From the NCBI GenBank assembly GCA_965249065.1, contig CBDFLG010000001.1, positions 1,286,646 to 1,350,645 of the forward strand: a stretch of DNA of 64,000 nt, written 5' to 3'. The notes under the pieces were generated by a model. It saw nothing but the letters and a program-made list of their open reading frames with translations, did not search any database and was not told the origin of the DNA. This DNA is from Dehalococcoidia bacterium. Lineage in GTDB: Bacteria; Chloroflexota; Dehalococcoidia; Lucifugimonadales; UBA3495. Position 1 is the stretch's first letter; each line of letters opens with the position of its first letter. Below are positions 1 through 64,000 of the stretch, piece after piece. Made by a program: the position numbers and the translations under genes.

Positions 1-1111
1 CGTGGCTGCCGACGTTGACGAACCATTGCATACTGATGAGCGGCTCGACCACCGTGGCGCAGCGCTGGCAGTGGCCTACGGAGTGGCTGTGCGCTTCCAC
101 CTTCTCCAGCGCGCCCAGCGATTCCAGCTCGGCTACGACGCGGCGGCGGGCCTCGAAGCGCTCCACCCCGGCGTACTTGCCGGCCACCTCGGTCATATTG
201 CCGTCTTCGCCGATGACGTTGGGGGCGTCCAGCCGGTGGCGCTGGCCCACCTCGAAGTCCACCGGGTCGTGGGCTGGCGTGACCTTCAGGGCGCCGGTGC
301 CGAACTCCGGGTCAATGGCCTCGTCGCCTACCACCGGAATGGCGCGGCCCGTGATAGGCAGGACAACGTTGCGGCCCCGGATGCCGTCGTAGCGCGGGTC
401 ATCGGGATACACCGCGACGCCGGTGTCGCCCAGCATTGTCTCCGGGCGGGTTGTGGCGACGGTGACCGCCTTGTCCGGGTCGTCTTCCAGCGGGTAGCGG
501 ATGTAGTAAAGCTGGCCGTCCACGTCCTGGTAGTCAACTTCCAGGTCGGAAAGGGCGGTGGCGCAGCGCACGCAGCGGTTGATGATGCGCTCGTGGCGAT
601 AAATCAGTCCCTTGTTGTACAGGCTGACAAAAGTGGTGCGGACGGCATGGCTGGGGTCGGGGTCGAGGGTGAACTTGTGGCGCTGCCAGTCGGCGGAGAT
701 GCCCAGTCGCCTCGATTGTTCGTGGATGATGCCGCCGGACTTTTCGACGTGTTCCCAGACCCGCTCGACGAAGGCTTCGCGGCCCATTTCGTGTCGGCTG
801 ATGCCTTCGTCTTGTATCTGCCGCTCGACCACCCACTGGGTGGCGATGCCGGCGTGGTCGGTGCCAGGCAGCCACAGAGTCGGCGTACCGGTCATGCGCC
901 GGTAGCGAATCAGCGCGTCCTCCAGCGCCTTCTCCAGCGCGTGCCCCAAGTGCAGCTCGCCGGTGACGTTGGGCGGCGGCATGATAATGACGTAGGGTTT
1001 CTCGCCTGACTTCGGGGTGGCATGGAAGTAGCCGTTGTCCAGCCAATTCTGGTAAATGCGCCGCTCTACCCCGGCGGGGTCGTAAGCCCGTGGCATCTGG
1101 CCGGAAGTCAT
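1..1111 (-). CDS. valS: valine--tRNA ligase, N-terminal ~370 codons (the rest lies beyond the window start)
   Basis: Not in the ORF track because it runs off the window edge. The reverse frame from ATG 1111..1109 reads MTSGQMPRAYDPAGVERRIYQNWLDNGYFHATPKSGEKPYVIIMPPPNVTGELHLGHALE...TRPETMLGDTGVAVYPDDPRY...GTGALKVTPAHDP. This shows the class I HIGH motif and ValRS-type signatures. Listed ORFs 2..1009(+) and 534..1121(-) are off-frame shadows. Confidence 0.9.
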   Translation of the reverse strand, partial: MTSGQMPRAYDPAGVERRIYQNWLDNGYFHATPKSGEKPYVIIMPPPNVTGELHLGHALEKALEDALIRYRRMTGTPTLWLPGTDHAGIATQWVVERQIQDEGISRHEMGREAFVERVWEHVEKSGGIIHEQSRRLGISADWQRHKFTLDPDPSHAVRTTFVSLYNKGLIYRHERIINRCVRCATALSDLEVDYQDVDGQLYYIRYPLEDDPDKAVTVATTRPETMLGDTGVAVYPDDPRYDGIRGRNVVLPITGRAIPVVGDEAIDPEFGTGALKVTPAHDPVDFEVGQRHRLDAPNVIGEDGNMTEVAGKYAGVERFEARRRVVAELESLGALEKVEAHSHSVGHCQRCATVVEPLISMQWFVNVGSH

Positions 1112-1296
1112 CGGTAAACACAATCTCCGGGGCCGGTTACTCCGGCGTCAGATAGGGAATGCAACGAAAACCGCCACACAACGGTAGAGGCCAATATACC
1201 ACCGGGAAGCGCAGGGCGTCTATTCAGGAGGCGATTGATGTCAAGGGCAATCGAGGCTTAATTGAATCACCCTTCGGCAAGCTCAGGGCGGCGTCC

Positions 1297-1389
1297 GTCA
1301 TTCCCGCGAAAGCGGGAATCCAGAGCGCCGCCCCTTATGACGGCATACAGCCGACAGGGCTGACAGATTCCCGCGAAAGCGGGAATGAC
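1297..1389. repeat. pair of identical hairpins ATTCCCGC-GAAA-GCGGGAAT (ATTCCC-N8-GGGAAT), REP-like
   Basis: Copies lie at 1300..1319 and 1367..1386. The flanks GTC (5' of copy 1) and GAC (3' of copy 2) extend the pair into a 13-nt inverted repeat, CCGTCATTCCCGC. Both loops are GAAA. Located in the intergenic region upstream of valS. Confidence 0.7.
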
Positions 1390-1535
1390 GGGTTAGAGGG
1401 CAACCAGACTTTAAGACGCGATTGCTCTGGCGGTTGGTGCGAAACTTGTTCACAAATGACGCGCAGGACTCCTGAAGTCCATTTGCACAGGTTGGTTTTC
1501 ATGGCCCCTGACTGGCTGTCTTTTGCGCCAGAATA

Positions 1536-2324
1536 TCAGTATACGGGTTGTTCGGCGGCGGTCTCCCGCAGGGCTTCGAGGCGGCGGATGGCAAGGCGAG
1601 TGTCGGAGGCTACGCGGGCCGGATCCCAGTAGTTGACGCGGTATTTGTGCAGCCAGTAGGTGAACTCTTTGAGGTCGGACAAGGTCAGCCCCTCGCGCTG
1701 GCCCAGCTTGGCGGCGAGGCGGAACTCGCCGAGCAGGTCGGCATGAGAGCGGGTGTACAGATGCCGGAAGGCGTCCTCCACCAGCTCCTCGCTGTCGGAG
1801 TAGCCCCGGGCCAGATGACGCTTGCGGACGGATTCCTCGGCGGCCAGTTGCAACGCTTCTTCCAGCACCACGCCGTAGTGGAAATTCAGATAAGCCCGGT
1901 ACTTACTGGCTCCAAGCAGGTCGCGGAGGTCGTCTTCCTCCATGGGTTCGGGCAGGGATCCATGAAATAGCAGCCGTTCCAAGTCCGTTGGCGGTATGAG
2001 ATCATCCGCTTCTCCACAGAGCCGTTCGGCCAGCAGCAGCCAGTCGAAAGCCTCGCGGCCCACCATGTACTTGTAGCGGCGACCGTTGAGGGTTTCTTCG
2101 GCCTCCCGCCACAGGCCCATTGTTTCCAGCAGCGCCCGGTGCCAAGGAACACCCGCCGCCAACTGCGCCCGGAACCAGCCAATGGCGTCCGGCGGGGACT
2201 GTCCTTCGCCATCCGTCGGGAACGGGCCTGTGTCGTTTGGGTTCTTGGGCGAGGAATCGGACTCGCCGGCCGCCGGAGCGGCTCCGGTGGTATGGGAGGC
2301 CCTGGCGGCCTTCCGGGGCGGCAT
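1536..2324 (-). CDS. hypothetical protein (262 aa), translationally coupled to polX
   Basis: ATG at 2324..2322 overlaps the polX stop (ATGA). The acidic, helical C-terminal two thirds are coding-like. No family recognised. Confidence 0.6.
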   Translation of the reverse strand: MPPRKAARASHTTGAAPAAGESDSSPKNPNDTGPFPTDGEGQSPPDAIGWFRAQLAAGVPWHRALLETMGLWREAEETLNGRRYKYMVGREAFDWLLLAERLCGEADDLIPPTDLERLLFHGSLPEPMEEDDLRDLLGASKYRAYLNFHYGVVLEEALQLAAEESVRKRHLARGYSDSEELVEDAFRHLYTRSHADLLGEFRLAAKLGQREGLTLSDLKEFTYWLHKYRVNYWDPARVASDTRLAIRRLEALRETAAEQPVY

Positions 2325-4105
2325 CAGGCGCTTCCGGTGGCTATGGCAGCGTCGAACACCCCGATGCGCTCGGGCTTGGGCGTGCGGATGAACCGCAGAA
2401 ACTCGTCCAGAGGCAGGGTGTTGAGAATGTGGCGCGGCTCGCACCAGGCCCGGCGTGCCACGGCGACGCCGAACCGGCCGCCCGACAGTTCGGAATGGTG
2501 GTGAGAGTCGGTGCTGATGACCAGCGGGACCCCCAACTCGCGGGCGCGATAGGCGTGGGTGTCTCGCAGGTCGAGACGGGCCGGGGATGCGTTGATTTCC
2601 AGCGCCGTACCGGTGTCCCGCGCTGCCTGCAACACTGCTTCCAGGTCAAACTCCGTCGGTGGACGCTGGCCCAGCAGCCGGGTCGAGAGGTGGCCGATTA
2701 TGGTCACTGACGGGTGTTCCATAGCCCGGATGATGCGGCGCGTCATGGTATCGCGGTCTTGCGACATGGCGTTGTGCACCGACGCCACCACCACATCCAG
2801 TTCGGCCAGCACCTCGTCGGGAAAGTCCATGCGTCCATCGGCGCGGATGTCCACTTCCGAGCCGGCCAGTATACGGATGTCGTACTTTTCTTGCAGTTGG
2901 CGGAGTACCTGCCGCTGGGCGGCCAGCCGCTCTGGGGACAGACCGTTGGCAACGCCCAGCCCCTGCGAGTGGTCGGTCAGAGCCATATATTCGTAGCCCA
3001 GGGCCGCCGCGGTCTCAACCATTGTCTCGATGGAGTCGCTGCCGTCGCTCCATTCGCTGTGCAGGTGCAGGTCGCCGCGCAGGTGGCTGGCTTCTACCAG
3101 TTGCGGCAGGCTGCCCCGCTGCGCCGCGTCCAGCTCCCACATCCCGGAGCGCAGTTCAGGGGGAATCCAAGGCAGCCCCAGGCGGGCGTAGAAGGAAGTC
3201 TCGTCGGCGAAAATCTCCACCTGTCCGGACTCGATGTTGGTGATGCCGTATTCGTTGAGGGACAGGCCCATGCGGTTGGCGAAGTCGCGCAGACGGATGT
3301 TGTGCTGCTGGCTGCCGGTGAAGTATTGGAGCATCGCGCCGATGGATTCGGACTCGCCGGTACGCAGGTCGATTTGCAGGCCTGGCTCTACAATTACGCT
3401 GGTCTTGCGGGGGCCGTTGACCAGCACTTCCCGGACTTCGGGCAGCGCGGCCAAGGAGCGGCCCAACTCCTCGGGCTGCGGGGTGATGGCGACCAAGTCC
3501 ACGTCGCCGATGGTTTCCTCCCAGCGGCGCAGACTGCCGGCTGGCGTGAGCAGCGAAATTGCCGGGTCCTGTCCACGCAGGGCGGCGATGACCGACTCGG
3601 CGGTTGGCATGGCGTCGCCGATGGGAGTGCGTCCGCGGTTCATGCCGCGGGTGGCCCGGATATGGCGCAGAATGTTGTCGGCGGCCTTCTGGCCCATTCG
3701 AGGCAACGAGGCAAGGCGCCCGTCCTGGGCCGCTTGCTCCACGCCCTCGATCGTGCTGATGCCCAGTTCGGAGCCGATCAGGATGGCGGTCTTGGAGCCG
3801 ATGCCGGGAATCGCCATCAATTCCAGCGCTCCCTCGGGCAGTTCGGACTTCACGCGCTCGTAGGTTTGCACCTTCCCGGTGGTCACCAGTTCGTGAATTT
3901 TCTCGCTGATGGCCTTGCCGATGCCAGGTATGCCGGTGAGCTTCTGCCCGTCGTTGACGGCTTGGGATAAAGGAAAGGAAAGCTCGCCGATGGTGCGGGC
4001 CGCCCGCTGGTAGGCGCGAATCTTGAACACAGAATCGCCCTTCATTTCCAGAAGAGCGCCTAGATTCTCGAACAGTTCGGCGATTTCGTCGTTGGTCGGC
4101 TGCAT
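2324..4105 (-). CDS. polX: DNA polymerase X family protein with C-terminal PHP phosphoesterase domain
   Basis: N-terminus MQPTNDEIAELFENLGALLEMKGDSVFKIRAYQRAARTI. HhH motifs GIPGIGKAI and IPGIGSKTA. PHP motifs GDLHLHSEWSDG, ALTDH and STDSH. Start taken at the MQPTN methionine (4105). Confidence 0.9.
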   Translation of the reverse strand: MQPTNDEIAELFENLGALLEMKGDSVFKIRAYQRAARTIGELSFPLSQAVNDGQKLTGIPGIGKAISEKIHELVTTGKVQTYERVKSELPEGALELMAIPGIGSKTAILIGSELGISTIEGVEQAAQDGRLASLPRMGQKAADNILRHIRATRGMNRGRTPIGDAMPTAESVIAALRGQDPAISLLTPAGSLRRWEETIGDVDLVAITPQPEELGRSLAALPEVREVLVNGPRKTSVIVEPGLQIDLRTGESESIGAMLQYFTGSQQHNIRLRDFANRMGLSLNEYGITNIESGQVEIFADETSFYARLGLPWIPPELRSGMWELDAAQRGSLPQLVEASHLRGDLHLHSEWSDGSDSIETMVETAAALGYEYMALTDHSQGLGVANGLSPERLAAQRQVLRQLQEKYDIRILAGSEVDIRADGRMDFPDEVLAELDVVVASVHNAMSQDRDTMTRRIIRAMEHPSVTIIGHLSTRLLGQRPPTEFDLEAVLQAARDTGTALEINASPARLDLRDTHAYRARELGVPLVISTDSHHHSELSGGRFGVAVARRAWCEPRHILNTLPLDEFLRFIRTPKPERIGVFDAAIATGSA

Positions 4106-4285
4106 ATCCCGCCGCTTTCGGGCCGGTTGAGATGGGAAGCACAGGCTTTTCCATCCACACAACTATAAAGCGTCCCCCCGCACTTGTCGAACCGGCACAG
4201 GGCCTTTTCATTCGCTCTCCATCTGAGCCGGGGTGGAGGGGTTACAAGACCTTCCTAACCTTCCTGTGCTGCGCCTGTGTTGCGC

Positions 4286-4627
4286 CTATGTTGCGGCGCG
4301 GTCCCAGCGGAGCGCTTCGAGGCAGCCTTGCTCTTCGGCCTGGGGGAGAAGGCAGCGGATGATTCCGCTGACATCGGGGCGGGTGTTGTTGCGCCGGCAC
4401 CGCTCCAGGTATTTGTGGAGTTCCATGAAGGTGGGGAGGCTGAATCCGGCGAGGGCAATCTTCCGGATGAAGGGATGGGATTCGGGAGCGGGTTTCCGGT
4501 CGGCCTCAGCAACGGACCACTCTTGGGAGAATTCCTCGGCCAGGGGGCGGAGGCGATAGATGGCGAGGGGGATGGCGTATTTGCGGCACAGGGCGTCGAT
4601 GGCGTTTCTAATCTGGCTCAATGACAT
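4286..4627 (-). CDS. hypothetical protein (113 aa), MSLSQIRN... family
   Basis: ATG at 4627. The first 8 codons and the upstream region are repeated at 48039 (see findings). No recognised domain. Confidence 0.5.
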   Translation of the reverse strand: MSLSQIRNAIDALCRKYAIPLAIYRLRPLAEEFSQEWSVAEADRKPAPESHPFIRKIALAGFSLPTFMELHKYLERCRRNNTRPDVSGIIRCLLPQAEEQGCLEALRWDRAAT

Positions 4628-4670
4628 GGCTTCACTTCCCGATGCTGCCTGAGTGGCTGGATTTTTTTCG

Positions 4671-4700
4671 GTTTCCCGGTCATTCCCGGCCATTTCCGGT
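4671..4700. repeat. three phased 10-bp repeats (minus-strand CCGGRAATGR) upstream of the MSLSQIRN gene
   Basis: Plus strand reads gtttcccggt cattcccggc catttccggt. A homologous array of 4.5 units lies at 48091..48137. Confidence 0.7.
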
Positions 4701-5068
4701 CTCTTTTTGTGGGTTCCGCCGCGGGGCCGGGTTGCGGACGGATTTAGGGCGGGACTGGCACGAATTCACTGGCATAACTTCACTGAGACAACTTCACTGG
4801 CATATATGGTAGGGAGGTGTCTCAGGGCTTGGCAAGGGGCAACTGTCAGCAGTTTTAGTTTGAGGTTCAGGGCGGTTGCGACGGAACGGGGCTGTGCTGC
4901 TGGTGGAGGGACGTCCGGCGGGTTAGGGCAGGGAAGGCGGAAGGTTTTCCTGCATGGGGACGCCCTCACCTCCCGCTTTCGTGGGGGCAGGCTCTAACCC
5001 TCTCCCTCCGGGAGAGGGAACTTTCCTCGAGAATGAAAAGGCCTTGGGCGATACCGGCAATTCTCGTC

Positions 5069-5097
5069 TTGACAGCCGCCGCGACGGATTCGATAAT
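5069..5097 (+). promoter_or_regulatory. sigma70-type promoter for tRNA-Phe
   Basis: TTGACA (5069..5074), a 17-nt spacer, then GATAAT (5092..5097). The tRNA 5' end follows 10 nt downstream. Confidence 0.65.
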
Positions 5098-5107
5098 AGA
5101 GGTTCTA

Positions 5108-5180
5108 GCCGAGGTAGCTCAGGTGGTAGAGCACGGCACTGAAAATGCCGGTGTCGACAGTTCGAGTCTGTCCCTCGGCA
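5108..5180 (+). tRNA. tRNA-Phe (anticodon GAA), CCA not encoded
   Basis: GCCGAGG-TA-GCTC-AGGTGGTA-GAGC-A-CGGCA-CTGAAAA-TGCCG-GTGTC-GACAG-TTCGAGT-CTGTC-CCTCGGC-A. Perfect cloverleaf with G18G19 and a TTCGA T-loop. Confidence 0.95.
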
Positions 5181-5421
5181 CCGTTCTCTGTTTTTGTATC
5201 TGAAAAGCACGAAAACAGCCATGATTGACAACATTGGGTGCCTAGTTCTTTCATGAAGTGGCTGTTGCTCGGCCCTATATCGTGTACTGGAGGCCGTTCA
5301 CCTTACTCACAGTAGTTGGCTTTACTGGCAAGAGACTCCATTTGAAAAGCACGGTGGTATGCCGTGCTTTCGGTATTCTTGGGGTGAGAGAGGAGCCGCC
5401 GGTCTCGTTGACAGCTATGTT

Positions 5422-5667
5422 TCAGGCGACAGTCTTGACCCTGCACTCTGCCAGCCAGCTGGCCAAGCGGTACGACTCCGCCGTGCAGGCGGCGAACTCG
5501 CGTACCGGCTGGCGGGAGCAGTCTTCCGGGACCGGTGCGTAGTGGCTGCTGGCTCCCACGCCGGTCCCCGCGGCTTTCAGATTCACTTGCGGCAATGCTG
5601 CCGGCAGCCGGCTCCGGCTTTCCTGGGACACTCTCGCTAGATTTACGCTATTCTTGGGCGCACTCAT
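5422..5667 (-). pseudogene. possible IS110-family transposase N-terminal remnant
   Basis: ...GTGVGASSHYAPVPEDCSRQPVREFAACTAESYRLASWLAECRVKTVA* resembles the IS110-type pattern GIDVGS..H.VAV...QPVREF......L..WL...V.TVAMESTG. It stops just before the MESTG motif. Family assignment is from memory. Confidence 0.3.
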
Positions 5668-6128
5668 CGTCCCTCCGGCATTGCATCGCAGGCGTACCGC
5701 CGGGGGGGCGCCGACACGGCACAATCTATCCAGCGGGAGCGCCCTGGCGAGGGCGTCACCAATGATGCAGCCGTCAGACTCCCAAATCATGCTATTGAAC
5801 GGGCAGGGGCACCAGTGATGACTCGGTCTTGGTCCGGACGGAACGCCTCGCAATAAGCATACGCTTCCGGCCTGGCACGCCAGTTAGCCGCCTTTGAATG
5901 GCCCGGCCACGGGCTTGCCTATGCCATGTAATGAACGGGCACACCATGTTGACGTATATCAACGTTAAGAATACGATGGTGCTGATGCCTGCGATAGCCT
6001 GTCTGTATTGGAACGCAAAAAACCATTAACGCATTCCATCTCGACATGAAGGGGGTGCGATAGGAAACCGTAATCATCAAGGTGTTGCCTGTAAACGACC
6101 GAGGATTATGTATTCAGGAGGAGAAAGA

Positions 6129-7535
6129 ATGGCAGACAAGGATATAGCTTTAATGGCCCACTTGATGCGCCGCGCCGGTTTTGGAGCGACGTATGAAGAG
6201 CTAGAGGCCCGTGCCGCTACGGGCTACGAGGCCACTGTGGAGGAGTTGCTGCACCCGGACACGCAGCCCGCGATCGAGCGCGACGTGTTGATGCGCTATC
6301 AGCCGCAGTGGGTGTCCCAGGCGGGACTGGAGGGACAGCAGGAAGAATGGACCTTCCGGATGATCAATACCAAGCGCCCGTTGGAAGAGAAGATCGCCCT
6401 CTTCTGGCACCAGATATTCTGCACCGGCCACGCCAAGTGTGAATACCCAAGGCAGCAGCAGATTGAGTTCGATATGTTCCGCACCCAGGGAATGGGCGAC
6501 TTCGCCAACCTGCTGATGGGTCTGTCCACCGACCCCGCCATGGTGTTCTACCTGGATAACTGCATGAGCCACAAGGACGCCATCAACGAGAACTGGGGCC
6601 GCGAGCTTCTGGAGCTCTTCTCGATGGGTGTCGGTATGGACGGTCAGGCCAACTATTCCGAGGATGACGTCAAGGAGTGCGCCCGCGCCTTCACCGGCTG
6701 GACGGTGGCCAACTCGGTCCCTAGGTACCCCTACGGCAAGTACGAGGCCGCCTTTATCTACGATCCGTCAGACCACGACTATGGCGAGAAGACCTTCTTG
6801 GGCGAGACCGGCAACTGGAACGGCGAGGACATTGTCAGGATTATCGCCAAGCAGCCCGGTACGGCCAGGTTCATCGCCAGGCACCTGTACAACTTCTTCG
6901 TCGCCGACGAGCCCCAGGTCCCGGCATGGCAGAACACGTCTCCCAGAGACCCCGAGGCCATCAAGATGCTGGAGGACGAGTACTTCCGTTCCAACTACGA
7001 CATCCGCTCGATGCTGCGGGCCCTGTTCAACGCCGACTTCTTCAAGGACGCCCGCTTCACCAAGGTGAAGAGTCCCACCGAGACCGTGGTAGGGACCATG
7101 CGGCTGGTCGGCGACTTCGATCTGCCCAAACCCGGTATGAACGCCATGACCCTGACCATCCGTTACATGGGCCAGGACCTGCTCAACCCTCCGACGGTAG
7201 AGGGCTGGCATACCGGCAGGGAGTGGATCGACAGCGGTACCCTGGTCGAGCGCATCAACTTCACCGCCGACGCCATGGGCAACACCGCCCACCCCGGAGT
7301 CCAGGCCATCATCAACCGCCTGGGTTCCGAGGGAGCCACCATTTCGCCGGAGAGGTTGGTCGACGGCTGCCTGGAAATGCTGGGAGCCTACGAGTTGGCT
7401 GATGTCACCCGCACCGAGTTGGTGTCCCTGGCCCGCAGCGAAGGCGAGTTGCGGACCGGCAACGATGAGTTCGGCAAAAGGGTCAGCCAGATGCTACAGT
7501 CCATCGTGGCCACCACCGAATACCTATTCGCATAA
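6129..7535 (+). CDS. DUF1800 domain-containing protein
   Basis: MADKDIALMAHLMRRAGFGATYEELE... is a typical DUF1800 N-terminus. AGGAGG lies upstream of ATG 6129. Paired with a DUF1501 gene, as is usual. Confidence 0.8.
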   Translation: MADKDIALMAHLMRRAGFGATYEELEARAATGYEATVEELLHPDTQPAIERDVLMRYQPQWVSQAGLEGQQEEWTFRMINTKRPLEEKIALFWHQIFCTGHAKCEYPRQQQIEFDMFRTQGMGDFANLLMGLSTDPAMVFYLDNCMSHKDAINENWGRELLELFSMGVGMDGQANYSEDDVKECARAFTGWTVANSVPRYPYGKYEAAFIYDPSDHDYGEKTFLGETGNWNGEDIVRIIAKQPGTARFIARHLYNFFVADEPQVPAWQNTSPRDPEAIKMLEDEYFRSNYDIRSMLRALFNADFFKDARFTKVKSPTETVVGTMRLVGDFDLPKPGMNAMTLTIRYMGQDLLNPPTVEGWHTGREWIDSGTLVERINFTADAMGNTAHPGVQAIINRLGSEGATISPERLVDGCLEMLGAYELADVTRTELVSLARSEGELRTGNDEFGKRVSQMLQSIVATTEYLFA

Positions 7536-7552
7536 CAGGGAAGGGTAAAGAA

Positions 7553-8686
7553 ATGACATCCACCAAGAAAGACCCGGTGCTGGTGGTCCTCCAGTTGTCA
7601 GGGGGCAACGACGCTCTGAACACGATCATCCCTTACAGCGACCCCTTGTACCTGGACAACCGGCCCAACGTGAGGATCGAGACCGACAGGGTTATTCCCA
7701 TCAACGACCAGATCGGTTTCAACCCGGCGATGACGCCGATGAAGCGCCTGTTCGATGATGGCAAGCTCGCCATCATCCAGGGCGTGGGGTACCCCAGCCC
7801 GAGCCGTTCCCACTTCCGCTCTATGGACATCTGGCACACCTGCGAGCCGGACGAAGTGGGCGACGAGGGCTGGCTGGGCCGGACCGTGCGCGACCTGGAT
7901 CCAGGGAAGGGAAACGTGCTGACCGGCGTCAACTTCGGCAGGGGTCTCCCGAGGTCGCTGGTGGCCCCCGGCGTGCCGATTGCTTCGGTGGGCAACCTGG
8001 AGACCTACGGCGTGCTCACCGGGATCGAGATTGAAGAGCAGCGGACCAAGGCCCTCGACGTGTTCTCCAGGGTCTACTCGCCGATGATCGGCCAGGGCCC
8101 GGTGTTGGACTACCTTGCCCAGACGGGCCTGGACGCCCTGGAGGGGGCTGACATTCTCAGCACGGCCCCCGGTATGTATTCCTCGACCGTGGAATACGGC
8201 AGGGACGACGTTGCTCAATATATGCGCAACATCGCCCAAGTGCATCTGGCGGGTTTGGGCACCAGGGTGCTTTATACCACCGCGCCCTACAACAGCTTCG
8301 ACACCCACGCTGGCGAACTGGCGAACCACACCAAGCTATGGATCGAAACATCCAACGCCGTCGCCGATTTCTACGACGACCTGAAGGAGCACGACGCCGG
8401 AGACAACGTGGTGCTGCTGGTCTTCACCGAGTTCGGACGCAGGGTCCACGACAACGGCTCCGGCACTGACCACGGGTCGGGCGGCGTGGCCTTCGTGGTG
8501 GGCGAGCCGGTCAAAGGCGGCCTCTACGGTGAATATCCCTCGCTGAAGCCGGAAAAGCTGCTGGAGGGAGACCTGCACTTCAACAACGACTTCCGCGGCA
8601 TCTACTCCACTCTCTTGGAGAAATGGATGGGCCTGGATGCCAAGCCCATAGTGAACGGCTCCTTCGAGCAGATGGACTTCATTTAG
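7553..8686 (+). CDS. DUF1501 domain-containing protein (sulfatase-like fold)
   Basis: VVLQLSGGNDALNTIIPY...GVGYPSPSRSHFRSMDIWHT...FTEFGRRV..NGSGTDHG. Confidence 0.8.
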   Translation: MTSTKKDPVLVVLQLSGGNDALNTIIPYSDPLYLDNRPNVRIETDRVIPINDQIGFNPAMTPMKRLFDDGKLAIIQGVGYPSPSRSHFRSMDIWHTCEPDEVGDEGWLGRTVRDLDPGKGNVLTGVNFGRGLPRSLVAPGVPIASVGNLETYGVLTGIEIEEQRTKALDVFSRVYSPMIGQGPVLDYLAQTGLDALEGADILSTAPGMYSSTVEYGRDDVAQYMRNIAQVHLAGLGTRVLYTTAPYNSFDTHAGELANHTKLWIETSNAVADFYDDLKEHDAGDNVVLLVFTEFGRRVHDNGSGTDHGSGGVAFVVGEPVKGGLYGEYPSLKPEKLLEGDLHFNNDFRGIYSTLLEKWMGLDAKPIVNGSFEQMDFI

Positions 8687-8706
8687 TCAGACACTGTGAG
8701 GTGAAC

Positions 8707-9738
8707 ATGACCACCACCAGAATATCGCACGTGCAGCTTCAGTACAGCCACACCATCGGGCGCGGCGAGCAGTTCGGACCGGGTTTCACCTACCCGGTCC
8801 ACATGGCCCGGGGCGAGGACGACCTGTTGTACGTCCTGTGCCGGTCTCCGGAATACCGGCCCGAGGGCACCCGCATCACGGTCTGCACCGTTGACGAGGA
8901 TTACGTCAACGCCTTTGCCCGCGGTGTCTCTCAGCAGGGCCCCCACGAGTACAACTTCGACGACGGTTCCCTGGTCTGGCCGGTCACCGTGGCCATCGCC
9001 AGCAATGGCAACGTCTACGTGTCCGATGAATGGGTGCATCGGATTTCCATCTTCACCAAGGATGGGGACTACGTCGGCAAATGGGATGAGCGCGTCGGCA
9101 GCGGCGACGGTGAGCTTGACCGGCCCGCCGGCTTGGCCATCGACAAGGACGATAACGTCTACGTCGTCGATAGCATGAACCACCGCGTCCAGAAATTCAC
9201 TCCTGACGGAAAGTTCCTGGCCAAGTTCGGGACCTACGGCGATGGCGACGGCGAGTTCAATATGCCTTGGGGTATCTCCATAGACAAGCAGGGCAACGTA
9301 TACATCGCCGACTGGCGGAACGACCGGATCCAGAAGTTCACCGCCGACGGCCGGTTCCTGATGAAGTTCGGTTCTTCCGGTTCCGGTGAAGGCGAGTTCA
9401 ACCGTCCCACCGATGTTGCCGTTGACAAGGACGGCATCATCTACGTCGCCGACTGGTTGAACGACCGCCTTCAGGTCTTCGACCCCGATGGCAACTTTGC
9501 CACCCTCAAGACCGGCGAGGCGACCGTCTCCAAATGGGGCAAGGACAAGCTGGACGCCAACTCGGAGATGTGGGGAGAACGGGAGCGCGCGCCGGGACTG
9601 GAGCGTGAGAAGGACTTCTGGGCTCCCAGTGGGGTTGAGGTGGACGATTCCAACACGGTGTTCGTCTGCGAAGGGCCTCGCAACCGCATCCAGGTATACC
9701 GCAAGCAGTCTCCCACCTTCATGGGGCCCCGGCTGTAG
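8707..9738 (+). CDS. NHL repeat (six-bladed beta-propeller) protein
   Basis: Repeated YV(V/A)D..N.R(I/V)QKF..DG.F blades, with the motif seen at least four times. Start taken at MTTTRISH (8707). Confidence 0.8.
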   Translation: MTTTRISHVQLQYSHTIGRGEQFGPGFTYPVHMARGEDDLLYVLCRSPEYRPEGTRITVCTVDEDYVNAFARGVSQQGPHEYNFDDGSLVWPVTVAIASNGNVYVSDEWVHRISIFTKDGDYVGKWDERVGSGDGELDRPAGLAIDKDDNVYVVDSMNHRVQKFTPDGKFLAKFGTYGDGDGEFNMPWGISIDKQGNVYIADWRNDRIQKFTADGRFLMKFGSSGSGEGEFNRPTDVAVDKDGIIYVADWLNDRLQVFDPDGNFATLKTGEATVSKWGKDKLDANSEMWGERERAPGLEREKDFWAPSGVEVDDSNTVFVCEGPRNRIQVYRKQSPTFMGPRL

Positions 9739-9926
9739 CCCCAGACGGCGCAAGACCCTTCGGGAAGGCCCCCAACAGACTGGACGAAAGCGCTCGGCTT
9801 CTCCGGCGACGGGCGGGGGCCTTCTCGCGTGTTACAGACGGTTGTAGCTGGCTGGCATAAATCCCTCGAACCTCTGCGGAGCCGGGATGGCGCTGCGCCG
9901 CCCGGAAGAAGGAGCTGGTCTTTGCC

Positions 9927-10679
9927 ATGCCCATCAGTGTAGCCCGTATACCCAATCTGGAATGTGAGGCGTTCTATTTCGACATGGAGCGCCGCGGCAT
10001 TGAGTTGCGAAACATGGAACCCAACGCGGTGGCTGAGGCCCTGGAACAGGGTGAAATAGACGCTGGGCCAGTATCCTTGGTGGATACTTTCCGGCTGACG
10101 CCAAAGGCCACCCTCATTACCGGGTTCTGTGTCGCGTCGGTTGCCAAGGCCACGTCCAGCGTACTCTATTCCAAGGAGCCCATAGAAGTCTTGAGCGGCG
10201 GTCGCATCGCCCTTGGCGACGGCGACGCCACGTCGGTAAGCCTGCTTCAGGTGCTGCTGACGTTGAAGCACAAGGTCCGCCGGGAGGCTTTCGTTGATCA
10301 GCAATCGGACCACGATGCTTTCCTGTTGACGGGCAATCAGGCCCTGCGCGGCCGTCGGCGGGCGCGCGGCTTCCCGCACCGGTACGACTTGGGGGAGGAA
10401 TGGCAGGCGTGGACCGGGCTGCCCTTCGTCTTCTCACGGTGGATGGCCAGCGCGGAAATGGAGCGCCGGGACTTTGTGGCGCTGGAAGATGCCCTCTTCG
10501 TTGGGCAGGATGACTGGCTTAACAACCTCTACAAGGCGACTGGACCCCGCAACGACCTGCTTATGCTTCCAAGGGAAGTGCTGGAGTACGTTCAGGGACT
10601 CAGGTTCTTCATTGGAGTGCCGGAAGAACGGGCCATCGCGCTGTTCCAGGAGAAGATGGCGTTGTTGAAAATGTCTTAG
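9927..10679 (+). CDS. MqnA/MqnD-family (periplasmic-binding-fold) protein, possible chorismate dehydratase
   Basis: N-terminal ARIPNLECEAFYFDM and overall length fit the futalosine-pathway MqnA/MqnD fold. Assignment by eye only. Confidence 0.5.
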   Translation: MPISVARIPNLECEAFYFDMERRGIELRNMEPNAVAEALEQGEIDAGPVSLVDTFRLTPKATLITGFCVASVAKATSSVLYSKEPIEVLSGGRIALGDGDATSVSLLQVLLTLKHKVRREAFVDQQSDHDAFLLTGNQALRGRRRARGFPHRYDLGEEWQAWTGLPFVFSRWMASAEMERRDFVALEDALFVGQDDWLNNLYKATGPRNDLLMLPREVLEYVQGLRFFIGVPEERAIALFQEKMALLKMS

Positions 10680-10756
10680 TCTAGTACTGCAGCCGCACAT
10701 CTCGTGCCAAGAGCCGTAACCGGCGTTAGTAGTGGCAACGCTGGGCTCTGGCCTAG

Positions 10757-10948
10757 TGCGCCGTCTCCACCGGGACCAGGACAGCACCGAGTCAGGCGGA
10801 TGGCCGGGAGCTGTACCGCAAACGCAACATGGTGGAGCGGACAATCAACCGGGTAAAGCAATTCCGTCGAATAGCGACCAGATACGAAAAGGAAGCCGGG
10901 AACTATCTGGCAATGCTGCAAATCGCGTCAATTCTCCTCTGCATATAG
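10757..10948 (+). mobile_element. IS5-family transposase C-terminal remnant
   Basis: A frame not in the track reads ...GRELYRKRNMVERTINRVKQFRRIATRYEKEAGNYLAMLQIASILLCI*. This is the canonical IS5/IS427-group C-terminus. TTTGCAAACACCCC follows the stop and looks like an IR. Confidence 0.75.
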
Positions 10949-11134
10949 TTTGCAAACACCCCTTGGCATCGCCCCTGGATCACCTTTCGGAGACAGGTCA
11001 GCAGCACAGCCAATGGACATACCACCTTGGCGCTGGGTTAGTATGTTGGGCGTAAAGAACTGATCGCGAGCGGTGTGGCGCAGGCGGGCGTTAAGCATTC
11101 CAAGAAAGTGTGGCCGTATCAGGCAGGGGGGAAA

Positions 11135-12469
11135 ATGACAACAGAGACAGAAACTCTCGTTGAGGAGAGGATAGTCGGCGTCTTGCGAAGACTGGGGATC
11201 GAGCGGGCCCACTTTGCCTCCCGAGGTCTGAACGACTGGCATGGGATGGCCGCCAGATTTCCGGACACCGTTGCTTCTTTAACCTTGGTCTGCCCATTGG
11301 GGTTTGATTCCTTGTCGTTGACCCCTCTGGCTGGCAGACTCCTGGTGTTCAACGGCGACCGTGGAGGTGCTGCGGAGACCATCGCCCGCAACATGGCGAG
11401 CCTGCCGTCGGCATCGATGGTTACCCTGGACGACTGCCCGTACCCGGACAATTACAACGACCTGGCGCTCCAACGAGGCGGCGACATCGGGGTGTCGATG
11501 CTGGACTTCCTAGCCAGGATAGACGTCCGCAATAGTCCGGGCAAGGTACCTCCTTCCGCCGAGGAGGGCGAGGTTGACGGGATCTATTTCAAAGTCCGGG
11601 GCTCGGGAGCGCCGTTGGTGTTGCTGCCGTTGGGTGCGGCGCCGTCCCAATGGGACCCGCTCGTTGCGACACTTAGCGAGCGATATTGTGTCGTTTCCAT
11701 GACCGGACCCGCGTTGGGAATGGTGGCAAGCCTGGAGGCAAGGGGCCGTACGCCCGGATATCTGTCCGCCGTGCGAAGCCTCATTGCCGAGGCGGATATC
11801 CAGCCGGGCGAAAGGGTCTTGGAAGTCGGCTGCGGCACCGGGGTGCTGTGCCGGTGGCTGGCCCGGGAGACGGGCCTCAAAAACCCCGTCGTGGGCATGG
11901 ACGTTAACGCCTTCTTCCTGCGGGAGGCCACGGAGATTGCCAAGCGCGAAGATCTCGAGAACGTGGTGAGCTTTCGGGAAGGCAGCGCCGAAGCATTGCC
12001 TTTCGACGACGACAGTTTTGACGTCGCCTTCTCCAGCACGGTAATCCAGCGGGTGAACGCGGACCTGATGCTGCCGGAGATGGTGAGGGTCACCAAGCCT
12101 GGGGGCAGGGTGGCTGTGTTGGGTCACGCCCACGACATGAACCGCTGGGTGAACCTGCCATTGAGTCCCGCCCTGAAGGCCACAATCGAGTCGCCCCCGT
12201 GGGTTGAGGACCGGGGACATCCCTTGGGGTGCGACGACGCTTCCCTGTACCGGCGATTTTCACGGTTGGGGTTGACGAATACGAAAATGTTTCCCTTCAT
12301 CAGCACCTTCTCCGATAGGGTACGGCTGCAGTTCCTTCAAGGGGGCATTTTGCCCACACTCACAGCCGGGGAAGCCGCGGAGTGGCGGGCGGCAGTAGAG
12401 CAGGCGGAAGCCGACGGCACCTTTTTCATATCGACGCCTTTCCACTGCGCGGTGGGGACCAAGATCTAG
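11135..12469 (+). CDS. fusion protein: alpha/beta-hydrolase-like N-terminal region plus class I SAM-dependent methyltransferase
   Basis: VLEVGCGTGVLCRWLA (motif I), FDVAFSSTVIQRV and KPGGRVAV. The N-terminal ...GSGAPLVLLPLGAAPSQWDPL... is hydrolase-like. GGGGGGAAA lies before ATG 11135. Confidence 0.7.
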   Translation: MTTETETLVEERIVGVLRRLGIERAHFASRGLNDWHGMAARFPDTVASLTLVCPLGFDSLSLTPLAGRLLVFNGDRGGAAETIARNMASLPSASMVTLDDCPYPDNYNDLALQRGGDIGVSMLDFLARIDVRNSPGKVPPSAEEGEVDGIYFKVRGSGAPLVLLPLGAAPSQWDPLVATLSERYCVVSMTGPALGMVASLEARGRTPGYLSAVRSLIAEADIQPGERVLEVGCGTGVLCRWLARETGLKNPVVGMDVNAFFLREATEIAKREDLENVVSFREGSAEALPFDDDSFDVAFSSTVIQRVNADLMLPEMVRVTKPGGRVAVLGHAHDMNRWVNLPLSPALKATIESPPWVEDRGHPLGCDDASLYRRFSRLGLTNTKMFPFISTFSDRVRLQFLQGGILPTLTAGEAAEWRAAVEQAEADGTFFISTPFHCAVGTKI

Positions 12470-12606
12470 AAGGGGTTGGTTCTCGCCCGAGCCATCTGCT
12501 TGGGAGAGAAGCATTTTACTCGTGCGTCATCTGCGGTAAACGTCCAATTCTCCAACGGCGAGCGTTCCGGTGTTAAGTTGAGACTATTATCCAGGGATGG
12601 GTAATC

Positions 12607-12840
12607 ATGTCTCATTCCTATCCCAGCGGCATTAGCCGGGAGCAATTTGCCCTGATTCTGCCGACTCTGGAGTCGGGGCGCCGCCGGACCAAGCCCCGTA
12701 CCGTGGATTTGTGCGATGTTTTCTGCGGGGCGCTGTATGTTTTGAAGAGTGGGTGTCAATGGCGTATGCTGCCCACGGACTTCCCCGATTGGCGCACTTG
12801 CTACAAATATTTCCGGCAATGGAGCGCGCAGCCTGACCCG
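12607..12840 (+). mobile_element. IS5-family transposase N-terminal (DUF4096-type) fragment
   Basis: MSHSYPSGISREQFALILPTLESGRRRTKPRTVDLCDVFCGALYVLKSGCQWRMLPTDFPDWRTCYKYFRQWS. Homology stops where the AT-rich block starts (about 12850). Confidence 0.75.
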
Positions 12841-13059
12841 GCGGAAGGTGGTGGTTCTCGCCTTTGTTGTCCTAATCCTAAAAAAATTGTAAACAGGCTC
12901 TTACTCACTGAAGTCTTTGACTTCAAGCATTTTGATCATTTATATGGAGAAAGCTATGATGCGCGAATACGAGGAATTCACCGATTTGGTTCCGTGGAAG
13001 CAATCACTTATGCTACCATAAATGTTGGCGGCTGATCAATTAACAGAAAGGTGTCTATT

Positions 13060-14199
13060 ATGCCTCTAAAATACCGTCTACCAGTAGGTTTAACTTTGGT
13101 TGTAGCCGTGGCTGCAATCGGGATCATCATAGCATGGTGGCTGATTTGGAATGACCCATCTGTAGATGCTCAGGAAGTCCTTGAGGACGCCTGTGATTTC
13201 AGTGAAGCCATTTACGATTTTGACATAATACTTCAAGATTTCAATCCAGAGGCTGATTATCCACGAGTATTTGATACGAGAATCAGCAATGATAATATAC
13301 ACATGATAGTATCTTCCGAATATAGCGATAGGAAGAGCGAGTATATAGATTTAAAATCTGTCTATCATGACGAAAGTATCGCCTCAGGAGCCTCTGGAAG
13401 TAAGGAAGATAGTAAATTCCGAATTTCGGAATTTAGCCGTCATGCTGACGACTCAGGTCAATGGGGAGAATGGGAAGTAACTATTTCAGTAACGCGGTCT
13501 TATTCTAGTGCTCAGGAAGAAAGTACTGCACAGGCCGACTCTTCGCAAGCTTCGTCTACTTTTTGTCGATGGGCAATCGAAGAGTTCGACAGTTTCGAAT
13601 TCGCTGGAGAAGGTACAGTCGAAGGAACCAAAACTAGCCATTATATTGGAACCTACTATCCAAACGGCCCTGACGATGAAAAGGTCAAAACATTCGAGCT
13701 TTGGGTTGATGAAGCTGGCCGATTGCTGCAGGAAAAATGGGACACCTTTACGCCAGGATGGGGACACTCAATTACGATTTTTACTATGTCCAACTTTGGC
13801 GAGCCGAACATCATCGTTGCTCCGGTGACCGGCACGCTGCACGAGGCGCTCATTGACGTGGGCGCGTCATCCGGCGGCGCGGTGGGCTTCACCAGCGCGG
13901 CGGGGGAGCTGGTGTCGGCCGGGTTCACGGTGGAAGGTACGGGCGCGACGGAGATCAAGGAGCTGATATGGCAGGACGGCACGGTTTCGCTGACGTTGAG
14001 TCCGCAGAATACGCTTACCGGCTATGTGCTGGACTTCTTCGCGGTGGACGGCACGGTGTCGCTGAGTCTGGACGCGGCGACGGCGACGGCCGACAGCGGC
14101 AAACTGACTTGGTCAGTGGCCTCCCAGCCATGGCAGGACGGCGACCACCTGATGCTGCGCATCCGCGAGACCGGCTCCACGCCGATTCTCCCGCCCTAG
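13060..14199 (+). CDS. membrane-anchored hypothetical protein, compositionally chimeric
   Basis: N-terminal TM helix LPVGLTLVVAVAAIGIIIAWWLIW. The first ~750 nt are AT-rich (one 60-nt line counted at 32% GC). The ORF switches to GC-rich sequence at about 13810. Confidence 0.55.
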   Translation: MPLKYRLPVGLTLVVAVAAIGIIIAWWLIWNDPSVDAQEVLEDACDFSEAIYDFDIILQDFNPEADYPRVFDTRISNDNIHMIVSSEYSDRKSEYIDLKSVYHDESIASGASGSKEDSKFRISEFSRHADDSGQWGEWEVTISVTRSYSSAQEESTAQADSSQASSTFCRWAIEEFDSFEFAGEGTVEGTKTSHYIGTYYPNGPDDEKVKTFELWVDEAGRLLQEKWDTFTPGWGHSITIFTMSNFGEPNIIVAPVTGTLHEALIDVGASSGGAVGFTSAAGELVSAGFTVEGTGATEIKELIWQDGTVSLTLSPQNTLTGYVLDFFAVDGTVSLSLDAATATADSGKLTWSVASQPWQDGDHLMLRIRETGSTPILPP

Positions 14200-14713
14200 C
14201 GAACCCAGCAATCCCTTCAGGCAGGCCAGCGCCCTCTGGCGGGATTCACTACGGCTGAAACGATGGGCGATCCGCCGGTGCAATGCCTCAAGTCCGGCTG
14301 GACTCGGTAAAGGTTGTGCAGGTACTGTTCGACGACCTCCATGGTCACGTCAGGCCGCCGGGCACATAGCTCGGGTCCCCAGTTGGTCGTCGGCGAAGGC
14401 TCCCCACGGGCCGTTGACCTGGACCGGCCCGCTAGACTCTCCGTCATTCGCGTTGCGCTGGTCCATCGTGATGCAACGGAAGTCGTTCTTGAACTCCTCC
14501 ATCGCGTTGAAAACTTGTGTCGGCCAAGACGAAAGCGATCATAGGTTAAGTGGTTCGAACAGGATGGCCGTTGGAAAGCAGCGCCCGGCTTGCCTGCGCC
14601 TACGCCGGGCTCAAATGCGAGGTAATGGGGATGGCGGAGGCGCCCATAAGCGAGGTTCGAAAAGCCGCCGCAAGCGTGGATGTTCGACCGCTAGCCTGGT
14701 GAACCGGATGCGC

Positions 14714-15403
14714 CTAATTTTTCTTCACCCAAAACGCACAATAGCGCATCGGCTTGGGGTCGCTGAAATAAAGCATTCCCCCCAAGTTCTCGCTCCGCGC
14801 CGCCTCCACGAGGGAGCAGCCACAGTCCTCCAATATCTTCAACAACCGGTTCTCGTCGTACAGTTGAAACGATCTGTCCACGCTGTCTGCCCCATAGGCC
14901 CGGTCACTGACTGTCACCACTCCGGACCCGATCTTGAACATCAGTTGCAAAACTCCGCTGGGAGCTAGGACCCTGATCAACTCCGGTATGGTAGCGGTTT
15001 TGGTCGTCTCAGGAGGCAAATGCTGTATCACGGCATTACACAAAACGAAATCAAACGAAGCGTTCTCAAACGGCAGAGGCTCCCGCAGGTCGGCGACCCG
15101 AAGGTAATCCGCGATTTCCGGGTGCAGTTCTTTCCCTAGGTTGATGTTCTCTTCCACCGCATCAATCCCGTAAACGTCATACCCCCAGGTGTGCAACAAA
15201 TGAACGTCCCGAGCGCCGGCCCCACACCCTGCGTCCAGCCCGCGGTTGCCGGGTACCAACTCGACAACTCGATTCAGAAGGTCCATATCGCTGTTCAGAG
15301 CAGAGTGAGAGGAACCGGTGTACATCGAATGGGTAAACTCGTGGGATAGCTCCGAGTACCTTTGAGCGTGCTCTTTATAGAAATCCAGCGAATCGAACTG
15401 CAT
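14714..15403 (-). CDS. class I SAM-dependent methyltransferase
   Basis: GLDAGCGAGARDVHLL (motif I), FDFVLCNAVIQHL and APSGVLQL. Confidence 0.8.
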   Translation of the reverse strand: MQFDSLDFYKEHAQRYSELSHEFTHSMYTGSSHSALNSDMDLLNRVVELVPGNRGLDAGCGAGARDVHLLHTWGYDVYGIDAVEENINLGKELHPEIADYLRVADLREPLPFENASFDFVLCNAVIQHLPPETTKTATIPELIRVLAPSGVLQLMFKIGSGVVTVSDRAYGADSVDRSFQLYDENRLLKILEDCGCSLVEAARSENLGGMLYFSDPKPMRYCAFWVKKN

Positions 15404-15804
15404 TGGGTCTCCATTGCGCGGACCGGATTCCGGTCAGCGGAAACAAGGAGTACAATCTGGAGTGCCTAGTTTACTTGTTATGCAACAATTTTTGCACTTC
15501 GCGCTCGATGTGTAAGCGGCGGAGGTAAGTTGGATCATGTGGGGTTTGTCGCCGGTCTCGGTGTTTCGGCAGGGTTCACGCTCGCCGCGTACCCAGTATG
15601 CCGCGCATTCTAACGCATAGAGCGTTGGTCGTGTCCCTCCGGCACTTAGGGCACGTGATACCACCGGGCCGGGGCGAGGCTTGGAGGACGTTCCCTGACG
15701 TCGATAACTGCCGGGTTGCCACATCCTGTGGGCCGTATACAATTGGCGGCGATACAGAACGGTTTTTGTTTCAACCTGCACATCGGATTTGGAAGGAGCG
15801 GTGT

Positions 15805-16275
15805 ATGCCGGAGATAGAGGACAAGCTGAAGGAATTGGGCTACGAGCTGCCGGCACCCCGGCCGCCGGGAGCCGGCAACATTATCCCCGCGGTGCGGACC
15901 GGGAACCTGGTCTACCTTTCCGGCACCGGCCCGGGGCTGCCTGAAGGCGGGTTGCTGCACGTAGGCAAGCTGGGATCGGAAGTGACCGTGGAACAGGGCT
16001 ACGACTGCGCCCGGCAGACCATGCTGAACCTGCTCACCAATCTGAAGGGAGAGATAGGCGATCTGGACAAGGTGAGGAGGATCGTCAAACTGCTGTGCAT
16101 GGTCAACTCCGCGCCGGACTTCGGTGACACGCCCAGGGTTGCAAACGGCGCATCAGACCTGCTGATCAACCTCTACGGAGACCGAGGTCGCCACGCCAGG
16201 TCCGCGGTTGGCATGGCCACTCTGCCCGGCGGTATGCCGATAGAGATCGAGATGATCGTGGAGGTCGAGGACTAG
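15805..16275 (+). CDS. RidA/YjgF/L-PSP family protein
   Basis: GGAAGGAG lies before ATG 15805. Motifs are ...GNLVYLSGTGP..., ...ARSAVGMATLPGGMPIEIEMIVEV. Confidence 0.8.
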   Translation: MPEIEDKLKELGYELPAPRPPGAGNIIPAVRTGNLVYLSGTGPGLPEGGLLHVGKLGSEVTVEQGYDCARQTMLNLLTNLKGEIGDLDKVRRIVKLLCMVNSAPDFGDTPRVANGASDLLINLYGDRGRHARSAVGMATLPGGMPIEIEMIVEVED

Positions 16276-16411
16276 AGACCCGGCGCTTTTGGACCGCGCC
16301 GGGCCTGTGCCGGAACCGAGGCTTGGCGCGCCCTCGAGCCGCCTGAGCGAAGACGGGTATGTATAATGCCCAACGACACTCAAGGCAAGGCAGAACGTAA
16401 GCCCGCTAGAG

Positions 16412-17383
16412 GTGGACGCAATGGCACTTGTGAACAACTTTGGAGTCCTGCTACCCACAAGGGGCGTGCTGGTATACGCCGGGAGCGGCGGCCCAAGGGT
16501 GGAACAGACTTGGCAGATGGCCGAGACCGCCGAGCGGGCCGGATATGACTCCGTCTGGATAGGTGACAGCATCACCTCCAAGCCCCGTATGGAACCCCTG
16601 ACGGCCATGGCCGCCATCGCCGCCCGCACCAACCGGGTCAAGGTCGGCACCGCCGTCCTGCTCAACGCCCTGCGCCATCCCGTCCACCTGGCCCACGCGG
16701 CGGCGACCATCGACAACATCTCCGGCGGGCGCACCATCCTGGGCCTCGGAGCGGGCCGTGGCAACAACCAGATGTTTGTCGATGAACACGCCGCCGTCGG
16801 CGTTCCAATAACGGAACGTGCTTCCCGAATGGAGGAAAGCATCCGTGCCATGCGCGCGCTGTGGACCGGAGAGCCGGTCAGCAGTTCCGGTGAGTTCTAT
16901 CCACTCCAGGACGTTACGCTGGAACCTAGGCCCGTCCAGTCGAGCATTCCGCTCTGGATTTCCAGCAACTGGGTGCGCCGCGGCCTGGCCAGGGTCGCCG
17001 AGCTCGGCGACGCCTGGATAACCAACGTTCCATCGGTGGACCTGTTCGACCGCTGCTGGGAAAGGATCGAACAGTGCGCCGGGGAAAACGGGCGAGACCC
17101 GGCTGAAATAGGCCGCTGCCTATATATCTCCGTAAATCTGAACGACGATACCGACGCCGCCCTGGCCGAGGGCGACCAGTTCATGCGGGCGTACTACAGC
17201 GTCCCCTACGACGTCATCAGCAAGCAGTTGCTGTGCGTGTTCGGCCCGCCCCAGAAGTGCATCGAAGCAATAGAGGCGTACAAAGAACACGGGGCCGATT
17301 ACTTCATCGTCAGGTTCGCCTCCCCGAACCAGATGGGTCAGATGGCGCGGTTCACTGAGGAAGTGCTCCCCTTCGTCGCCTGA
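16412..17383 (+). CDS. LLM-class (luciferase-like) flavin/F420-dependent oxidoreductase
   Basis: AERAGYDSVWIGDS, LEPLTAMAAIAARTNRVKVGTAVL and GGRTILGLGAG. Confidence 0.8.
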   Translation: MDAMALVNNFGVLLPTRGVLVYAGSGGPRVEQTWQMAETAERAGYDSVWIGDSITSKPRMEPLTAMAAIAARTNRVKVGTAVLLNALRHPVHLAHAAATIDNISGGRTILGLGAGRGNNQMFVDEHAAVGVPITERASRMEESIRAMRALWTGEPVSSSGEFYPLQDVTLEPRPVQSSIPLWISSNWVRRGLARVAELGDAWITNVPSVDLFDRCWERIEQCAGENGRDPAEIGRCLYISVNLNDDTDAALAEGDQFMRAYYSVPYDVISKQLLCVFGPPQKCIEAIEAYKEHGADYFIVRFASPNQMGQMARFTEEVLPFVA

Positions 17384-17427
17384 CGGGCCGCCTCTACGGG
17401 GTAACGCCGCCGGGTACAGTGAAGTCG

Positions 17428-18663
17428 TCAGCTGCTGCGGTCGGCGAACTCGGCCTTCGCGGCCTCCACCAGCGTGATGTCGCGCAGCAGGTCGCTTGCC
17501 GTCAGGCTCAGGGTCTTGGCCACCAGCAAGGCGTTGGAGAGGGCCAGATCAGTAACCGCCGTCTCACACATCTCCCTGGTATGAGAGGCCACCGGTGTCT
17601 CGCTGACGGCATACCTAAGTTCGTAGGCCGGCATTACCTGGCTAACGTTGCCGAAATCGGTTGACGCCCCGCTGCCCGGACGGCCCGCCACTGGCTCATC
17701 CAGCTTGATTCCCAGTGCTTGGGCGTTGGCTCCCACCGCTTGGGCCAGGGCCACATTTGGCTGGACGTTCTCGTAGAAGGGATAGAATTCCTGGACCTCG
17801 AGGCGCGCGCCGGTCATGGATGCCGCTCCTTCCGCCACCTGTCTCACCTTGTCCACCACCTCGTCGCTCAGGTATTTCCCGTCCCTGGAACGCAGCATGA
17901 AGTTGGCCGCGGCGAACTCCGGCACGACATTTGGCGCCGTGCCACCGTCGGTGATCACACCGTGAATGCGAACGTCGTCCCTAAGGTGCTGGCGCAGGGC
18001 ATCGATGCCGGTGAACAGGTGAATAACCGCGTTCAACGCGTTGATGCCGGCCTCGGGGGCTGCGGCGGCGTGAGCGGCCTTGCCGTGGTACATATACCGG
18101 TAGCCGACCATGGCCAGGCTCCAGCTCTCTCCCTTCGGCGCTGCGGCCGGAATTATGGTGCGGTTGGAAAATGGATGGGACGAAATGGTGGCGTCGATAC
18201 CGTCAAATACGCCCGCCTCCAGCAGTCGTATCTTGCCGCCGCCTCCCTCTTCTGCCGGCGTTCCGATGACCACCACGCGCCCGGCGAGTTGCTGGGCGTT
18301 AGCTTGCAGTCCCAGGGCGGCCCCCATCGCGGCCATGGCGATGAGATTGTGGCCGCAACCGTGGCCGATCTCGGGCAGCGCGTCGTATTCCGCCAGGACG
18401 GCGATAGTCGGGCCTTCGCCGCCGCCACCCGGGATGATGGCCCGAAAGGCCGTTTCCACACCGCCGATACCCCGTTCCACCTTTAGATCATGCTTTTCCA
18501 GGAACCCGGCGAGGGCGCTGGAGGAGTAATGTTCCTCGTAGTTCAACTCAGGATGGGAATGGACATCTTTCGAGAGGTCGAACAGTGCTTGCCTTGAAGC
18601 CTCGATGGCTGAGTTGGAGCGGCCAGCCAACTCGTCTTTTGTTCCGGCGTATTGGTTGGTCAT
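17428..18663 (-). CDS. M20-family amidohydrolase/peptidase
   Basis: HSHPELNYEEH, AEYDALPEIGHGCGHNLIA and GTPAEEGGGGK. AAAGGAGAGGG lies before ATG 18663. Confidence 0.85.
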   Translation of the reverse strand: MTNQYAGTKDELAGRSNSAIEASRQALFDLSKDVHSHPELNYEEHYSSSALAGFLEKHDLKVERGIGGVETAFRAIIPGGGGEGPTIAVLAEYDALPEIGHGCGHNLIAMAAMGAALGLQANAQQLAGRVVVIGTPAEEGGGGKIRLLEAGVFDGIDATISSHPFSNRTIIPAAAPKGESWSLAMVGYRYMYHGKAAHAAAAPEAGINALNAVIHLFTGIDALRQHLRDDVRIHGVITDGGTAPNVVPEFAAANFMLRSRDGKYLSDEVVDKVRQVAEGAASMTGARLEVQEFYPFYENVQPNVALAQAVGANAQALGIKLDEPVAGRPGSGASTDFGNVSQVMPAYELRYAVSETPVASHTREMCETAVTDLALSNALLVAKTLSLTASDLLRDITLVEAAKAEFADRSS

Positions 18664-19165
18664 GATATGCCCTCTCCTTTGCCTGTGATTCGGGAAAGAT
18701 CCCATAGTCCCCAAGACTGACGGTCGGTATAGTCACGTGCGTGGGACTGGGCAGCGCATTGGCGCTACGAACATCCTGAGTATTCTACAAGCATTCCGCC
18801 GCCCGCCGCCATGATGGTGGCCTGTGTTTACGAGCAGCGATTCTGTCCCTTTAGTTAAAAGGCAAATGCGTCATCCTGGGAGCCTGTGCGAGGAATTTGC
18901 AATCGTCCGGGCTGATGAGGACCAACTTGCGACTACTGCTTTTGCCGGTCACGAAAGACTGCGGGAAAGGGTACTTCCGGTACTCCGGCGCTTAGCAGTC
19001 CCCGGAGAACTTCCCGGAGCGATCGGGCGGCTGGCCCCGCCACTGCCTACCGCTCACGGTATCACCCTCCTGTCCCGAGGCAAGGAGCTATTGAAAACCT
19101 GGGACGATCCGGTATCCTGTCAGTCGTCCGCCGCTTGATTTTATACTGGATTGGAGGGGTTCAAT

Positions 19166-19768
19166 ATGACGGCAGCATCCCTGATTGCCATTCCCGCCCG
19201 GCGGGGCAAGGCGGCCTTGGTAGCCGCAGGTCAAAGCGTCAGAATAATCAACACCCACGGACAGCAGGTCGTTGACACCTGGGCCTTCCGGCGCGATGAC
19301 CTGACCGAGTTCATGTCCATGGAGCACTCACGGACAGCTCTGGGGCGCATCATTCCCACTGTCGGGCAATCCATGGTCACCAACCGGAGGCGGCCAATCC
19401 TGACCTTGGTGGAGGATATTTCCGGCGGGATACACGATACGTTGCTGGCAGCGTGCGACCGGTATCGCTACGAGCTGCTGGGCTGCGAGGACTACCACGA
19501 CAACTGTACCGACAACCTAGCGGCGGCGATGGCCGAGTTGGGCCTGAAGCCGCCGGAAACTCCCAGCCCGTGGAACCTGTTCATGAACATTCCGGTGGGA
19601 CCGGACGGCTCGGTGAGTTTCGAGCCGCCGGTATCCAAGCCGGGAGACCACTTGACGCTGCGCGCCGAGATTGATTGCATCGTTGTGTTCTCCGCGTGTC
19701 CGCAGGACATGGTTCCCATCAACGGGGTTGACTGCGTGCCCACGGAGGCCCATTTCCAGGTGATTTAG
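19166..19768 (+). CDS. urea carboxylase-associated (DUF1989) family protein
   Basis: IINTHGQQVVDTWAF...FMSMEHSR...RRPILTLVEDISGGIHDTLLAACDRYRYELLGC..YHDNCTDNL...FSACPQD. Confidence 0.8.
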   Translation: MTAASLIAIPARRGKAALVAAGQSVRIINTHGQQVVDTWAFRRDDLTEFMSMEHSRTALGRIIPTVGQSMVTNRRRPILTLVEDISGGIHDTLLAACDRYRYELLGCEDYHDNCTDNLAAAMAELGLKPPETPSPWNLFMNIPVGPDGSVSFEPPVSKPGDHLTLRAEIDCIVVFSACPQDMVPINGVDCVPTEAHFQVI

Positions 19769-19956
19769 ACCGTAGCCAAGAGGGCCACGGGCACGCCGGA
19801 GCATTTCCTATCCTGCTCACATACACGGTGAACCGGACCCAAGCGCAGATAGCCCAAGAGTGGGCGTCGCAAATGGGCAACTCCTCCCACGCTATCGTTT
19901 CAGGTTTAGTTTGCGGGGCAGGCCAGAGCAGCCGGGGCCCGGCCCGCCCGCGCCGG

Positions 19957-21363
19957 TCAGGCGTTGGGTGGGCGTTGGTTGTGCCAGTGGGTGGCCTGTT
20001 CGTAGGCGTAGGCTACGTTCAGCACGGTCTGATCGGCACCAGGACGGCCCCCTATCTGCAGGCCGATGGGCAGTCCTTCGTCGCTGAAGCCACAGGGGAT
20101 GGAGATTGCCGGAGCGCTGGCCAGATTGAACGTCCGAGTTTGCAGATAGGCCAGCGGCTTCGCCTGCTCCTTGCTGCTGATGACCGGGTCTTCGACGATG
20201 GGCCGGGCCGCCACCCCAGATGTGGGCGTGACCAGCACGTCGTACTGTTCCAGGGCCTGGTGCACCTGCTGGCGGAACATAGTTCGCAATTTCTGGGCCT
20301 TGTAGTAGGCCTGGGCCGGGAATATGCTGCCGGTCAGCAGCCCGATGCGGTTGTTGTGGCCGTAGTCCTGCAACTGGTCCCGCACCCATTCCTTCATGTT
20401 TGCCGCCGGTTCGACCAGCAGCGGCACCTGGGACAGGACGGCCCCGTGGGCGGTCAGGGGAATCGAGACCTGCTCCACCGTCGCCCCCAGCTCTCCCAGC
20501 ACGCCCAGAGCCTTCAGCACCGCGTCGCGGGTGTCGGCGACGACGCTCTCGTCCTCCATCTGCTCGGTGATCACCCCGATGCGAACTCCCTGAAGGTCGG
20601 CGTTCAGGCCCGCCCGGAAGTCGGGTACGGGCTGGCGCAAGGTGTACGGGTCGCGCTCGTCATGCCCCGCGATGGCGGTGAGGGTGATGGCCGCGTCTTC
20701 GACGGTCCGGGAAATTGGCCCTGCGGTGTCCATCGACCACACCCCGGTCATCACGCCGTAGCGGCTGACCAGCCCCCAGGTGGGCCGGTGTCCCACGAGG
20801 CCGCACCAGGTGGCCGGGAACCTGATCGAGCCGCCGGTGTCCTCCCCAAGAGACGTGGCGCAGAGGAAGGCGGCGGTGGCGGCCCCGGACCCGCCGCTGG
20901 AACCGCCGGTGCGGCGGTCCAGGTGCCACGGGTTCCGGGGCGGGCTGAACCGCTCGAAACCCGCCCCCATGGCGAACTCCGTCATGTTGGTCTTGCCCAG
21001 CAGCACCGCGCCCGCCCGTTTCAGGTTGGCGATAATGGTGGCGTCCTCATCGGGCACGAAATCCGCCAGGATGCGGGCGCCGCCCGTTGTGCGGACCCCC
21101 TTGGTCCAGAACTGGTCCTTCACCGCCACCGGTATGCCGTGCATCGGGCCCCGGTACTCGCCGCGGGCGATGGCCTGCTCCGCTTCGCGGGCGGACTCCA
21201 AAGCGTCGCGTCTGGTAACGGTCAGGAATGCGTTGAACTTGAAGTCCAACCCGTCTATGCGGTCGAGGTAGGCCTGGGCAACCTCGACCGGGGAGACCTG
21301 CCGGGACTCGATTAGCCGTGAAAGCTCTGCCACAGAAAGAAAGGGTATATCATGCTGGTCCAT
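19957..21363 (-). CDS. amidase (amidase-signature family)
   Basis: GIPVAVKDQF, GKTNMTEFAMG and the GGSSGGSGAA...GEDTGGSIRFPA signature. Confidence 0.9.
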   Translation of the reverse strand: MDQHDIPFLSVAELSRLIESRQVSPVEVAQAYLDRIDGLDFKFNAFLTVTRRDALESAREAEQAIARGEYRGPMHGIPVAVKDQFWTKGVRTTGGARILADFVPDEDATIIANLKRAGAVLLGKTNMTEFAMGAGFERFSPPRNPWHLDRRTGGSSGGSGAATAAFLCATSLGEDTGGSIRFPATWCGLVGHRPTWGLVSRYGVMTGVWSMDTAGPISRTVEDAAITLTAIAGHDERDPYTLRQPVPDFRAGLNADLQGVRIGVITEQMEDESVVADTRDAVLKALGVLGELGATVEQVSIPLTAHGAVLSQVPLLVEPAANMKEWVRDQLQDYGHNNRIGLLTGSIFPAQAYYKAQKLRTMFRQQVHQALEQYDVLVTPTSGVAARPIVEDPVISSKEQAKPLAYLQTRTFNLASAPAISIPCGFSDEGLPIGLQIGGRPGADQTVLNVAYAYEQATHWHNQRPPNA

Positions 21364-21779
21364 ATTTCGGCCCTCCGGTACAGGCTCATCTCTTCAGATT
21401 CGTGCGGGCTAGGTTAAAGCTGGATGAGCGCGTCGTATTCGTCCAGTATGAGCATCACCGTGTCGGACTTGCTGGGCGGCAGGCTGAAGATGACCCTGCT
21501 GACCTGCCCCTGCCTGTGGTGTCCCCAGCCATTTTAACCCGACAAGCGCCTTGACCTGCCCTCCATGGTTGTGGCGTCCGCTATTTTAGCTCGACGGCCA
21601 CTGGACCTGAGTATTCGGAGAGAATTTCCTCTTGCTCCGGCTGACTATTCCGGTCAATTTACGATTCGCAGTTTACTCGCATGAATCTTCAACCACCTCT
21701 CCGCTATCGCCCAGGAAGGCACCCTAATGGTAACAGGTTAGGAAAACATCCTTGCACTCTTCCACGGAAGCCGAAAGAT

Positions 21780-22151
21780 TCACGATTCTTTGCCCTCTCC
21801 TTGAGGGAGAGCCTTTTCCTTAAAGTATTCTTCCCGGAATTCCAGCGCTTCTTGAATCACGTCCTCACACCACAGTTTGCTTCCGTCTTCCAGAATCAGT
21901 TCCAACCTCGCCATGTCCAAACCACGACTAAATCCACGGCTGAAGGCTCCGGTTCTATCAGCCGCAACAAGGACGGGAGTTTTGGGTGACTTGAGCTCCA
22001 GGTGCTTGAGATCCAGGTGCTTGAAGACGTTGGCCAATTCTTGAAGGAATCCAAGTGCAATGAATAGGCCCTGCATAACCTTGACACTGCACCGCAAGCC
22101 CACCAGAATTCTCTCAGAATCTACACGCATTATTCTCCAATGTTCCTCCAA
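21780..22151 (-). CDS. hypothetical protein (ORFan in a lower-GC patch)
   Basis: Open frame of 123 codons, with an alternative start at 22130. No recognised motif. GC is visibly lower than in the neighbours. Confidence 0.35.
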   Translation of the reverse strand: MEEHWRIMRVDSERILVGLRCSVKVMQGLFIALGFLQELANVFKHLDLKHLELKSPKTPVLVAADRTGAFSRGFSRGLDMARLELILEDGSKLWCEDVIQEALEFREEYFKEKALPQGEGKES

Positions 22152-22177
22152 TAGCTTGCGGGGCCGGAAGGACAGAC

Positions 22178-22984
22178 TTGACTTACCAAACTATCATTCT
22201 CGAAAAGAAAGACCACGTAGCCCGGCTCACCCTCAACCGTCCGGAGCGCCTCAACGCGCTTAACGAGCAGATGTTCACGGAGTTGAACTCGGCGCTGGAA
22301 GACGTGGCAGACGACCGGGAAGTCCGGGCGCTGGTGCTGACCGGCGCGGGCCGGGCCTTTTGCGCCTCCGCCGACATCAAGGACGAGCGGCAAGGGGGCG
22401 ACCGGCTGTTGGGGCACATGGAGCCCTACGAGACTTACCAGTTCATCCGTAGCGGCCCGCAAGGCGTTACTATCAAGCTCCACCAGATGGAAATTCCCAC
22501 CATCGCAATGGTCAACGGTCTGGCCATCGGTGACGGGTTCGATTGGGTGCTGACCTGCGACATCCGGATCGGTTGCGAGCGCTCCCGGTTTATGAATGCG
22601 TTCCTGCAGATGGGGCTGGTGTCGAACACCGGCGGAACTTGGCTTTACCCTCGGGCTTTGGGGGTCAGCCGTGCCCTGGAACTGCTGTACACTGGCGACT
22701 GGCTGGATGCGGAGGACGCGCTGCGGTTGGGCGTGCTCAACCGGCTGGTGCCGTTGGAAGAACTGGAGACGGAAACGATGGACTTGGCCGCTAAAATCGC
22801 TGAGAAAGCCCCGGTAGCCAACAGGCTGGTAAAGGGAATGGTCTACAGGGGGTTGGGTCAATCGCTGGAGGAGCATCTGCACGATACCGCCAAAGCCGAG
22901 ATACTAACCTTGACCAGCGAGGACCACCGGGAAGCCTTGGCCGCCTTTTTGGAAGGACGGAAACCTGAGTTCAAGGGCCGCTAG
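22178..22984 (+). CDS. enoyl-CoA hydratase/isomerase (crotonase) family protein
   Basis: RPERLNALN, VLTGAGRAFCASADIK and ..AMVNGLAIGDGFDWVLTCDIRI. Confidence 0.9.
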   Translation: MTYQTIILEKKDHVARLTLNRPERLNALNEQMFTELNSALEDVADDREVRALVLTGAGRAFCASADIKDERQGGDRLLGHMEPYETYQFIRSGPQGVTIKLHQMEIPTIAMVNGLAIGDGFDWVLTCDIRIGCERSRFMNAFLQMGLVSNTGGTWLYPRALGVSRALELLYTGDWLDAEDALRLGVLNRLVPLEELETETMDLAAKIAEKAPVANRLVKGMVYRGLGQSLEEHLHDTAKAEILTLTSEDHREALAAFLEGRKPEFKGR

Positions 22985-23005
22985 CCAGCCCGATTGAGGA
23001 CGGAT

Positions 23006-23497
23006 ATGGCAGACTCCTTGTTGGAGCAGTTGAAGGCCACAGTTGGGCGTGAGTTGGTATTTCAAGCACCCGACGAGATCGGGCGGTCGGCCTTTCGGCA
23101 ATACGCCTTGGCCATTGGCGATTTCAATCCCCTCTACTCCGACCGTGAGCAGGCCGCCGCTCACGGCCTGCGGGACGTTATGGCTCCGCCGACGCTGGTC
23201 TGCGATACTTGGCAGTACGTCGACAGCGACATGGACGAGCGCGGCGACCTCCTGGGCCGCGGCCCCTTTCGGGAATTGGCCGGGCTTCGGGCTGGCAACG
23301 AGTACGAGTTTTTCCAACCCATCCACCCCGATGACGTGCTCACGGCGCGCTGGTTGGTAGAAGATGTCTACGAACGCACCGGACGCTCCGGGTCGCTCAT
23401 CTTCCAGGTCATCGAGGCCACGTTCCACAACCAGCGCGGCGAATTGCTGGCCCGCAATACCGAGACCCTGTTTTACCGGGAGGAGACGTCAGAATGA
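23006..23497 (+). CDS. MaoC-family dehydratase, N-terminal (FAS1-like) hotdog subunit
   Basis: ...FRQYALAIGDFNPLYSD...APPTL.... GAGGA lies before ATG 23006. The stop overlaps the next gene's ATG (ATGA). Confidence 0.7.
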   Translation: MADSLLEQLKATVGRELVFQAPDEIGRSAFRQYALAIGDFNPLYSDREQAAAHGLRDVMAPPTLVCDTWQYVDSDMDERGDLLGRGPFRELAGLRAGNEYEFFQPIHPDDVLTARWLVEDVYERTGRSGSLIFQVIEATFHNQRGELLARNTETLFYREETSE

Positions 23498-23970
23498 GTT
23501 TCAACGGTAGCGCCGGCCGGTTCTTTGAGGACGTCTCGGTGGGCGAGGAGCTGGCCCCGCTTTACAAGCAAATCGACGCTGCCCGCATGATGGCCTACGG
23601 GTCCGCTACCTGGGACTTCATCAGAGTCCATTACGACGCCGGATATGTCCAAGAACTTGGGTTCCCCGGCCCCTTCGTAGACGGTCAGATGTTGGGCGCC
23701 TTCTTGGCTCAGCACGTCCAAGACTGGGCGGGCCCCCGCGCATTTCTACGCAAGCTGGGCTTCCGCAACCGGGTCATGGCCTACCCAGGCGACTCTCTGG
23801 TCTGCCGGGGCGTGGTCGCCGGGCTATACCGGGATGGCGACGACAATGAAGGGCCGGGACTCGCCGAGTGCGACCTGTGGATTGAGAACCAACGCGCAGA
23901 GCGTGTGGTCGAACCGGCCAGCGCGGTGGTGCAACTTCCGCTACGGCCCGGCTCCGGGCGGCCCCAATGA
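23494..23970 (+). CDS. MaoC-like (R)-hydratase hotdog subunit
   Basis: ...MAYGSATWDFIRVHYDAGYVQELGFPGPFVDGQM... Coupled to both neighbours by 4-nt overlaps. Confidence 0.7.
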   Translation: MSFNGSAGRFFEDVSVGEELAPLYKQIDAARMMAYGSATWDFIRVHYDAGYVQELGFPGPFVDGQMLGAFLAQHVQDWAGPRAFLRKLGFRNRVMAYPGDSLVCRGVVAGLYRDGDDNEGPGLAECDLWIENQRAERVVEPASAVVQLPLRPGSGRPQ

Positions 23971-25250
23971 GCTCGGACGTTAACCCAGGTGCCACCCCGC
24001 GGGCCGCTCTCACCGGCGTGAGGGTCGTGGAATACACCGAGATGGCATCGGCGTCTTTCTGCGCCCGGTTGCTCGGGGACGCCGGAGCCGACGTGGTGAA
24101 GGTGGAAACGCCCGAAGGGGACCGACACCGACGGCACGGCCCCTTCCCCGACGGCCAGCCTGACCCAGGCTGGAGCGGGTTGTTCCTTTATCTGAACGCC
24201 AACAAGCGCGGGGTGGGCCTGGACCTGCAGGACCCGCCCCAGAACGCGGCGTTTTACGAGCTGGTGGCCAAAGCCGATATTCTGGCCGTCGGCGGACAGA
24301 GCGCCGAGATTGTGCGGCGGGGTCTGCGCCGCGAGGCTCTCGAGCATCTCAATCCCGGATTGATAGTTGCCGCCATCACGCCCTTCGGCCTGTCGGGGCC
24401 AAACAGCGCCTACGTGGGCGACGAGCTGACCGGGGTGGCAGCCGGTGGGCTGTCTTTCAGTACGCCCGGAATTCCCGACGGCGTGCAGGACCCGGCAGAG
24501 GAACCCCCGCTCCAGGCCAACACCCCACTCGGTGAGCTAATGACCGGGGTACTGGGCTCGGCGGCCTGTGTAGCCGCGCTGCTGGCCCGGCAATTCAGCG
24601 GCCAAGGCTGTGAAATCGACCTCAGCCTGCAGGAGGGGGTGGCCGCGGTTATGCCCTACGAATTGGCCCACGCCGCCTACCACGAGCCCAAGAAGCGGGA
24701 TCCGTCCGTTTTCGGACTGATGCCAAACGTTTATATGCCCTGCAAGGATGGCTACGTGGTAATAATGGCAGTCATTGATGGCCACTGGCGTAGCTTGATG
24801 GAAGCCGTCGGCAACCCTGACTGGGCCGAATTGGAGGTGTTCGCAACCGCCCAACAGCGGGCGCTAAACTGGGACGCGCTGGAACCCTTGATGCTTGAAT
24901 GGACCATGTCGCACACCGGCGAGGAAATTGCCCGCCTAGCCCAGGAGCGCGGCGTTCCCTGTTTCCCGGCTTACACCGTGGGGCAGATGATGGAGTCGAC
25001 TCATGTTGCCGAGCGAGGTTTTCTCCAAGAGTTCACCAGCCCCGAAGGCCGGACTTTTCAGTTACCCGGACATCCAATCCGCATGAGCGAAACGCCTTGG
25101 CGGACGTTTCGCCCTGCACCACGCTTGGGCCAGCACACTGTCGAGGTTCTGCGCGACTGGCTCGGTCGATCAGAGACCCAAGCGCAGTCCCTGTCAGGAG
25201 CATTCATGGAGCAGGCCGGCGCGAGGGCTGACGGGGCAAGCGGGCTATGA
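23967..25250 (+). CDS. CaiB/BaiF family III CoA-transferase
   Basis: LTGVRVVEYTEMASASFCARLLGDAGADVVKVE...LNANKRGV. Confidence 0.85.
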   Translation: MSSDVNPGATPRAALTGVRVVEYTEMASASFCARLLGDAGADVVKVETPEGDRHRRHGPFPDGQPDPGWSGLFLYLNANKRGVGLDLQDPPQNAAFYELVAKADILAVGGQSAEIVRRGLRREALEHLNPGLIVAAITPFGLSGPNSAYVGDELTGVAAGGLSFSTPGIPDGVQDPAEEPPLQANTPLGELMTGVLGSAACVAALLARQFSGQGCEIDLSLQEGVAAVMPYELAHAAYHEPKKRDPSVFGLMPNVYMPCKDGYVVIMAVIDGHWRSLMEAVGNPDWAELEVFATAQQRALNWDALEPLMLEWTMSHTGEEIARLAQERGVPCFPAYTVGQMMESTHVAERGFLQEFTSPEGRTFQLPGHPIRMSETPWRTFRPAPRLGQHTVEVLRDWLGRSETQAQSLSGAFMEQAGARADGASGL

Positions 25251-26464
25251 ACCCTGCGACGTTGCCGTTGCATGGCATCCGCGTAGCCGATTTCGGGCAG
25301 GTTATCGCCGCTCCGGTCGCGGCTCAAATGCTGGCTTGGCTGGGCGCGGAGGTAGTGCTGGTCGAGACCAAATCCCGCATGACAACCCGCGTGTGGCCGC
25401 CCTTCGCCGACGGGGAGTTCGGCATAGACCGCAGCGGCGGTTTCAACCTGGTCAACAACAACAAGCTGAGCTGCTCCCTCAACCTGCGCCACCCCGAGGC
25501 GCTGGAATTGGCCAAGGGCATAATTTCCGTCAGCGACGTTCTGGTGGAAAACTACGCAACCGGGGTGATGGAACACCTGGGCTTGGGTTACGACGAGGTG
25601 AAGAAGCTGCGGCCCGACATCGTTTACATGTCCCTGGCCGCCTTCGGGCGCAGCGGGGCCTTCAAGGGCCTGACCGGATTTCACAGCGTCATCAACCTGT
25701 TCAGTGGCCTGGCTGCTGTCACCGGCTACCCGGGCACCCATCCGAGAGTAATGGGCGGTCTGATTCCCGACGCCTTCGCCGGCTGCTACTGTGTTCTGGC
25801 CGTTCTGGAGGCGTTGTACCACCGTTCTCGCACCGGCGAGGGCCAGTTCATCGAGGTGTCAATGACCGAGGCGCTGACCGGCATGATTCCCGAAGCGGTG
25901 ATGGAATACTCCCTTACCGGCGAGGAACAGCAGAGAACGGGCAACCGCGACGGGCGGAAAGCGCCCCACAACGTGTTCCGGTGCTTGGGCGAGGAGAAGT
26001 GGGTGGCGGTTTCTGTGGAGACGGACGCACAATTCCGAGCCCTGTCACATGCTTCCGGCAACGCCGGTTGGGCCGGCGACCCCCGGTTTGCCACTTCCGC
26101 GGCTCGCCTGGAAAACCAGGATGCCTTGGAAGCGCTCTTGCAACAATGGACCGCCGGTCTGGAAGTTGAAGAGGTGGTCGCAGCCCTGCAGGATGCGGGT
26201 GTCCCAGCGGCCCCGGTGTGGGACACCGCCGAGGTGCTCGCCGACCCGCATCTGGTGGAACGGGGTTTCGTGGCCCCGGTGGAGCACCCAGTAGTGGGTA
26301 CGCGGACCGTTCCCACCCTTCCTTGGGCTGCCGACGGGCGGAGAGGAGACGCTCTCCGGCCCGCGCCCACCTTCGGCCAGCACAATCGGTGGGTACTGAA
26401 AGAGCTGCTTCAAGTGCCTGACGAAGAATACGAGCGGCTGGTATTATCGGGCGCGATCGGCTGA
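25247..26464 (+). CDS. CaiB/BaiF family III CoA-transferase (paralog)
   Basis: LHGIRVADFGQVIAAPVAAQMLAWLGAEVVLVE...NNNKLS. The start overlaps the previous gene's stop (ATGA). Confidence 0.85.
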   Translation: MNPATLPLHGIRVADFGQVIAAPVAAQMLAWLGAEVVLVETKSRMTTRVWPPFADGEFGIDRSGGFNLVNNNKLSCSLNLRHPEALELAKGIISVSDVLVENYATGVMEHLGLGYDEVKKLRPDIVYMSLAAFGRSGAFKGLTGFHSVINLFSGLAAVTGYPGTHPRVMGGLIPDAFAGCYCVLAVLEALYHRSRTGEGQFIEVSMTEALTGMIPEAVMEYSLTGEEQQRTGNRDGRKAPHNVFRCLGEEKWVAVSVETDAQFRALSHASGNAGWAGDPRFATSAARLENQDALEALLQQWTAGLEVEEVVAALQDAGVPAAPVWDTAEVLADPHLVERGFVAPVEHPVVGTRTVPTLPWAADGRRGDALRPAPTFGQHNRWVLKELLQVPDEEYERLVLSGAIG

Positions 26465-26488
26465 ATTCCTCGCGGGCAGGGAGTTGTT

Positions 26489-27718
26489 ATGCCCAGAAAC
26501 ATTGTCGAGGTCGACCCGCAGAAATTCCCGTGGCTGGATTTGAACCGCTACACCTTCTGCCTGGGAGCGGAAAACGGCGGGATTCTGTATCTGGCTGGGC
26601 AAACGGCCAGCGAGTACGACCCGGCCGGAGGCGCCGTCGTTTGCAAGGGCGACCTGCTCGATCAGACCAGAGTCATCTACGAAAAGCTGGGCGTAGTCCT
26701 TGAAGCCGCTGGGATGTCCTTCGATAACGTGGTGCAGACGGTTGACTACATCGACCCGACGGCCCTGCCTCAATACCGTGAAACCGGCGCAATCCGCCGG
26801 GAATTCCTCGACGGCACTCCGGTGGGGTCCACCGGAATCTGTGTGGAGCGGCTGCTTCGGCCTGACGCCCTGCTGGAGGTCAGCGCGGTGGCGGTGAGTG
26901 GGGAGAAGCGTGCGGTCAATCCCGGCTACGACCGGTACGGCGTCCTCACCTACGTGCCCGGCGTAATCGCCGGTGACACGCTGTGGACCTCCGGTTTCGT
27001 CGGCAATGAAGAGGCGGAAGGGCAGGCTTCCTTTCCCCAAGACACCGGCCGCCAGATGGGGCTTACCTACGAAATCGTGGGCAGCGTGCTTGCAGCCGCC
27101 GGGGCCGTTCCCTCCGACGTTGTTAAGACCCTGGAATATGTCGCCCCACAAGCGTGGCTCCAGTATGACGGCGGTGCAGCGGACTCACGCCGTGAGTTCT
27201 TCAAGGGCGCATACCCGGCCACCACTGGAATCACGGTAAACCGGCTGCTCCGCCCCGAAGGTCACGTGGAAGTCGAAGCGGTCGCGGTGCTGGGCGGAAA
27301 CCGGGAGGAGATACAGGTACCGGGGTGGGAGCCCAGCTACGGCGGCGCGACCCACGTTCCGGGAGTCAAGAAGGGACGGATGCTGCAACTGTCGGGGCAA
27401 GCGGGCGTTGACCACACGACCGCCTCCGTCGTGGCTCCGTTCGACATAGTGGCCCAAGCCGAGCAGGCCTACGGCAACCTGGCGCGAGTACTGGCCGAAG
27501 GCGGCTATTCCATGGATGACGTGGTCAACACCATAGAGTGGGTTCCTCCCAACGGCCTGTCGGCCTACCGCCAGGTCGGGGAGGTGCGCCGAAAGTTCTT
27601 CGGGCAGAGCTTCCCTTCCGCCACCGGAGTCTCGATGCACCGCATCCGCCGGCCCGGCCCGACCGACCGGGTGGTTTCTGAACTCCTGTTTGAGGTAACG
27701 GCAGTGGCCATAGTCTAG
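26489..27718 (+). CDS. triple-RidA-domain fusion protein (409 aa)
   Basis: Three consecutive ~135-aa RidA-like modules. They end in ...TGICVERLLRPDALLEVSAVAV, ...TGITVNRLLRPEGHVEVEAVAV and ...TGVSMHRIRRP...LFEVTAVAIV. Confidence 0.8.
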   Translation: MPRNIVEVDPQKFPWLDLNRYTFCLGAENGGILYLAGQTASEYDPAGGAVVCKGDLLDQTRVIYEKLGVVLEAAGMSFDNVVQTVDYIDPTALPQYRETGAIRREFLDGTPVGSTGICVERLLRPDALLEVSAVAVSGEKRAVNPGYDRYGVLTYVPGVIAGDTLWTSGFVGNEEAEGQASFPQDTGRQMGLTYEIVGSVLAAAGAVPSDVVKTLEYVAPQAWLQYDGGAADSRREFFKGAYPATTGITVNRLLRPEGHVEVEAVAVLGGNREEIQVPGWEPSYGGATHVPGVKKGRMLQLSGQAGVDHTTASVVAPFDIVAQAEQAYGNLARVLAEGGYSMDDVVNTIEWVPPNGLSAYRQVGEVRRKFFGQSFPSATGVSMHRIRRPGPTDRVVSELLFEVTAVAIV

Positions 27719-27730
27719 CCCCCGCCTTCC

Positions 27731-27925
27731 TGACCTGCCCCAAAGTTAGTACCACCGGCTATGTTAATCTGGCGAGCATCGGGACGGGAACCGCGAGGAG
27801 GACAACCTCCGGTGCAGGCGGCCTGTAACCCAACGAACTGCGGGGCCTGATGCGGTTATAGGTCTGCCGGCACTGCCCGGTCAGCCCCTCCGTCTTGCCT
27901 GCGTCCCTGACCCGTCGGCCTATGT
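27731..27925 (-). mobile_element. IS3-family remnant (terminal IR plus the last ~45 codons of orfB)
   Basis: The reverse frame reads ...RQTYNRIRPRSSLGYRPPAPEV (rve C-terminus). TGACCTGCCCCAAAGTTAGTACC at 27731..27753 resembles IS150-type IRs. It begins 13 nt after the RidA-fusion stop. Confidence 0.6.
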
Positions 27926-27996
27926 GGCACTAGCAGTCTGTCCGAGAAATACCGTTGAAGAGGGCATCGGGGTATGATGGCGCCAGCATCAAGCGC

Positions 27997-28915
27997 ATGG
28001 AGCCGTCGCCGATTAGCAAAACCTACCGTCCATACGATCCCGGCCAGCGGTTGCTGCTGTCGGCGGCCCTGCAGGAGTGGCCGCCCGCCGACCATCCGGC
28101 GTATTTCATCTCCGACATAGTTGACCAGTTGGACCCCCGCTTTCGCTGGGGCAGGCTCTGTCCGGTATCATTGCCCGCTACGAGCAAGAGAGGCGTGGCG
28201 GGCCGCCCTATTATCCCCGAATGATGGTCAAAGTGTTGCTCTACGGCTACTGCACCGGAGCGGCCTCCTCCTGGCGCATCGCCCGGCGTCTCCACGAGGA
28301 CATAGCCTTCCGGGTGCTGGCGGCCAACAACACGCCCGACTTCCGCACCATCTCCGGCTTTCGCAAGGACAATCTGGCCGAACTTTCCGGCCTGTTCCTG
28401 CAGGTGCTGGCGCTGTGCCAGTGGGCGGGCTTGGTAAAGCTGGGCTACGTGGCGCTGGACGGCACCAAGGTGAAAGCCACGCATCGAACCCCAAGGCGAT
28501 GAGCTACGGGCGGATGAAGGAGAAGGAAGCGCAGTTGGCGGCTGAGGTGGCTGAGTTGCTGCGGCAGGCACAGGAAGCGGATGATGAGGAATACCGCCGG
28601 TACGGCCAGGACCGGCGCGGGGATAAGTTGCCGGAGGAGTTGGCCTTCCGGGAAGGGCGGTTGCAGAAGATACGGGAGGTCATGGCAGCGCTGGAAGCCG
28701 AGTCCGAAGTAGAAGGGACGGAGCATCCGGGAGTGCCTGATAACAAAGCCCAGGGCAACTTCACCGACGCCGAATCGCGCATCATGCCCACTCCTGGAGG
28801 CCGGGACTTCCAGCAAGCCTACAACTGTCAGGCAGTGGTGGACAGCGCCCACCAGGTGATTGTGGCGGCCCGGGCCACCAACCAGACCTCGGAGTCAACG
28901 CCGACGCACAATTGA
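27997..28915 (+). pseudogene. IS1182-family transposase, frameshifted and 3'-truncated
   Basis: Three frames join. Frame 1: MEPSPISKTYRPYDPGQRLLLSAALQEWPPADHPAYFISDIVDQLD. Frame 2: MMVKVLLYGYCTGAASSWRIARRLHEDIAFRVLAANNTPDFRTISGFRK...GLVKLGYVALDGTKVKA. Frame 3: KAMSYGRMKEKEAQLAAEV...NCQAVVDSAHQVIVAARATNQ. Confidence 0.8.
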
Positions 28916-28929
28916 CCCGGTTTCGCCGA

Positions 28930-29200
28930 TGGGGACTTGACCCACCAAGTTCTCGTTTTGCCTATTACCGAAGAGTGGCTAGGGACAATACCGTGAAGTT
29001 TCAGAAGCACATCCTGCAGTTGCTGCCCGGCCCGGAACGCCGCAGCTATGCCGGATCGGTTTGGTGGAGGCACTGGATGGCCGGCTGCCGGTGCAACACG
29101 AGGGGCGCGCATCATTGCTGCCTGGGCGCCGCCGCCCAATCCGGGATTTCTTCGAATCAGCAACGGGCCTCTCGCAAATACTTCTATCCCGCACCCCGAT
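28930..29200 (+). pseudogene. transposase/integrase C-terminal fragment (family uncertain), frameshifted
   Basis: ...YYRRVARDNTVKFQKHILQLLPGPERRSYAGS... in one frame, then VEALDGRLPVQHEGR and IIAAWAPPPNPGFLR in other frames. Confidence 0.35.
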
Positions 29201-29358
29201 CCTGAAGGGTTGGCCGAACCCCCGAAAACGGCTCTCGAAGCTCTAACCACAAAGACAGACCAAGAAAACGATGGCGGCCTTGTCATTGACGGCGGGGACG
29301 TGGCTGGCATGGCAGTAACTACATCACCGCGGAAGCCGGCATTTCTTCAAAAGGCAAG

Positions 29359-29538
29359 AAGGCAAGATGGAAGGCAGTACAGCAGGCAAAGCGCAAGGGG
29401 ATGTCCATTCGAGAAATGGCGAGGGAGTTGGGGATCCACAGAGACACGGTAAGGAAATACGTGGATGCTGAGAGTCCGCCGCCGTGGCGGTCTCCTGCAA
29501 CTCCTGCAGAAACACCACCTGATACCATCGCGGCCTGA
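29359..29538 (+). pseudogene. isolated HTH fragment of a transposase
   Basis: A frame not in the track reads KARWKAVQQAKRKGMSIREMARELGIHRDTVRKYVDAESPPP...*. Confidence 0.4.
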
Positions 29539-29889
29539 TCAAGTGACATTTATGCTGAACACTTAAGCGGACATTTTCCCTGACCTTCGACAGCCGAATG
29601 CCACCAGCCAATCCACCCGCTTGGGACACTTTAGCTCCGCTGCTTACAGCCTCGGCGGCGATTCGCCGTTCGTCCGTTTTATCGAACGCCCTGAAGTGGC
29701 GCGGCGCCACCGGGTCGCAGAAACGGTCCTGCCTTGTTCCCAGCATAGTTCCAAGTTTAAAACCTCGCCTGTGCCCCATAGGCGCTCTTCGTCCGTCCTG
29801 CGGATGGGTATGGGCTGGTACAGGCCGTACACCAACCGACCGCCGGCTAAGTGCGCCGCCTGTTGGCGTCTGCCGGTGAGATCGAAACG

Positions 29890-30435
29890 CTAGAATTCGG
29901 GGACGCCCATGCCTCTGTAGACGTCCCGCTTGACGGTCTCGTCGCGGCGGGCGGTGCTGGCCGAGGCCACCTCCGGCACGAAGTCCGGCAGCTTGCCCTG
30001 CTCCAAACCTGAGCTTGTCGAAGGGTGGCCCCGCCGCACCCGGAACTGGGTGGTGACGATGAACTCGTTGAGCCTGCCCTCGGGGTGGTCGAAGTCGAAG
30101 AACCGGACGTTGCGCGTGTCCTGGCCGCGGGGAGTGTTCACGGTCAGGGGCAGCCCGAAGGTCAGGTATTCGTGGACTGCCTGGTTGCAGGCCATGCCGA
30201 CGGCGTTGACGCGCTCCATCGAAGATGACACGGCCGGTCTGGGCTTCGGTCAGTCACTCGTTAAGACGCAGCAGGTCGGCCCGCAGCCGCCCCTTCAGCA
30301 GAACCTCGCGCGCTCCTCGATCCGCTCCGCCGCCAACGCTTCGCGAGGCACGTAGGCCCACCCTAACCGCTCCAGCAGCCGCCGGGCCGGGTCCTCGGCG
30401 TGGTTGAACTCGTGGAGCTTGACGGGGGAGGTCAT
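29890..30435 (-). pseudogene. hsdR: type I restriction enzyme R subunit, N-terminal fragment with frameshift
   Basis: MTSPVKLHEFNHAEDPARRLLERLGWAYVPREALAAER..., then in another frame ...VNAVGMACNQAVHEYLTFGLPLTVNTPRGQDTRNVRFFDFDHPEGRLNEFIVTTQFRV... No helicase domain follows. Confidence 0.7.
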
Positions 30436-30845
30436 TGTGCGGGCGCTCTTATGAGTTCGAGATTGGGGATGCCCGCGAAATCGCCGTCGTGGGACGCCAG
30501 TGGGCAGCCCAAGTACAACGCGGTGGCCGCAATCCACGAGTCGGCAACTTTCAACCGTCGGCCTTGGAACCGCCGTTGCTGACGCAGGCGGGCGGAAATT
30601 TGAACCAGGTCAATGTTGGGCCATACCACTTCGTATTGCCCAATTTGTCGTTCAAGGTTATTAAGCCTTCTTCTGCCCCAGTTATTGAGGTAGGCCCCGA
30701 ATAAAGCCTCTTCCAATGTTTGGAAGGAAATTACAACCCGGCGGCCGGCAAGATGCGGCAGGTAATAGTCCGCAATAGGGGATCTCCGGGCGATGTAAGA
30801 AACTATGTTGCTATCGGCAACCACCATTGGGAGGCGCGATGTCAC
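30432..30845 (-). CDS. vapC: PIN-domain ribonuclease (VapC-like toxin)
   Basis: MVVADSNIV (D), TLEEA (E), VADSWIAATAL (D) and SHDGDF (D). GGGGGAGG lies 8 nt before GTG 30845. The stop overlaps the hsdR remnant's ATG (ATGA). Confidence 0.8.
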   Translation of the reverse strand: MTSRLPMVVADSNIVSYIARRSPIADYYLPHLAGRRVVISFQTLEEALFGAYLNNWGRRRLNNLERQIGQYEVVWPNIDLVQISARLRQQRRFQGRRLKVADSWIAATALYLGCPLASHDGDFAGIPNLELIRAPAQ

Positions 30846-31279
30846 GATTCACGCCTCCCCCGGCTTTCCCGGAGGGCGCGATCAAATGAGTCCCATTCTT
30901 CATCGCTCATTACAATAGGAGGCACCTTCTCCGGGTCGAAAATCTTGGGGTGGGGGTCATTCAGAATCTCATCAATTGTACGCACTTTTGAGGACGGGCC
31001 GGTTATATCCTCTACGATAATCGCAATCCATTTGTCTTCGCCGCTAATCCAGCCATGCCCGCTGACTTCGACGAATTTCTTTTCCAGCAGGATCATTTCC
31101 TGCTCCAGGGAGGCGTCGAACAGCAGGGGGATGCGCCGATTCATGTAGACGTCCAGAATTGCCGTCCCCTGCTTCGGGACGACTTCAAGGAGCCAGCCCT
31201 GAGCCAGAGCCTCTTCCGGTTCGCCGAGACTATGGCATTCGTCAACGGTTAAGCGTTTCTCGGACAATATGCACCCCAC
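30842..31279 (-). CDS. putative cognate antitoxin of the PIN protein, unrecognised family (start uncertain)
   Basis: The stop overlaps the vapC GTG (GTGA). The maximal ORF is 145 codons. An internal ATG at 31096 with GGAG upstream would give 84 aa. Acidic C-terminus SDEEWDSFDRALRESRG. Confidence 0.5.
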   Translation of the reverse strand: MGCILSEKRLTVDECHSLGEPEEALAQGWLLEVVPKQGTAILDVYMNRRIPLLFDASLEQEMILLEKKFVEVSGHGWISGEDKWIAIIVEDITGPSSKVRTIDEILNDPHPKIFDPEKVPPIVMSDEEWDSFDRALRESRGRRES

Positions 31280-31301
31280 TGACGCAAAGAATTTTGATGG
31301 A

Positions 31302-32557
31302 TTAGCAGGCCACTCGCACCCGCCCCGTTAGCAGCGCGTCGGCGGTTAATTCCTTCAGCAATTGTAACCCATCCCACTCGGTTCGTGCCCGCTCTATCGC
31401 CTCGTCCACCCCGTCCAGCAACGCGGCTATAGCCTGCTGTTCAGGAATTGGCGGAAGTGGGAAAACATAATTGGCTACATCGGCAGGACGCACTGCCGGA
31501 TATGCCTGGCCAGTCGTGGCATTTTCAAGATATTGGGCAAACCGCTTGGTCATAATATGATGGTATGCTAAAGAACCATTGACCTTATACCCGGCGTGAG
31601 AACGGCAAACCCGGTCGAAGCTATCAGGTTATCCGGTGCTTCATGGACACGGGCAAAGCCTCTGAGATTTGGGCGAACCGTGCTGATCAAAATATCGCCA
31701 GACTGTACTCGGCGCCGAGCTCGGCTAGGAGCATCTGAGGCCATTAGCTTCCGAGGGTCCGAAATAACTCCGGGAGCAACAACTGCCGTCAAGTCGAGAT
31801 ATAGAATTGGGGAGTTACCTGCTGGGTCCCAATTGGAGCGATTAACCTCCGCCACCTCCCCCAACCTCACCACCTGCCAGTCCGCCGGAATCGTCCCCAG
31901 GCCCGGCGCCTCCCGCCACTCCGTGTGCCAGCCTGGGACGCCGCGGGTGAGCAGTTGGTGGAGCAGGGAGTCGCGGAGTTGTCCGGTGGCGGCGATGACC
32001 GCCTCGGCGCCCTCGATGGCGTCGTCAATGGAGTCCAGCATGGCGGCGATGGCCCGCTGCTCCGGCAGGGGCGGGAGGACGATAAATTCCTGCTTCAGCC
32101 GGGTGCTTGTGATTGATGGTACGGCGCTAACGTTTGCGAACTGAGCGATGTCAATGGACTCAAACCAATTGTGAAGAAAGCGAGTATCACACCTTTTCAG
32201 ATTTGAGACAGTAATGCCCACCATGTTGTTGTCGATTATCGTGGGAACAGTCAATGCCCTCTTCTTATTAGTAGCTATCGCTACTCCAACCTTTGGAAAA
32301 ACGATAGTGCCAGAGGTGAAGATATTAGCGCCCAAGTCGCCGGCGACTTGTTTATCGACGTAGTTGTTTGCTTGGCGAATATAGGTCTCGTTGCCTTCCA
32401 GCGTCACATCCGAAACCTTGATAAATGGATAATCGCTGGATTTTCGTCCTTGCCTATCCAGCGGAAAACCCACGCCACTTCGGACCTCCGCCACGTCGCC
32501 CAAGCGCACCGACCGCCAGCTTTTGGGTATGGTCCCCTGTCCGCTGGGGCGTTTCAT
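31302..32557 (-). pseudogene. hsdS: type I R-M specificity subunit, disrupted in TRD2 by a frameshift near 31560
   Basis: TRD1 and central conserved region LPPLPEQRAIAAMLDSIDDAIE...LLHQLLTRGV. TRD2 stops at 31568. The distal conserved region LPPIPEQQAIAALLDGVDEAIE...LLTGRVRV continues in another frame (31302..31553). Confidence 0.75.
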
Positions 32558-32907
32558 TAGACCTCTTCCGTCGGGGCGGGCCGTATTTCGTGGATGGTCA
32601 CGGGAAGGCCGGCCTGCTTGGCTTCCAACCACCGCTTGAGGGACCGCTGGCTTTCGCCTGATTTTTGGCCCGTCAGCAACATTTCTACGCTGAGGTCTTC
32701 GTCTAGGTCGGGCCAGTGCAGGTGTTGTCCTGCCGCATGAATTCCCCAGTTGTTGCGTTCCTCCGGCGTAGCGTGGACCAGCCTGGGGTACCACGCCAAC
32801 GGAACGGAGATTATCCGTCCGTCACATAACTCAGCGGCCAACGTGTCCTCGGTAACTTCAAGCATCATAGCCCCGGGCACTTCAAAGCTAACGGTTGAAA
32901 TGGCCAT
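32557..32907 (-). CDS. DUF2442 domain-containing protein
   Basis: MAISTVSFEV...PLAWYPRLVHATPEERNNWGI...GQHLHWPDLDEDLSVEMLLTGQKSGESQ. GGAGG lies before ATG 32907. Confidence 0.75.
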   Translation of the reverse strand: MAISTVSFEVPGAMMLEVTEDTLAAELCDGRIISVPLAWYPRLVHATPEERNNWGIHAAGQHLHWPDLDEDLSVEMLLTGQKSGESQRSLKRWLEAKQAGLPVTIHEIRPAPTEEV

Positions 32908-32929
32908 GCCAAGCCTCCGACAAATCAGT

Positions 32930-33124
32930 TTAATTTTGCTCGACGATTCTCTGAATCCGCCGGATTTCCGCGCCGCCAAAGTTGCCGCTTTCCTGTAATT
33001 CTACCGGGTCCAGACAAAACTTGGCGAAACTTGCATCCCGCCGAACGTGGACGTGAGGAGGCTCGTTCCTATCCCACGACACAATGTAGAAGCGGTAAGG
33101 GCCTTCTCTCAACAGCACGGGCAT
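32930..33124 (-). CDS. DUF4160 domain-containing protein
   Basis: ...YRFYIVSWDRNEPPHVHVRRD... Usual partner of DUF2442. Confidence 0.7.
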   Translation of the reverse strand: MPVLLREGPYRFYIVSWDRNEPPHVHVRRDASFAKFCLDPVELQESGNFGGAEIRRIQRIVEQN

Positions 33125-33136
33125 AGTAGTGTCATC

Positions 33137-34240
33137 CTACCGCGCATACCCCATCTCCGCCAGCAGTCCGTCCATCCGGGCTACGGCTTCATCGCGCCGC
33201 TGCTCTGCCTCGCGCAGTTGGGCCAGAGCGTCCTCCACCGGCATAACCTCCATCGGCTCGGTGGTGTCTACGTAGCGGCTGATGTTGAGGTCGAAGCCGT
33301 TGCCCTGGATCTCCTCCAGGCCGGCCACATGGGCGAAACGGTCCACGTCCTCGAAAGCCTGGTACGCCTGGACTATCTTCTTGATGTGCTCCGGGTCGAT
33401 GAAGTTTTGGGCCTTGCCGGGCCGGAAGTAACCCTCTTGGGCGGCGTCCACGAACAGCACCTTGCCCCGGCGCTCTTTGGACTTGTCCCGGTTCAGCACG
33501 CAGATGGCGACGGGGATGCTGGCTCCGAAGAAGAGGTCGGGGGCCAGGCCGGTGACGGCCTCGACGGTGATCCTCCGTATCCTGCCCTCGGCGCCGCCCC
33601 GGAACAGGATGCCGTGGGCATGACCACGCCCACCCTGCCCTGAGTGCTGGTCACCCCCAGCATGTGCAACAGGAAGGCGAGGTGTCTCCCTTGGTCTTGG
33701 GCGAAATAGCCCCGTAGCGGTCGAAGCGGTGATGCGGGTCGCTGGGCGCAAAGCCGTGGCCCCAGTTCTTCAGGCTGAACGGCGGATTGGCGATGACCCG
33801 GTCGTAGGACAGCAGCCGGCCTGCCGGGTCTACCAATCCCGGCTCAGCGATCACGTCGCCGGCCTGCATCCGGGCGGAGCGCAGGTCGTGAAGCAGCAGG
33901 TTCAGCTTGCCGGTAGACAGCGTTCCCAGGTTGCGGATGCCGCCGCCCTGTTCCTGCACGTATTGGGCGGCGCAGGCGAAGCTGGCTACGTTGAGCGCCT
34001 CGCCCAGGCTCATGGACTTGCTGGTGATGACGGGCCGGCGCGCATCCTCCGGCACGAAGAACTCCTGCTCGCCGGAGCCCGCGGCACTCACTCGAAGCCA
34101 CCGCGTTCTCGGCCTCCTCGTCAAAGCGGTCGGACAGCCGCTTCAGAAACAGGATGGAGAAGATGTAGTTCTGGTAGTCGGCCGCGTCTATCTGGCCCCG
34201 CAAGATGTCGGCGGCCTGCCACAGCTTGCCTGGAGTTCCT
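33137..34240 (-). pseudogene. hsdM: type I R-M N6-adenine methyltransferase subunit, multiple frameshifts
   Basis: Pieces lie in three frames. Frame 1: ...LWQAADILRGQIDAADYQNYIFSILFLKRLSDRFDEE. Frame 2: ...VIANPPFSLKNWGH (motif IV). Frame 3: ...LFFGASIPVAICVLNRDK...GNGFDLNISRYVD. Confidence 0.75.
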
Positions 34241-34875
34241 AGCTGGTCAGCGGTATGGTTCCTCCCCAGAGCTGGTGTTACGCAGCCCCGGAGCCAATTT
34301 CACGAATCACCGAGTCGGGTATAATCTCCCGGCGCAACCTGGCGGCCCGAACGGCGGAAGTATAGGCTTCTTCCGACGCCTCCACCAACTTTCAAATTGC
34401 TCTCCCTTATCAATAACGAAAGGCTAGGCTAGGAGTCTGTTCGGTGCCTGGTAACGGAGTGGCCTGCCGTGGACATTGGTCCGAGTGCCTGGGCGGAAAT
34501 AGGCGCGTATTGCCGCCGTAACTACCTGAAGCGACGCGGATGAATAGAGGTCTTTAACGGGGAATCCCAAACCGGTAAGAAGTGGGGCGGCTGGACAAGT
34601 CATAATCTGCCGTCTGCCCTATCGGAGCAGGAAAGGTGGGGCAAGATTCGCATCGGTATTGTCGTCGCCATACCAGCCGTCATTACAGCTCACCGCGGTA
34701 GCACGATCTAGGGACCTGACGCGCTGTTTCGGTGTGCGTCTGCCTGCGCGGTGGCGTGTCTGTACTGGTGTCGCCGTTGCGGCCTTTCTGTGCGTCTTTC
34801 ACCGGAGGCCGCCGAGAATGCGGGGTACGGCGGCTTTAATATTCTCGGTGAAGGTGTCGCGCTAGTGGGGTGAGA

Positions 34876-34951
34876 TGGCGCCGAGGAATGAGATTGGACT
34901 GGCGACACCGGCATTTTCAGTGCCGTGCTCTATCATCTCAGCTACCTCGGC
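34876..34951 (-). pseudogene. tRNA-Phe(GAA)-like sequence with destroyed T-arm and D-loop but encoded CCA
   Basis: GCCGAGG-TA-GCTG-AGATGATA-GAGC-A-CGGCA-CTGAAAA-TGCCG-GTGTC-GCCAG-TCCAATC-TCATT-CCTCGGC-G-CCA. The acceptor and anticodon arms are identical to the gene at 5108. The T-stem cannot pair and G18G19 are lost. Confidence 0.7.
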
Positions 34952-35010
34952 GCGATGACGGGCGATTCGGGTTATGCGCTCTTCCGCCGTCTTTTTGCTG
35001 TCCTTTCGGT

Positions 35011-35946
35011 CTAGCCGGCCGGCTGCGGTTGGCTACCGACTAGGTTGAACCGTATGAAGGCTACGATCCTTTCTGTTGCTGCTCTGGCGGCCTCTTCGGT
35101 GATGTCGGCGCCGATGGTTGCCGGTATGGTTTCCCTGCCGCTGGCCTTTTGGAGGACTTCGGCCCGGCGTCCGGCTCTTGCCACGTCGTCCTCTTGGACC
35201 GTGATGGATACCTCGGCCACGACGTAGACGGAGTTGCCGCTCTGATCATTGCCTGTGAGCACGATGTCTGCTTCTCCCAAGTCGTCGGCCTGTTCGTCAG
35301 TGATCCGGCCTACTTGGGTAGCTTCGGCCATGAGGTCGTTGAGTTCGGTATTGTTTCTGGGGTTGGCGTGGGTCAGGAGCCGGGCGCCGGTGATTCCCAT
35401 GCTGCTTCGGACCGCACGTTGGGCCTTCACGGCGGCTGCGCTTTCGTAGTCGGCTCCCGCGAGGCGGCTCACGTGCCCGCCTATCCGGGCCATTTCGACC
35501 TTCATTTCCGAGAAGTCGGTTTCCAGCCTTGCTTGGCCATCCTTTAGTTGGGCAACGTCGGTCTCCAAGGTGGTGACGGAGGTCTTGAGGGCACCCACGT
35601 CGGTCTTGAGGGCACCTACGTCGATCTCCAAGGTGGTGACGGAGATCTTGAGGGCACCCACGTCGGTCTTGAGGGCGCCTACGTCGGTTTCCAAGGTGGC
35701 GACGGAGGTCTTGAGGGCGCTTACGTCGGTTTCCAAGGTGGCGACGGAGGTCTTGAGGGCACCCACGTCGGTTTCCAAGTTGGACACAGAGGTCTTGAGG
35801 GCGCCCACGTCGGTCCGGATCTCGAGTACTTGGGCCGGCAACTGCAGCAGTTCCTCGGTGAGGATATGCCGACGAATGGCGTCCCGGAGAACCGGGTTCT
35901 GTTCCATGGCGTCCAGTATGTCCTGGAAGGTGTTGATGGTGGTCAT
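35011..35946 (-). CDS. heptad-repeat coiled-coil protein with C-terminal DUF3782-type (nuclease-fold-like) domain
   Basis: Twelve 7-aa units of type TDVGALK / TSVATLE. The C-terminal ...DIVLTGND..SVYVVAEVSITVQEDDVARAGRRAEVLQKA... resembles, from memory, Thermus/cyanobacterial DUF3782 proteins. Confidence 0.65.
   Translation of the reverse strand: MTTINTFQDILDAMEQNPVLRDAIRRHILTEELLQLPAQVLEIRTDVGALKTSVSNLETDVGALKTSVATLETDVSALKTSVATLETDVGALKTDVGALKISVTTLEIDVGALKTDVGALKTSVTTLETDVAQLKDGQARLETDFSEMKVEMARIGGHVSRLAGADYESAAAVKAQRAVRSSMGITGARLLTHANPRNNTELNDLMAEATQVGRITDEQADDLGEADIVLTGNDQSGNSVYVVAEVSITVQEDDVARAGRRAEVLQKASGRETIPATIGADITEEAARAATERIVAFIRFNLVGSQPQPAG
35561..35812. repeat. 12 tandem 21-nt units (two alternating unit types) inside the CDS
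   Basis: Units are gtcttgagggcacccacgtcg and gtctccaaggtggtgacggag, in the order B A A B A A B A B A B A. Confidence 0.85.
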
Positions 35947-36166
35947 GGGAAGCTCTTTCTACTCAACTCATGTTGATTGTACCACTCCGCCCCGGCGCAG
36001 GCAGGGGTTTCAGGGCCGGCTTGGGAGCGCTGGGGATGAATTTGCCAGCGGCTGACGCCCGGTATGCCGGGAAATAAGGGCAGAGACCGGGGGCGGCCCG
36101 TATTATAATAAGGCCCGGCTTGCCGTACCTGAAATACGAACGCCCTTGGGCGTTATGGAGGACATC

Positions 36167-36775
36167 ATGTCTTTGGAACTCAATCCCGGCCACACCGCCC
36201 TGCTGGCCATGGACTTCGAGAACGACATCGTACACGAGGAGGGGGCCTTCAAGGATTTCGGTTTTGCCCAGATGGTGAAGGACAACGATGTGCTGGGCAA
36301 GACCGCTCAACTACTTGCCGCCGCTCGCAACGCAGGCATCCTCGTTATCTACGTTTCGGTGAAGTTTCGTCCCGGTTACCCGGAGCGCCCGGCCAACGCC
36401 GGCCTGTGGCAGGGCCTTCACGGCGCCAATGCTCTGGTTGAAGGCACTTGGGGGGCCACCATCCACGACGCCGTGGCCCCGCAGGAAGGCGAGTCTGTGG
36501 TGACCAAGCGCGGCGTCTCGGCCTTCATGGCTTCCGACTTGGAGCCTATCCTGAAAAACAACCGGATAGGAACGCTGTTGCTGGCCGGCGTCGCCACCAA
36601 CTTTGTGGTTGAAGGCACTGCCCGCGAAGCCAGCGACCGCGGCTACAACGTCGTGATAGTCGGCGACTGCTGCGCCTCGGTCAATCAAGAAGCTCACGAC
36701 GCCTCATTGACCGTCGCCCTCCCCTTCTTGTCCACCATTTCCAACAGCGAGGAAGTGGCGGCCGCGCTGGGTTAG
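36167..36775 (+). CDS. isochorismatase-family hydrolase-like protein
   Basis: ALLAMDFEND, VVTKRGVSAF and LLLAGVATNFVVEGTAREA. The usual T-N-x-C-V-E nucleophile Cys position reads Val. Confidence 0.75.
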   Translation: MSLELNPGHTALLAMDFENDIVHEEGAFKDFGFAQMVKDNDVLGKTAQLLAAARNAGILVIYVSVKFRPGYPERPANAGLWQGLHGANALVEGTWGATIHDAVAPQEGESVVTKRGVSAFMASDLEPILKNNRIGTLLLAGVATNFVVEGTAREASDRGYNVVIVGDCCASVNQEAHDASLTVALPFLSTISNSEEVAAALG

Positions 36776-37149
36776 GCAGGGCCGGATACGAACGGGCAGC
36801 GCGCCGGTTTGAGGGCTGACGCGCTGCCCATTCGCGGAAATTGATAGGATATATTGATGGAGATTCTGGACGTACAATTAAGAGTGCCAAGTCATCCAAC
36901 ACTTGACAAGCCTACTAGGGAGGCTCTAATGGCTGGGGGATGTAATCCAGGTCCGCTGGTATGGGGATCATTTCGATGCGCCTGTGATTCTTTGCCTCCC
37001 TGATGCTGAGTGCGTATCCCTGGAAGTGTGCGGGAATACGCCGACCAGCTAAACGTCCGCCTTTGCCCTCTGTCCGAGGTTGGCGACGCCTTGAAGGAAC
37101 TGCTGGATTAGCCGTCCTGCCAACGATAATTTACTGGAGACCGTGACTT

Positions 37150-39414
37150 ATGACCCAAGCTGCCGATCTTTTGCAGGGCCTGAATCCGGCGCAGCGGGAA
37201 GCTGTGGAGACAGTTGACGGGCCATTGCTCATCATAGCCGGGCCGGGCAGCGGCAAGACGCGAGTAATCACCCACCGCATTGCCTACCTGGTGCGCGTTT
37301 GCGGCGTCAGCCCCTACAGCATCCTGGCGATGACCTTCACCAACAAGGCGGCGCGGGAAATGCGCGAACGTCTGGCCCGGCTGACAGGTCCCTATAGCGA
37401 CGCCCTCACCGTCGGCACCTTTCATTCCTTCTGCGCGAGGTTGCTACGGCGGGAAGGCGAGCATCTGGGGCTGTCACGCAACTACTCCATATTTGACGGT
37501 GACGACCAGATTGCCGCCATCAAGCGTTGCTTGGAGCAGGCCGACTATGACCCCAAGCGCCACCCGCCCCGGGCTGTGCTGGCGGCGATTTCGCGGGCCA
37601 AGAGCGTGTTGCAGGACTCGCAGGCCATGGCCCGGCAGTCTCAGGGAGACTACTTTGGGGAGGTCAGCGCCCGCGTCTACCGCCATTACGAGGAACTGCT
37701 GGCCCGCAATAATGCAGTGGACTTCGACGACCTGCTGCTGCGGACGGCGCAATTATTCCGCGAGTTTCCGGAAGTGTTGCAGCGTTATCAGGAACGCTAC
37801 ACCTATCTTATGGTGGACGAGTTTCAGGACACCAACGTCGCCCAGTACCGTATTTCCCAGCAGATGGCGCAAACGCATCAAAACTTCTGCGTCGTTGGCG
37901 ATCCCGACCAGTCGATTTACTCCTGGCGCAGCGCCGACGTTCGCAACATCCTCAACTTCAAGGCCGACTACCCTAGGGCTCGGGCAATCCCGCTGGGTCA
38001 GAACTACCGCTCCACCGCGACCATCCTGAACGCCGCCAAGGGGCTGATTGAATCCAACGGCCAGCGGCTGGACAACGACCTGTTCACCGAAAACTCTACC
38101 GGCCTGCCGGTTCAGGTGGGTGAGGCGTACGACGATGATCAGGAGGCCGCCAGCGTCATCGCCGAAATCAAGCGGCTGACCCGCGAGGAAGGCTTCAAGC
38201 TCGGCGGCTGCGCCGTGATGTACCGGGTCAACGCACAGTCGCGCGCGCTGGAAGAAGCCTGCCTGCAACAGGGCGTGAAGTACCGGTTGGTTGGCGGCAC
38301 CCGCTTTTACAACCGGCGCGAAATCCGGGACCTCACCGCCTACCTGCGCCTGCTCAACAATCAGCAGGACGACGTAAACCTGGCGCGCGTGGTCGGCGTT
38401 CCGCCCCGGGGTATCGGAGCCAAGTCAATGCAGCAGCTTGCCGGCTGGGCGTCGGCCCATGGAGTCTCGATGTTCGAGGCCATGCGTGAGGTTGCCGCCG
38501 CCGCCGCCAAGAAGCCTGTTCCTGCGTCTCTGCCTTCCCGCGCCGCCTCTGCCATCTCCAAATTCGCCGCCGTCATTGACCGGCTGGTGGGCCTAAGCCG
38601 CGAGGTGGAAGTGGTGAAGCTAATCGACCTGCTGCTGGCAGAGTCGGGCTTGCAGAAGCACATCCAGGATAGCGATGACCGGCCCGAAGAGCGGTGGGAG
38701 AACGTGATGGCCTTCCGCGCCCTCGCCCAGGAATTCAACGCAGAGACCCCGCCCGATGGATTGGGGTCGCTGCTGGAGCGCACCGCGCTGGTGTCGCAGG
38801 TGGATGAACTTGAGGACGCCGATGATTCCATCACCCTTATCACGCTGCACCAGGCCAAAGGTCTGGAGTTTCCGGTCGTGTTCATCGTCGGTTTGGAAGA
38901 GGGGTTGCTGCCCCACAGCCGCTCCATGGACAGCGAAGAGCAGACGGAAGAAGAACGGCGGTTGTGCTACGTGGGCATGACCCGCGCTGAGCAGCGGCTC
39001 TACCTGCTGCGCGCCTTTCGCCGTGGCTTCCGGGGAGGTAACGGCGGCCCGGCCATCGCGTCCCGCTTCCTGCGGGAGATACCGGCGGAACTGGTTGCGC
39101 CGGCGGCTCTGACTTCGGCCCCGGCGCGGGCTGTTTCCGCGCCGGAGCCTGGCCGGGGCAGTTCCATCCGCGCCGCCGCTCTGGCTGCCGCCGCGGCCGC
39201 GCCGCCGCCCTCCCGTCCGTCGCTCCGGGTGGGCGACCCGGTGCGCCATGTGGCCTTTGGCGACGGCATCGTCACCGCCTGCGACGCCACGGCGTCCGAC
39301 GTTGAGGTCACTGTGGAATTCGCCGGCGGCGCGGGCGTCAAGCGGTTGCTGCTCAGCTTCGCGCCATTGGAAAAACTGGACGACAACTTCGACTCCGCTA
39401 ATGGTGAAAGGTAG
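37150..39414 (+). CDS. pcrA: ATP-dependent DNA helicase PcrA/UvrD
   Basis: LNPAQREAV, AGPGSGKTRV, MVDEFQDTN, VGDPDQSIYSWRSA, GQNYRS, TLHQAKGLEF and YVGMTRA. Confidence 0.9.
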   Translation: MTQAADLLQGLNPAQREAVETVDGPLLIIAGPGSGKTRVITHRIAYLVRVCGVSPYSILAMTFTNKAAREMRERLARLTGPYSDALTVGTFHSFCARLLRREGEHLGLSRNYSIFDGDDQIAAIKRCLEQADYDPKRHPPRAVLAAISRAKSVLQDSQAMARQSQGDYFGEVSARVYRHYEELLARNNAVDFDDLLLRTAQLFREFPEVLQRYQERYTYLMVDEFQDTNVAQYRISQQMAQTHQNFCVVGDPDQSIYSWRSADVRNILNFKADYPRARAIPLGQNYRSTATILNAAKGLIESNGQRLDNDLFTENSTGLPVQVGEAYDDDQEAASVIAEIKRLTREEGFKLGGCAVMYRVNAQSRALEEACLQQGVKYRLVGGTRFYNRREIRDLTAYLRLLNNQQDDVNLARVVGVPPRGIGAKSMQQLAGWASAHGVSMFEAMREVAAAAAKKPVPASLPSRAASAISKFAAVIDRLVGLSREVEVVKLIDLLLAESGLQKHIQDSDDRPEERWENVMAFRALAQEFNAETPPDGLGSLLERTALVSQVDELEDADDSITLITLHQAKGLEFPVVFIVGLEEGLLPHSRSMDSEEQTEEERRLCYVGMTRAEQRLYLLRAFRRGFRGGNGGPAIASRFLREIPAELVAPAALTSAPARAVSAPEPGRGSSIRAAALAAAAAAPPPSRPSLRVGDPVRHVAFGDGIVTACDATASDVEVTVEFAGGAGVKRLLLSFAPLEKLDDNFDSANGER

Positions 39415-39427
39415 CAGTTTCCGGGAT

Positions 39428-40410
39428 ATGCTTGACAAGATGCGAGGCTTTGCCCACCGGCTGACCCACTCCCACGGGTTCTAATACTTCATCATTGCGC
39501 TCATCCTGGCCAACGCCATTATGCTGGGTCTGGAGACTTTACCTTATGTGATGGATGGGTACGGGGAATGGATAAGCCTGGGCCATCGGGTTGACGTCTG
39601 GGAGTGTTCATCGTTGAAGGGGCGTTAAAGATATTCGCCGTTTCGCCGCGGGCTGACCGCTATTTCCGCGACGGCTGGAACGTCTTTGATTTTTCGATAA
39701 TCGTGTTCTCGCTGATCAAAATAGGTTTAGTAGACTCATCCCGGGTCTCCCTTATGTGATGGATGGGCGATCGTTGAAGCGGCGTTAAAGATATTCGCTG
39801 TTTCGCGTGGGCTGACCGCTATTTCCGCGACGGCTGGAACGTCTTTGATTTTTCGATAATCGTGTTCTCGCTGATCCCCGCGACCGGCGGATTCGCCGTC
39901 ATCGCACGGATGGCCCGGTTGTTGCGGCTGGTTTCCGCCGTGCCCGAACTGCGGCTGATTGTGTCCACGCTGGTCCGCTCGATTCCCAGTATGCTGCACA
40001 TCGTGGCCCTGATGAGCCTGATGGTATACGTCTACGCCATCATCGGTTACCAGCTATTCCACGAACACGACCCCCAGCACTGGCGCAACCTGGGCGTATC
40101 CCTGCTGTCGCTTTTCCAGGTGGTGACGCTGGAAGGCTGGGCCGAAATTATGTACAAGGCGATGGAGTATCACCCTCTGACCTGGATTTACTTCGTCAGC
40201 TCCGTGGCGCTGGGAACCTTCGTAGTGATCAATATGTTTATCGCGGTGGTAATCAATAACCTGGACGAAGCCAAGCAGGAGCGCCTCCGCGAACTGGAGC
40301 AGTCCCCAACCTCCGACTCCCTCCTGAGCGAATCCGCACGACCCAACAGTCCCTGCGCCGCCTGGAAGAGCAACTGCGACGACGCCGGGAGGACCGAAGA
40401 CGGGGGGTGA
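39428..40410 (+). pseudogene. bacterial voltage-gated sodium channel (NaChBac/BacNaV-like), disrupted
   Basis: MLDKMRGFAHRLTHSHGF-TAA-YFIIALILANAIMLGLET carries an in-frame stop at 39482. A frameshift lies near 39600 and a partial tandem duplication follows. The intact distal part has S4 ARMARLLRLVSAVPELRLIV and pore FQVVTLEGWAEIMY. Confidence 0.7.
39541..39877. repeat. imperfect tandem duplication within the channel gene
   Basis: ccttatgtgatggatggg...gttaaagatattcgc.gtttcgc...gctgaccgctatttccgcgacggctggaacgtctttgatttttcgataatcgtgttctcgctgatc occurs at 39541..39717. It recurs at 39748..39877, where the second copy has an internal deletion. Confidence 0.85.
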
Positions 40411-40598
40411 CAGGGCTGGCAGAACTCGCATTTGGCAGCGACAGCGCGACGCGGCAACAGTGGTCTACGTGATATTATTCCGTAACCGCACTGGCGTAAC
40501 ACGCGCACCGGCGCTTCGGGGGTTGATAGCTTGCACAGAACGGGCAGCCTGCACCTGTACCAGAAGTTGGCAGTCTTGAACTTGAGCCTGCCTGCCTG

Positions 40599-41879
40599 AT
40601 GGCCTCCCTCGTCGGCCTCCGGCATCGCATGAGAGGCGTCTACCCCGGCTGGTGGGTGATCGGGGCCTGCTGCTTCTTGGCCCTCTTTCCGGGCGCGATA
40701 TTCTCCTACGGTTTCCCTGTCTTCTACATCCCCATCCGGGAAGAGCTGATGCTCACCGATACGCAGGTCTCGCTGATTTTCGCGCTGTCCCGAGGCGAGG
40801 CCGGTATTGGCGGGCCGCTGGTCGGCTGGATGGTGGACAAGTTCGACTCACGGCCCATCGTGCTGGTGTTCGGGCTGCTGGCTGGCGTCGGCCTGATCAT
40901 CCTGGCAGGAGTAGACGGCTATTGGGTGTTCGTGCTGATCTATGTCGGCGTGGTGTCGGTGGGCAACAACAGCGGCTTCGGGCAGACCTTCCTGGCTGTG
41001 ACCAACCGTTGGTTTGTGCGCCGCCGCGCCGTAGGGATGACGCTGGTTATCACCTGCTACACCGCCGGCGGGGCGATGCTGGTTCCGGTGCTGTCGCGGG
41101 GCATTGATGCTCTGGGCTGGCGCGATGTGATGCTCTACGCCGGCATCTTCGTGGTCGTGATGGTGATCCCTGTTTCTCTGTTCATCCGGCGCTCGCCGGA
41201 GAGCATGGGCATAGACTTGGTCCAAGCGGGCGAAGCTGTGGACCAGTCGGCAGCGGGCTCTTCGTCGCAGTCGTCCGGGCGGGACTTCACGGTGCGCGAG
41301 GCCCTGCTGACTCCGACCTACTGGTTCATCCTGCTGGCCAGCGCCTTCCGCATTTCGGTCACCAGCGGAATCCTGGTGCATGCCATCCCAATCATGGTAT
41401 GGAAGGGGACCTCGGAGCAGACCGGGGCGGACCTGCTGGCGATGCTTTTCTTCGTCTCAATTCCGGCGCGGCTGCTCATAGGATTCTCCGGCCTGCGGCT
41501 GCCGGGTCAGGGGGTGCTGGGGGTTGGGATGGCAGTGGGGTGTATTTCGGTGCTTGCCCTGGATCTGGTTGCGGGCGTCTGGATTATCTTCCCCTTCGTT
41601 GCCGGACTTGCGATTCTTGAGGGGGCGGCGGTGCTGAACTGGGTGCTGCTGGGAAATCTCTTCGGACGGCGCAACTTTGCCACGTTGACCGGCATCATAT
41701 CGGTGTTCTACAGCGCGGGCATGATGCTGTCGCCGCTGTTTCTGGGCTGGATGGTGGACCGCACGGGCGGCGGCTACACCGAGTCGCTGCTGGTAATGGC
41801 CGGGTTGTACGCCGTCAGCGCCGTGCTGTTCTCCATCGCCCGCCGCCCCGCGCCAGTCCGGGCGGAACAACCGGCCTGA
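40599..41879 (+). CDS. MFS transporter
   Basis: About 12 hydrophobic segments with a central hydrophilic loop. Alternative start at 40629. Confidence 0.75.
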   Translation: MASLVGLRHRMRGVYPGWWVIGACCFLALFPGAIFSYGFPVFYIPIREELMLTDTQVSLIFALSRGEAGIGGPLVGWMVDKFDSRPIVLVFGLLAGVGLIILAGVDGYWVFVLIYVGVVSVGNNSGFGQTFLAVTNRWFVRRRAVGMTLVITCYTAGGAMLVPVLSRGIDALGWRDVMLYAGIFVVVMVIPVSLFIRRSPESMGIDLVQAGEAVDQSAAGSSSQSSGRDFTVREALLTPTYWFILLASAFRISVTSGILVHAIPIMVWKGTSEQTGADLLAMLFFVSIPARLLIGFSGLRLPGQGVLGVGMAVGCISVLALDLVAGVWIIFPFVAGLAILEGAAVLNWVLLGNLFGRRNFATLTGIISVFYSAGMMLSPLFLGWMVDRTGGGYTESLLVMAGLYAVSAVLFSIARRPAPVRAEQPA

Positions 41880-42081
41880 ATTGCCGGTCAAAAACTCTCC
41901 GCATAAGATGCGCGGCTGTAGTAATAAGAGGCGGATGCTATAATGAGAAACCAGCGTTGTCCTACCGGAATTCGACGCGCGCCCAAAGGATGCTCCGGCA
42001 TCTCTGCGGCGGCGCAGCCCGGCAGTCAGGCAGCGGAAAGCCATCCGTTTCCATCAGGTTAAGGTGCTTTAAGGACTTACC

Positions 42082-43194
42082 ATGCTGAAAATCGAACCCC
42101 AGAATCTGCGTACCCCTGGCCCTACTCCAATCCCCGACGACATAGTTGAAGCGATGGGCAACCCGATGATTAACCATCGTGGCCCGGAGTTCGACGAGCT
42201 GATCAAAAAGTCAACGGCCCAACTGAAGCAGGTCTTTATGACGTCCAACGACCTGTTCATCCTCACCTCCTCCGGGACCGGAGCGCTGGAGGCCTCGCTG
42301 GTCAACACGCTGTCGCCGGGCGACAAGGTGGTGGCGGCGACGGCCGGCTCCTTTGGCGACCGCTTCATAGACATGGCAGTGGCCTTCGGCGCCGACGTGC
42401 ACCGGCTCGACTTCGAGTGGGGCAGCCCGGTCGACCCCGACGCCATCCGGCAGGCCCTGCGTGACGACCCGGAAGTCAAGGCGGTGATGATTACCCACAA
42501 CGAGACTTCCACCGGCGTCACCCACCCGCTGGAAGAGATCGCCCGCATCGCCAAGCAGGAGTTCGACAAGCTGCTGCTGGTGGATGCCGTGAGCAGCCTG
42601 GGCTGCCTGCCGCTGCCGGTGGACGCCTGGGACTGCGACCTGGTCGGCACCGCGTCGCAGAAGGGGTTTATGATTCCGCCCGGCCTGTCATTCATCACCG
42701 TCAGCGAACGCGCTTGGGAGGCCCAGAAGTCGGCCACCATGCCCCGGTTTTACTTCGACCTGGAAGAAGCCAAAAGGACGCTGGAGCGGGGGCAGACTCC
42801 CTTCACTCCCAACGTCGCCGCGATGTACGGCCTGAGCCTGGCCCTCGACAAGATTCTGGAGGAAGGGCTGGAGGGCGTTTTTGGACGTCACGCCGCCATC
42901 GGACAGCTCACCCGCGACCGTATCCGCGAGTTGGGGCTGGAGCTACTGGTGTCCGACGAACGCTACGCCTCCAACACCGTCACGGCGGTGAAGATGCCGG
43001 AAGGCATTGACGGCCGTGCGCTGATGAGCCGCCTGCGGACGGAAAAGAACGTGGTGCTGGCCGGCGGGCAGGGCAAGCTGAGCACCAGCATATTCCGAAT
43101 CGGGCACTTGGGCCACGTTACCGAGGACGACATCGACGAGGTTATTGGGGCGCTCGAAGACCTGCTGCCCCAAGTGGGGTTCAGCGCCGGTTAG
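42082..43194 (+). CDS. class V pyridoxal-phosphate aminotransferase (serine-glyoxylate/alanine-glyoxylate type)
   Basis: TPGPTPIPD, INHRGPEF, HNETSTGV, LVDAVSSLG, TASQKGFM (PLP lysine) and FRIGHLG. Confidence 0.85.
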   Translation: MLKIEPQNLRTPGPTPIPDDIVEAMGNPMINHRGPEFDELIKKSTAQLKQVFMTSNDLFILTSSGTGALEASLVNTLSPGDKVVAATAGSFGDRFIDMAVAFGADVHRLDFEWGSPVDPDAIRQALRDDPEVKAVMITHNETSTGVTHPLEEIARIAKQEFDKLLLVDAVSSLGCLPLPVDAWDCDLVGTASQKGFMIPPGLSFITVSERAWEAQKSATMPRFYFDLEEAKRTLERGQTPFTPNVAAMYGLSLALDKILEEGLEGVFGRHAAIGQLTRDRIRELGLELLVSDERYASNTVTAVKMPEGIDGRALMSRLRTEKNVVLAGGQGKLSTSIFRIGHLGHVTEDDIDEVIGALEDLLPQVGFSAG

Positions 43195-43210
43195 CCCCCG
43201 CCATACCCGT

Positions 43211-43236
43211 AGGGGCGCACAGAGCGGTGCGCCCCT
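43211..43236. repeat. GGGGCGCAC palindrome (copy 1 of 3)
   Basis: AGGGGCGCAC-AGAGCG-GTGCGCCCCT, 17 nt after the aminotransferase stop. Confidence 0.8.
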
Positions 43237-43297
43237 GCACTGACAAGTCCGGATACAAACTGATAACGCCGAACAAAAGGCGACGGAACGGAACAAG

Positions 43298-43837
43298 TTG
43301 TCGGTTTCCCAACTGGAACAGGCCATGGCCAATCTTCGCATAGGCTTGGCGGAGATGGAGAACAAAGAGGCGCAGCTGGACGCGCAGATTACGCAGTTCA
43401 AGCAGCAGCTTCGCCGTGTGCCGCGCCAAGCCATCTACGGCCAGGCCAGCCTGGACGCATCGCTGGCCGCCATGGGAGAAATCGAGGAGCGGCTGGCCGA
43501 CGCCGAGGCGGTACGCCGCAGGCTGCTCCAAATAAAGGCAACCGCCGCCCAAGAACTGGAGGCCCTGGTGGTGCTGAAACAGGTGGACGAGGCCCGCACC
43601 GCCCTGGCCAACCTCAGACGGCGCGGCGCAGGCGACGCAGAAACGGCAGCCGAAATCCGCCGCCTGGAAGGGTTCATAGCCGTCAACAGCAAGCGAGCCG
43701 AGCAGGCGATTACATCGCGGTACGAGGAGCGGGCTGAGCAAAACGATGCTACCGGCAAGCAATATAACGTAGGGGCGCACGGCTGTGCGCCCCTACGGAT
43801 TTTCCGGGCCACGGCGAAATCGGCAGTCCCAGCTTAA
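43298..43837 (+). CDS. coiled-coil hypothetical protein
   Basis: TTG start. E/A/Q/R-rich heptad-like sequence. The 3' end runs through palindrome copy 2. Could be a GC-rich spurious frame. Confidence 0.4.
   Translation: MSVSQLEQAMANLRIGLAEMENKEAQLDAQITQFKQQLRRVPRQAIYGQASLDASLAAMGEIEERLADAEAVRRRLLQIKATAAQELEALVVLKQVDEARTALANLRRRGAGDAETAAEIRRLEGFIAVNSKRAEQAITSRYEERAEQNDATGKQYNVGAHGCAPLRIFRATAKSAVPA
43768..43797. repeat. GGGGCGCAC palindrome (copy 2 of 3)
   Basis: CGTAGGGGCGCAC-GGCT-GTGCGCCCCTACG. This is a 13-bp perfect stem at the convergence of two genes. Confidence 0.8.
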
Positions 43838-45114
43838 ATCTCTCCGTCAATCCGGTTGATGACTAGGCCGGTGGGCAGCTTGGGGTAGAAGAAAGTTGAC
43901 TTGCGTGGGAGCCTCTGTCCCTGGCCCACGATGTCCTCGAAGGCGTCCATGGGAAAGGGTTTCATCAGGAAGGCCATTTGCAGCGCGCCGCTTGCTACGC
44001 CCTCCGCCGCTTCATCGTGGTCGTGCAGGAATCCCAGATGCTCCAGGGTGGCCTCGCCCAACTCTGGGCGCAGGACTTTCTCCTCCAACACCCAGGCTTC
44101 CGAGACGGCCATCGCTCCCCAGTCACTGCCAACGGCCGACGGGCGGAGCGTGAGCAGTTGCGCGCCTTCCGGCCCCAGAGCAGCCATGACCCGGCCGGTG
44201 CGCCCTCGCTCCTCGACCAGATCCACCACCTCAGCGGCGGAACGCTCCCCGGCGGGTTCGGCGTCGAAAACTTCGGACAGACGAGCCTGCACACGAGCCA
44301 GTTGCCCGTCGCTCAACCCGCTCAGGTTGCGGTGGTAGGGCAGCACCACCAGGCCGGGGTCGTCAAAGGCGATTAGGGTCATCATCACGTAGTTGTGGGA
44401 CAGCGACGGCGCGTCTGCCCCCTCGGAGTGGCGGGCAAGCTGGTAGTGCCGGGACGCCTCATAGCGGTGATGCCCGTCGGCCAGAAATACCGGGCGGTCT
44501 GCGAAGAAGCGGGCAATGGCGGCCACGCCGTCCGCGTCGGCGATGCGCCACATGGTAGTGTCTGAGCCGAATTCGTCCTGAGCGTCAACTTCCGGCGCGC
44601 CAGCCATAACCCGCTGGAACAGCGGGCCCAGTTCGTTATCGGCATCGCGGTAGAGGGACATGATGGGGCTGATGTTGGCCGACACGGATTCCATCAGCGT
44701 CACCCGGTCGCGGATGGCGGGCGCCTCGGTAAACTCGTGGGGCAGCACCTGCCGGGTTTCGTAGTCCTCAAGTCCGACGCAGGCAATCAGGCCCAGCCGC
44801 GAGCGTGCTTGTCCTCCTAGGGTAAAGCCGTGGCGCAGCAGATAATAGCCCGGCTCGGCGTCCTGTTGCAGCACCCTGTCGCGGAGCCACTGCTCGAACC
44901 GTCCGGCGGTCTCGGCATAGCGTCCGGCCGGGTCCGCCGACCAGTCCAGCCCCTCGCCCGCCTCTAGGTGGATGACGTTCAGCGGGTGCCGCTCCATCAA
45001 GGACTGCTGAATACGCGGGGTTATCAGGTCATAGGGGGGGCACAACACGGCGGCCATATCATCAACCACCGCCGGGTTGTAGCGCCACCCACGAAAGGGA
45101 GTAACTTTCGCCAT
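43834..45114 (-). CDS. DUF1015 domain-containing protein
   Basis: MAKVTPFRGWRYNPAVVDDMAAVLCPPYD... and ...LADGHHRYEA. Confidence 0.85.
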   Translation of the reverse strand: MAKVTPFRGWRYNPAVVDDMAAVLCPPYDLITPRIQQSLMERHPLNVIHLEAGEGLDWSADPAGRYAETAGRFEQWLRDRVLQQDAEPGYYLLRHGFTLGGQARSRLGLIACVGLEDYETRQVLPHEFTEAPAIRDRVTLMESVSANISPIMSLYRDADNELGPLFQRVMAGAPEVDAQDEFGSDTTMWRIADADGVAAIARFFADRPVFLADGHHRYEASRHYQLARHSEGADAPSLSHNYVMMTLIAFDDPGLVVLPYHRNLSGLSDGQLARVQARLSEVFDAEPAGERSAAEVVDLVEERGRTGRVMAALGPEGAQLLTLRPSAVGSDWGAMAVSEAWVLEEKVLRPELGEATLEHLGFLHDHDEAAEGVASGALQMAFLMKPFPMDAFEDIVGQGQRLPRKSTFFYPKLPTGLVINRIDGEI

Positions 45115-45376
45115 AAAATCACCTTGCTGATATTGGGGCTGAATTCGGGGTGCGACTTCAGCCTCAACCGTTTGGGCTATGTATCCAGCGGACGGGTAAA
45201 AATTTTCAGTGGCCGTCCGGCCTTCCGGTCAAGTTCCTGCCTGCCAGTTCAGTATACGGCTTGGGACGTTTTCGGAAAAGGCGGGTTCAGAGCAACGGGC
45301 TGCTTGTGTTATACTGCGTACCGATCTTATATGGCCCATCGCCAAGCTAATCCTGGAAGATTAAGGACGATTGCCC

Positions 45377-46597
45377 ATGCCCGGCCCGATTAGCCAAGTT
45401 GACGACGGCACCATCACCACGGCCCGAGGATTCCGGGCTGGCGGCACCTATGCCGGCATCAAGACATATTCCGACGACAAGATGGACGTTGGGATGCTGT
45501 TGTCCGACACTCCATGCGTTGCCGCTGGGGTCTTCACCAAGAGCAGCATCGTCTCCCCGTCGGTTACAGTTAACCGCGAAACGCTGGCCGGGGGGCATCC
45601 CGTGCGCGGGCTGGTGGTCAATTCTGGTATCGCCAACGCCGGGGTGGGCGAGCAGGGCTACATTGACGCCAAGGAGATGGCGGTCATCGCCGCCGCCGCC
45701 CTGGGCGTGAAGCCAGAGGAAGTGCTGGTCTTCAGCACTGGAATCATTGGCGTCGAGCTGCCCATGACCCTGATCAAGTCCGGCGTAGGGCAGATTGAGT
45801 TGTCGGAGACCAGCGGCAACCCATTGGCCCGGGCCATGATGACGACCGACACGCATCCCAAGGAAGTGGGCGTAAGCGTCGACATCGGCGGAGTTGAAGT
45901 ACGCATCGGCGGCGTGGCCAAGGGGTCGGGGATGATTCATCCCAACATGGCAACGATGCTGGCCTTCATCGCCACCGACGCCGCAGTGGACCAGAGTTTG
46001 TTGCGGACAATGCTGCCGGAGGTTGCGGACTTTTCGCTGAATATGCTGACCGTTGACGGCGACAGCAGCACCAACGATTCGCTGGTAGTGCTGGCCAACG
46101 GGGCCGCCGGGAACGCCACCATCACTGCCGGAACCCCGGAGGCCGAGGCGTTCAAGGCGGGACTGCTGGAGGTCTGCGTCCAACTCACCCGCCAACTGGC
46201 CCGTGACGGCGAGGGCGCGACTCACCTGATGGTGGTCGAGGTCACCGGCGCCCGCAACAACGATGACGCCCGCATTGCCGCCCGGACTATCGCGTCGTCT
46301 CTGCTGGTCAAGTCGGCGGTCTATGGGGCCGATCCCAACTGGGGCCGCCTGCTGGCCGCCTTGGGCCGCAGCCAGGCCGAGGCTGTGGAAGAGAAAATCG
46401 GCCTTTACATCAACGGCGTCTGCATCATGGAGGTAGGGAAGCCCGTCCCCTTCCACCGGGATGCAGTGGTCGCGCTGATGCGGGGCGACGAGGTCACCTT
46501 CCGAATTGCCCTCAACCTGGCCGACGGACAGGCGACGGCATGGGGCTGCGACCTGACCGAGGAATACGTGGTTATCAACAGCGCCTATACCACTTAG
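45377..46597 (+). CDS. argJ: bifunctional glutamate N-acetyltransferase / amino-acid acetyltransferase
   Basis: MMTTDTHPKE, the HPNMATMLAFIATDA autoprocessing site, and DGDSSTND. Confidence 0.9.
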   Translation: MPGPISQVDDGTITTARGFRAGGTYAGIKTYSDDKMDVGMLLSDTPCVAAGVFTKSSIVSPSVTVNRETLAGGHPVRGLVVNSGIANAGVGEQGYIDAKEMAVIAAAALGVKPEEVLVFSTGIIGVELPMTLIKSGVGQIELSETSGNPLARAMMTTDTHPKEVGVSVDIGGVEVRIGGVAKGSGMIHPNMATMLAFIATDAAVDQSLLRTMLPEVADFSLNMLTVDGDSSTNDSLVVLANGAAGNATITAGTPEAEAFKAGLLEVCVQLTRQLARDGEGATHLMVVEVTGARNNDDARIAARTIASSLLVKSAVYGADPNWGRLLAALGRSQAEAVEEKIGLYINGVCIMEVGKPVPFHRDAVVALMRGDEVTFRIALNLADGQATAWGCDLTEEYVVINSAYTT

Positions 46598-46658
46598 CCG
46601 CAGTTCTTCAACCACAGAGAACACATATAACCAGGGAATCAAAGGCGGAGAACCCCTT

Positions 46659-47042
46659 ATGGAACCGACAGTTTGGGTGCCCGCAGCCGGGGCAGTACTG
46701 AGTACGCTTATCGTATCTGGAGTGGCGTTGTTGATTTGGGGAATCAACACGCTGCTGAGAATGAACGACCGGCTGTCGAGACTGGAAATAGGCCAGGCGA
46801 ATTTGCAAGAAGGCCAGGCGAAGCTGGAAGCAGGTCAGGCGAGGCTGGAAGCAAGCCAGGCGAAGCTGGAAGCAGGTCAGGTTAAGCTGGAAGTAGGGCT
46901 GGCGAATGTGCAAGCAGGTCAGGTTAAGCTGGAAGCAGGGCTGGCGAATGTGCAAGCAGGTCAGGTTAAGCTGGAAGCAGGGCTGGATGAGATCCGTCGT
47001 CTGCTGAATTACTCGCGCATTCCCGCGGGGGAGAACCCGTAA
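46659..47042 (+). CDS. small membrane-anchored heptad-repeat protein (127 aa)
   Basis: TM helix AAGAVLSTLIVSGVALLIWGI, followed by nine 7-aa units GQAKLEA / GLANVQA. Located in the argJ-argB spacer. Confidence 0.55.
   Translation: MEPTVWVPAAGAVLSTLIVSGVALLIWGINTLLRMNDRLSRLEIGQANLQEGQAKLEAGQARLEASQAKLEAGQVKLEVGLANVQAGQVKLEAGLANVQAGQVKLEAGLDEIRRLLNYSRIPAGENP
46791..46979. repeat. nine tandem 21-nt units inside the CDS
   Basis: ggccaggcgaagctggaagca-type units. The last four units form near-perfect 42-nt repeats (ggtcaggttaagctggaagca gggctggcgaatgtgcaagca). Confidence 0.85.
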
Positions 47043-47110
47043 ATGAATGCCCATGGTTTCTCCATGATCTCTGTGCCTAAAATTTTATTGACTGGAGCTC
47101 TGCCCTGCCC

Positions 47111-47914
47111 GTCGTAGTAAAAATCGGGGGCAGCACTTTGGGCAGCCATGACACCACCCTGCTGGACCTGGTGGCTTTGCAGCGCGAGGGAACTGAGGTG
47201 GTGGTAGTCCACGGCGGCGGCAACGTCATATCCCGCTGGATGCAGCGCCAAGGCATTCCGCCGCGGTTCGTGGGCGGGCTGCGGGTTACCGACGCCGAGA
47301 GCCTGGAAATTGTGGTGGCGGTGCTGGGCGGCCTGATAAACAAGGAACTGGTCTCGCTGATGGAGCAGTTGGGCGGCAGGTCCATCGGACTCAGCGGCAT
47401 TGACGGCTGTATGCTGACCTGCGGCATCGCCAACCCGGAGCTTGGCTACGTTGGCGAGATTCTGTCGGTAGACACCGGCCCCATCCGCGCCCTGCTGGAT
47501 ACCGGCTACATCCCGATGATTGCGCCGCTGGGGGTTCACCGTTTCGACGGCCCGGATCCTTTGGAACACGCCGGCAAGCCGCTGAACATCAACGGCGACA
47601 CCGTGGCCGGCGAGCTGGCCCGCGAGTTGCAGGCCGAGCGGCTGGTGTTCCTGACCGACGTGGCCGGCGTGATGGACGGCGGAGGCCGGGTGATTTCACG
47701 CCTGGACCAGCGCCGCGCCAACACGCTGCTAAACTCCGGCGTAGTTGGCGGCGGGATGATTCCCAAGCTGCAAGCCTGCCTGCGAGGGCTGGAGGGCGGA
47801 GCAGTGGCCGACATCATAGACGGACGCCACCCCAACGCTCTGCTGGACTGCCTCCAAGGCCGCGCCACCGGCACCACCATAACCATGACCGCCGGACGGC
47901 AGCCGCGCCAGTAG
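47111..47914 (+). CDS. argB: acetylglutamate kinase (start codon unresolved)
   Basis: VVVKIGGSTLGS, VVVVHGGG, GLRVTD, NINGDT and GGMIPK. The track's TTG at 47138 would remove the KIGGS motif, and no ATG/GTG exists between the upstream stop (47078) and that motif. Confidence 0.85.
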   Translation, partial: VVVKIGGSTLGSHDTTLLDLVALQREGTEVVVVHGGGNVISRWMQRQGIPPRFVGGLRVTDAESLEIVVAVLGGLINKELVSLMEQLGGRSIGLSGIDGCMLTCGIANPELGYVGEILSVDTGPIRALLDTGYIPMIAPLGVHRFDGPDPLEHAGKPLNINGDTVAGELARELQAERLVFLTDVAGVMDGGGRVISRLDQRRANTLLNSGVVGGGMIPKLQACLRGLEGGAVADIIDGRHPNALLDCLQGRATGTTITMTAGRQPRQ

Positions 47915-47927
47915 GCGCAGCGAGTTA

Positions 47928-47990
47928 CTCCACGTAGACCGCGCTCTTGGGCCGCGCCTTGCCGCCGTGCACCGATGGCTCGGCGCACCA
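47928..47990. repeat. 63-nt direct repeat, copy A (orphan 3' end of a 967-aa-gene homolog)
   Basis: Identical to 48406..48468. Read on the minus strand it encodes AAKWCAEPSVHGGKARPKSAVYVE-stop. Confidence 0.9.
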
Positions 47991-48090
47991 CTTGGCGGCG
48001 CAGGTAATTGATGCGGTTTCTGATTTGGCTTAATGACATGGTTTCAGCTCCGGCGCGTATTTGGATGGGCTGGCGGGCTGGAAATTTTCA

Positions 48091-48137
48091 CTTTCCCGGT
48101 CATTTCCGGTCATTCCCGGCCATTTCCGGCCATCCGG
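48091..48137. repeat. 4.5 phased 10-bp repeats (minus-strand CCGGRAATGR)
   Basis: ctttcccggt catttccggt cattcccggc catttccggc catccgg. Homologous to 4671..4700. Confidence 0.75.
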
Positions 48138-48402
48138 GGCCGTCGGAGCGCGGTGGGGGCTGGAAGCGGCCGGACTGGTTACGGCTTGCGGGCAAAGCAC
48201 ATCACGCTGCCTCAGTGGCTGGTTGGATTTGGTCTGGGTTTTGGTGTTGGCGTGGGTTCCCGATCGGTACGTTAATAATGCTACGGGGGTGTGCCAGGGG
48301 TTGGCAAGGGGGAAGTGTCAGGAAAAGCGGTGGGCCCGGTTTCAATGCAGAGGACGCAGAGGGGGTGCCCTCGGCAATCAAAAGACCTTGGGCATATCCC
48401 GC

Positions 48403-51306
48403 TCACTCCACGTAGACCGCGCTCTTGGGCCGCGCCTTGCCGCCGTGCACCGATGGCTCGGCGCACCATTTTGCGGCCAGCCGCCGCACGCCCCGGTAGA
48501 CCTCCTCGTCGAAGCCCAGCAGATCGCAGACCACCCGCCGGTCCAGCAGCGCCCGGTTCGCGTCGGCGTCCGCCAGGTAGGCGGGCATCAAGTCAAGCTC
48601 GCGGAACTCGTCGAAGATGCCCTCGGCAGTGGCAAGCTGCGCGTCGCTCAGGGCGCGGAAGTCGAGGACGGGCAGCAATCGTATGACTAGCCGGGTTACA
48701 GTGGCTTTACTGGATTGTTGACGGGTCGAAAGCCACCAGTATGATAAAAGCCCCAAGGTGCAATTGCCCCACAGCGTAAAAGCCTGTTCAAACCTCTTAT
48801 CGCTAAAAGCAATGTTGGGCCATACACGCCCACCAATGGATTCCCGTTCCGTAAAGGCGACTGCAAGTGCTTGTGAGCCAAACGTAAAATCACGGTTCAG
48901 GTGTGCGCGACTGGCGGTTGCCCAAAGTTCAATGGCTCTGGTCTCCATTCCTCTGCGTACTCGCAACTGTGAATCAGGTTTGCATATCAGCCGAGTTTCT
49001 TGCTTGGCATCGTGATTGTATAGGGACGGATAAGTTGCTGTTGGACTCGCCTGTGCTTTCGTGAAGGGTCCTTTATGAGTTGTCATTGTCAGCATTGAAT
49101 CGTGAACGCCCAATTGCCCGACTTCTTGTAGCACAGTAATCGGCAGTTCAAGGACGCTCGGTTGCGCGGGCAAAAGGAGTTTTCCAGCAGAAAGCGAATG
49201 GGCAACTTGCGCTACCGAAGCATCCGCTATTCGGGCTGCGCCCCATCCCCTTTCATAGTCGCCAAGAGGGGCGTCCAAGATTTCACCAACCGGGGATTCG
49301 CCGACATGGATAGTAGAACCTCCGTAAGGCCCATCTTCCAAGCGGCGTACTCCGGTGGTATTCAAGACTGCTTTGGTGATTTCAGAAGCCTCGGCGAAAC
49401 CCGCTGGCCGGGCGGAAAGCGACACGAAGTTGGCGCGAAGGGATGGTCTTTGACTCTCGGCAATTCTGCGGGCGACTACCAAGCATTCCGCCATTCCCGT
49501 GTCAGATGAGAAGGACATATCCTTGCCGTTGGCGGAGATGCTCACTATGGTGATGTCGGTGTATTTGCCAGCTATCAGCTCCCGAAATTTCGCCCACGAA
49601 GCCCCATTGATTGCCGTGAATGGAAGGACGAAAGCCACTATCCCGCCGGGACGGACTTTCCGGTCGGCAAGAGCGGCAAAGGCGGAGGACTGCCCGGCGT
49701 GTCCGTGATAGCAGGTGTTTGCAGTCCGCGCCTTCATACGGGCCGCCATGTCATCCTGGTCTTTCTCGGAAGCGTCGAAGGCGGCAAAGGCGGCGTTCAC
49801 AACCCCGTCGTCAGCGTCGTAATGCTTGGTGTTGCTGGTAAAAGGCGGATTCATTATCACAAGGTGATAACTGAGATCCGACACTTCGACGTTGACGTGG
49901 GCGGCGGTTTCCTCGCCGGCGCTGCCGGTGCGTAGGGCGGGGTCGCTGGTGTTGAAGAGGGTCATCACCGACGACGATTGCAACAGCTCCAGCGAGCCGA
50001 TTTTGACGCTGCCGTCGTCCTGGCGTCCGTAGGGCATAGTGTAGAGGCGGGATTGACCGTAGCCAACTTCAGGCTGGATGCCGGAAAGGGTCGCGCCGGT
50101 GATGTGGATGGCGGAGGGCATAACATCACAGCCGTACAGGACGTCCTCCATCATCACTGGGTGGATGGCTGCGGGGTCGCCGCCGGAAAGTTCGTGGCGG
50201 GCGGCAAACTGCTCGTAGACCGCCGACAACAGGGCGCCGGTGCCGCAGGCGAAATCGCCGACGCGCAGCTTGCCGATGGCGTCGGGGCTGGCCCAATCCA
50301 CGCCCTCTAGCTTGGCGACGGCGAGGCGGGCCAGCAGCGCGGCGGAGGCTGGCAGGGTGTAAAACGTCGCCAGATACTTGCGGTCGGAAATCAGCCGCTG
50401 GAAAACGCGCCCGGTGAGATCATGGGCGTTGTTGACGCCGGAGCCGTTTATGCTGGCGGCAGTGCGACGCAGACGGCGCAAAACCCGCAGGGCGATGGCC
50501 TCCGGAAGCTGCGCCAAAATGTCCCGCCCGATAGCGAAGATGGGCCAATAGTTAATCTGGAGAATGGCAGTCCAAGCCTTCAGTGTTTGATCCTGCGGGT
50601 TGGCAATGGCGTCGCCGCAGACTAGGTTCAGCGGCTTGATGCCTTGGTGCATCCCCGCGATGCGCTCGTGGAAAATCATAGCGTTGGCGATGATGGCGCA
50701 GGCCATGCGGCGGGTCTGCGGCACGTTGTCCATCCCCAGCAGAGCGGCTATATCGGCGGTAACGGCGGGGCGCAGCTTGTCGGCTTCTTCCAGCACATTG
50801 GCAGTGTCGTTGATTCCTTCCTGCAACGCATCAGCCGCCTGTTCAACGGCGCTCTGCGGCACGGAAACCAGCCGAATGAAGTCGGCCAGGTCCAGACATC
50901 CGCCTTCCAGCCAGCCTTCCGTGGGGAACCGCACCGTGTTGGCGCCTTCAGTGGTGAAAAGGCAGTAGGACAGGCGGGCAGCAGCAACGGCGGCTTGCAG
51001 GTCGTCGGCGTCGCCCACATCCTCGGGATAGCGCAAAGCGATGGATGCCTCAATTGAGGAGTAGTTTCCGACAACTTTCAGGCCCAAACGCTCGAGAGCC
51101 TCTTTTTCCGCGGTGTAGGCCGGCAGGTATTCCGCTTCGACTGTGACCGGCGAGCGGTCGGGGCCGGTAATCAGGATGTCGGGGCGCAAACCGGAATGCC
51201 CTTCGATAATCTGGGTGTTCTCCGTAATCACGCTGGACTTGCCGAGCATCGGGCGGAGCAGGTTGCCCAAGGCATTGTTGGCGCTGGGTTCGATGTGGCG
51301 CGGCAT
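48403..51306 (-). CDS. 967-aa fusion: N-terminal nuclease-like region, gamma-class N6-adenine DNA methyltransferase core, large C-terminal region (type IIG-like)
   Basis: GGAGAGAG lies before ATG 51306. N-terminal RPDILITGPDRSPVTVEAEY. Methyltransferase motifs ATFYTLPASAALLA (motif X-like), VGDFACGTGALL (motif I) and LVIMNPPFTSN (motif IV). About 400 unassigned C-terminal residues. Confidence 0.7.
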   Translation of the reverse strand: MPRHIEPSANNALGNLLRPMLGKSSVITENTQIIEGHSGLRPDILITGPDRSPVTVEAEYLPAYTAEKEALERLGLKVVGNYSSIEASIALRYPEDVGDADDLQAAVAAARLSYCLFTTEGANTVRFPTEGWLEGGCLDLADFIRLVSVPQSAVEQAADALQEGINDTANVLEEADKLRPAVTADIAALLGMDNVPQTRRMACAIIANAMIFHERIAGMHQGIKPLNLVCGDAIANPQDQTLKAWTAILQINYWPIFAIGRDILAQLPEAIALRVLRRLRRTAASINGSGVNNAHDLTGRVFQRLISDRKYLATFYTLPASAALLARLAVAKLEGVDWASPDAIGKLRVGDFACGTGALLSAVYEQFAARHELSGGDPAAIHPVMMEDVLYGCDVMPSAIHITGATLSGIQPEVGYGQSRLYTMPYGRQDDGSVKIGSLELLQSSSVMTLFNTSDPALRTGSAGEETAAHVNVEVSDLSYHLVIMNPPFTSNTKHYDADDGVVNAAFAAFDASEKDQDDMAARMKARTANTCYHGHAGQSSAFAALADRKVRPGGIVAFVLPFTAINGASWAKFRELIAGKYTDITIVSISANGKDMSFSSDTGMAECLVVARRIAESQRPSLRANFVSLSARPAGFAEASEITKAVLNTTGVRRLEDGPYGGSTIHVGESPVGEILDAPLGDYERGWGAARIADASVAQVAHSLSAGKLLLPAQPSVLELPITVLQEVGQLGVHDSMLTMTTHKGPFTKAQASPTATYPSLYNHDAKQETRLICKPDSQLRVRRGMETRAIELWATASRAHLNRDFTFGSQALAVAFTERESIGGRVWPNIAFSDKRFEQAFTLWGNCTLGLLSYWWLSTRQQSSKATVTRLVIRLLPVLDFRALSDAQLATAEGIFDEFRELDLMPAYLADADANRALLDRRVVCDLLGFDEEVYRGVRRLAAKWCAEPSVHGGKARPKSAVYVE
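48406..48468. repeat. 63-nt direct repeat, copy B (true 3' end of the 967-aa gene)
   Basis: Identical to 47928..47990. Spacing between the copies is 478 bp. Confidence 0.9.
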
Positions 51307-51529
51307 CTGCTCTCTCCGGCATGAGCGGTTGGCGGCGGGAATTGCCAGCATCCTAGCGCGTGGCGGGCGGCGGCGCAACGGGCGGATGTCAGCGGACGGG
51401 ATAGGCGCGCAACATCAATTGGCGATGGGACATTTGGGCAGCCCGCCGAATCCCGCCGTGTGAAATATGCCGTCCGGTGTGCGATAATCTAGCGGCAATC
51501 TGAGGGTAATCGGGAGAAGAGGACTCGCC

Positions 51530-52720
51530 ATGAGCATCAGCAGCGACTGGATTGACATCGAGAAGAAGTATTATGCCCAGACGGTGCGCCGCCAGCCGGT
51601 GGTCATCGTCCGGGGCGAGGGCACCGAGGTCTGGGACGCCGATGGCAAACAGTACCTGGACTTCGTTGCCGGCTGGGCCGTAAACCAGCTGGGCCACAGT
51701 CACCCGGTCATCACCCAGGCCATCACCGAGCAGGCCGGCACGCTGATTCAGACTTCCAACCAGTTCTACACCGTGCCGCAGTTGCAGCTTGCCGAGATGC
51801 TCATCGAGAACAGTTGCCTGGACCTGGTGTTCTTCGGCAACAGCGGCGCCGAGGCGGTGGAGGGCGCGATGAAGCTGGCGCGGCGCTACGGCAAGCTGCA
51901 CCGCGACGGGGCTTACGAAATCATCACGGCCTTCAACTCCTTCCACGGGCGCACCCAAGCCACCGTCGCGGCTACCGGTCAGCCCCACTATCAGGAGAAC
52001 TTCGCCCCCTTGCTGCCCGGCTTCGTCCACGTGGACTACGACGACGTTGAGGGCGTCATCAACGCCACCACCGAGCGCACCGCCGCCGTGATGGTGGAGC
52101 CGGTGCAGGGGGAGGCCGGCGTGATCATCCCGGCCGACGACTACCTGCAACGCCTGCGCCAGTGGTGCGACAGCCAGGGCATCCTGCTGATATTGGACGA
52201 AGTACAGACTGGCATGGGCCGTCTCGGCAGCCTGTTCGGTTATGAGGAATACGGCGTAGAACCGGACGTGATGACCTTGGCCAAGGGGCTGGGTTACGGC
52301 GTGCCCATCGGGGCCTTCTTGTCCAAGGCCCACGCCCAGGCGTTGGTGCCGGGCGACCACGGCTCCACCTTCGGCGGCAACGCGCTGACCACCGCCGCGG
52401 GCTACGCCGGCACCAAGTACCTCATCGACAACGACATACCCGGCCAAGTCAAGGAAATGGAGCCGTACCTGCTGGGCCGGCTGAACGAGGTCAAGGACCG
52501 GTTCTCCTTCGTGTCCGAGGTGCGCGGCAAGGGCCTGCTGGCGGCCATGGACTTCGAGGACACCATATCGCCGCAGGTGCTGGCCAACGCCAACGAGGCC
52601 GGCCTGCTCCTGAACGGCCCCCGCCCCAACACCGTCCGCTTCATGCCCCCGCTGACGGTAACGCGGGAGGAGGTGGACGAAGCCGCCGAGCGGCTCAGCA
52701 CGGCGCTGGCGAAGATTTAG
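51530..52720 (+). CDS. argD: acetylornithine aminotransferase
   Basis: GWAVNQLGHSHP, NSGAEAVE, DEVQTGMGRLG, TLAKGLG and STFGGN. Confidence 0.9.
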   Translation: MSISSDWIDIEKKYYAQTVRRQPVVIVRGEGTEVWDADGKQYLDFVAGWAVNQLGHSHPVITQAITEQAGTLIQTSNQFYTVPQLQLAEMLIENSCLDLVFFGNSGAEAVEGAMKLARRYGKLHRDGAYEIITAFNSFHGRTQATVAATGQPHYQENFAPLLPGFVHVDYDDVEGVINATTERTAAVMVEPVQGEAGVIIPADDYLQRLRQWCDSQGILLILDEVQTGMGRLGSLFGYEEYGVEPDVMTLAKGLGYGVPIGAFLSKAHAQALVPGDHGSTFGGNALTTAAGYAGTKYLIDNDIPGQVKEMEPYLLGRLNEVKDRFSFVSEVRGKGLLAAMDFEDTISPQVLANANEAGLLLNGPRPNTVRFMPPLTVTREEVDEAAERLSTALAKI

Positions 52721-52746
52721 CCAAGGCATGACTACGGTTCAGCCCG

Positions 52747-52773
52747 CAGGGGCGCACAGCCGTGCGCCCCTGC
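52747..52773. repeat. GGGGCGCAC palindrome (copy 3 of 3, loop inverted relative to copy 2)
   Basis: GCAGGGGCGCAC-AGCC-GTGCGCCCCTGC, 27 nt after the argD stop. Confidence 0.8.
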
Positions 52774-52829
52774 AACCAGGAAGTCGGCAAATCCTTCTCT
52801 TTTTAGGAGAGGGTTAGGGCGTAGGCGTA

Positions 52830-53051
52830 ATGGTAAAACGAGAATTTTATGTAGTAATCGAAAAAGACGAAAGTGGTGGTTTCGTGGGCGAAGTTCCACA
52901 GTTGAAATCGTGTTACGGCTGCGGCAAAACACTGGATGAGCTAATGGCGAATATGCGGATAGCCATCGAACTGTGCCTGGAAGACGACGACTTAGACAGC
53001 CGTTCCGAATTTATCGGGGTATACAAATTAGAGGTTATGGCCGAACTGTGA
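52830..53051 (+). CDS. hicB: HicB-like (UPF0150) antitoxin-fold protein, copy 1
   Basis: FYVVIEKDESGGFVGEVPQLKSCYGCGKTLDELMANMRIAIELCLED. Confidence 0.7.
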   Translation: MVKREFYVVIEKDESGGFVGEVPQLKSCYGCGKTLDELMANMRIAIELCLEDDDLDSRSEFIGVYKLEVMAEL

Positions 53052-53260
53052 TGAAGACTCGCGGATTCTACGTCCTCATCAAGGATGATGGTGAAGGCGG
53101 ATACATAGGAATAGCGCCGGAACTCAAAGGATGCTTGAGTCACGGTCTGACCCTCGATGAACTAATATCAAACATTGAAGAGGTTATACAATTGTGCCTG
53201 GAAGATGGGGAGGATGCAGAAAATCCCTGCTTCTTCGGCATCCAAAAAGTAACTGTCTAA
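53051..53260 (+). CDS. hicB: HicB-like (UPF0150) antitoxin-fold protein, copy 2
   Basis: FYVLIKDDGEGGYIGIAPELKGCLSHGLTLDELISNIEEVIQLCLED. The ATG overlaps the copy 1 stop (TGATG). Confidence 0.7.
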   Translation: MKTRGFYVLIKDDGEGGYIGIAPELKGCLSHGLTLDELISNIEEVIQLCLEDGEDAENPCFFGIQKVTV

Positions 53261-53264
53261 AAAT

Positions 53265-53489
53265 ATGAGCCGGATTCCAGCCCTTCGCGCCAGTGAGGTT
53301 GTCCGCGCTCTTAATCGTCTGGGCTTCCAGGTTATACGGCAGAAAGGCAGCCACATTCGACTCAAGCACCCGGATGGCCGGTACGCCAGCGTTCCCAGCC
53401 ACGGCGCAAGAGAATTTCGCAGAGAATTTATTCTCGACATTCTTAAGCAGGCCCGCGTTGACTTCTCCGATTTCCTCGCTGCCCTATAA
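53265..53489 (+). CDS. hicA: HicA-family mRNA interferase toxin
   Basis: LRASEVVRALNRLGFQVIRQKGSHIRLKHPDGRYASVPSHG...ILKQA. Confidence 0.75.
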   Translation: MSRIPALRASEVVRALNRLGFQVIRQKGSHIRLKHPDGRYASVPSHGAREFRREFILDILKQARVDFSDFLAAL

Positions 53490-53516
53490 CAATCTCAACC
53501 GGAGCATTAACACTCT

Positions 53517-54707
53517 ATGGCAAACGACAGAATCGTCCTCGCCTACAGCGGCGGGCTGGACACCACGGTGGCGGTGCCGTGGCTGAAGGAAAAGTACGGC
53601 GCAGACGTCGTAACCCTGACCGTTGACTTGGGTATGGTTGACTTGGAAACTGCCCGGGAGCGGGCGCTGTCCATCGGCGCGGTGGAGGCAGTGATCGTGG
53701 ACGGGCAGCAGACGCTGGTGGACGAGTTCCTGTTCCCCAGCCTCCAGGCGGGGACAGTCTACGAAGAGCAGTACCCGCTGGCCACCGCGCTGGGCCGCCC
53801 GCTCATCGCTCGCTACCTAGTTGAGGCGGCGCAGGAACACGGCGCCTATGCCGTGGCCCACGGGTGCACCGGCAAGGGCAACGACCAGGTGCGCATCGAG
53901 GTGGGAGTCTCGGCCCTGGACCCGAACATCAGGGTCATCGCGCCCATCCGCGACTGGGGCATGAGCCGCGACGACGAAATCGAGTACGGCCTGGCCCGTG
54001 GACTGCCCATAAACACCCGGGCCAGCCGCTTCTCCACCGACGAAAACCTGTGGGGCCGCAGCGTAGAGGCCGGCGAACTGGAAGACCCGTGGCTGGAGCC
54101 GCCCGAAGACGCCTACCTGTGGACAAAATCCGCCGCTGCCGCGCCCGACGAACCGGCCTACTTGGAAATCGGCTTCGAGCGTGGTATCCCCATCGCCGTA
54201 GACGGCGAAACGATGGCTGGCGTTGACCTGATTCGACACCTGAACAACGTCGGCGGCGGACATGGGGTGGGCCGCATTGACCACGTGGAGAACCGTCTGG
54301 TGGGCATCAAGTCGCGGGAAGTCTACGAATGTCCGGCGGCGGCGATCCTGCACGCGGCCCATAAGGCTTTGGAGACCATGACCCTGAGCAAGGAGCAGGC
54401 GCGGACGAAAGCCCGCATTGCTCAAGAATACTCGGACGTGATCTACAACGGCCTGTGGTTCACGGCCCACCGCGCCGACCTAGACGCCTACGTGCAAAGC
54501 ACCCAGCGTCACGTCGCCGGCGAGGTGCGGCTGAGGCTGCACAAGGGGAGCTGCACCGTCGTGGGGCGGCAGGCTCCTCGCGCCCTCTACAATTACAGAC
54601 TCGCCACCTATGATCGGCAGGACCAGTTCGATCATGCGGCGGCGGCCGGGTTCATCAGCATCTACGGCCTGCCCGTCCGCACCCAGAACCAGGCGCAGCC
54701 GGACTAG
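53517..54707 (+). CDS. argG: argininosuccinate synthase
   Basis: IVLAYSGGLDTT, AHGCTGKGNDQVR, GRIDHVENRLVGIKSRE. Confidence 0.92.
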   Translation: MANDRIVLAYSGGLDTTVAVPWLKEKYGADVVTLTVDLGMVDLETARERALSIGAVEAVIVDGQQTLVDEFLFPSLQAGTVYEEQYPLATALGRPLIARYLVEAAQEHGAYAVAHGCTGKGNDQVRIEVGVSALDPNIRVIAPIRDWGMSRDDEIEYGLARGLPINTRASRFSTDENLWGRSVEAGELEDPWLEPPEDAYLWTKSAAAAPDEPAYLEIGFERGIPIAVDGETMAGVDLIRHLNNVGGGHGVGRIDHVENRLVGIKSREVYECPAAAILHAAHKALETMTLSKEQARTKARIAQEYSDVIYNGLWFTAHRADLDAYVQSTQRHVAGEVRLRLHKGSCTVVGRQAPRALYNYRLATYDRQDQFDHAAAAGFISIYGLPVRTQNQAQPD

Positions 54708-54771
54708 CCCGCGTTTCCATTGACCAGCGAAGTCACACCACGTGATACCGCCACGCAATACGGGAGGACAA

Positions 54772-55938
54772 ATGACCATCGCCGCCCGAATGTTTGACTT
54801 AGGTACCGAGAGCGCCTTTGAGGTTCTGGCGAGGGCCCGCGCTCTGGAGGCCGAGGGCCGGGAAATTATCCACCTGGAAATCGGCGAACCTGACTTCGAC
54901 ACGCCGCGCCATATTATTGAAGCTGGAATGGCAGCTATCAGCGACGGGTTCACCCACTACGGCCCTACCGCCGGGCTGCCGGAGTTGCGGCAGGCCATCG
55001 CCCGCAACAGCCGCGAGGTGCGCGGCACCAACACCGAGCCGGAAAACGTGGTAGTTACTCCGGGCGCCAAGCCCATAATGTTCTACCTGTTGTTGGCTCT
55101 GGGCGAGCCGGGCGTAGAAATTGTTTATCCCAACCCCGGTTTCCCCATCTACGAGTCTATGATCCGTTTCACCGGCTGCACTCCCGTTCCAATGCAGCTT
55201 ATGGAGTCCAAGAACTACCACCCCGACCTTGACCTGTTGGGATCGCAAATAACCGGCAAGACTCGGCTTATGATTCTCAACTCGCCGGAGAACCCCTGCG
55301 GCTCGGCCTTGTCCGAAGGCGAATTACGGACCATTGCCGAGCTGGTGCTGGAGCACCCCAACCTCTACGTCATGGCCGATGAGATATACAAGGACATCCT
55401 CTACACGGGCGAGCATTTCAGCATTGCCTCGATTCCCGGAATGGAAGAGCGAACCATCATCCTGGACGGGTTTTCCAAGAGCTACGCCATGACCGGGTGG
55501 CGGTTGGGCTACGGCATAATGCCACCGGAACTGGTGCCTCACGTGGTCAAGCTGGCGGTCAACAGCGTATCCTGCGCCGCCACCTTCACCCAGAAAGCGG
55601 GCATTGCCGCGCTGGAAGGCCCGCGCGACCAAGTGGAGGCGATGAAGGCGGAGTTTGCCGCCCGCCGCCGACTAATTACCGACGGCCTTCGCAGCATCCC
55701 CGGTATCCGCTGCCCTGAGCCGGAGGGCGCGTTTTACGTCTTCCCCAGCGTTGAGGAAACTGGGCTGTCCAGCCGCGAGTTCGAGGAGCGGGCGATGCAG
55801 GAAGCCGGCGTGGCCCTGCTTTCCGGTTCGGCCTTCGGGCAGTACGGCGATGGCTACGTTCGCTTGTCCTACGCCAACTCTCAGGAAAACATCCGCAAGG
55901 CCATCGAGCGGCTGGACGCTTTCGTCCGCAGCATTTAG
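54772..55938 (+). CDS. class I/II pyridoxal-phosphate aminotransferase (aspartate aminotransferase-like)
   Basis: LEIGEPDFDTP, NSPENPCG and GFSKSYAMTGWRLGY. GGGAGGA lies before ATG 54772. Confidence 0.85.
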   Translation: MTIAARMFDLGTESAFEVLARARALEAEGREIIHLEIGEPDFDTPRHIIEAGMAAISDGFTHYGPTAGLPELRQAIARNSREVRGTNTEPENVVVTPGAKPIMFYLLLALGEPGVEIVYPNPGFPIYESMIRFTGCTPVPMQLMESKNYHPDLDLLGSQITGKTRLMILNSPENPCGSALSEGELRTIAELVLEHPNLYVMADEIYKDILYTGEHFSIASIPGMEERTIILDGFSKSYAMTGWRLGYGIMPPELVPHVVKLAVNSVSCAATFTQKAGIAALEGPRDQVEAMKAEFAARRRLITDGLRSIPGIRCPEPEGAFYVFPSVEETGLSSREFEERAMQEAGVALLSGSAFGQYGDGYVRLSYANSQENIRKAIERLDAFVRSI

Positions 55939-56045
55939 GTGGGCGCAAAGCCGGTTCCATCTCCCCGAAGGAGATGGTTAGGGTGAGGGCGTTTTCTTAA
56001 CAACTGAAATCCGCACAACTGAAATCCGCGAACCAGGAGACCGCA

Positions 56046-56417
56046 ATGCCGGAATGCAGAGTTATCCACTCCGACGGCCTGGAGGTCGAAATTCAGTCCG
56101 GCGCCATGACCCGGTTGGCCGGCGTGTCCGAGGGGCTGACCGGCTCAACCGGCATCCACCTAGCCATCGCCACCATCCCGCCGCACTGCGGCTCCAGCCC
56201 TCATTACCACGTCAACTGCGAATCGGCCATCTACGTGGTCAAGGGCCACGGACGCTTCATCGTAGGCGACAAGCTGGACCAGCCGCTTCCCATCGGCCCA
56301 GGGGACTTTATCTATGTCCCCGCCGAAGCCGTCCACCAGCCGGTCAACGACAGCGACGAGGTTATGGAGATAATCGTCGCCCGCAATACGCCGGTGGAGA
56401 TAGTGGTGGAGGTATAG
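56046..56417 (+). CDS. cupin domain protein
   Basis: ...PPHCGSSPHYHVNCESAIYVVKGHG...GDFIYVPAEAVHQPVN. Confidence 0.75.
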   Translation: MPECRVIHSDGLEVEIQSGAMTRLAGVSEGLTGSTGIHLAIATIPPHCGSSPHYHVNCESAIYVVKGHGRFIVGDKLDQPLPIGPGDFIYVPAEAVHQPVNDSDEVMEIIVARNTPVEIVVEV

Positions 56418-56421
56418 CGCA

Positions 56422-56808
56422 ATGGGAACGTTCAGTGTGCCGATTCAGGTGGCAAGCCTTGAAAGGTCCGGCTTTGCTGAAATCGAAGCCTTGGTGGACA
56501 CGGGCGCAGTCCACAGCTACATCCCGAGGGACATATTGTATAGCGTAAACGCGCAACCCACCGAGATGCGCGAATTCGTCTATGCAGACGAGCGGGTAGA
56601 GGAAATCCCTTTCGGGTACATACGCTTTGTGGTTGAGGGGTTGGAAATCGTGGCGCCTGTGATTTTCGCCGACGAAGGAATGGCGCCATTATTGGGAGCT
56701 ACCACTCTGGAAGCGGGTCACTTTGTCGTAGACCCTATCCACAATCGCCTAACTCCCATTATACCGCCTGGGAGATCCGGCAACGGACGGCCAATTGTGC
56801 GTCGCTGA
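56422..56808 (+). CDS. retropepsin-like (clan AA) aspartic protease
   Basis: ALVDTGAVHSYIP contains the D-T-G active-site motif. Size is about 128 aa. Confidence 0.65.
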   Translation: MGTFSVPIQVASLERSGFAEIEALVDTGAVHSYIPRDILYSVNAQPTEMREFVYADERVEEIPFGYIRFVVEGLEIVAPVIFADEGMAPLLGATTLEAGHFVVDPIHNRLTPIIPPGRSGNGRPIVRR

Positions 56809-56927
56809 CTTGACTCTGAGACAAAGCGTTTGTTGAGCGGCAATCGCGCATCAACTATACTAAGCGGCGCTCGGCGGGACGGGCTTGCCGGGACGTTCAG
56901 CGCAATAAACACCGGAGAGGCGAAAAC

Positions 56928-58064
56928 ATGGACTTGGGCCTTACCGAAATCCAGCAGATGCTTAAGAACAGCGTGCAGGAGTTCCTCGCGCGGGAATGTC
57001 CCACCACGCTGGTGCGGGAAATGGAGGAAGACGAGCGCGGCTATCCCGATGAACTCTGGCGGCAGATAGCCGGGTTGGGTTGGGCCGGTGTGCCGTTCCC
57101 GGAGCAGTACGGCGGCACCGGCGGCGATTTCCTCGACTTGGCAGTGTTGCTGGAAGAGATGGGGCGCGTCCTTGCTCCCAGCCCATATTTCTCCACCGTC
57201 GTACTGGGTGGGCTGACCGTGCTGGACGCTGGCAGCGACGCGCAGAAGAATGACCTGCTCAGCCGCGTCTGCGACGGCAGCGGGCTTATGACCCTAGCGG
57301 TCACCGAGGCCTCGGCCAGCTACGATGCCTGGGGGGTGGAAACCACCGCCACCGCCGACGGCACCGGCTATGCGCTGCACGGCACCAAACTGTTCGTGCC
57401 TGACGCCCACGTCGCCGACGTGATTATCGTGGCTGCCCGGACTGCCCAGGGAGGCGACCCTGCGGCGGGCATTACCTTGTTTCTGGTTCCGGCCAGGATG
57501 GAGGGATTGGAAATTTCGCCAATCCGCACCATCGGCTCCGAACGGCAGTTCGAGGTGTCGCTGAACAACGTTCGGCTGCCTGCCAGCATGATCCTGGGTG
57601 AAGTGAACGGCGGATGGCCGATAGCGGAGCGGGCCCTCCATCGGGCCATAGCCGGCCACTGTGTGACCATGCTGGGCGGCGCCTCCGCCGTGTTGGATAT
57701 GACCGTCGAGTATGTCAAGCAGCGGACACAGTTTGGGCGTCCCGTGGGCAGCTTCCAGGCGGTCCAGCATCACTGCGCCCAGATGGCCACCGACGTCGAG
57801 GGCTGCCGGGGCGTGGCCTACCAAGCGGCGTGGCGGCTGGCCCAGGAAATGCCGGCCCAGCGAGAAGTGTCGATTGCCAAGGCCTGGATTAGCCAGGCCT
57901 ACCGCCGCGTCTGCGCCACCGCTCACCAGTGCCACGGCGCCATCGGCTTCACCAAAGAGCACGACTTGCAGCTTTACACCCGCCGGGCCAAAGTCCAGGA
58001 AATCGGCTACGGCGACGCCAACTATCACAAGGAACTGGCCCTGGCCAGCATCGACAACGAGTAA
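56928..58064 (+). CDS. acyl-CoA dehydrogenase
   Basis: FPEQYGGTGGDFLD, ...TEASASYD..., QFGRPVGSFQAVQHHCA and GAIGFTKEHDLQLYTRR. Confidence 0.9.
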   Translation: MDLGLTEIQQMLKNSVQEFLARECPTTLVREMEEDERGYPDELWRQIAGLGWAGVPFPEQYGGTGGDFLDLAVLLEEMGRVLAPSPYFSTVVLGGLTVLDAGSDAQKNDLLSRVCDGSGLMTLAVTEASASYDAWGVETTATADGTGYALHGTKLFVPDAHVADVIIVAARTAQGGDPAAGITLFLVPARMEGLEISPIRTIGSERQFEVSLNNVRLPASMILGEVNGGWPIAERALHRAIAGHCVTMLGGASAVLDMTVEYVKQRTQFGRPVGSFQAVQHHCAQMATDVEGCRGVAYQAAWRLAQEMPAQREVSIAKAWISQAYRRVCATAHQCHGAIGFTKEHDLQLYTRRAKVQEIGYGDANYHKELALASIDNE

Positions 58065-58091
58065 CAAGGCGTTACGAGGGCAAAAGGGGTG

Positions 58092-58553
58092 ATGACAGCT
58101 TCAGCTTCCAACAAATACGCCGCCGCCAGCCGCTGCTTTATTGATCAAGCAAAAGCGGAACTGCAAATTGAAGATTTTGTTCAGGCGTCGGAAAAGGCTT
58201 GGGGCGCGGCGGCTTGCGCCCTCAAAGCGGTGGCCGAGCAGAGGGAATGGAACCATCGCAAGCACTCGCTGCTCTACGATGTGTCCGGGCAAATCGCCGA
58301 CGAATTGGCCCAACCGAGCCTGCTGGAAAGGTTCGGTGTAGCCAACGCTCTACACCAGAACTACTATGAAGACTGGATACCTGAAGAGGTCGTAGCGAAC
58401 TACATCGAGAGTATCGAGGCGCTGGTAAGTGAACTGGAGGACGTTCGCCGGAACCCGACGCCACCCTTCACCATTGAGACGCGCGCCCAACGAAGGCGGC
58501 TGGACAGGCTGACCGCCAAGAGTGAACCAACGGTTGATATTCCATCAGAATAA
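58092..58553 (+). CDS. small helical HEPN/PaREP1-like protein, tandem copy 1
   Basis: MTASASNKYAAASRCFIDQAKAELQIEDFVQASEKAWGAAACALKAVAEQREWNHRKHSLLYDV...ALHQNYYEDW... AAAAGGGG lies before the ATG. Confidence 0.7.
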   Translation: MTASASNKYAAASRCFIDQAKAELQIEDFVQASEKAWGAAACALKAVAEQREWNHRKHSLLYDVSGQIADELAQPSLLERFGVANALHQNYYEDWIPEEVVANYIESIEALVSELEDVRRNPTPPFTIETRAQRRRLDRLTAKSEPTVDIPSE

Positions 58554-58647
58554 GGAATGTGGGACTGCCAATGACCACTACTACGCAATGTATTTTCTGC
58601 TCCATCAGCGGCGGGTAGCACGGCATAATGAGGGGTGTAAACGAACG

Positions 58648-59109
58648 ATGACAGCTTCAGATTCCAACAAATACGCCGCCGCCAGTCGCCGCTTTATAGG
58701 GCAGGCCAAAGACGAACTGGAGATTGGCGATTTAATTCAGGCGTCGGATAAGGCTTGGGGGGCGGCGGCTACTGCCCTTAAAGCGGTGGCCGAGCAGCGG
58801 GAATGGAACCACCGGAAGCATTCCCTGCTCTACGATGTCTCCGGGCAAATCGCCGATGAACTGGCCCGCCCCGGCCTACGGGAACGGTTCGGGCTGGCCA
58901 ATGCCCTGCATCAGAACTTCTATGAAAACTGGATGCCGGATAGCGAAGTAGAGAGCGCCATCGGCAGCATAGAGGCGCTGGTAAGTGAACTGGAGGACGT
59001 TCGCCGGAACCCGGCGACACCCTTCACCATCGAGACGCGCGCCCAACGAAGGCGGCTGGACAGGCTGACCGCCAAGAGTGAACCAACGGTTGATATTCCA
59101 TCAGAATAA
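58648..59109 (+). CDS. small helical HEPN/PaREP1-like protein, tandem copy 2
   Basis: MTASDSNKYAAASRRFIGQAKDELEIGDLIQASDKAWGAAATALKAVAEQREWNHRKHS...LHQNFYENW... The track's longer ORF (58522) reads through the upstream unit. Confidence 0.7.
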   Translation: MTASDSNKYAAASRRFIGQAKDELEIGDLIQASDKAWGAAATALKAVAEQREWNHRKHSLLYDVSGQIADELARPGLRERFGLANALHQNFYENWMPDSEVESAIGSIEALVSELEDVRRNPATPFTIETRAQRRRLDRLTAKSEPTVDIPSE

Positions 59110-59217
59110 GGAATGTGGGACTGCCAATGACCACTGCCACGCAATGTATTTTCTGCAGCGAGTGACCTTGCAACAGTAGGGATAAGGGAACAGGAGCGAG
59201 GGAGACTGACGGCGCCA

Positions 59218-59676
59218 ATGACAACCCCCAACAACAAATACGCCGCTCTCAGTCGGCTCTATATGGAGCGGGCCGAAGGCTACCTACGACAGGAGGACTT
59301 CCTGCAAGCCTCGGAAAAGTCTTGGGGGGCGGCGGCCTGCGCCCTTAAATCCATCGCCCAGCAGCGGGGCTGGGGCCACCAGTCCCACTCCCTGCTCTAC
59401 GACGTTTCCGGTCAAATTGCCGATGAGCAGGGCCGCCCGGAACTGCGGAATCTATTCGCTGTCGCCAAATCCATGCACCAGAATTTCTACGAAAACTGGA
59501 TGCCGGAAGATGAAGTGGCGCATGGCGTTGGCCGAGTTAAGGCATATCTGACCGAACTGGAATCCATGAGCGCCCAACCGGCGACACCCTTCACCATCGA
59601 GACGCGCGCCCAACGAAGGCGGCTGGACAGGCTGACCGCCAAGAGTGAACCAATGGTTGATATTCCATCAGAATAA
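59218..59676 (+). CDS. small helical HEPN/PaREP1-like protein, tandem copy 3 (most divergent)
   Basis: MTTPNNKYAALSRLYMERAEGYLRQEDFLQASEKSWGAAACALKSIAQQRGWGHQSHS...MHQNFYENW... Confidence 0.7.
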   Translation: MTTPNNKYAALSRLYMERAEGYLRQEDFLQASEKSWGAAACALKSIAQQRGWGHQSHSLLYDVSGQIADEQGRPELRNLFAVAKSMHQNFYENWMPEDEVAHGVGRVKAYLTELESMSAQPATPFTIETRAQRRRLDRLTAKSEPMVDIPSE

Positions 59677-59693
59677 GGAATGTGGGACTGCCA

Positions 59694-60044
59694 ATGACCA
59701 CTACTACGCAATGTATTTTCTGCTCCATTGCCCGCGACTCGGCCCACCCGGAAGCGATTTATCGCGATGACCGCTGTTTCGTGGTCAAGGACATCAACCC
59801 CAAAGCGCCGGTGCATCTGCTGGTCATTCCCAATATGCACATCGCGTCGCTGGCCTACGTCGGCCCGGGCCAGGTTCCCATCATGGGGCACCTGTTCGTT
59901 GTGGCCGAGGAGATGGCCCGCCGCGAGAACGTTACCCTCAGCGGCTACCGCTTGGTGCTGAACCAGGGGACGGATGCCGGCCAGCAGATTGTCCACCCCC
60001 ACATTCACCTGCTGGGCGGGCGGCAGCTTGGGGAGATGGGATGA
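59694..60044 (+). CDS. HIT-family (HinT-like) nucleotide hydrolase/transferase
   Basis: CIFCSI, PKAPVHLLVIPN and the histidine triad VHPHIHLLGG. Confidence 0.85.
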   Translation: MTTTTQCIFCSIARDSAHPEAIYRDDRCFVVKDINPKAPVHLLVIPNMHIASLAYVGPGQVPIMGHLFVVAEEMARRENVTLSGYRLVLNQGTDAGQQIVHPHIHLLGGRQLGEMG

Positions 60045-60634
60045 CGGCCAGCCCCACCTGCCAAATTGCCAACGTTAGATTCCGGGAGCGCTTTGAATCG
60101 CTGCCTGACAAGCTGCAAGCCCACGTATTCCGGGCGCGCGACGTGGGGCTGGAACTGGCGTCGCGGCACGGCATAGATGAGGGGCGCGCGGAACTGGCGG
60201 TTTTGGCCCACGACGTTGCCCGCGCTGCGAATAAGCCGGAAATGCTGCGGCTGGCCGACCAGTTCGGGCTGCCCACGCTGGACATTGAGCGGCGCGCGCC
60301 CATCCTGCTGCACGGGCCGGTGGGCGCGGAACTGCTGCGCCGCGAGGACGGGCTGGACGACCTTGAGATTCTGGAGGCGGTGCGCTGGCACTCCACCGGA
60401 CACCCGGACCTGACCCCGCTGGGCCTGCTGGTGTTCATCGCCGACAAGCTCGACCCGCGCAAGGTCAAGTCCTATCCCTACCAGCCGGAACTGCGGGACA
60501 TCGCCAACGAAAGCCTGCGTCAAGCCGTGCTGGAATTCCTATGCCGCGAGTCGGCCCGCCGCCTGGAGCGCCGCGAGCCAGTGCACCCGGCCAGCATAGC
60601 AACTATCAACGCGCTGCTGACAGCCGACGTCTAG
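60041..60634 (+). CDS. yqeK: HD-domain protein YqeK (bis(5'-nucleosyl)-tetraphosphatase type)
   Basis: LAHDVARA, LLHGPVGAELLRRE.GLDDLEILEAVRWHSTG and VFIADKLDPRK align by eye to B. subtilis YqeK. The ATG overlaps the HIT stop (ATGA). Confidence 0.7.
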   Translation: MTASPTCQIANVRFRERFESLPDKLQAHVFRARDVGLELASRHGIDEGRAELAVLAHDVARAANKPEMLRLADQFGLPTLDIERRAPILLHGPVGAELLRREDGLDDLEILEAVRWHSTGHPDLTPLGLLVFIADKLDPRKVKSYPYQPELRDIANESLRQAVLEFLCRESARRLERREPVHPASIATINALLTADV

Positions 60635-60817
60635 GCTTCGTCCCCTTCGCTGCTTTCGTTTCCGATTGGTAGGACAGTCCCCAGTTGCTCCAAGGATCAC
60701 GCCGATACCAGAAATGATAATAACGCCCACCCCACCCATGGCGTCCTCCCCATCGGCTCGTTCTGTCTGGCTTGATTTCGTCGGGTAGCCCTTCCACAGC
60801 CAATTGGCCTACCTTTC

Positions 60818-62119
60818 TTAGGAAGTGGGTGACTTGGCAGCTTTCGCGGCAATTTTGGGCTTGGGCTTGTCCGCCTCCCGGTATCGCTTGTAGCTGGCAA
60901 AGTTCGTGCCGCCTAGCTTCAGCAGCCGCTTCTCCTCGCTTTCAGGTACGCCGGCCTTCTCCAGCGCCTTGAACAATCGCGTTTCCGCCGCTTCCCAGCC
61001 CTTACGCGCCCGCATCGCCTCCGATAGCTTTCCTGCCGTCGCCTCCAATTCCGCCACCGACTTCAAGACCACAGGCTTGCCGCTTTTAGGCTTGGCTGGT
61101 TCCGCTGGCTTGTACGCCGCTTTTGCTTGCCGGTACTCCGCTTGGGAGGTGGTTGCTATCTTCAATAGCCGTTTCCATTCCGATTCAGGCAGGCCCGCCT
61201 TGACCAGCATATTCAAGAACTTATTCTGCGCTCCGTCTACCACTCGATTCGAACGACCATCAATCAACGCAGACGTTACCTTCTCCGCAGCCGCTTCCAG
61301 TTCAGCCGCCGACTTCAAATCAGCGGGCTTGTCTTGCTTGTCGCTTTCCGGTTTGGCTTGCTTCCCGACGGTTTGTAGGAAGTGGGTGACTTCGTCGTCT
61401 TTGTTTCGGTCGTATGCCTTTTGAAGGTTGTCGGCAAAGCTATTGCTCCTCCTCCTTATATCTGATTGTTGACTCTGGCCGACGCCAACCAGATAGTCGT
61501 CTATCCCAGGCACCGGGATAATGGTTGACGCCTGTACGTAAAGGGAATCAGTTTGGGCGTCGCGGTACGGAGTTAATTTGATGCAAGTGATGAGGTTTTT
61601 GCCGGTAACTTTCTGGTTGAGCCACAGGGCTGCAGAGGTGACTTCCGGGGCGAATCGGTGGCTGGCCAGGATGATGCGCTGGTCGTTGTTCAGCGCGGTT
61701 AGGCCGTCGGCGTTCAAGTGTTTTAGCAGCCGGGTCCGGGCTTCTTCCTCGGATTCAGTCCAGTATTTCGCCGCTATTCCAACGATTGCATCGGCAGAAG
61801 TCCCCTGAAAATAGCTGGCGTATTTTATGGCCTGCCAGTGGGCGTCTGCGCCGGTGTAGTCCCGCTTCAGTTCGATAACTACCAGCTTGCCGTCCGAATC
61901 AACAGCCAGCAGGTCAAGCCTTTCGTTGGTGCGGTCGAAGCCGCTGAATTCTTTGCTGATTATCAGCAGGTCGTCGCCGAGGATGCCAGAGTTGGCTTCT
62001 ACCCACTCCTGGATGTCCTGCCGCTCGCGCAGTCCCAATCGGGCGAAGTCAACTTCTTCAATCCGGTTGGACTCCCGAGTATTGGGGTCAACCCTGAACA
62101 ACTGCGATTCACCGCTCAT
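60818..62119 (-). CDS. NucS/DUF91-like PD-(D/E)XK nuclease domain fused to two Lys/Ala/Glu-rich C-terminal repeats
   Basis: AGGAG lies before ATG 62119. LGLRERQDIQEWVEANSGILGDDLLIISKEFSGFDRTNERLDLLAVDSDGKLVVIELKRD. The C-terminal module KP..LKS.AELEA.A.K...AG.PESE.KRLLK occurs twice. Lower GC than the flanks. Confidence 0.65.
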   Translation of the reverse strand: MSGESQLFRVDPNTRESNRIEEVDFARLGLRERQDIQEWVEANSGILGDDLLIISKEFSGFDRTNERLDLLAVDSDGKLVVIELKRDYTGADAHWQAIKYASYFQGTSADAIVGIAAKYWTESEEEARTRLLKHLNADGLTALNNDQRIILASHRFAPEVTSAALWLNQKVTGKNLITCIKLTPYRDAQTDSLYVQASTIIPVPGIDDYLVGVGQSQQSDIRRRSNSFADNLQKAYDRNKDDEVTHFLQTVGKQAKPESDKQDKPADLKSAAELEAAAEKVTSALIDGRSNRVVDGAQNKFLNMLVKAGLPESEWKRLLKIATTSQAEYRQAKAAYKPAEPAKPKSGKPVVLKSVAELEATAGKLSEAMRARKGWEAAETRLFKALEKAGVPESEEKRLLKLGGTNFASYKRYREADKPKPKIAAKAAKSPTS

Positions 62120-62264
62120 GCCGTCTCCTGCCAGGTGGCAGCATTGTCGTTGATGCGCCGCTCTGGATACCAAAGCTCAGACAGTCTACAATGGGGTCTA
62201 GCAAGTTTCAACGAAAATCACCCGGACGCGGCTGGCAACGAGCCGCGGCTGTTAGGTCAACATT

Positions 62265-62606
62265 ATGGAAATCGTACTGAGCCAGCGGGCGGCGGACCAC
62301 ATCCTTGGCAAGGGGGGACGGGCGGCGGTTGACCTGCTGCAGCACTCCTCTTGAGCCGGGTGCGCCGTTGAGGTATCGGTCGATACCAGGGTGCACCGGC
62401 GGGATACTTCCGCCTACGAGACTCACCGGCTGAACGGCGTCGAAGTGCTGACGCTTCCCGAGCTGTCCCGGCATGTGGTCAGCATGCAAATCGACCTGCG
62501 AACCTTCCTGTTCTTCCGAAACCTGCGGGCGGTGGTGGAACTGGACAACGGCATGGTTATCGGCAAGTCGCCCTATGGGATGCAGCAGGTGGAAATGGAG
62601 GGATAG
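62265..62606 (+). CDS. candidate selenoprotein (113 codons, in-frame TGA at 62352..62354)
   Basis: ATG 62265 plus 29 sense codons, then TGA, then 12 sense codons running in frame into the listed ORF 62391..62606. Product: MEIVLSQRAADHILGKGGRAAVDLLQHSS-U-AGCAVEVSVDTRVHRRDTSAYETHRLNGVEVL... A SECIS-like fold lies directly downstream of the TGA. Confidence 0.55.
62355..62400 (+). promoter_or_regulatory. SECIS-like stem-loop immediately 3' of the in-frame UGA
   Basis: Lower stem GCCGGGUGC / GCACCGGC with one bulge. Apical stem GGUAUC / GAUACC (62372..62387) closes a GGUC loop that starts 23 nt after the UGA. Confidence 0.5.
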
Positions 62607-62683
62607 ACTACGGCCGCTTTGCCTCGGCATTCTCCCTGCACCCTAACCCTCTCCCGCTGGGAGAGGGAATTCTTTGCCTCCGG

Positions 62684-62709
62684 CCCTCTCCCGGCGGGAG
62701 AGGGTTTTT
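62684..62709 (+). terminator. intrinsic terminator (CCCTCTCCC-GGC-GGGAGAGGG plus TTTTT)
   Basis: 9-bp GC-rich stem followed by T5, 78 nt after the stop at 62606. A second copy of the same hairpin without a T-run lies at 62647..62667. Confidence 0.6.
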
Positions 62710-62715
62710 CTCGTG

Positions 62716-63495
62716 TTACCGCGCCTGGTATTCCGGCGGGCGCTTCTCGACGAACGACTGGCTGGCTTCCTTGAAGTCCTCGCTGAGGTGGAGTTTCAGG
62801 GGCAGGGTCTGCATGTCGGCATCGGCGCCGGCCTGCACCCACTGCCGCCGGGTCAGCTTGACGCCCACTCGCGCCGACAGCGGCGGGGTCTTCAGCACCT
62901 TTTCGGCCAGCGCTTCGGCGGCGGTGAGGTGGAAGCCGTTGGGCACCAGCCGGTTGATCAGCCCCAGGCGGTACAGCTCCGCCGCCTCCACCGGCTCGCC
63001 GGTGATGACCATCTCGCTGGCGATTTTCGAGGGCATAAAGGCGTTGACCTTGGCCCAGATTCTGCCGCCGGCCAAGCCCCGCCGGGTTTCGGTGATGCCA
63101 AACTTGGCGTCTTCGGAGGCGACAATCATGTCGCACTCGGCGGCGATGACGATGCCGGCCCCCAGCGCGTAGCCGTGAACGGCGGCGATGACCGGCTTCC
63201 AGTTGATGGTTCGGCCCAAATAGCCCTCCGGGCTGGGGCCGCGCTCGCGGCGGGCGCTTTCCTGCGGCGTCATGGCAACGAAACGCTGCTTGATGTCGGC
63301 CCCGGCGCAGAAGGCCCGCCCCGCCCCGTGGATGATGCCGACCCATGCCTCCTCATCCGTGTCGAACTCCAGAAGCGCTTCATGCAGGTCCTGCTCGAAC
63401 TGGCTGTTGACCGCGTTCAGCGATTGCGGGCGGTTGAACATAATGTAGGCAATCCTGCCCTTGCGCTCATAGGTCATGGTCTCGTACTCGGTCAT
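62716..63495 (-). CDS. enoyl-CoA hydratase/isomerase (crotonase) family protein
   Basis: IAYIMFNRPQSLNAVN, IIHGAGRAFCAGADIK and AAVHGYALGAGIVIAAECDMIVA. Confidence 0.9.
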   Translation of the reverse strand: MTEYETMTYERKGRIAYIMFNRPQSLNAVNSQFEQDLHEALLEFDTDEEAWVGIIHGAGRAFCAGADIKQRFVAMTPQESARRERGPSPEGYLGRTINWKPVIAAVHGYALGAGIVIAAECDMIVASEDAKFGITETRRGLAGGRIWAKVNAFMPSKIASEMVITGEPVEAAELYRLGLINRLVPNGFHLTAAEALAEKVLKTPPLSARVGVKLTRRQWVQAGADADMQTLPLKLHLSEDFKEASQSFVEKRPPEYQAR

Positions 63496-63567
63496 AGCGC
63501 CTCCAGGAATCTGAAATGTTGAGATTGGCCTAAACTAGAACATTTTATCAAACTGCTCTCAAAAGCG

Positions 63568-63597
63568 TTGACAACCCCTGTACTTATGTTCTAAATT
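63568..63597 (+). promoter_or_regulatory. sigma70-type promoter overlapped by TAGAACA repeats
   Basis: TTGACA (63568..63573), 17-18 nt, then CTAAAT/TAAATT. TAGAACAT lies at 63536, its inverse ATGTTCTA at 63586, and TAGAACA at 63611. Confidence 0.5.
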
Positions 63598-63635
63598 AAG
63601 TGAGCATTATTAGAACAACTGTTTGAGAGGAAATT

Positions 63636-63998
63636 ATGGCAACGCTGCTCGCCACCCGTCCGGAAAAGGCCGCCTCCCACTCAGGCCGCACCCTCAACGA
63701 TGACGCTTCGGAATTCTACCATTACGAGGACAACGGCTGCGAAGCCTCGGACTCCTGCCTCGATTGCCCACTGCCCCGGTGCAAATACGACGACCCCACT
63801 TGGTATCAGCGCAACCGGCGCTTGGCCCGGGACTTCAGAATCATCCACGTCATGAAGCAGGAATCCTTGAGCATCGAAGCCACGGCGGAACGCTTTTCCG
63901 TCACCGTGCGGACCGTCTTTCGCATAATTCAGCGCTGCCGCGAAGCCACCACGATGCAGGGCGACGCCGCCAGCGGAGGAATGCTCTTCGCCGCCTAG
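63636..63998 (+). CDS. small Cys-cluster plus helix-turn-helix protein
   Basis: C-x6-C-x2-C-x4-C (CEASDSCLDCPLPRC) followed by the HTH-like LSIEATAERFSVTVRTVFRIIQRC. GAGAGGAAATT lies before the ATG. Confidence 0.6.
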   Translation: MATLLATRPEKAASHSGRTLNDDASEFYHYEDNGCEASDSCLDCPLPRCKYDDPTWYQRNRRLARDFRIIHVMKQESLSIEATAERFSVTVRTVFRIIQRCREATTMQGDAASGGMLFAA

Positions 63999-64000
63999 TC

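What the first reader, a model, noticed from the sequence alone, without database searches (positions are those of the whole stretch)
58092..59730. Three-fold tandem array of a HEPN/PaREP1-like gene, each unit ending in a near-invariant 137-nt block that includes a stub of the hit gene
Three paralogous ~153-codon genes (58092, 58648, 59218) lie head to tail, with periods of 556 and 570 bp. The body of copy 3 differs from copies 1 and 2 at many nucleotide and amino-acid positions.

The last 137 nt of every unit are almost identical, with 1-4 substitutions between copies (58464..58600, 59020..59156, 59587..59723). This block covers four elements:
- The last ~30 codons (FTIETRAQRRRLDRLTAKSEP.VDIPSE).
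- The stop codon.
- The spacer AAGGAATGTGGGACTGCCA.
- The first ~10 codons of the HIT gene (MTT.TQCIFC).

Copies 1 and 2 are therefore each followed by a dead hit stub (MTTTTQCIFCSISGG-stop and MTTATQCIFCSE-stop). Only copy 3 is followed by the real hit gene. Divergent cassette bodies with homogenised 3' junctions point to repeated unequal recombination or gene conversion through the block, or to cassette-like acquisition upstream of hit.

All copies keep EK.WGAA, R-x-W-x-H-x-x-H and LHQN(F/Y)YE(N/D)W. From memory this resembles archaeal PaREP1-type four-helix proteins, and the R...H spacing is compatible with a HEPN R-x4-6-H motif.
Basis: partly seen in the sequence, partly recalled or inferred. 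Interest (0 to 1): 0.7.

Follow-up and report, generated by a model that had tools for sequence, protein, structure and literature searches.

The report
Tandem PaREP1 gene triplet, 3' ends homogenised
Three diverged copies of a small HEPN-type (PaREP1) gene sit head to tail in a Dehalococcoidia genome, and ongoing copy-to-copy gene conversion keeps their last ~146 bases almost identical; this is a clear but ordinary example of how tandem gene families evolve.

Summary
Three PaREP1 (PF05942) genes lie at 58092-58553, 58648-59109 and 59218-59676. Each ends in a ~146-nt block that is 98-99% identical between units. The block holds the last ~32 codons, the stop, a 17-nt spacer and the first 30-35 nt of the downstream HIT gene.

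The gene bodies are old paralogs under purifying selection (dS 0.5-1.4, dN/dS 0.23-0.40). The block has dS 0-0.04, including its non-coding and dead-stub parts.

Three independent strain-level assemblies all carry three copies. In one strain, 13 of 13 differences in copy 2 and 9 of 14 in copy 1 match the other copy. This shows gene conversion still operating.

In 22 related Dehalococcoidia loci the slot between the acyl-CoA dehydrogenase and HIT-YqeK genes holds one PaREP1 gene (19 loci) or two (3 loci). The window is therefore a lineage-specific expansion. The body of copy 3 is orthologous to the usual single-copy gene, but its tail is of the copy-1/2 type.

The block shows no RNA structure, terminator, Rfam match or recombinase. 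The protein has the HEPN fold (top structural hit 2q00).

Verdict: real, mostly explained, modest novelty.

The parts
56928..58064 (+). Acyl-CoA dehydrogenase gene, the conserved left border of the PaREP1 slot
   Evidence: Pfam Acyl-CoA_dh_N/M/1. It is 86-91% identical in 19 syntenic Dehalococcoidia loci.
58092..58553 (+). PaREP1 copy 1 (T2-type body)
   Evidence: PF05942, E 1.1e-15. The body clusters with L005 and L006 genes. dN/dS against c2 is 0.23.
58453..58605 (+). Homogenised block 1: the last ~32 codons of c1, the stop (58551-58553), a 17-nt spacer (58554-58570) and the hit head (35 nt, through TCCAT)
58571..58618 (+). Dead hit stub 1 (MTTTTQCIFCSISGG*)
   Evidence: Sequence read directly. 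It is identical to the real hit start for 35 nt.
58606..58647 (+). Joint 1: sequence homologous to the region upstream of c1, including the ACAD stop codon (about 66% identity, the level expected for neutral sites at dS 0.5)
   Evidence: MAFFT alignment and sequences. The homology of the first ~13 nt to the ACAD tail is inferred.
58648..59109 (+). PaREP1 copy 2 (T2-type body; E34D at a position that is 97% conserved)
   Evidence: PF05942, E 1.7e-19. In strain L001 the patch 58661-58728 is converted to the c1 sequence.
59009..59156 (+). Homogenised block 2: c2 tail, stop (59107-59109), spacer (59110-59126) and hit head (30 nt)
59127..59165 (+). Dead hit stub 2 (MTTATQCIFCSE*). It keeps the GCC codon that other species have in their real hit gene.
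59157..59217 (+). Joint 2: starts with AGCGAGTGA, which resembles the ACAD 3' end of related species, followed by the spacer upstream of c3
   Evidence: The homology is weak and is an inference only.
59218..59676 (+). PaREP1 copy 3, a chimera. The body is orthologous to the single-copy gene of other Dehalococcoidia (T3); the tail is of the c1/c2 type.
   Evidence: PF05942, E 1.9e-17. Body and tail trees disagree. dS to c1/c2 is 0.86-1.43 in the body and 0-0.04 in the tail.
59576..59728 (+). Homogenised block 3: c3 tail, stop, spacer (59677-59693) and the start of the real hit gene
59694..60044 (+). HIT (HinT-like) gene, the conserved right border of the slot
   Evidence: PF01230, E 4.5e-21. 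NF007965, E 3.8e-25, below its cut-off. Syntenic in 19 genomes.
60041..60634 (+). HD-domain YqeK (Ap4A hydrolase family) gene, overlapping hit by 4 nt
   Evidence: TIGR00488, 101.9 bits against a cut-off of 70; PF01966.

Best explanation
This is a lineage-specific tandem expansion of a small PaREP1 (HEPN-T clade) gene. In this group of Dehalococcoidia the gene normally sits as a single copy between an acyl-CoA dehydrogenase gene and a HIT-YqeK pair.

**How the array formed (inferred).** The expansion arose by tandem duplication or unequal crossing-over of a ~560-bp unit. The unit ran from the last codons of the dehydrogenase gene to about codon 10-12 of hit. Every unit except the last therefore ends in a dead hit head.

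**State of the copies (shown).** The gene bodies are old paralogs that are all still under purifying selection.

**Why the 3' ends match (shown for the process, inferred for the block).** The 3' ~146 nt of each unit covers the conserved Arg-rich C-terminal tail, the stop, the spacer and the hit head. Recurrent non-reciprocal homologous recombination (gene conversion) between the copies keeps it 98-99% identical. The end of homology at the duplication joint sets the 3' limit of conversion. The more diverged body sets the 5' limit. Copy 3 is a product of this process: a T3 body with a T2-type tail.

**What the protein is.** The fold is shown: a four-helix HEPN-fold bundle. The activity is inferred: the protein probably binds or cleaves RNA or nucleotides through a non-canonical site (H88/N90/Y92/E93, plus R51/H55/H58 from the insert).

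**Transcription (inferred).** The three genes are probably co-transcribed with hit and yqeK, because each has an SD-like sequence and no terminator separates them.
For: **Family and fold.**
- PF05942 matches all three copies.
- The AlphaFold model has pLDDT 90, and its top Foldseek hits are 2q00 and HEPN structures.

**Single copy is the ancestral state.** The order cupin, aspartic protease, ACAD, PaREP1, HIT, HD is kept in 19 species genomes. Seventeen have one PaREP1 gene and two have two. Three metagenome contigs add counts of 2, 1 and 1.

**The copies are old and functional.**
- Body dS is 0.53, 0.86 and 1.43, and dN/dS is 0.23-0.40.
- All three copies keep the residues that are at least 93% conserved in 104 Chloroflexota homologs, apart from the conservative E34D change in copy 2.

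**Homogenisation is not due to protein-level selection.**
- Tail dS is 0-0.04.
- The 17-nt spacer plus dead stubs are 96-100% identical, while the spacer upstream of c2 is only about 66% identical to that upstream of c1.
- The permutation test gave 0 of 20,000 for each pair.

**Mosaic history.** The c3 body sits in the clade of single-copy orthologs, but its tail groups with c1/c2.

**Conversion is caught in progress.** In strain L001, all 13 differences in c2 at 58661-58728 equal the c1 state. In c1, 9 of 14 differences equal the c2 state, seven of them in the 58193-58223 patch and one at 58475 inside the block.

**Alternatives for the block lack support.**
- The RNA fold z-score is +0.81.
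- No terminator was found and the single promoter-like match, upstream of ACAD, is no more than chance expectation.
- Rfam gave nothing.

**Similar duplication scars at the same slot elsewhere.**
- L015 has a degenerate hit stub and a 44-nt identical tail end.
- L005 has an ACAD-tail joint.
Against: - The three bodies do not form one clade. c1/c2 group with L005/L006 genes and c3 with other species' genes. The duplication is therefore either much older than this lineage, followed by differential loss, or at least one body was imported.
- The ACAD-tail remnants at the joints are short (9-13 nt) and could be chance.
- Another two-copy locus (L085) shows no stub and no homogenised tail, so the pattern is not universal.
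- No experiment exists on any PaREP1 protein, so the biochemical role is inference only.
- Co-transcription has not been shown.
Confidence: 0.75

Rival explanations
1. Cassette-like additive acquisition. Divergent PaREP1 alleles from other strains or species were added one after another upstream of hit. The route could be homology-facilitated illegitimate recombination, or integration of a circularised [ACAD tail-PaREP1-hit head] fragment by a single crossover in the conserved tail or hit head. The shared block would then be the recombination handle.
For: - Body phylogeny is incongruent with a within-lineage duplication.
- Each unit is bounded by what look like an ACAD tail and a hit head.
- Joint 2 starts with AGCGAGTGA, which is closer to other species' ACAD ends than to the window's own.
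- The flanking-gene tree is star-like, and T2 carriers are not clearly monophyletic.
- The neighbouring aspartic-protease gene also shows irregular identity between species, 95% to L012 against about 60% to the others.
Against: - L005 keeps a decayed T3 gene downstream of its T2 genes, in the same order as here. This fits an old vertical T2-T3 pair with differential loss.
- No recombinase, integrase or mobile-element gene lies within about 5 kb.
- G+C content of the copies is 0.56-0.59 against 0.61 for the window, so it is not strikingly foreign.
- Strain data show conversion between resident copies, which is sufficient to explain the block.
Confidence: 0.15
2. The block is conserved because its nucleotide sequence is itself functional. 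It could be an RNA element, a promoter or RBS module for the downstream gene, or a protein-binding site, and would be kept by selection rather than by recombination.
For: - The block contains the SD-like AAGGA and the start codon of hit.
- A short identical tail end also recurs in L015.
Against: - The fold is no more stable than shuffles (z +0.81, 161 of 200 shuffles fold as well).
- No Rfam, terminator or promoter signal was found in the block.
- The same region differs substantially between species (W against L006/L007).
- Selection cannot explain strain polymorphisms that copy the paralog's state, or the chimeric tail of c3.
Confidence: 0.05
3. Assembly artefact: strain variants of a single-copy locus were concatenated or expanded by the assembler.
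For: The source is a metagenome assembly in which at least three closely related strains coexist.
Against: - Three separate contigs, with 77x and 11x coverage labels plus the window's own source, share the same three-unit layout with no indels.
- The units differ by 18-33%, far more than the roughly 0.2-0.7% differences between strains.
- The joints are unique sequences, and related species have 2-copy versions.
Confidence: 0.02

Closest known systems
Archaeal paREP1/paREP8 family (Pfam PF05942; HEPN-T(Parep1/8) of Anantharaman et al. 2013, PMC3710099; structure 2q00/2jpu)
   Same: - Pfam match well above threshold.
- Same four-helix HEPN fold.
- Conserved histidine at the end of helix 3 with the arginine missing.
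- Occurs as multi-copy families and in tandem gene repeats (Table 1 of PMC3710099).
- No MNT partner (PMC2701414).
   Different: - Bacterial: the best 80 of more than 550 genome hits are all Chloroflexota or Dehalococcoidia MAGs, apart from one MAG titled only 'bacterium'.
- It lacks the N-terminal extension with weak RHH similarity seen in archaeal members.
- It has a C-terminal Arg-rich tail (F-x-x-E-T-R-A-Q-R-R-R-L-x-R-L-T) with no Pfam match.
- It has an extra, nearly invariant R51/W53/H55/H58 cluster in the helix-2/3 insert, which 2q00 lacks.
Concerted evolution of duplicated bacterial genes by gene conversion (for example tufA/tufB of Salmonella; own knowledge, not checked here)
   Same: - Non-reciprocal transfer between resident paralogs.
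- Patchy tracts.
- Synonymous and non-coding sites are homogenised.
   Different: - Only the 3' quarter of the unit is kept identical, while the bodies stay diverged.
- The tract includes a dead fragment of the neighbouring gene.
HepT/MntA (HEPN-MNT, type VII toxin-antitoxin)
   Same: HEPN fold; 6m6u is among the weaker Foldseek matches.
   Different: - No adjacent nucleotidyltransferase.
- No canonical Rx4-6H motif.
- PF05168 scores below its cut-off (13.3 against 22 bits, and only for c2).
- No PADLOC hit.
Orphan cassette arrays of polymorphic toxin loci (CDI, Rhs; own knowledge)
   Same: Variable modules in tandem that share a short constant segment usable for homologous recombination.
   Different: - The constant part here is C-terminal plus a neighbour-gene stub.
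- There is no large delivery protein and there are no immunity genes.
- No evidence of toxin function.

Membership tests
PaREP1/PaREP8 (PF05942) | Profile match above Pfam's gathering score | tested here: met
   58.0, 70.3 and 63.7 bits against a cut-off of 24.4; E 1e-15 to 2e-19.
PaREP1/PaREP8 (PF05942) | HEPN-T four-helix bundle like 2q00 | tested here: met
   AlphaFold model with pLDDT 90.2. The best Foldseek hit is 2q00_A (TM 0.78 normalised on the target, rmsd 2.1 Å over 116 columns). A profile search of PDB sequences finds 2jpu/2q00 at E 7.7e-5.
PaREP1/PaREP8 (PF05942) | Motif histidine conserved and motif arginine absent (PMC3710099, Table 1) | tested here: met
   H88 is 97% conserved in 104 homologs and aligns to the histidine of 2jpu. 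Positions 82-84 are G/A, L/V, A.
PaREP1/PaREP8 (PF05942) | Archaeal distribution, often with an N-terminal RHH-like extension | tested here: not met
   The host is a Dehalococcoidia bacterium. The domain starts at residue ~9 and the extension is C-terminal. The archaeal homolog P0058 has a weak N-terminal RHH hit.
PaREP1/PaREP8 (PF05942) | Genes found in tandem repeats or lineage-specific expansions | tested here: met
   3 copies here, at least 12 in L026, 3 in each of L044, L066 and L076, and several loci per genome.
Canonical HEPN RNase | Rx4-6H at the end of helix 3 | tested here: not met
   There is no arginine 4-6 residues before H88. The R51...H58 motif is in the helix-2/insert loop. PF05168 gives E 0.096, below its cut-off, for c2 only.
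HEPN-MNT (HepT/MntA) toxin-antitoxin | Adjacent minimal nucleotidyltransferase gene | tested here: not met
   The neighbours are ACAD, HIT and HD. No recurrent partner appeared in 61 other loci, but that clustering was noisy.
Known anti-phage defence systems (PADLOC) | Match to a defence-system protein model | tested here: not met
   No hits for any of the three copies.
Integron-type or site-specific cassette array | Integrase/recombinase plus structured attachment sites at the cassette ends | tested here: not met
   No recombinase lies among the called genes within about 5 kb. The block has no significant fold.
Concerted evolution by gene conversion | Local collapse of synonymous and non-coding divergence between paralogs | tested here: met
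   dS is 0-0.04 in the tail against 0.53-1.43 in the body. Permutation gave 0 of 20,000.
Concerted evolution by gene conversion | Segments of one gene with conflicting phylogenies | tested here: met
   The c3 body falls in the T3 clade and its tail groups with c1/c2 and the T2 genes. These are NJ trees without bootstrap, and the tail is only about 30 residues.
Concerted evolution by gene conversion | Polymorphic patches in one strain that equal the paralog's sequence | tested here: met
   In strain L001, 13 of 13 sites at 58661-58728 equal the c1 state, and 9 of 14 differing sites in c1 equal the c2 state.

The most novel reading that the evidence does not exclude
The PaREP1 arrays of Dehalococcoidia (3 copies here, at least 12 mosaic copies in L026) could be a recombining, diversifying set of HEPN-like effectors or sensors in a conflict or defence role. 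In this reading the constant Arg-rich C-terminal tail is kept identical on purpose. It would couple variable bodies to one shared partner, possibly the co-located HinT/YqeK nucleotide hydrolases. That would be an MNT-less analogue of HEPN-MNT control by nucleotidylation.
Probability: 0.07. Interest if true: 0.75.

Novelty: new member of a known kind. Interest (0 to 1): 0.33.

Why it matters
- It gives a clean, strain-resolved example of gene conversion acting on only part of a tandem gene unit. The dead neighbour-gene stub serves as an internal neutral control.
- It shows that PaREP1, which Pfam names and the 2013 HEPN survey lists as archaeal, has a large and distinct subfamily in Chloroflexota, with hundreds of genes, several loci per genome and arrays of up to at least 12 copies.
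- That subfamily has a conserved chromosomal position next to HIT-YqeK in one clade.
- No PaREP1 protein has a known activity. This bacterial subfamily, with its invariant R/H/H/H/N/E residues, offers testable candidates.
- The array itself does not reveal a new mechanism.

Tried and rejected
- **Tandem Repeats Finder** found nothing, because the period exceeds 500.
- **Functional element in the block:** the RNA fold, the promoter/terminator scan and Rfam were all negative, so this reading was rejected.
- **Defence annotation:** PADLOC and NCBIfam gave no family for the PaREP1 copies.
- **The tail alone:** Pfam gave no hit, including no RHH.
- **A recurrent partner gene:** clustering neighbours in 61 non-syntenic loci was too noisy with raw ORFs. 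No MNT or other consistent neighbour appeared. A large FAD-oxidase-like gene recurs convergently in one syntenic group.
- **Closer relatives or copy-number variants in JGI metagenomes:**
  - The exact 54-nt search found nothing.
  - The protein-based scan found nothing above 49% identity.
- **Exact look-up of window copy 1** was not on record. The look-up of copy 2 indicates a further contig longer than 1 Mb that was not shown.
- **An early mistake, corrected:** I first assumed the window equals contig L001. One search showed it is a third variant, and the strain comparison was redone.
- **Species tree from the flanking genes** is star-like and does not settle vertical against lateral origin of the T2 and T3 bodies.
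Full report

Yes. The + strand carries three ORFs at 58092-58553, 58648-59109 and 59218-59676 (153, 153 and 152 aa), with periods of 556 and 570 bp.

A 139-nt pattern from the unit's 3' end occurs only at 58462-58600, 59018-59156 and 59585-59723, with 1-2 mismatches. No shuffle produced a match. Alignment of the units shows about 82% (u1/u2) and about 67% (u1/u3) identity over the bodies and near-identity over the last ~146 nt.

The block contains four things:
- the last ~32 codons;
- the stop codon;
- the spacer GGAATGTGGGACTGCCA;
- the first 30 nt (unit 2) or 35 nt (units 1 and 3) of the HIT gene.

Units 1 and 2 are therefore followed by dead stubs at 58571-58618 and 59127-59165. The real HIT gene starts at 59694.

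Column permutation shows the clustering of identity is not chance. The longest run with at most 2 mismatches is 125-139 nt, against a maximum of 57-105 nt in 20,000 permutations per pair.

**2. Is the copy number real?**

The window is one of three strain-level variants. The other two are contigs of ENA assembly ERZ25766727: a 4.3-Mb contig labelled 77x and a 16-kb contig labelled 11x. They differ from the window at 49 and 22 positions over 9,164 bp and have no indels. All three carry the same three units.

The units differ from each other by 18-33%, far more than the strains do. An assembly artefact is therefore very unlikely.

**3. What are the genes?**

All three match Pfam PaREP1 (PF05942) at 58-70 bits against a cut-off of 24.4.

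An AlphaFold model of copy 2 (pLDDT 90.2) has these helices:

| Helix | Residues |
|---|---|
| Helix 1 | 8-25 |
| Helix 2 | 29-50 |
| Insert helix | 58-72 |
| Helix 3 | 76-93 |
| Helix 4 | 98-120 |
| Tail helix | 131-141 |

Its best PDB matches are 2q00/2jpu, a Sulfolobus PaREP1-family protein. HEPN structures 2hsb, 1ufb, 1o3u and 1wol follow.

According to Anantharaman et al. [quoted passage not shown] The same holds here. H88, in LHQNFYENW, is 97% conserved in 104 Chloroflexota homologs and has no arginine 4-6 residues upstream.

It lies in the loop between helix 2 and the insert helix, so it is not the canonical motif. It may supply the 'other conserved basic residues' that the paper invokes; that is inference.

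The remaining family searches were negative or weak:
- PF05168 (HEPN) is below its threshold.
- PADLOC and NCBIfam give nothing.
- Archaeal relatives carry an N-terminal extension with weak RHH similarity.
- These bacterial proteins instead have a C-terminal Arg-rich tail (F..ETRAQRRRL.RLT) with no Pfam match.

**4. Context and relatives**

A scan of one genome per species found more than 550 relatives. The best 80 are all in Dehalococcoidia or Chloroflexota MAGs, apart from one titled only 'bacterium', and there are often several loci per genome.

In 19 of these genomes the gene order cupin, clan-AA aspartic protease, acyl-CoA dehydrogenase, PaREP1, HIT, HD(YqeK) is conserved. Seventeen have one PaREP1 gene in the slot and two (L005, L015) have two. 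Three further metagenome contigs have 2, 1 and 1. The window's three copies are therefore a local expansion of a normally single gene.

Elsewhere, tandem arrays are common. L026 has at least 12 copies with shuffled tail types. L044, L066 and L076 have three each. This matches the 'tandem repeats' noted for archaeal Parep genes. HIT adjacency is limited to this syntenic group, and no MNT or other recurrent partner was found.

**5. History of the array**

*Divergence.*

| Pair | Body dN | Body dS |
|---|---|---|
| c1/c2 | 0.12 | 0.53 |
| c2/c3 | 0.35 | 0.86 |
| c1/c3 | 0.35 | 1.43 |

dN/dS is 0.23-0.40, so all three copies are constrained and old. The last 32 codons have dS 0-0.04.

The non-coding spacer and the dead stubs are 96-100% identical. 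In contrast, the non-coding stretch upstream of copy 2 is only about 66% identical to that upstream of copy 1, which is about what dS 0.5 predicts. Protein-level selection therefore cannot explain the block.

*Phylogeny.* Neighbour-joining trees show that the body of c3 belongs with the single-copy orthologs of other species (type T3). The bodies of c1 and c2 belong with the L005 and L006 genes (type T2). The tail of c3 groups with c1/c2 and the T2 tails. Copy 3 is therefore a chimera.

*Joints.* The stretch before copy 2 aligns with the stretch before copy 1, including the dehydrogenase stop codon. The stretch before copy 3 begins with AGCGAGTGA, which resembles dehydrogenase 3' ends. This suggests units that ran from the dehydrogenase tail to about codon 10-12 of hit. 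These remnants are short, so this remains an inference.

*Related loci.* They show similar scars:
- L005 has two 95%-identical T2 copies joined through a dehydrogenase tail. A decayed T3 gene follows (N-terminal NKYAAMSRD fused to the last codons SEPL*) before hit.
- L015 has a degenerate hit stub after copy 1 and a 44-nt identical tail end.

The L005 remnant, in the same T2-then-T3 order, favours an old T2/T3 pair with differential loss. Lateral import of one body cannot be excluded. The flanking-gene tree is star-like and does not decide the question.

**6. Gene conversion caught in progress**

Strain L001 was compared with the window and L002.
- Copy 2 differs at 13 sites in 58661-58728, and all 13 equal the copy 1 state.
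- Copy 1 differs at 14 sites, and 9 of these equal the copy 2 state. Seven of the nine lie in the 58193-58223 patch, and one is at 58475 inside the block.

These exchanges happened within less than 1% strain divergence. Inter-copy conversion is therefore an active process in this population, and it is sufficient to explain the homogenised block.

A plausible reason for the block's location is that the tail is the most conserved coding part across the family. Together with the hit head, it offers the longest identical stretches for homologous pairing. The duplication joint ends the homology on the 3' side. This reasoning is inference.

**7. Alternatives tested**

- The block folds no better than shuffles (z +0.81).
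- The region has no terminator-like site, and its one promoter-like match, upstream of ACAD, is no more than chance expectation.
- There are no Rfam matches.
- No recombinase gene lies nearby.
- G+C of the copies (0.56-0.59) is slightly below the window mean of 0.61.

**8. Function**

*Shown:*
- PaREP1 family membership.
- HEPN fold.
- Purifying selection on all copies.
- The conserved residue set.

*Inferred:*
- An RNA- or nucleotide-binding protein, or a non-canonical RNase.
- Probable co-transcription with hit-yqeK, because each gene has an SD-like sequence and there are no terminators.

Only seven full-text papers in the library mention PaREP1, and none of the four I read reports an experiment on any PaREP1 protein.

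**9. Verdict**

The object is a new bacterial member of a known family, shaped by a known process: tandem duplication plus partial concerted evolution. It is neat and well documented but not surprising, and I score its interest at about 0.33.

The most novel reading not excluded is that these arrays are a diversifying HEPN-like conflict system whose constant tail is a shared adaptor. I give that a probability of about 0.07.

Noticed in passing
window 60818-62173 (-): A 451-aa protein just downstream of yqeK matches the PADLOC candidate defence family PDC-S11 (E 9e-68) and has a NucS-like nuclease region (NF003270, E 1.6e-7). Homologs sit at the same place in L085 and L087.
   Followed up: partly
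window 56422-56808 (+); L010 1825-2690; L005 1883-2675; L085 1434-2255: The small clan-AA aspartic-protease-like gene (TIGR03698, below its cut-off) upstream of the dehydrogenase gene also varies in copy number between species. In L010 the duplication left a stub of the last 23 codons of the cupin gene (100% aa identity) between the two copies, the same kind of scar as the hit stubs. Its identity to the window is 95% in L012 but about 60% elsewhere.
   Followed up: partly
L026 1-6041 (OZ243978.1, Dehalococcoidia MAG): At least 12 PaREP1 genes lie head to tail, and the array runs off the locus. Three tail types are combined with different bodies. Some copies are nearly identical five units apart (845 and 3477), which suggests higher-order duplication plus recombination.
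   Followed up: partly
L005 4950-5057 (OZ243924.1): A decayed T3-type PaREP1 remnant (NKYAAMSRD...SEPL*, internal deletion, no start codon) lies between the two intact T2 copies and hit.
   Followed up: yes
L085 3983-4447: The second PaREP1 copy at the same slot in another metagenome contig has lost conserved residues (ASKKSWAAA; LFENYYKCW, with the motif histidine replaced). It shows no stub and no homogenised tail, so it may be degenerating or taking on a new function.
   Followed up: partly
window about 53218-53489 (+): A HicB-like/HicA toxin-antitoxin pair lies upstream of argG, according to the precomputed Pfam hits on contig L001. In L087 the equivalent position holds a fused nucleotidyltransferase-HEPN gene.
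   Followed up: no
window 35488-35834 and 46740-47012: Two separate arrays of about 9-10 imperfect 21-nt (7-codon) tandem repeats, 60-84% identical, probably inside coding regions.
   Followed up: no
window 47927-47999 / 48405-48477 and 39610-39717 / 39770-39876: Two pairs of short, nearly identical direct repeats: 73 nt at 97% identity, 478 bp apart, and about 108 nt at 95-99% identity, 160 bp apart.
   Followed up: no
window 57050-58728 compared with L001: Strain differences are concentrated in the 3' half of the dehydrogenase gene, in copy 1 and at the start of copy 2: about 2% here against about 0.1% in the rest of the 9-kb comparison. Copy 3, hit and most of yqeK are identical in all three strains. 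Part of this is inter-copy conversion. The differences in the dehydrogenase gene may reflect imported DNA.
   Followed up: partly
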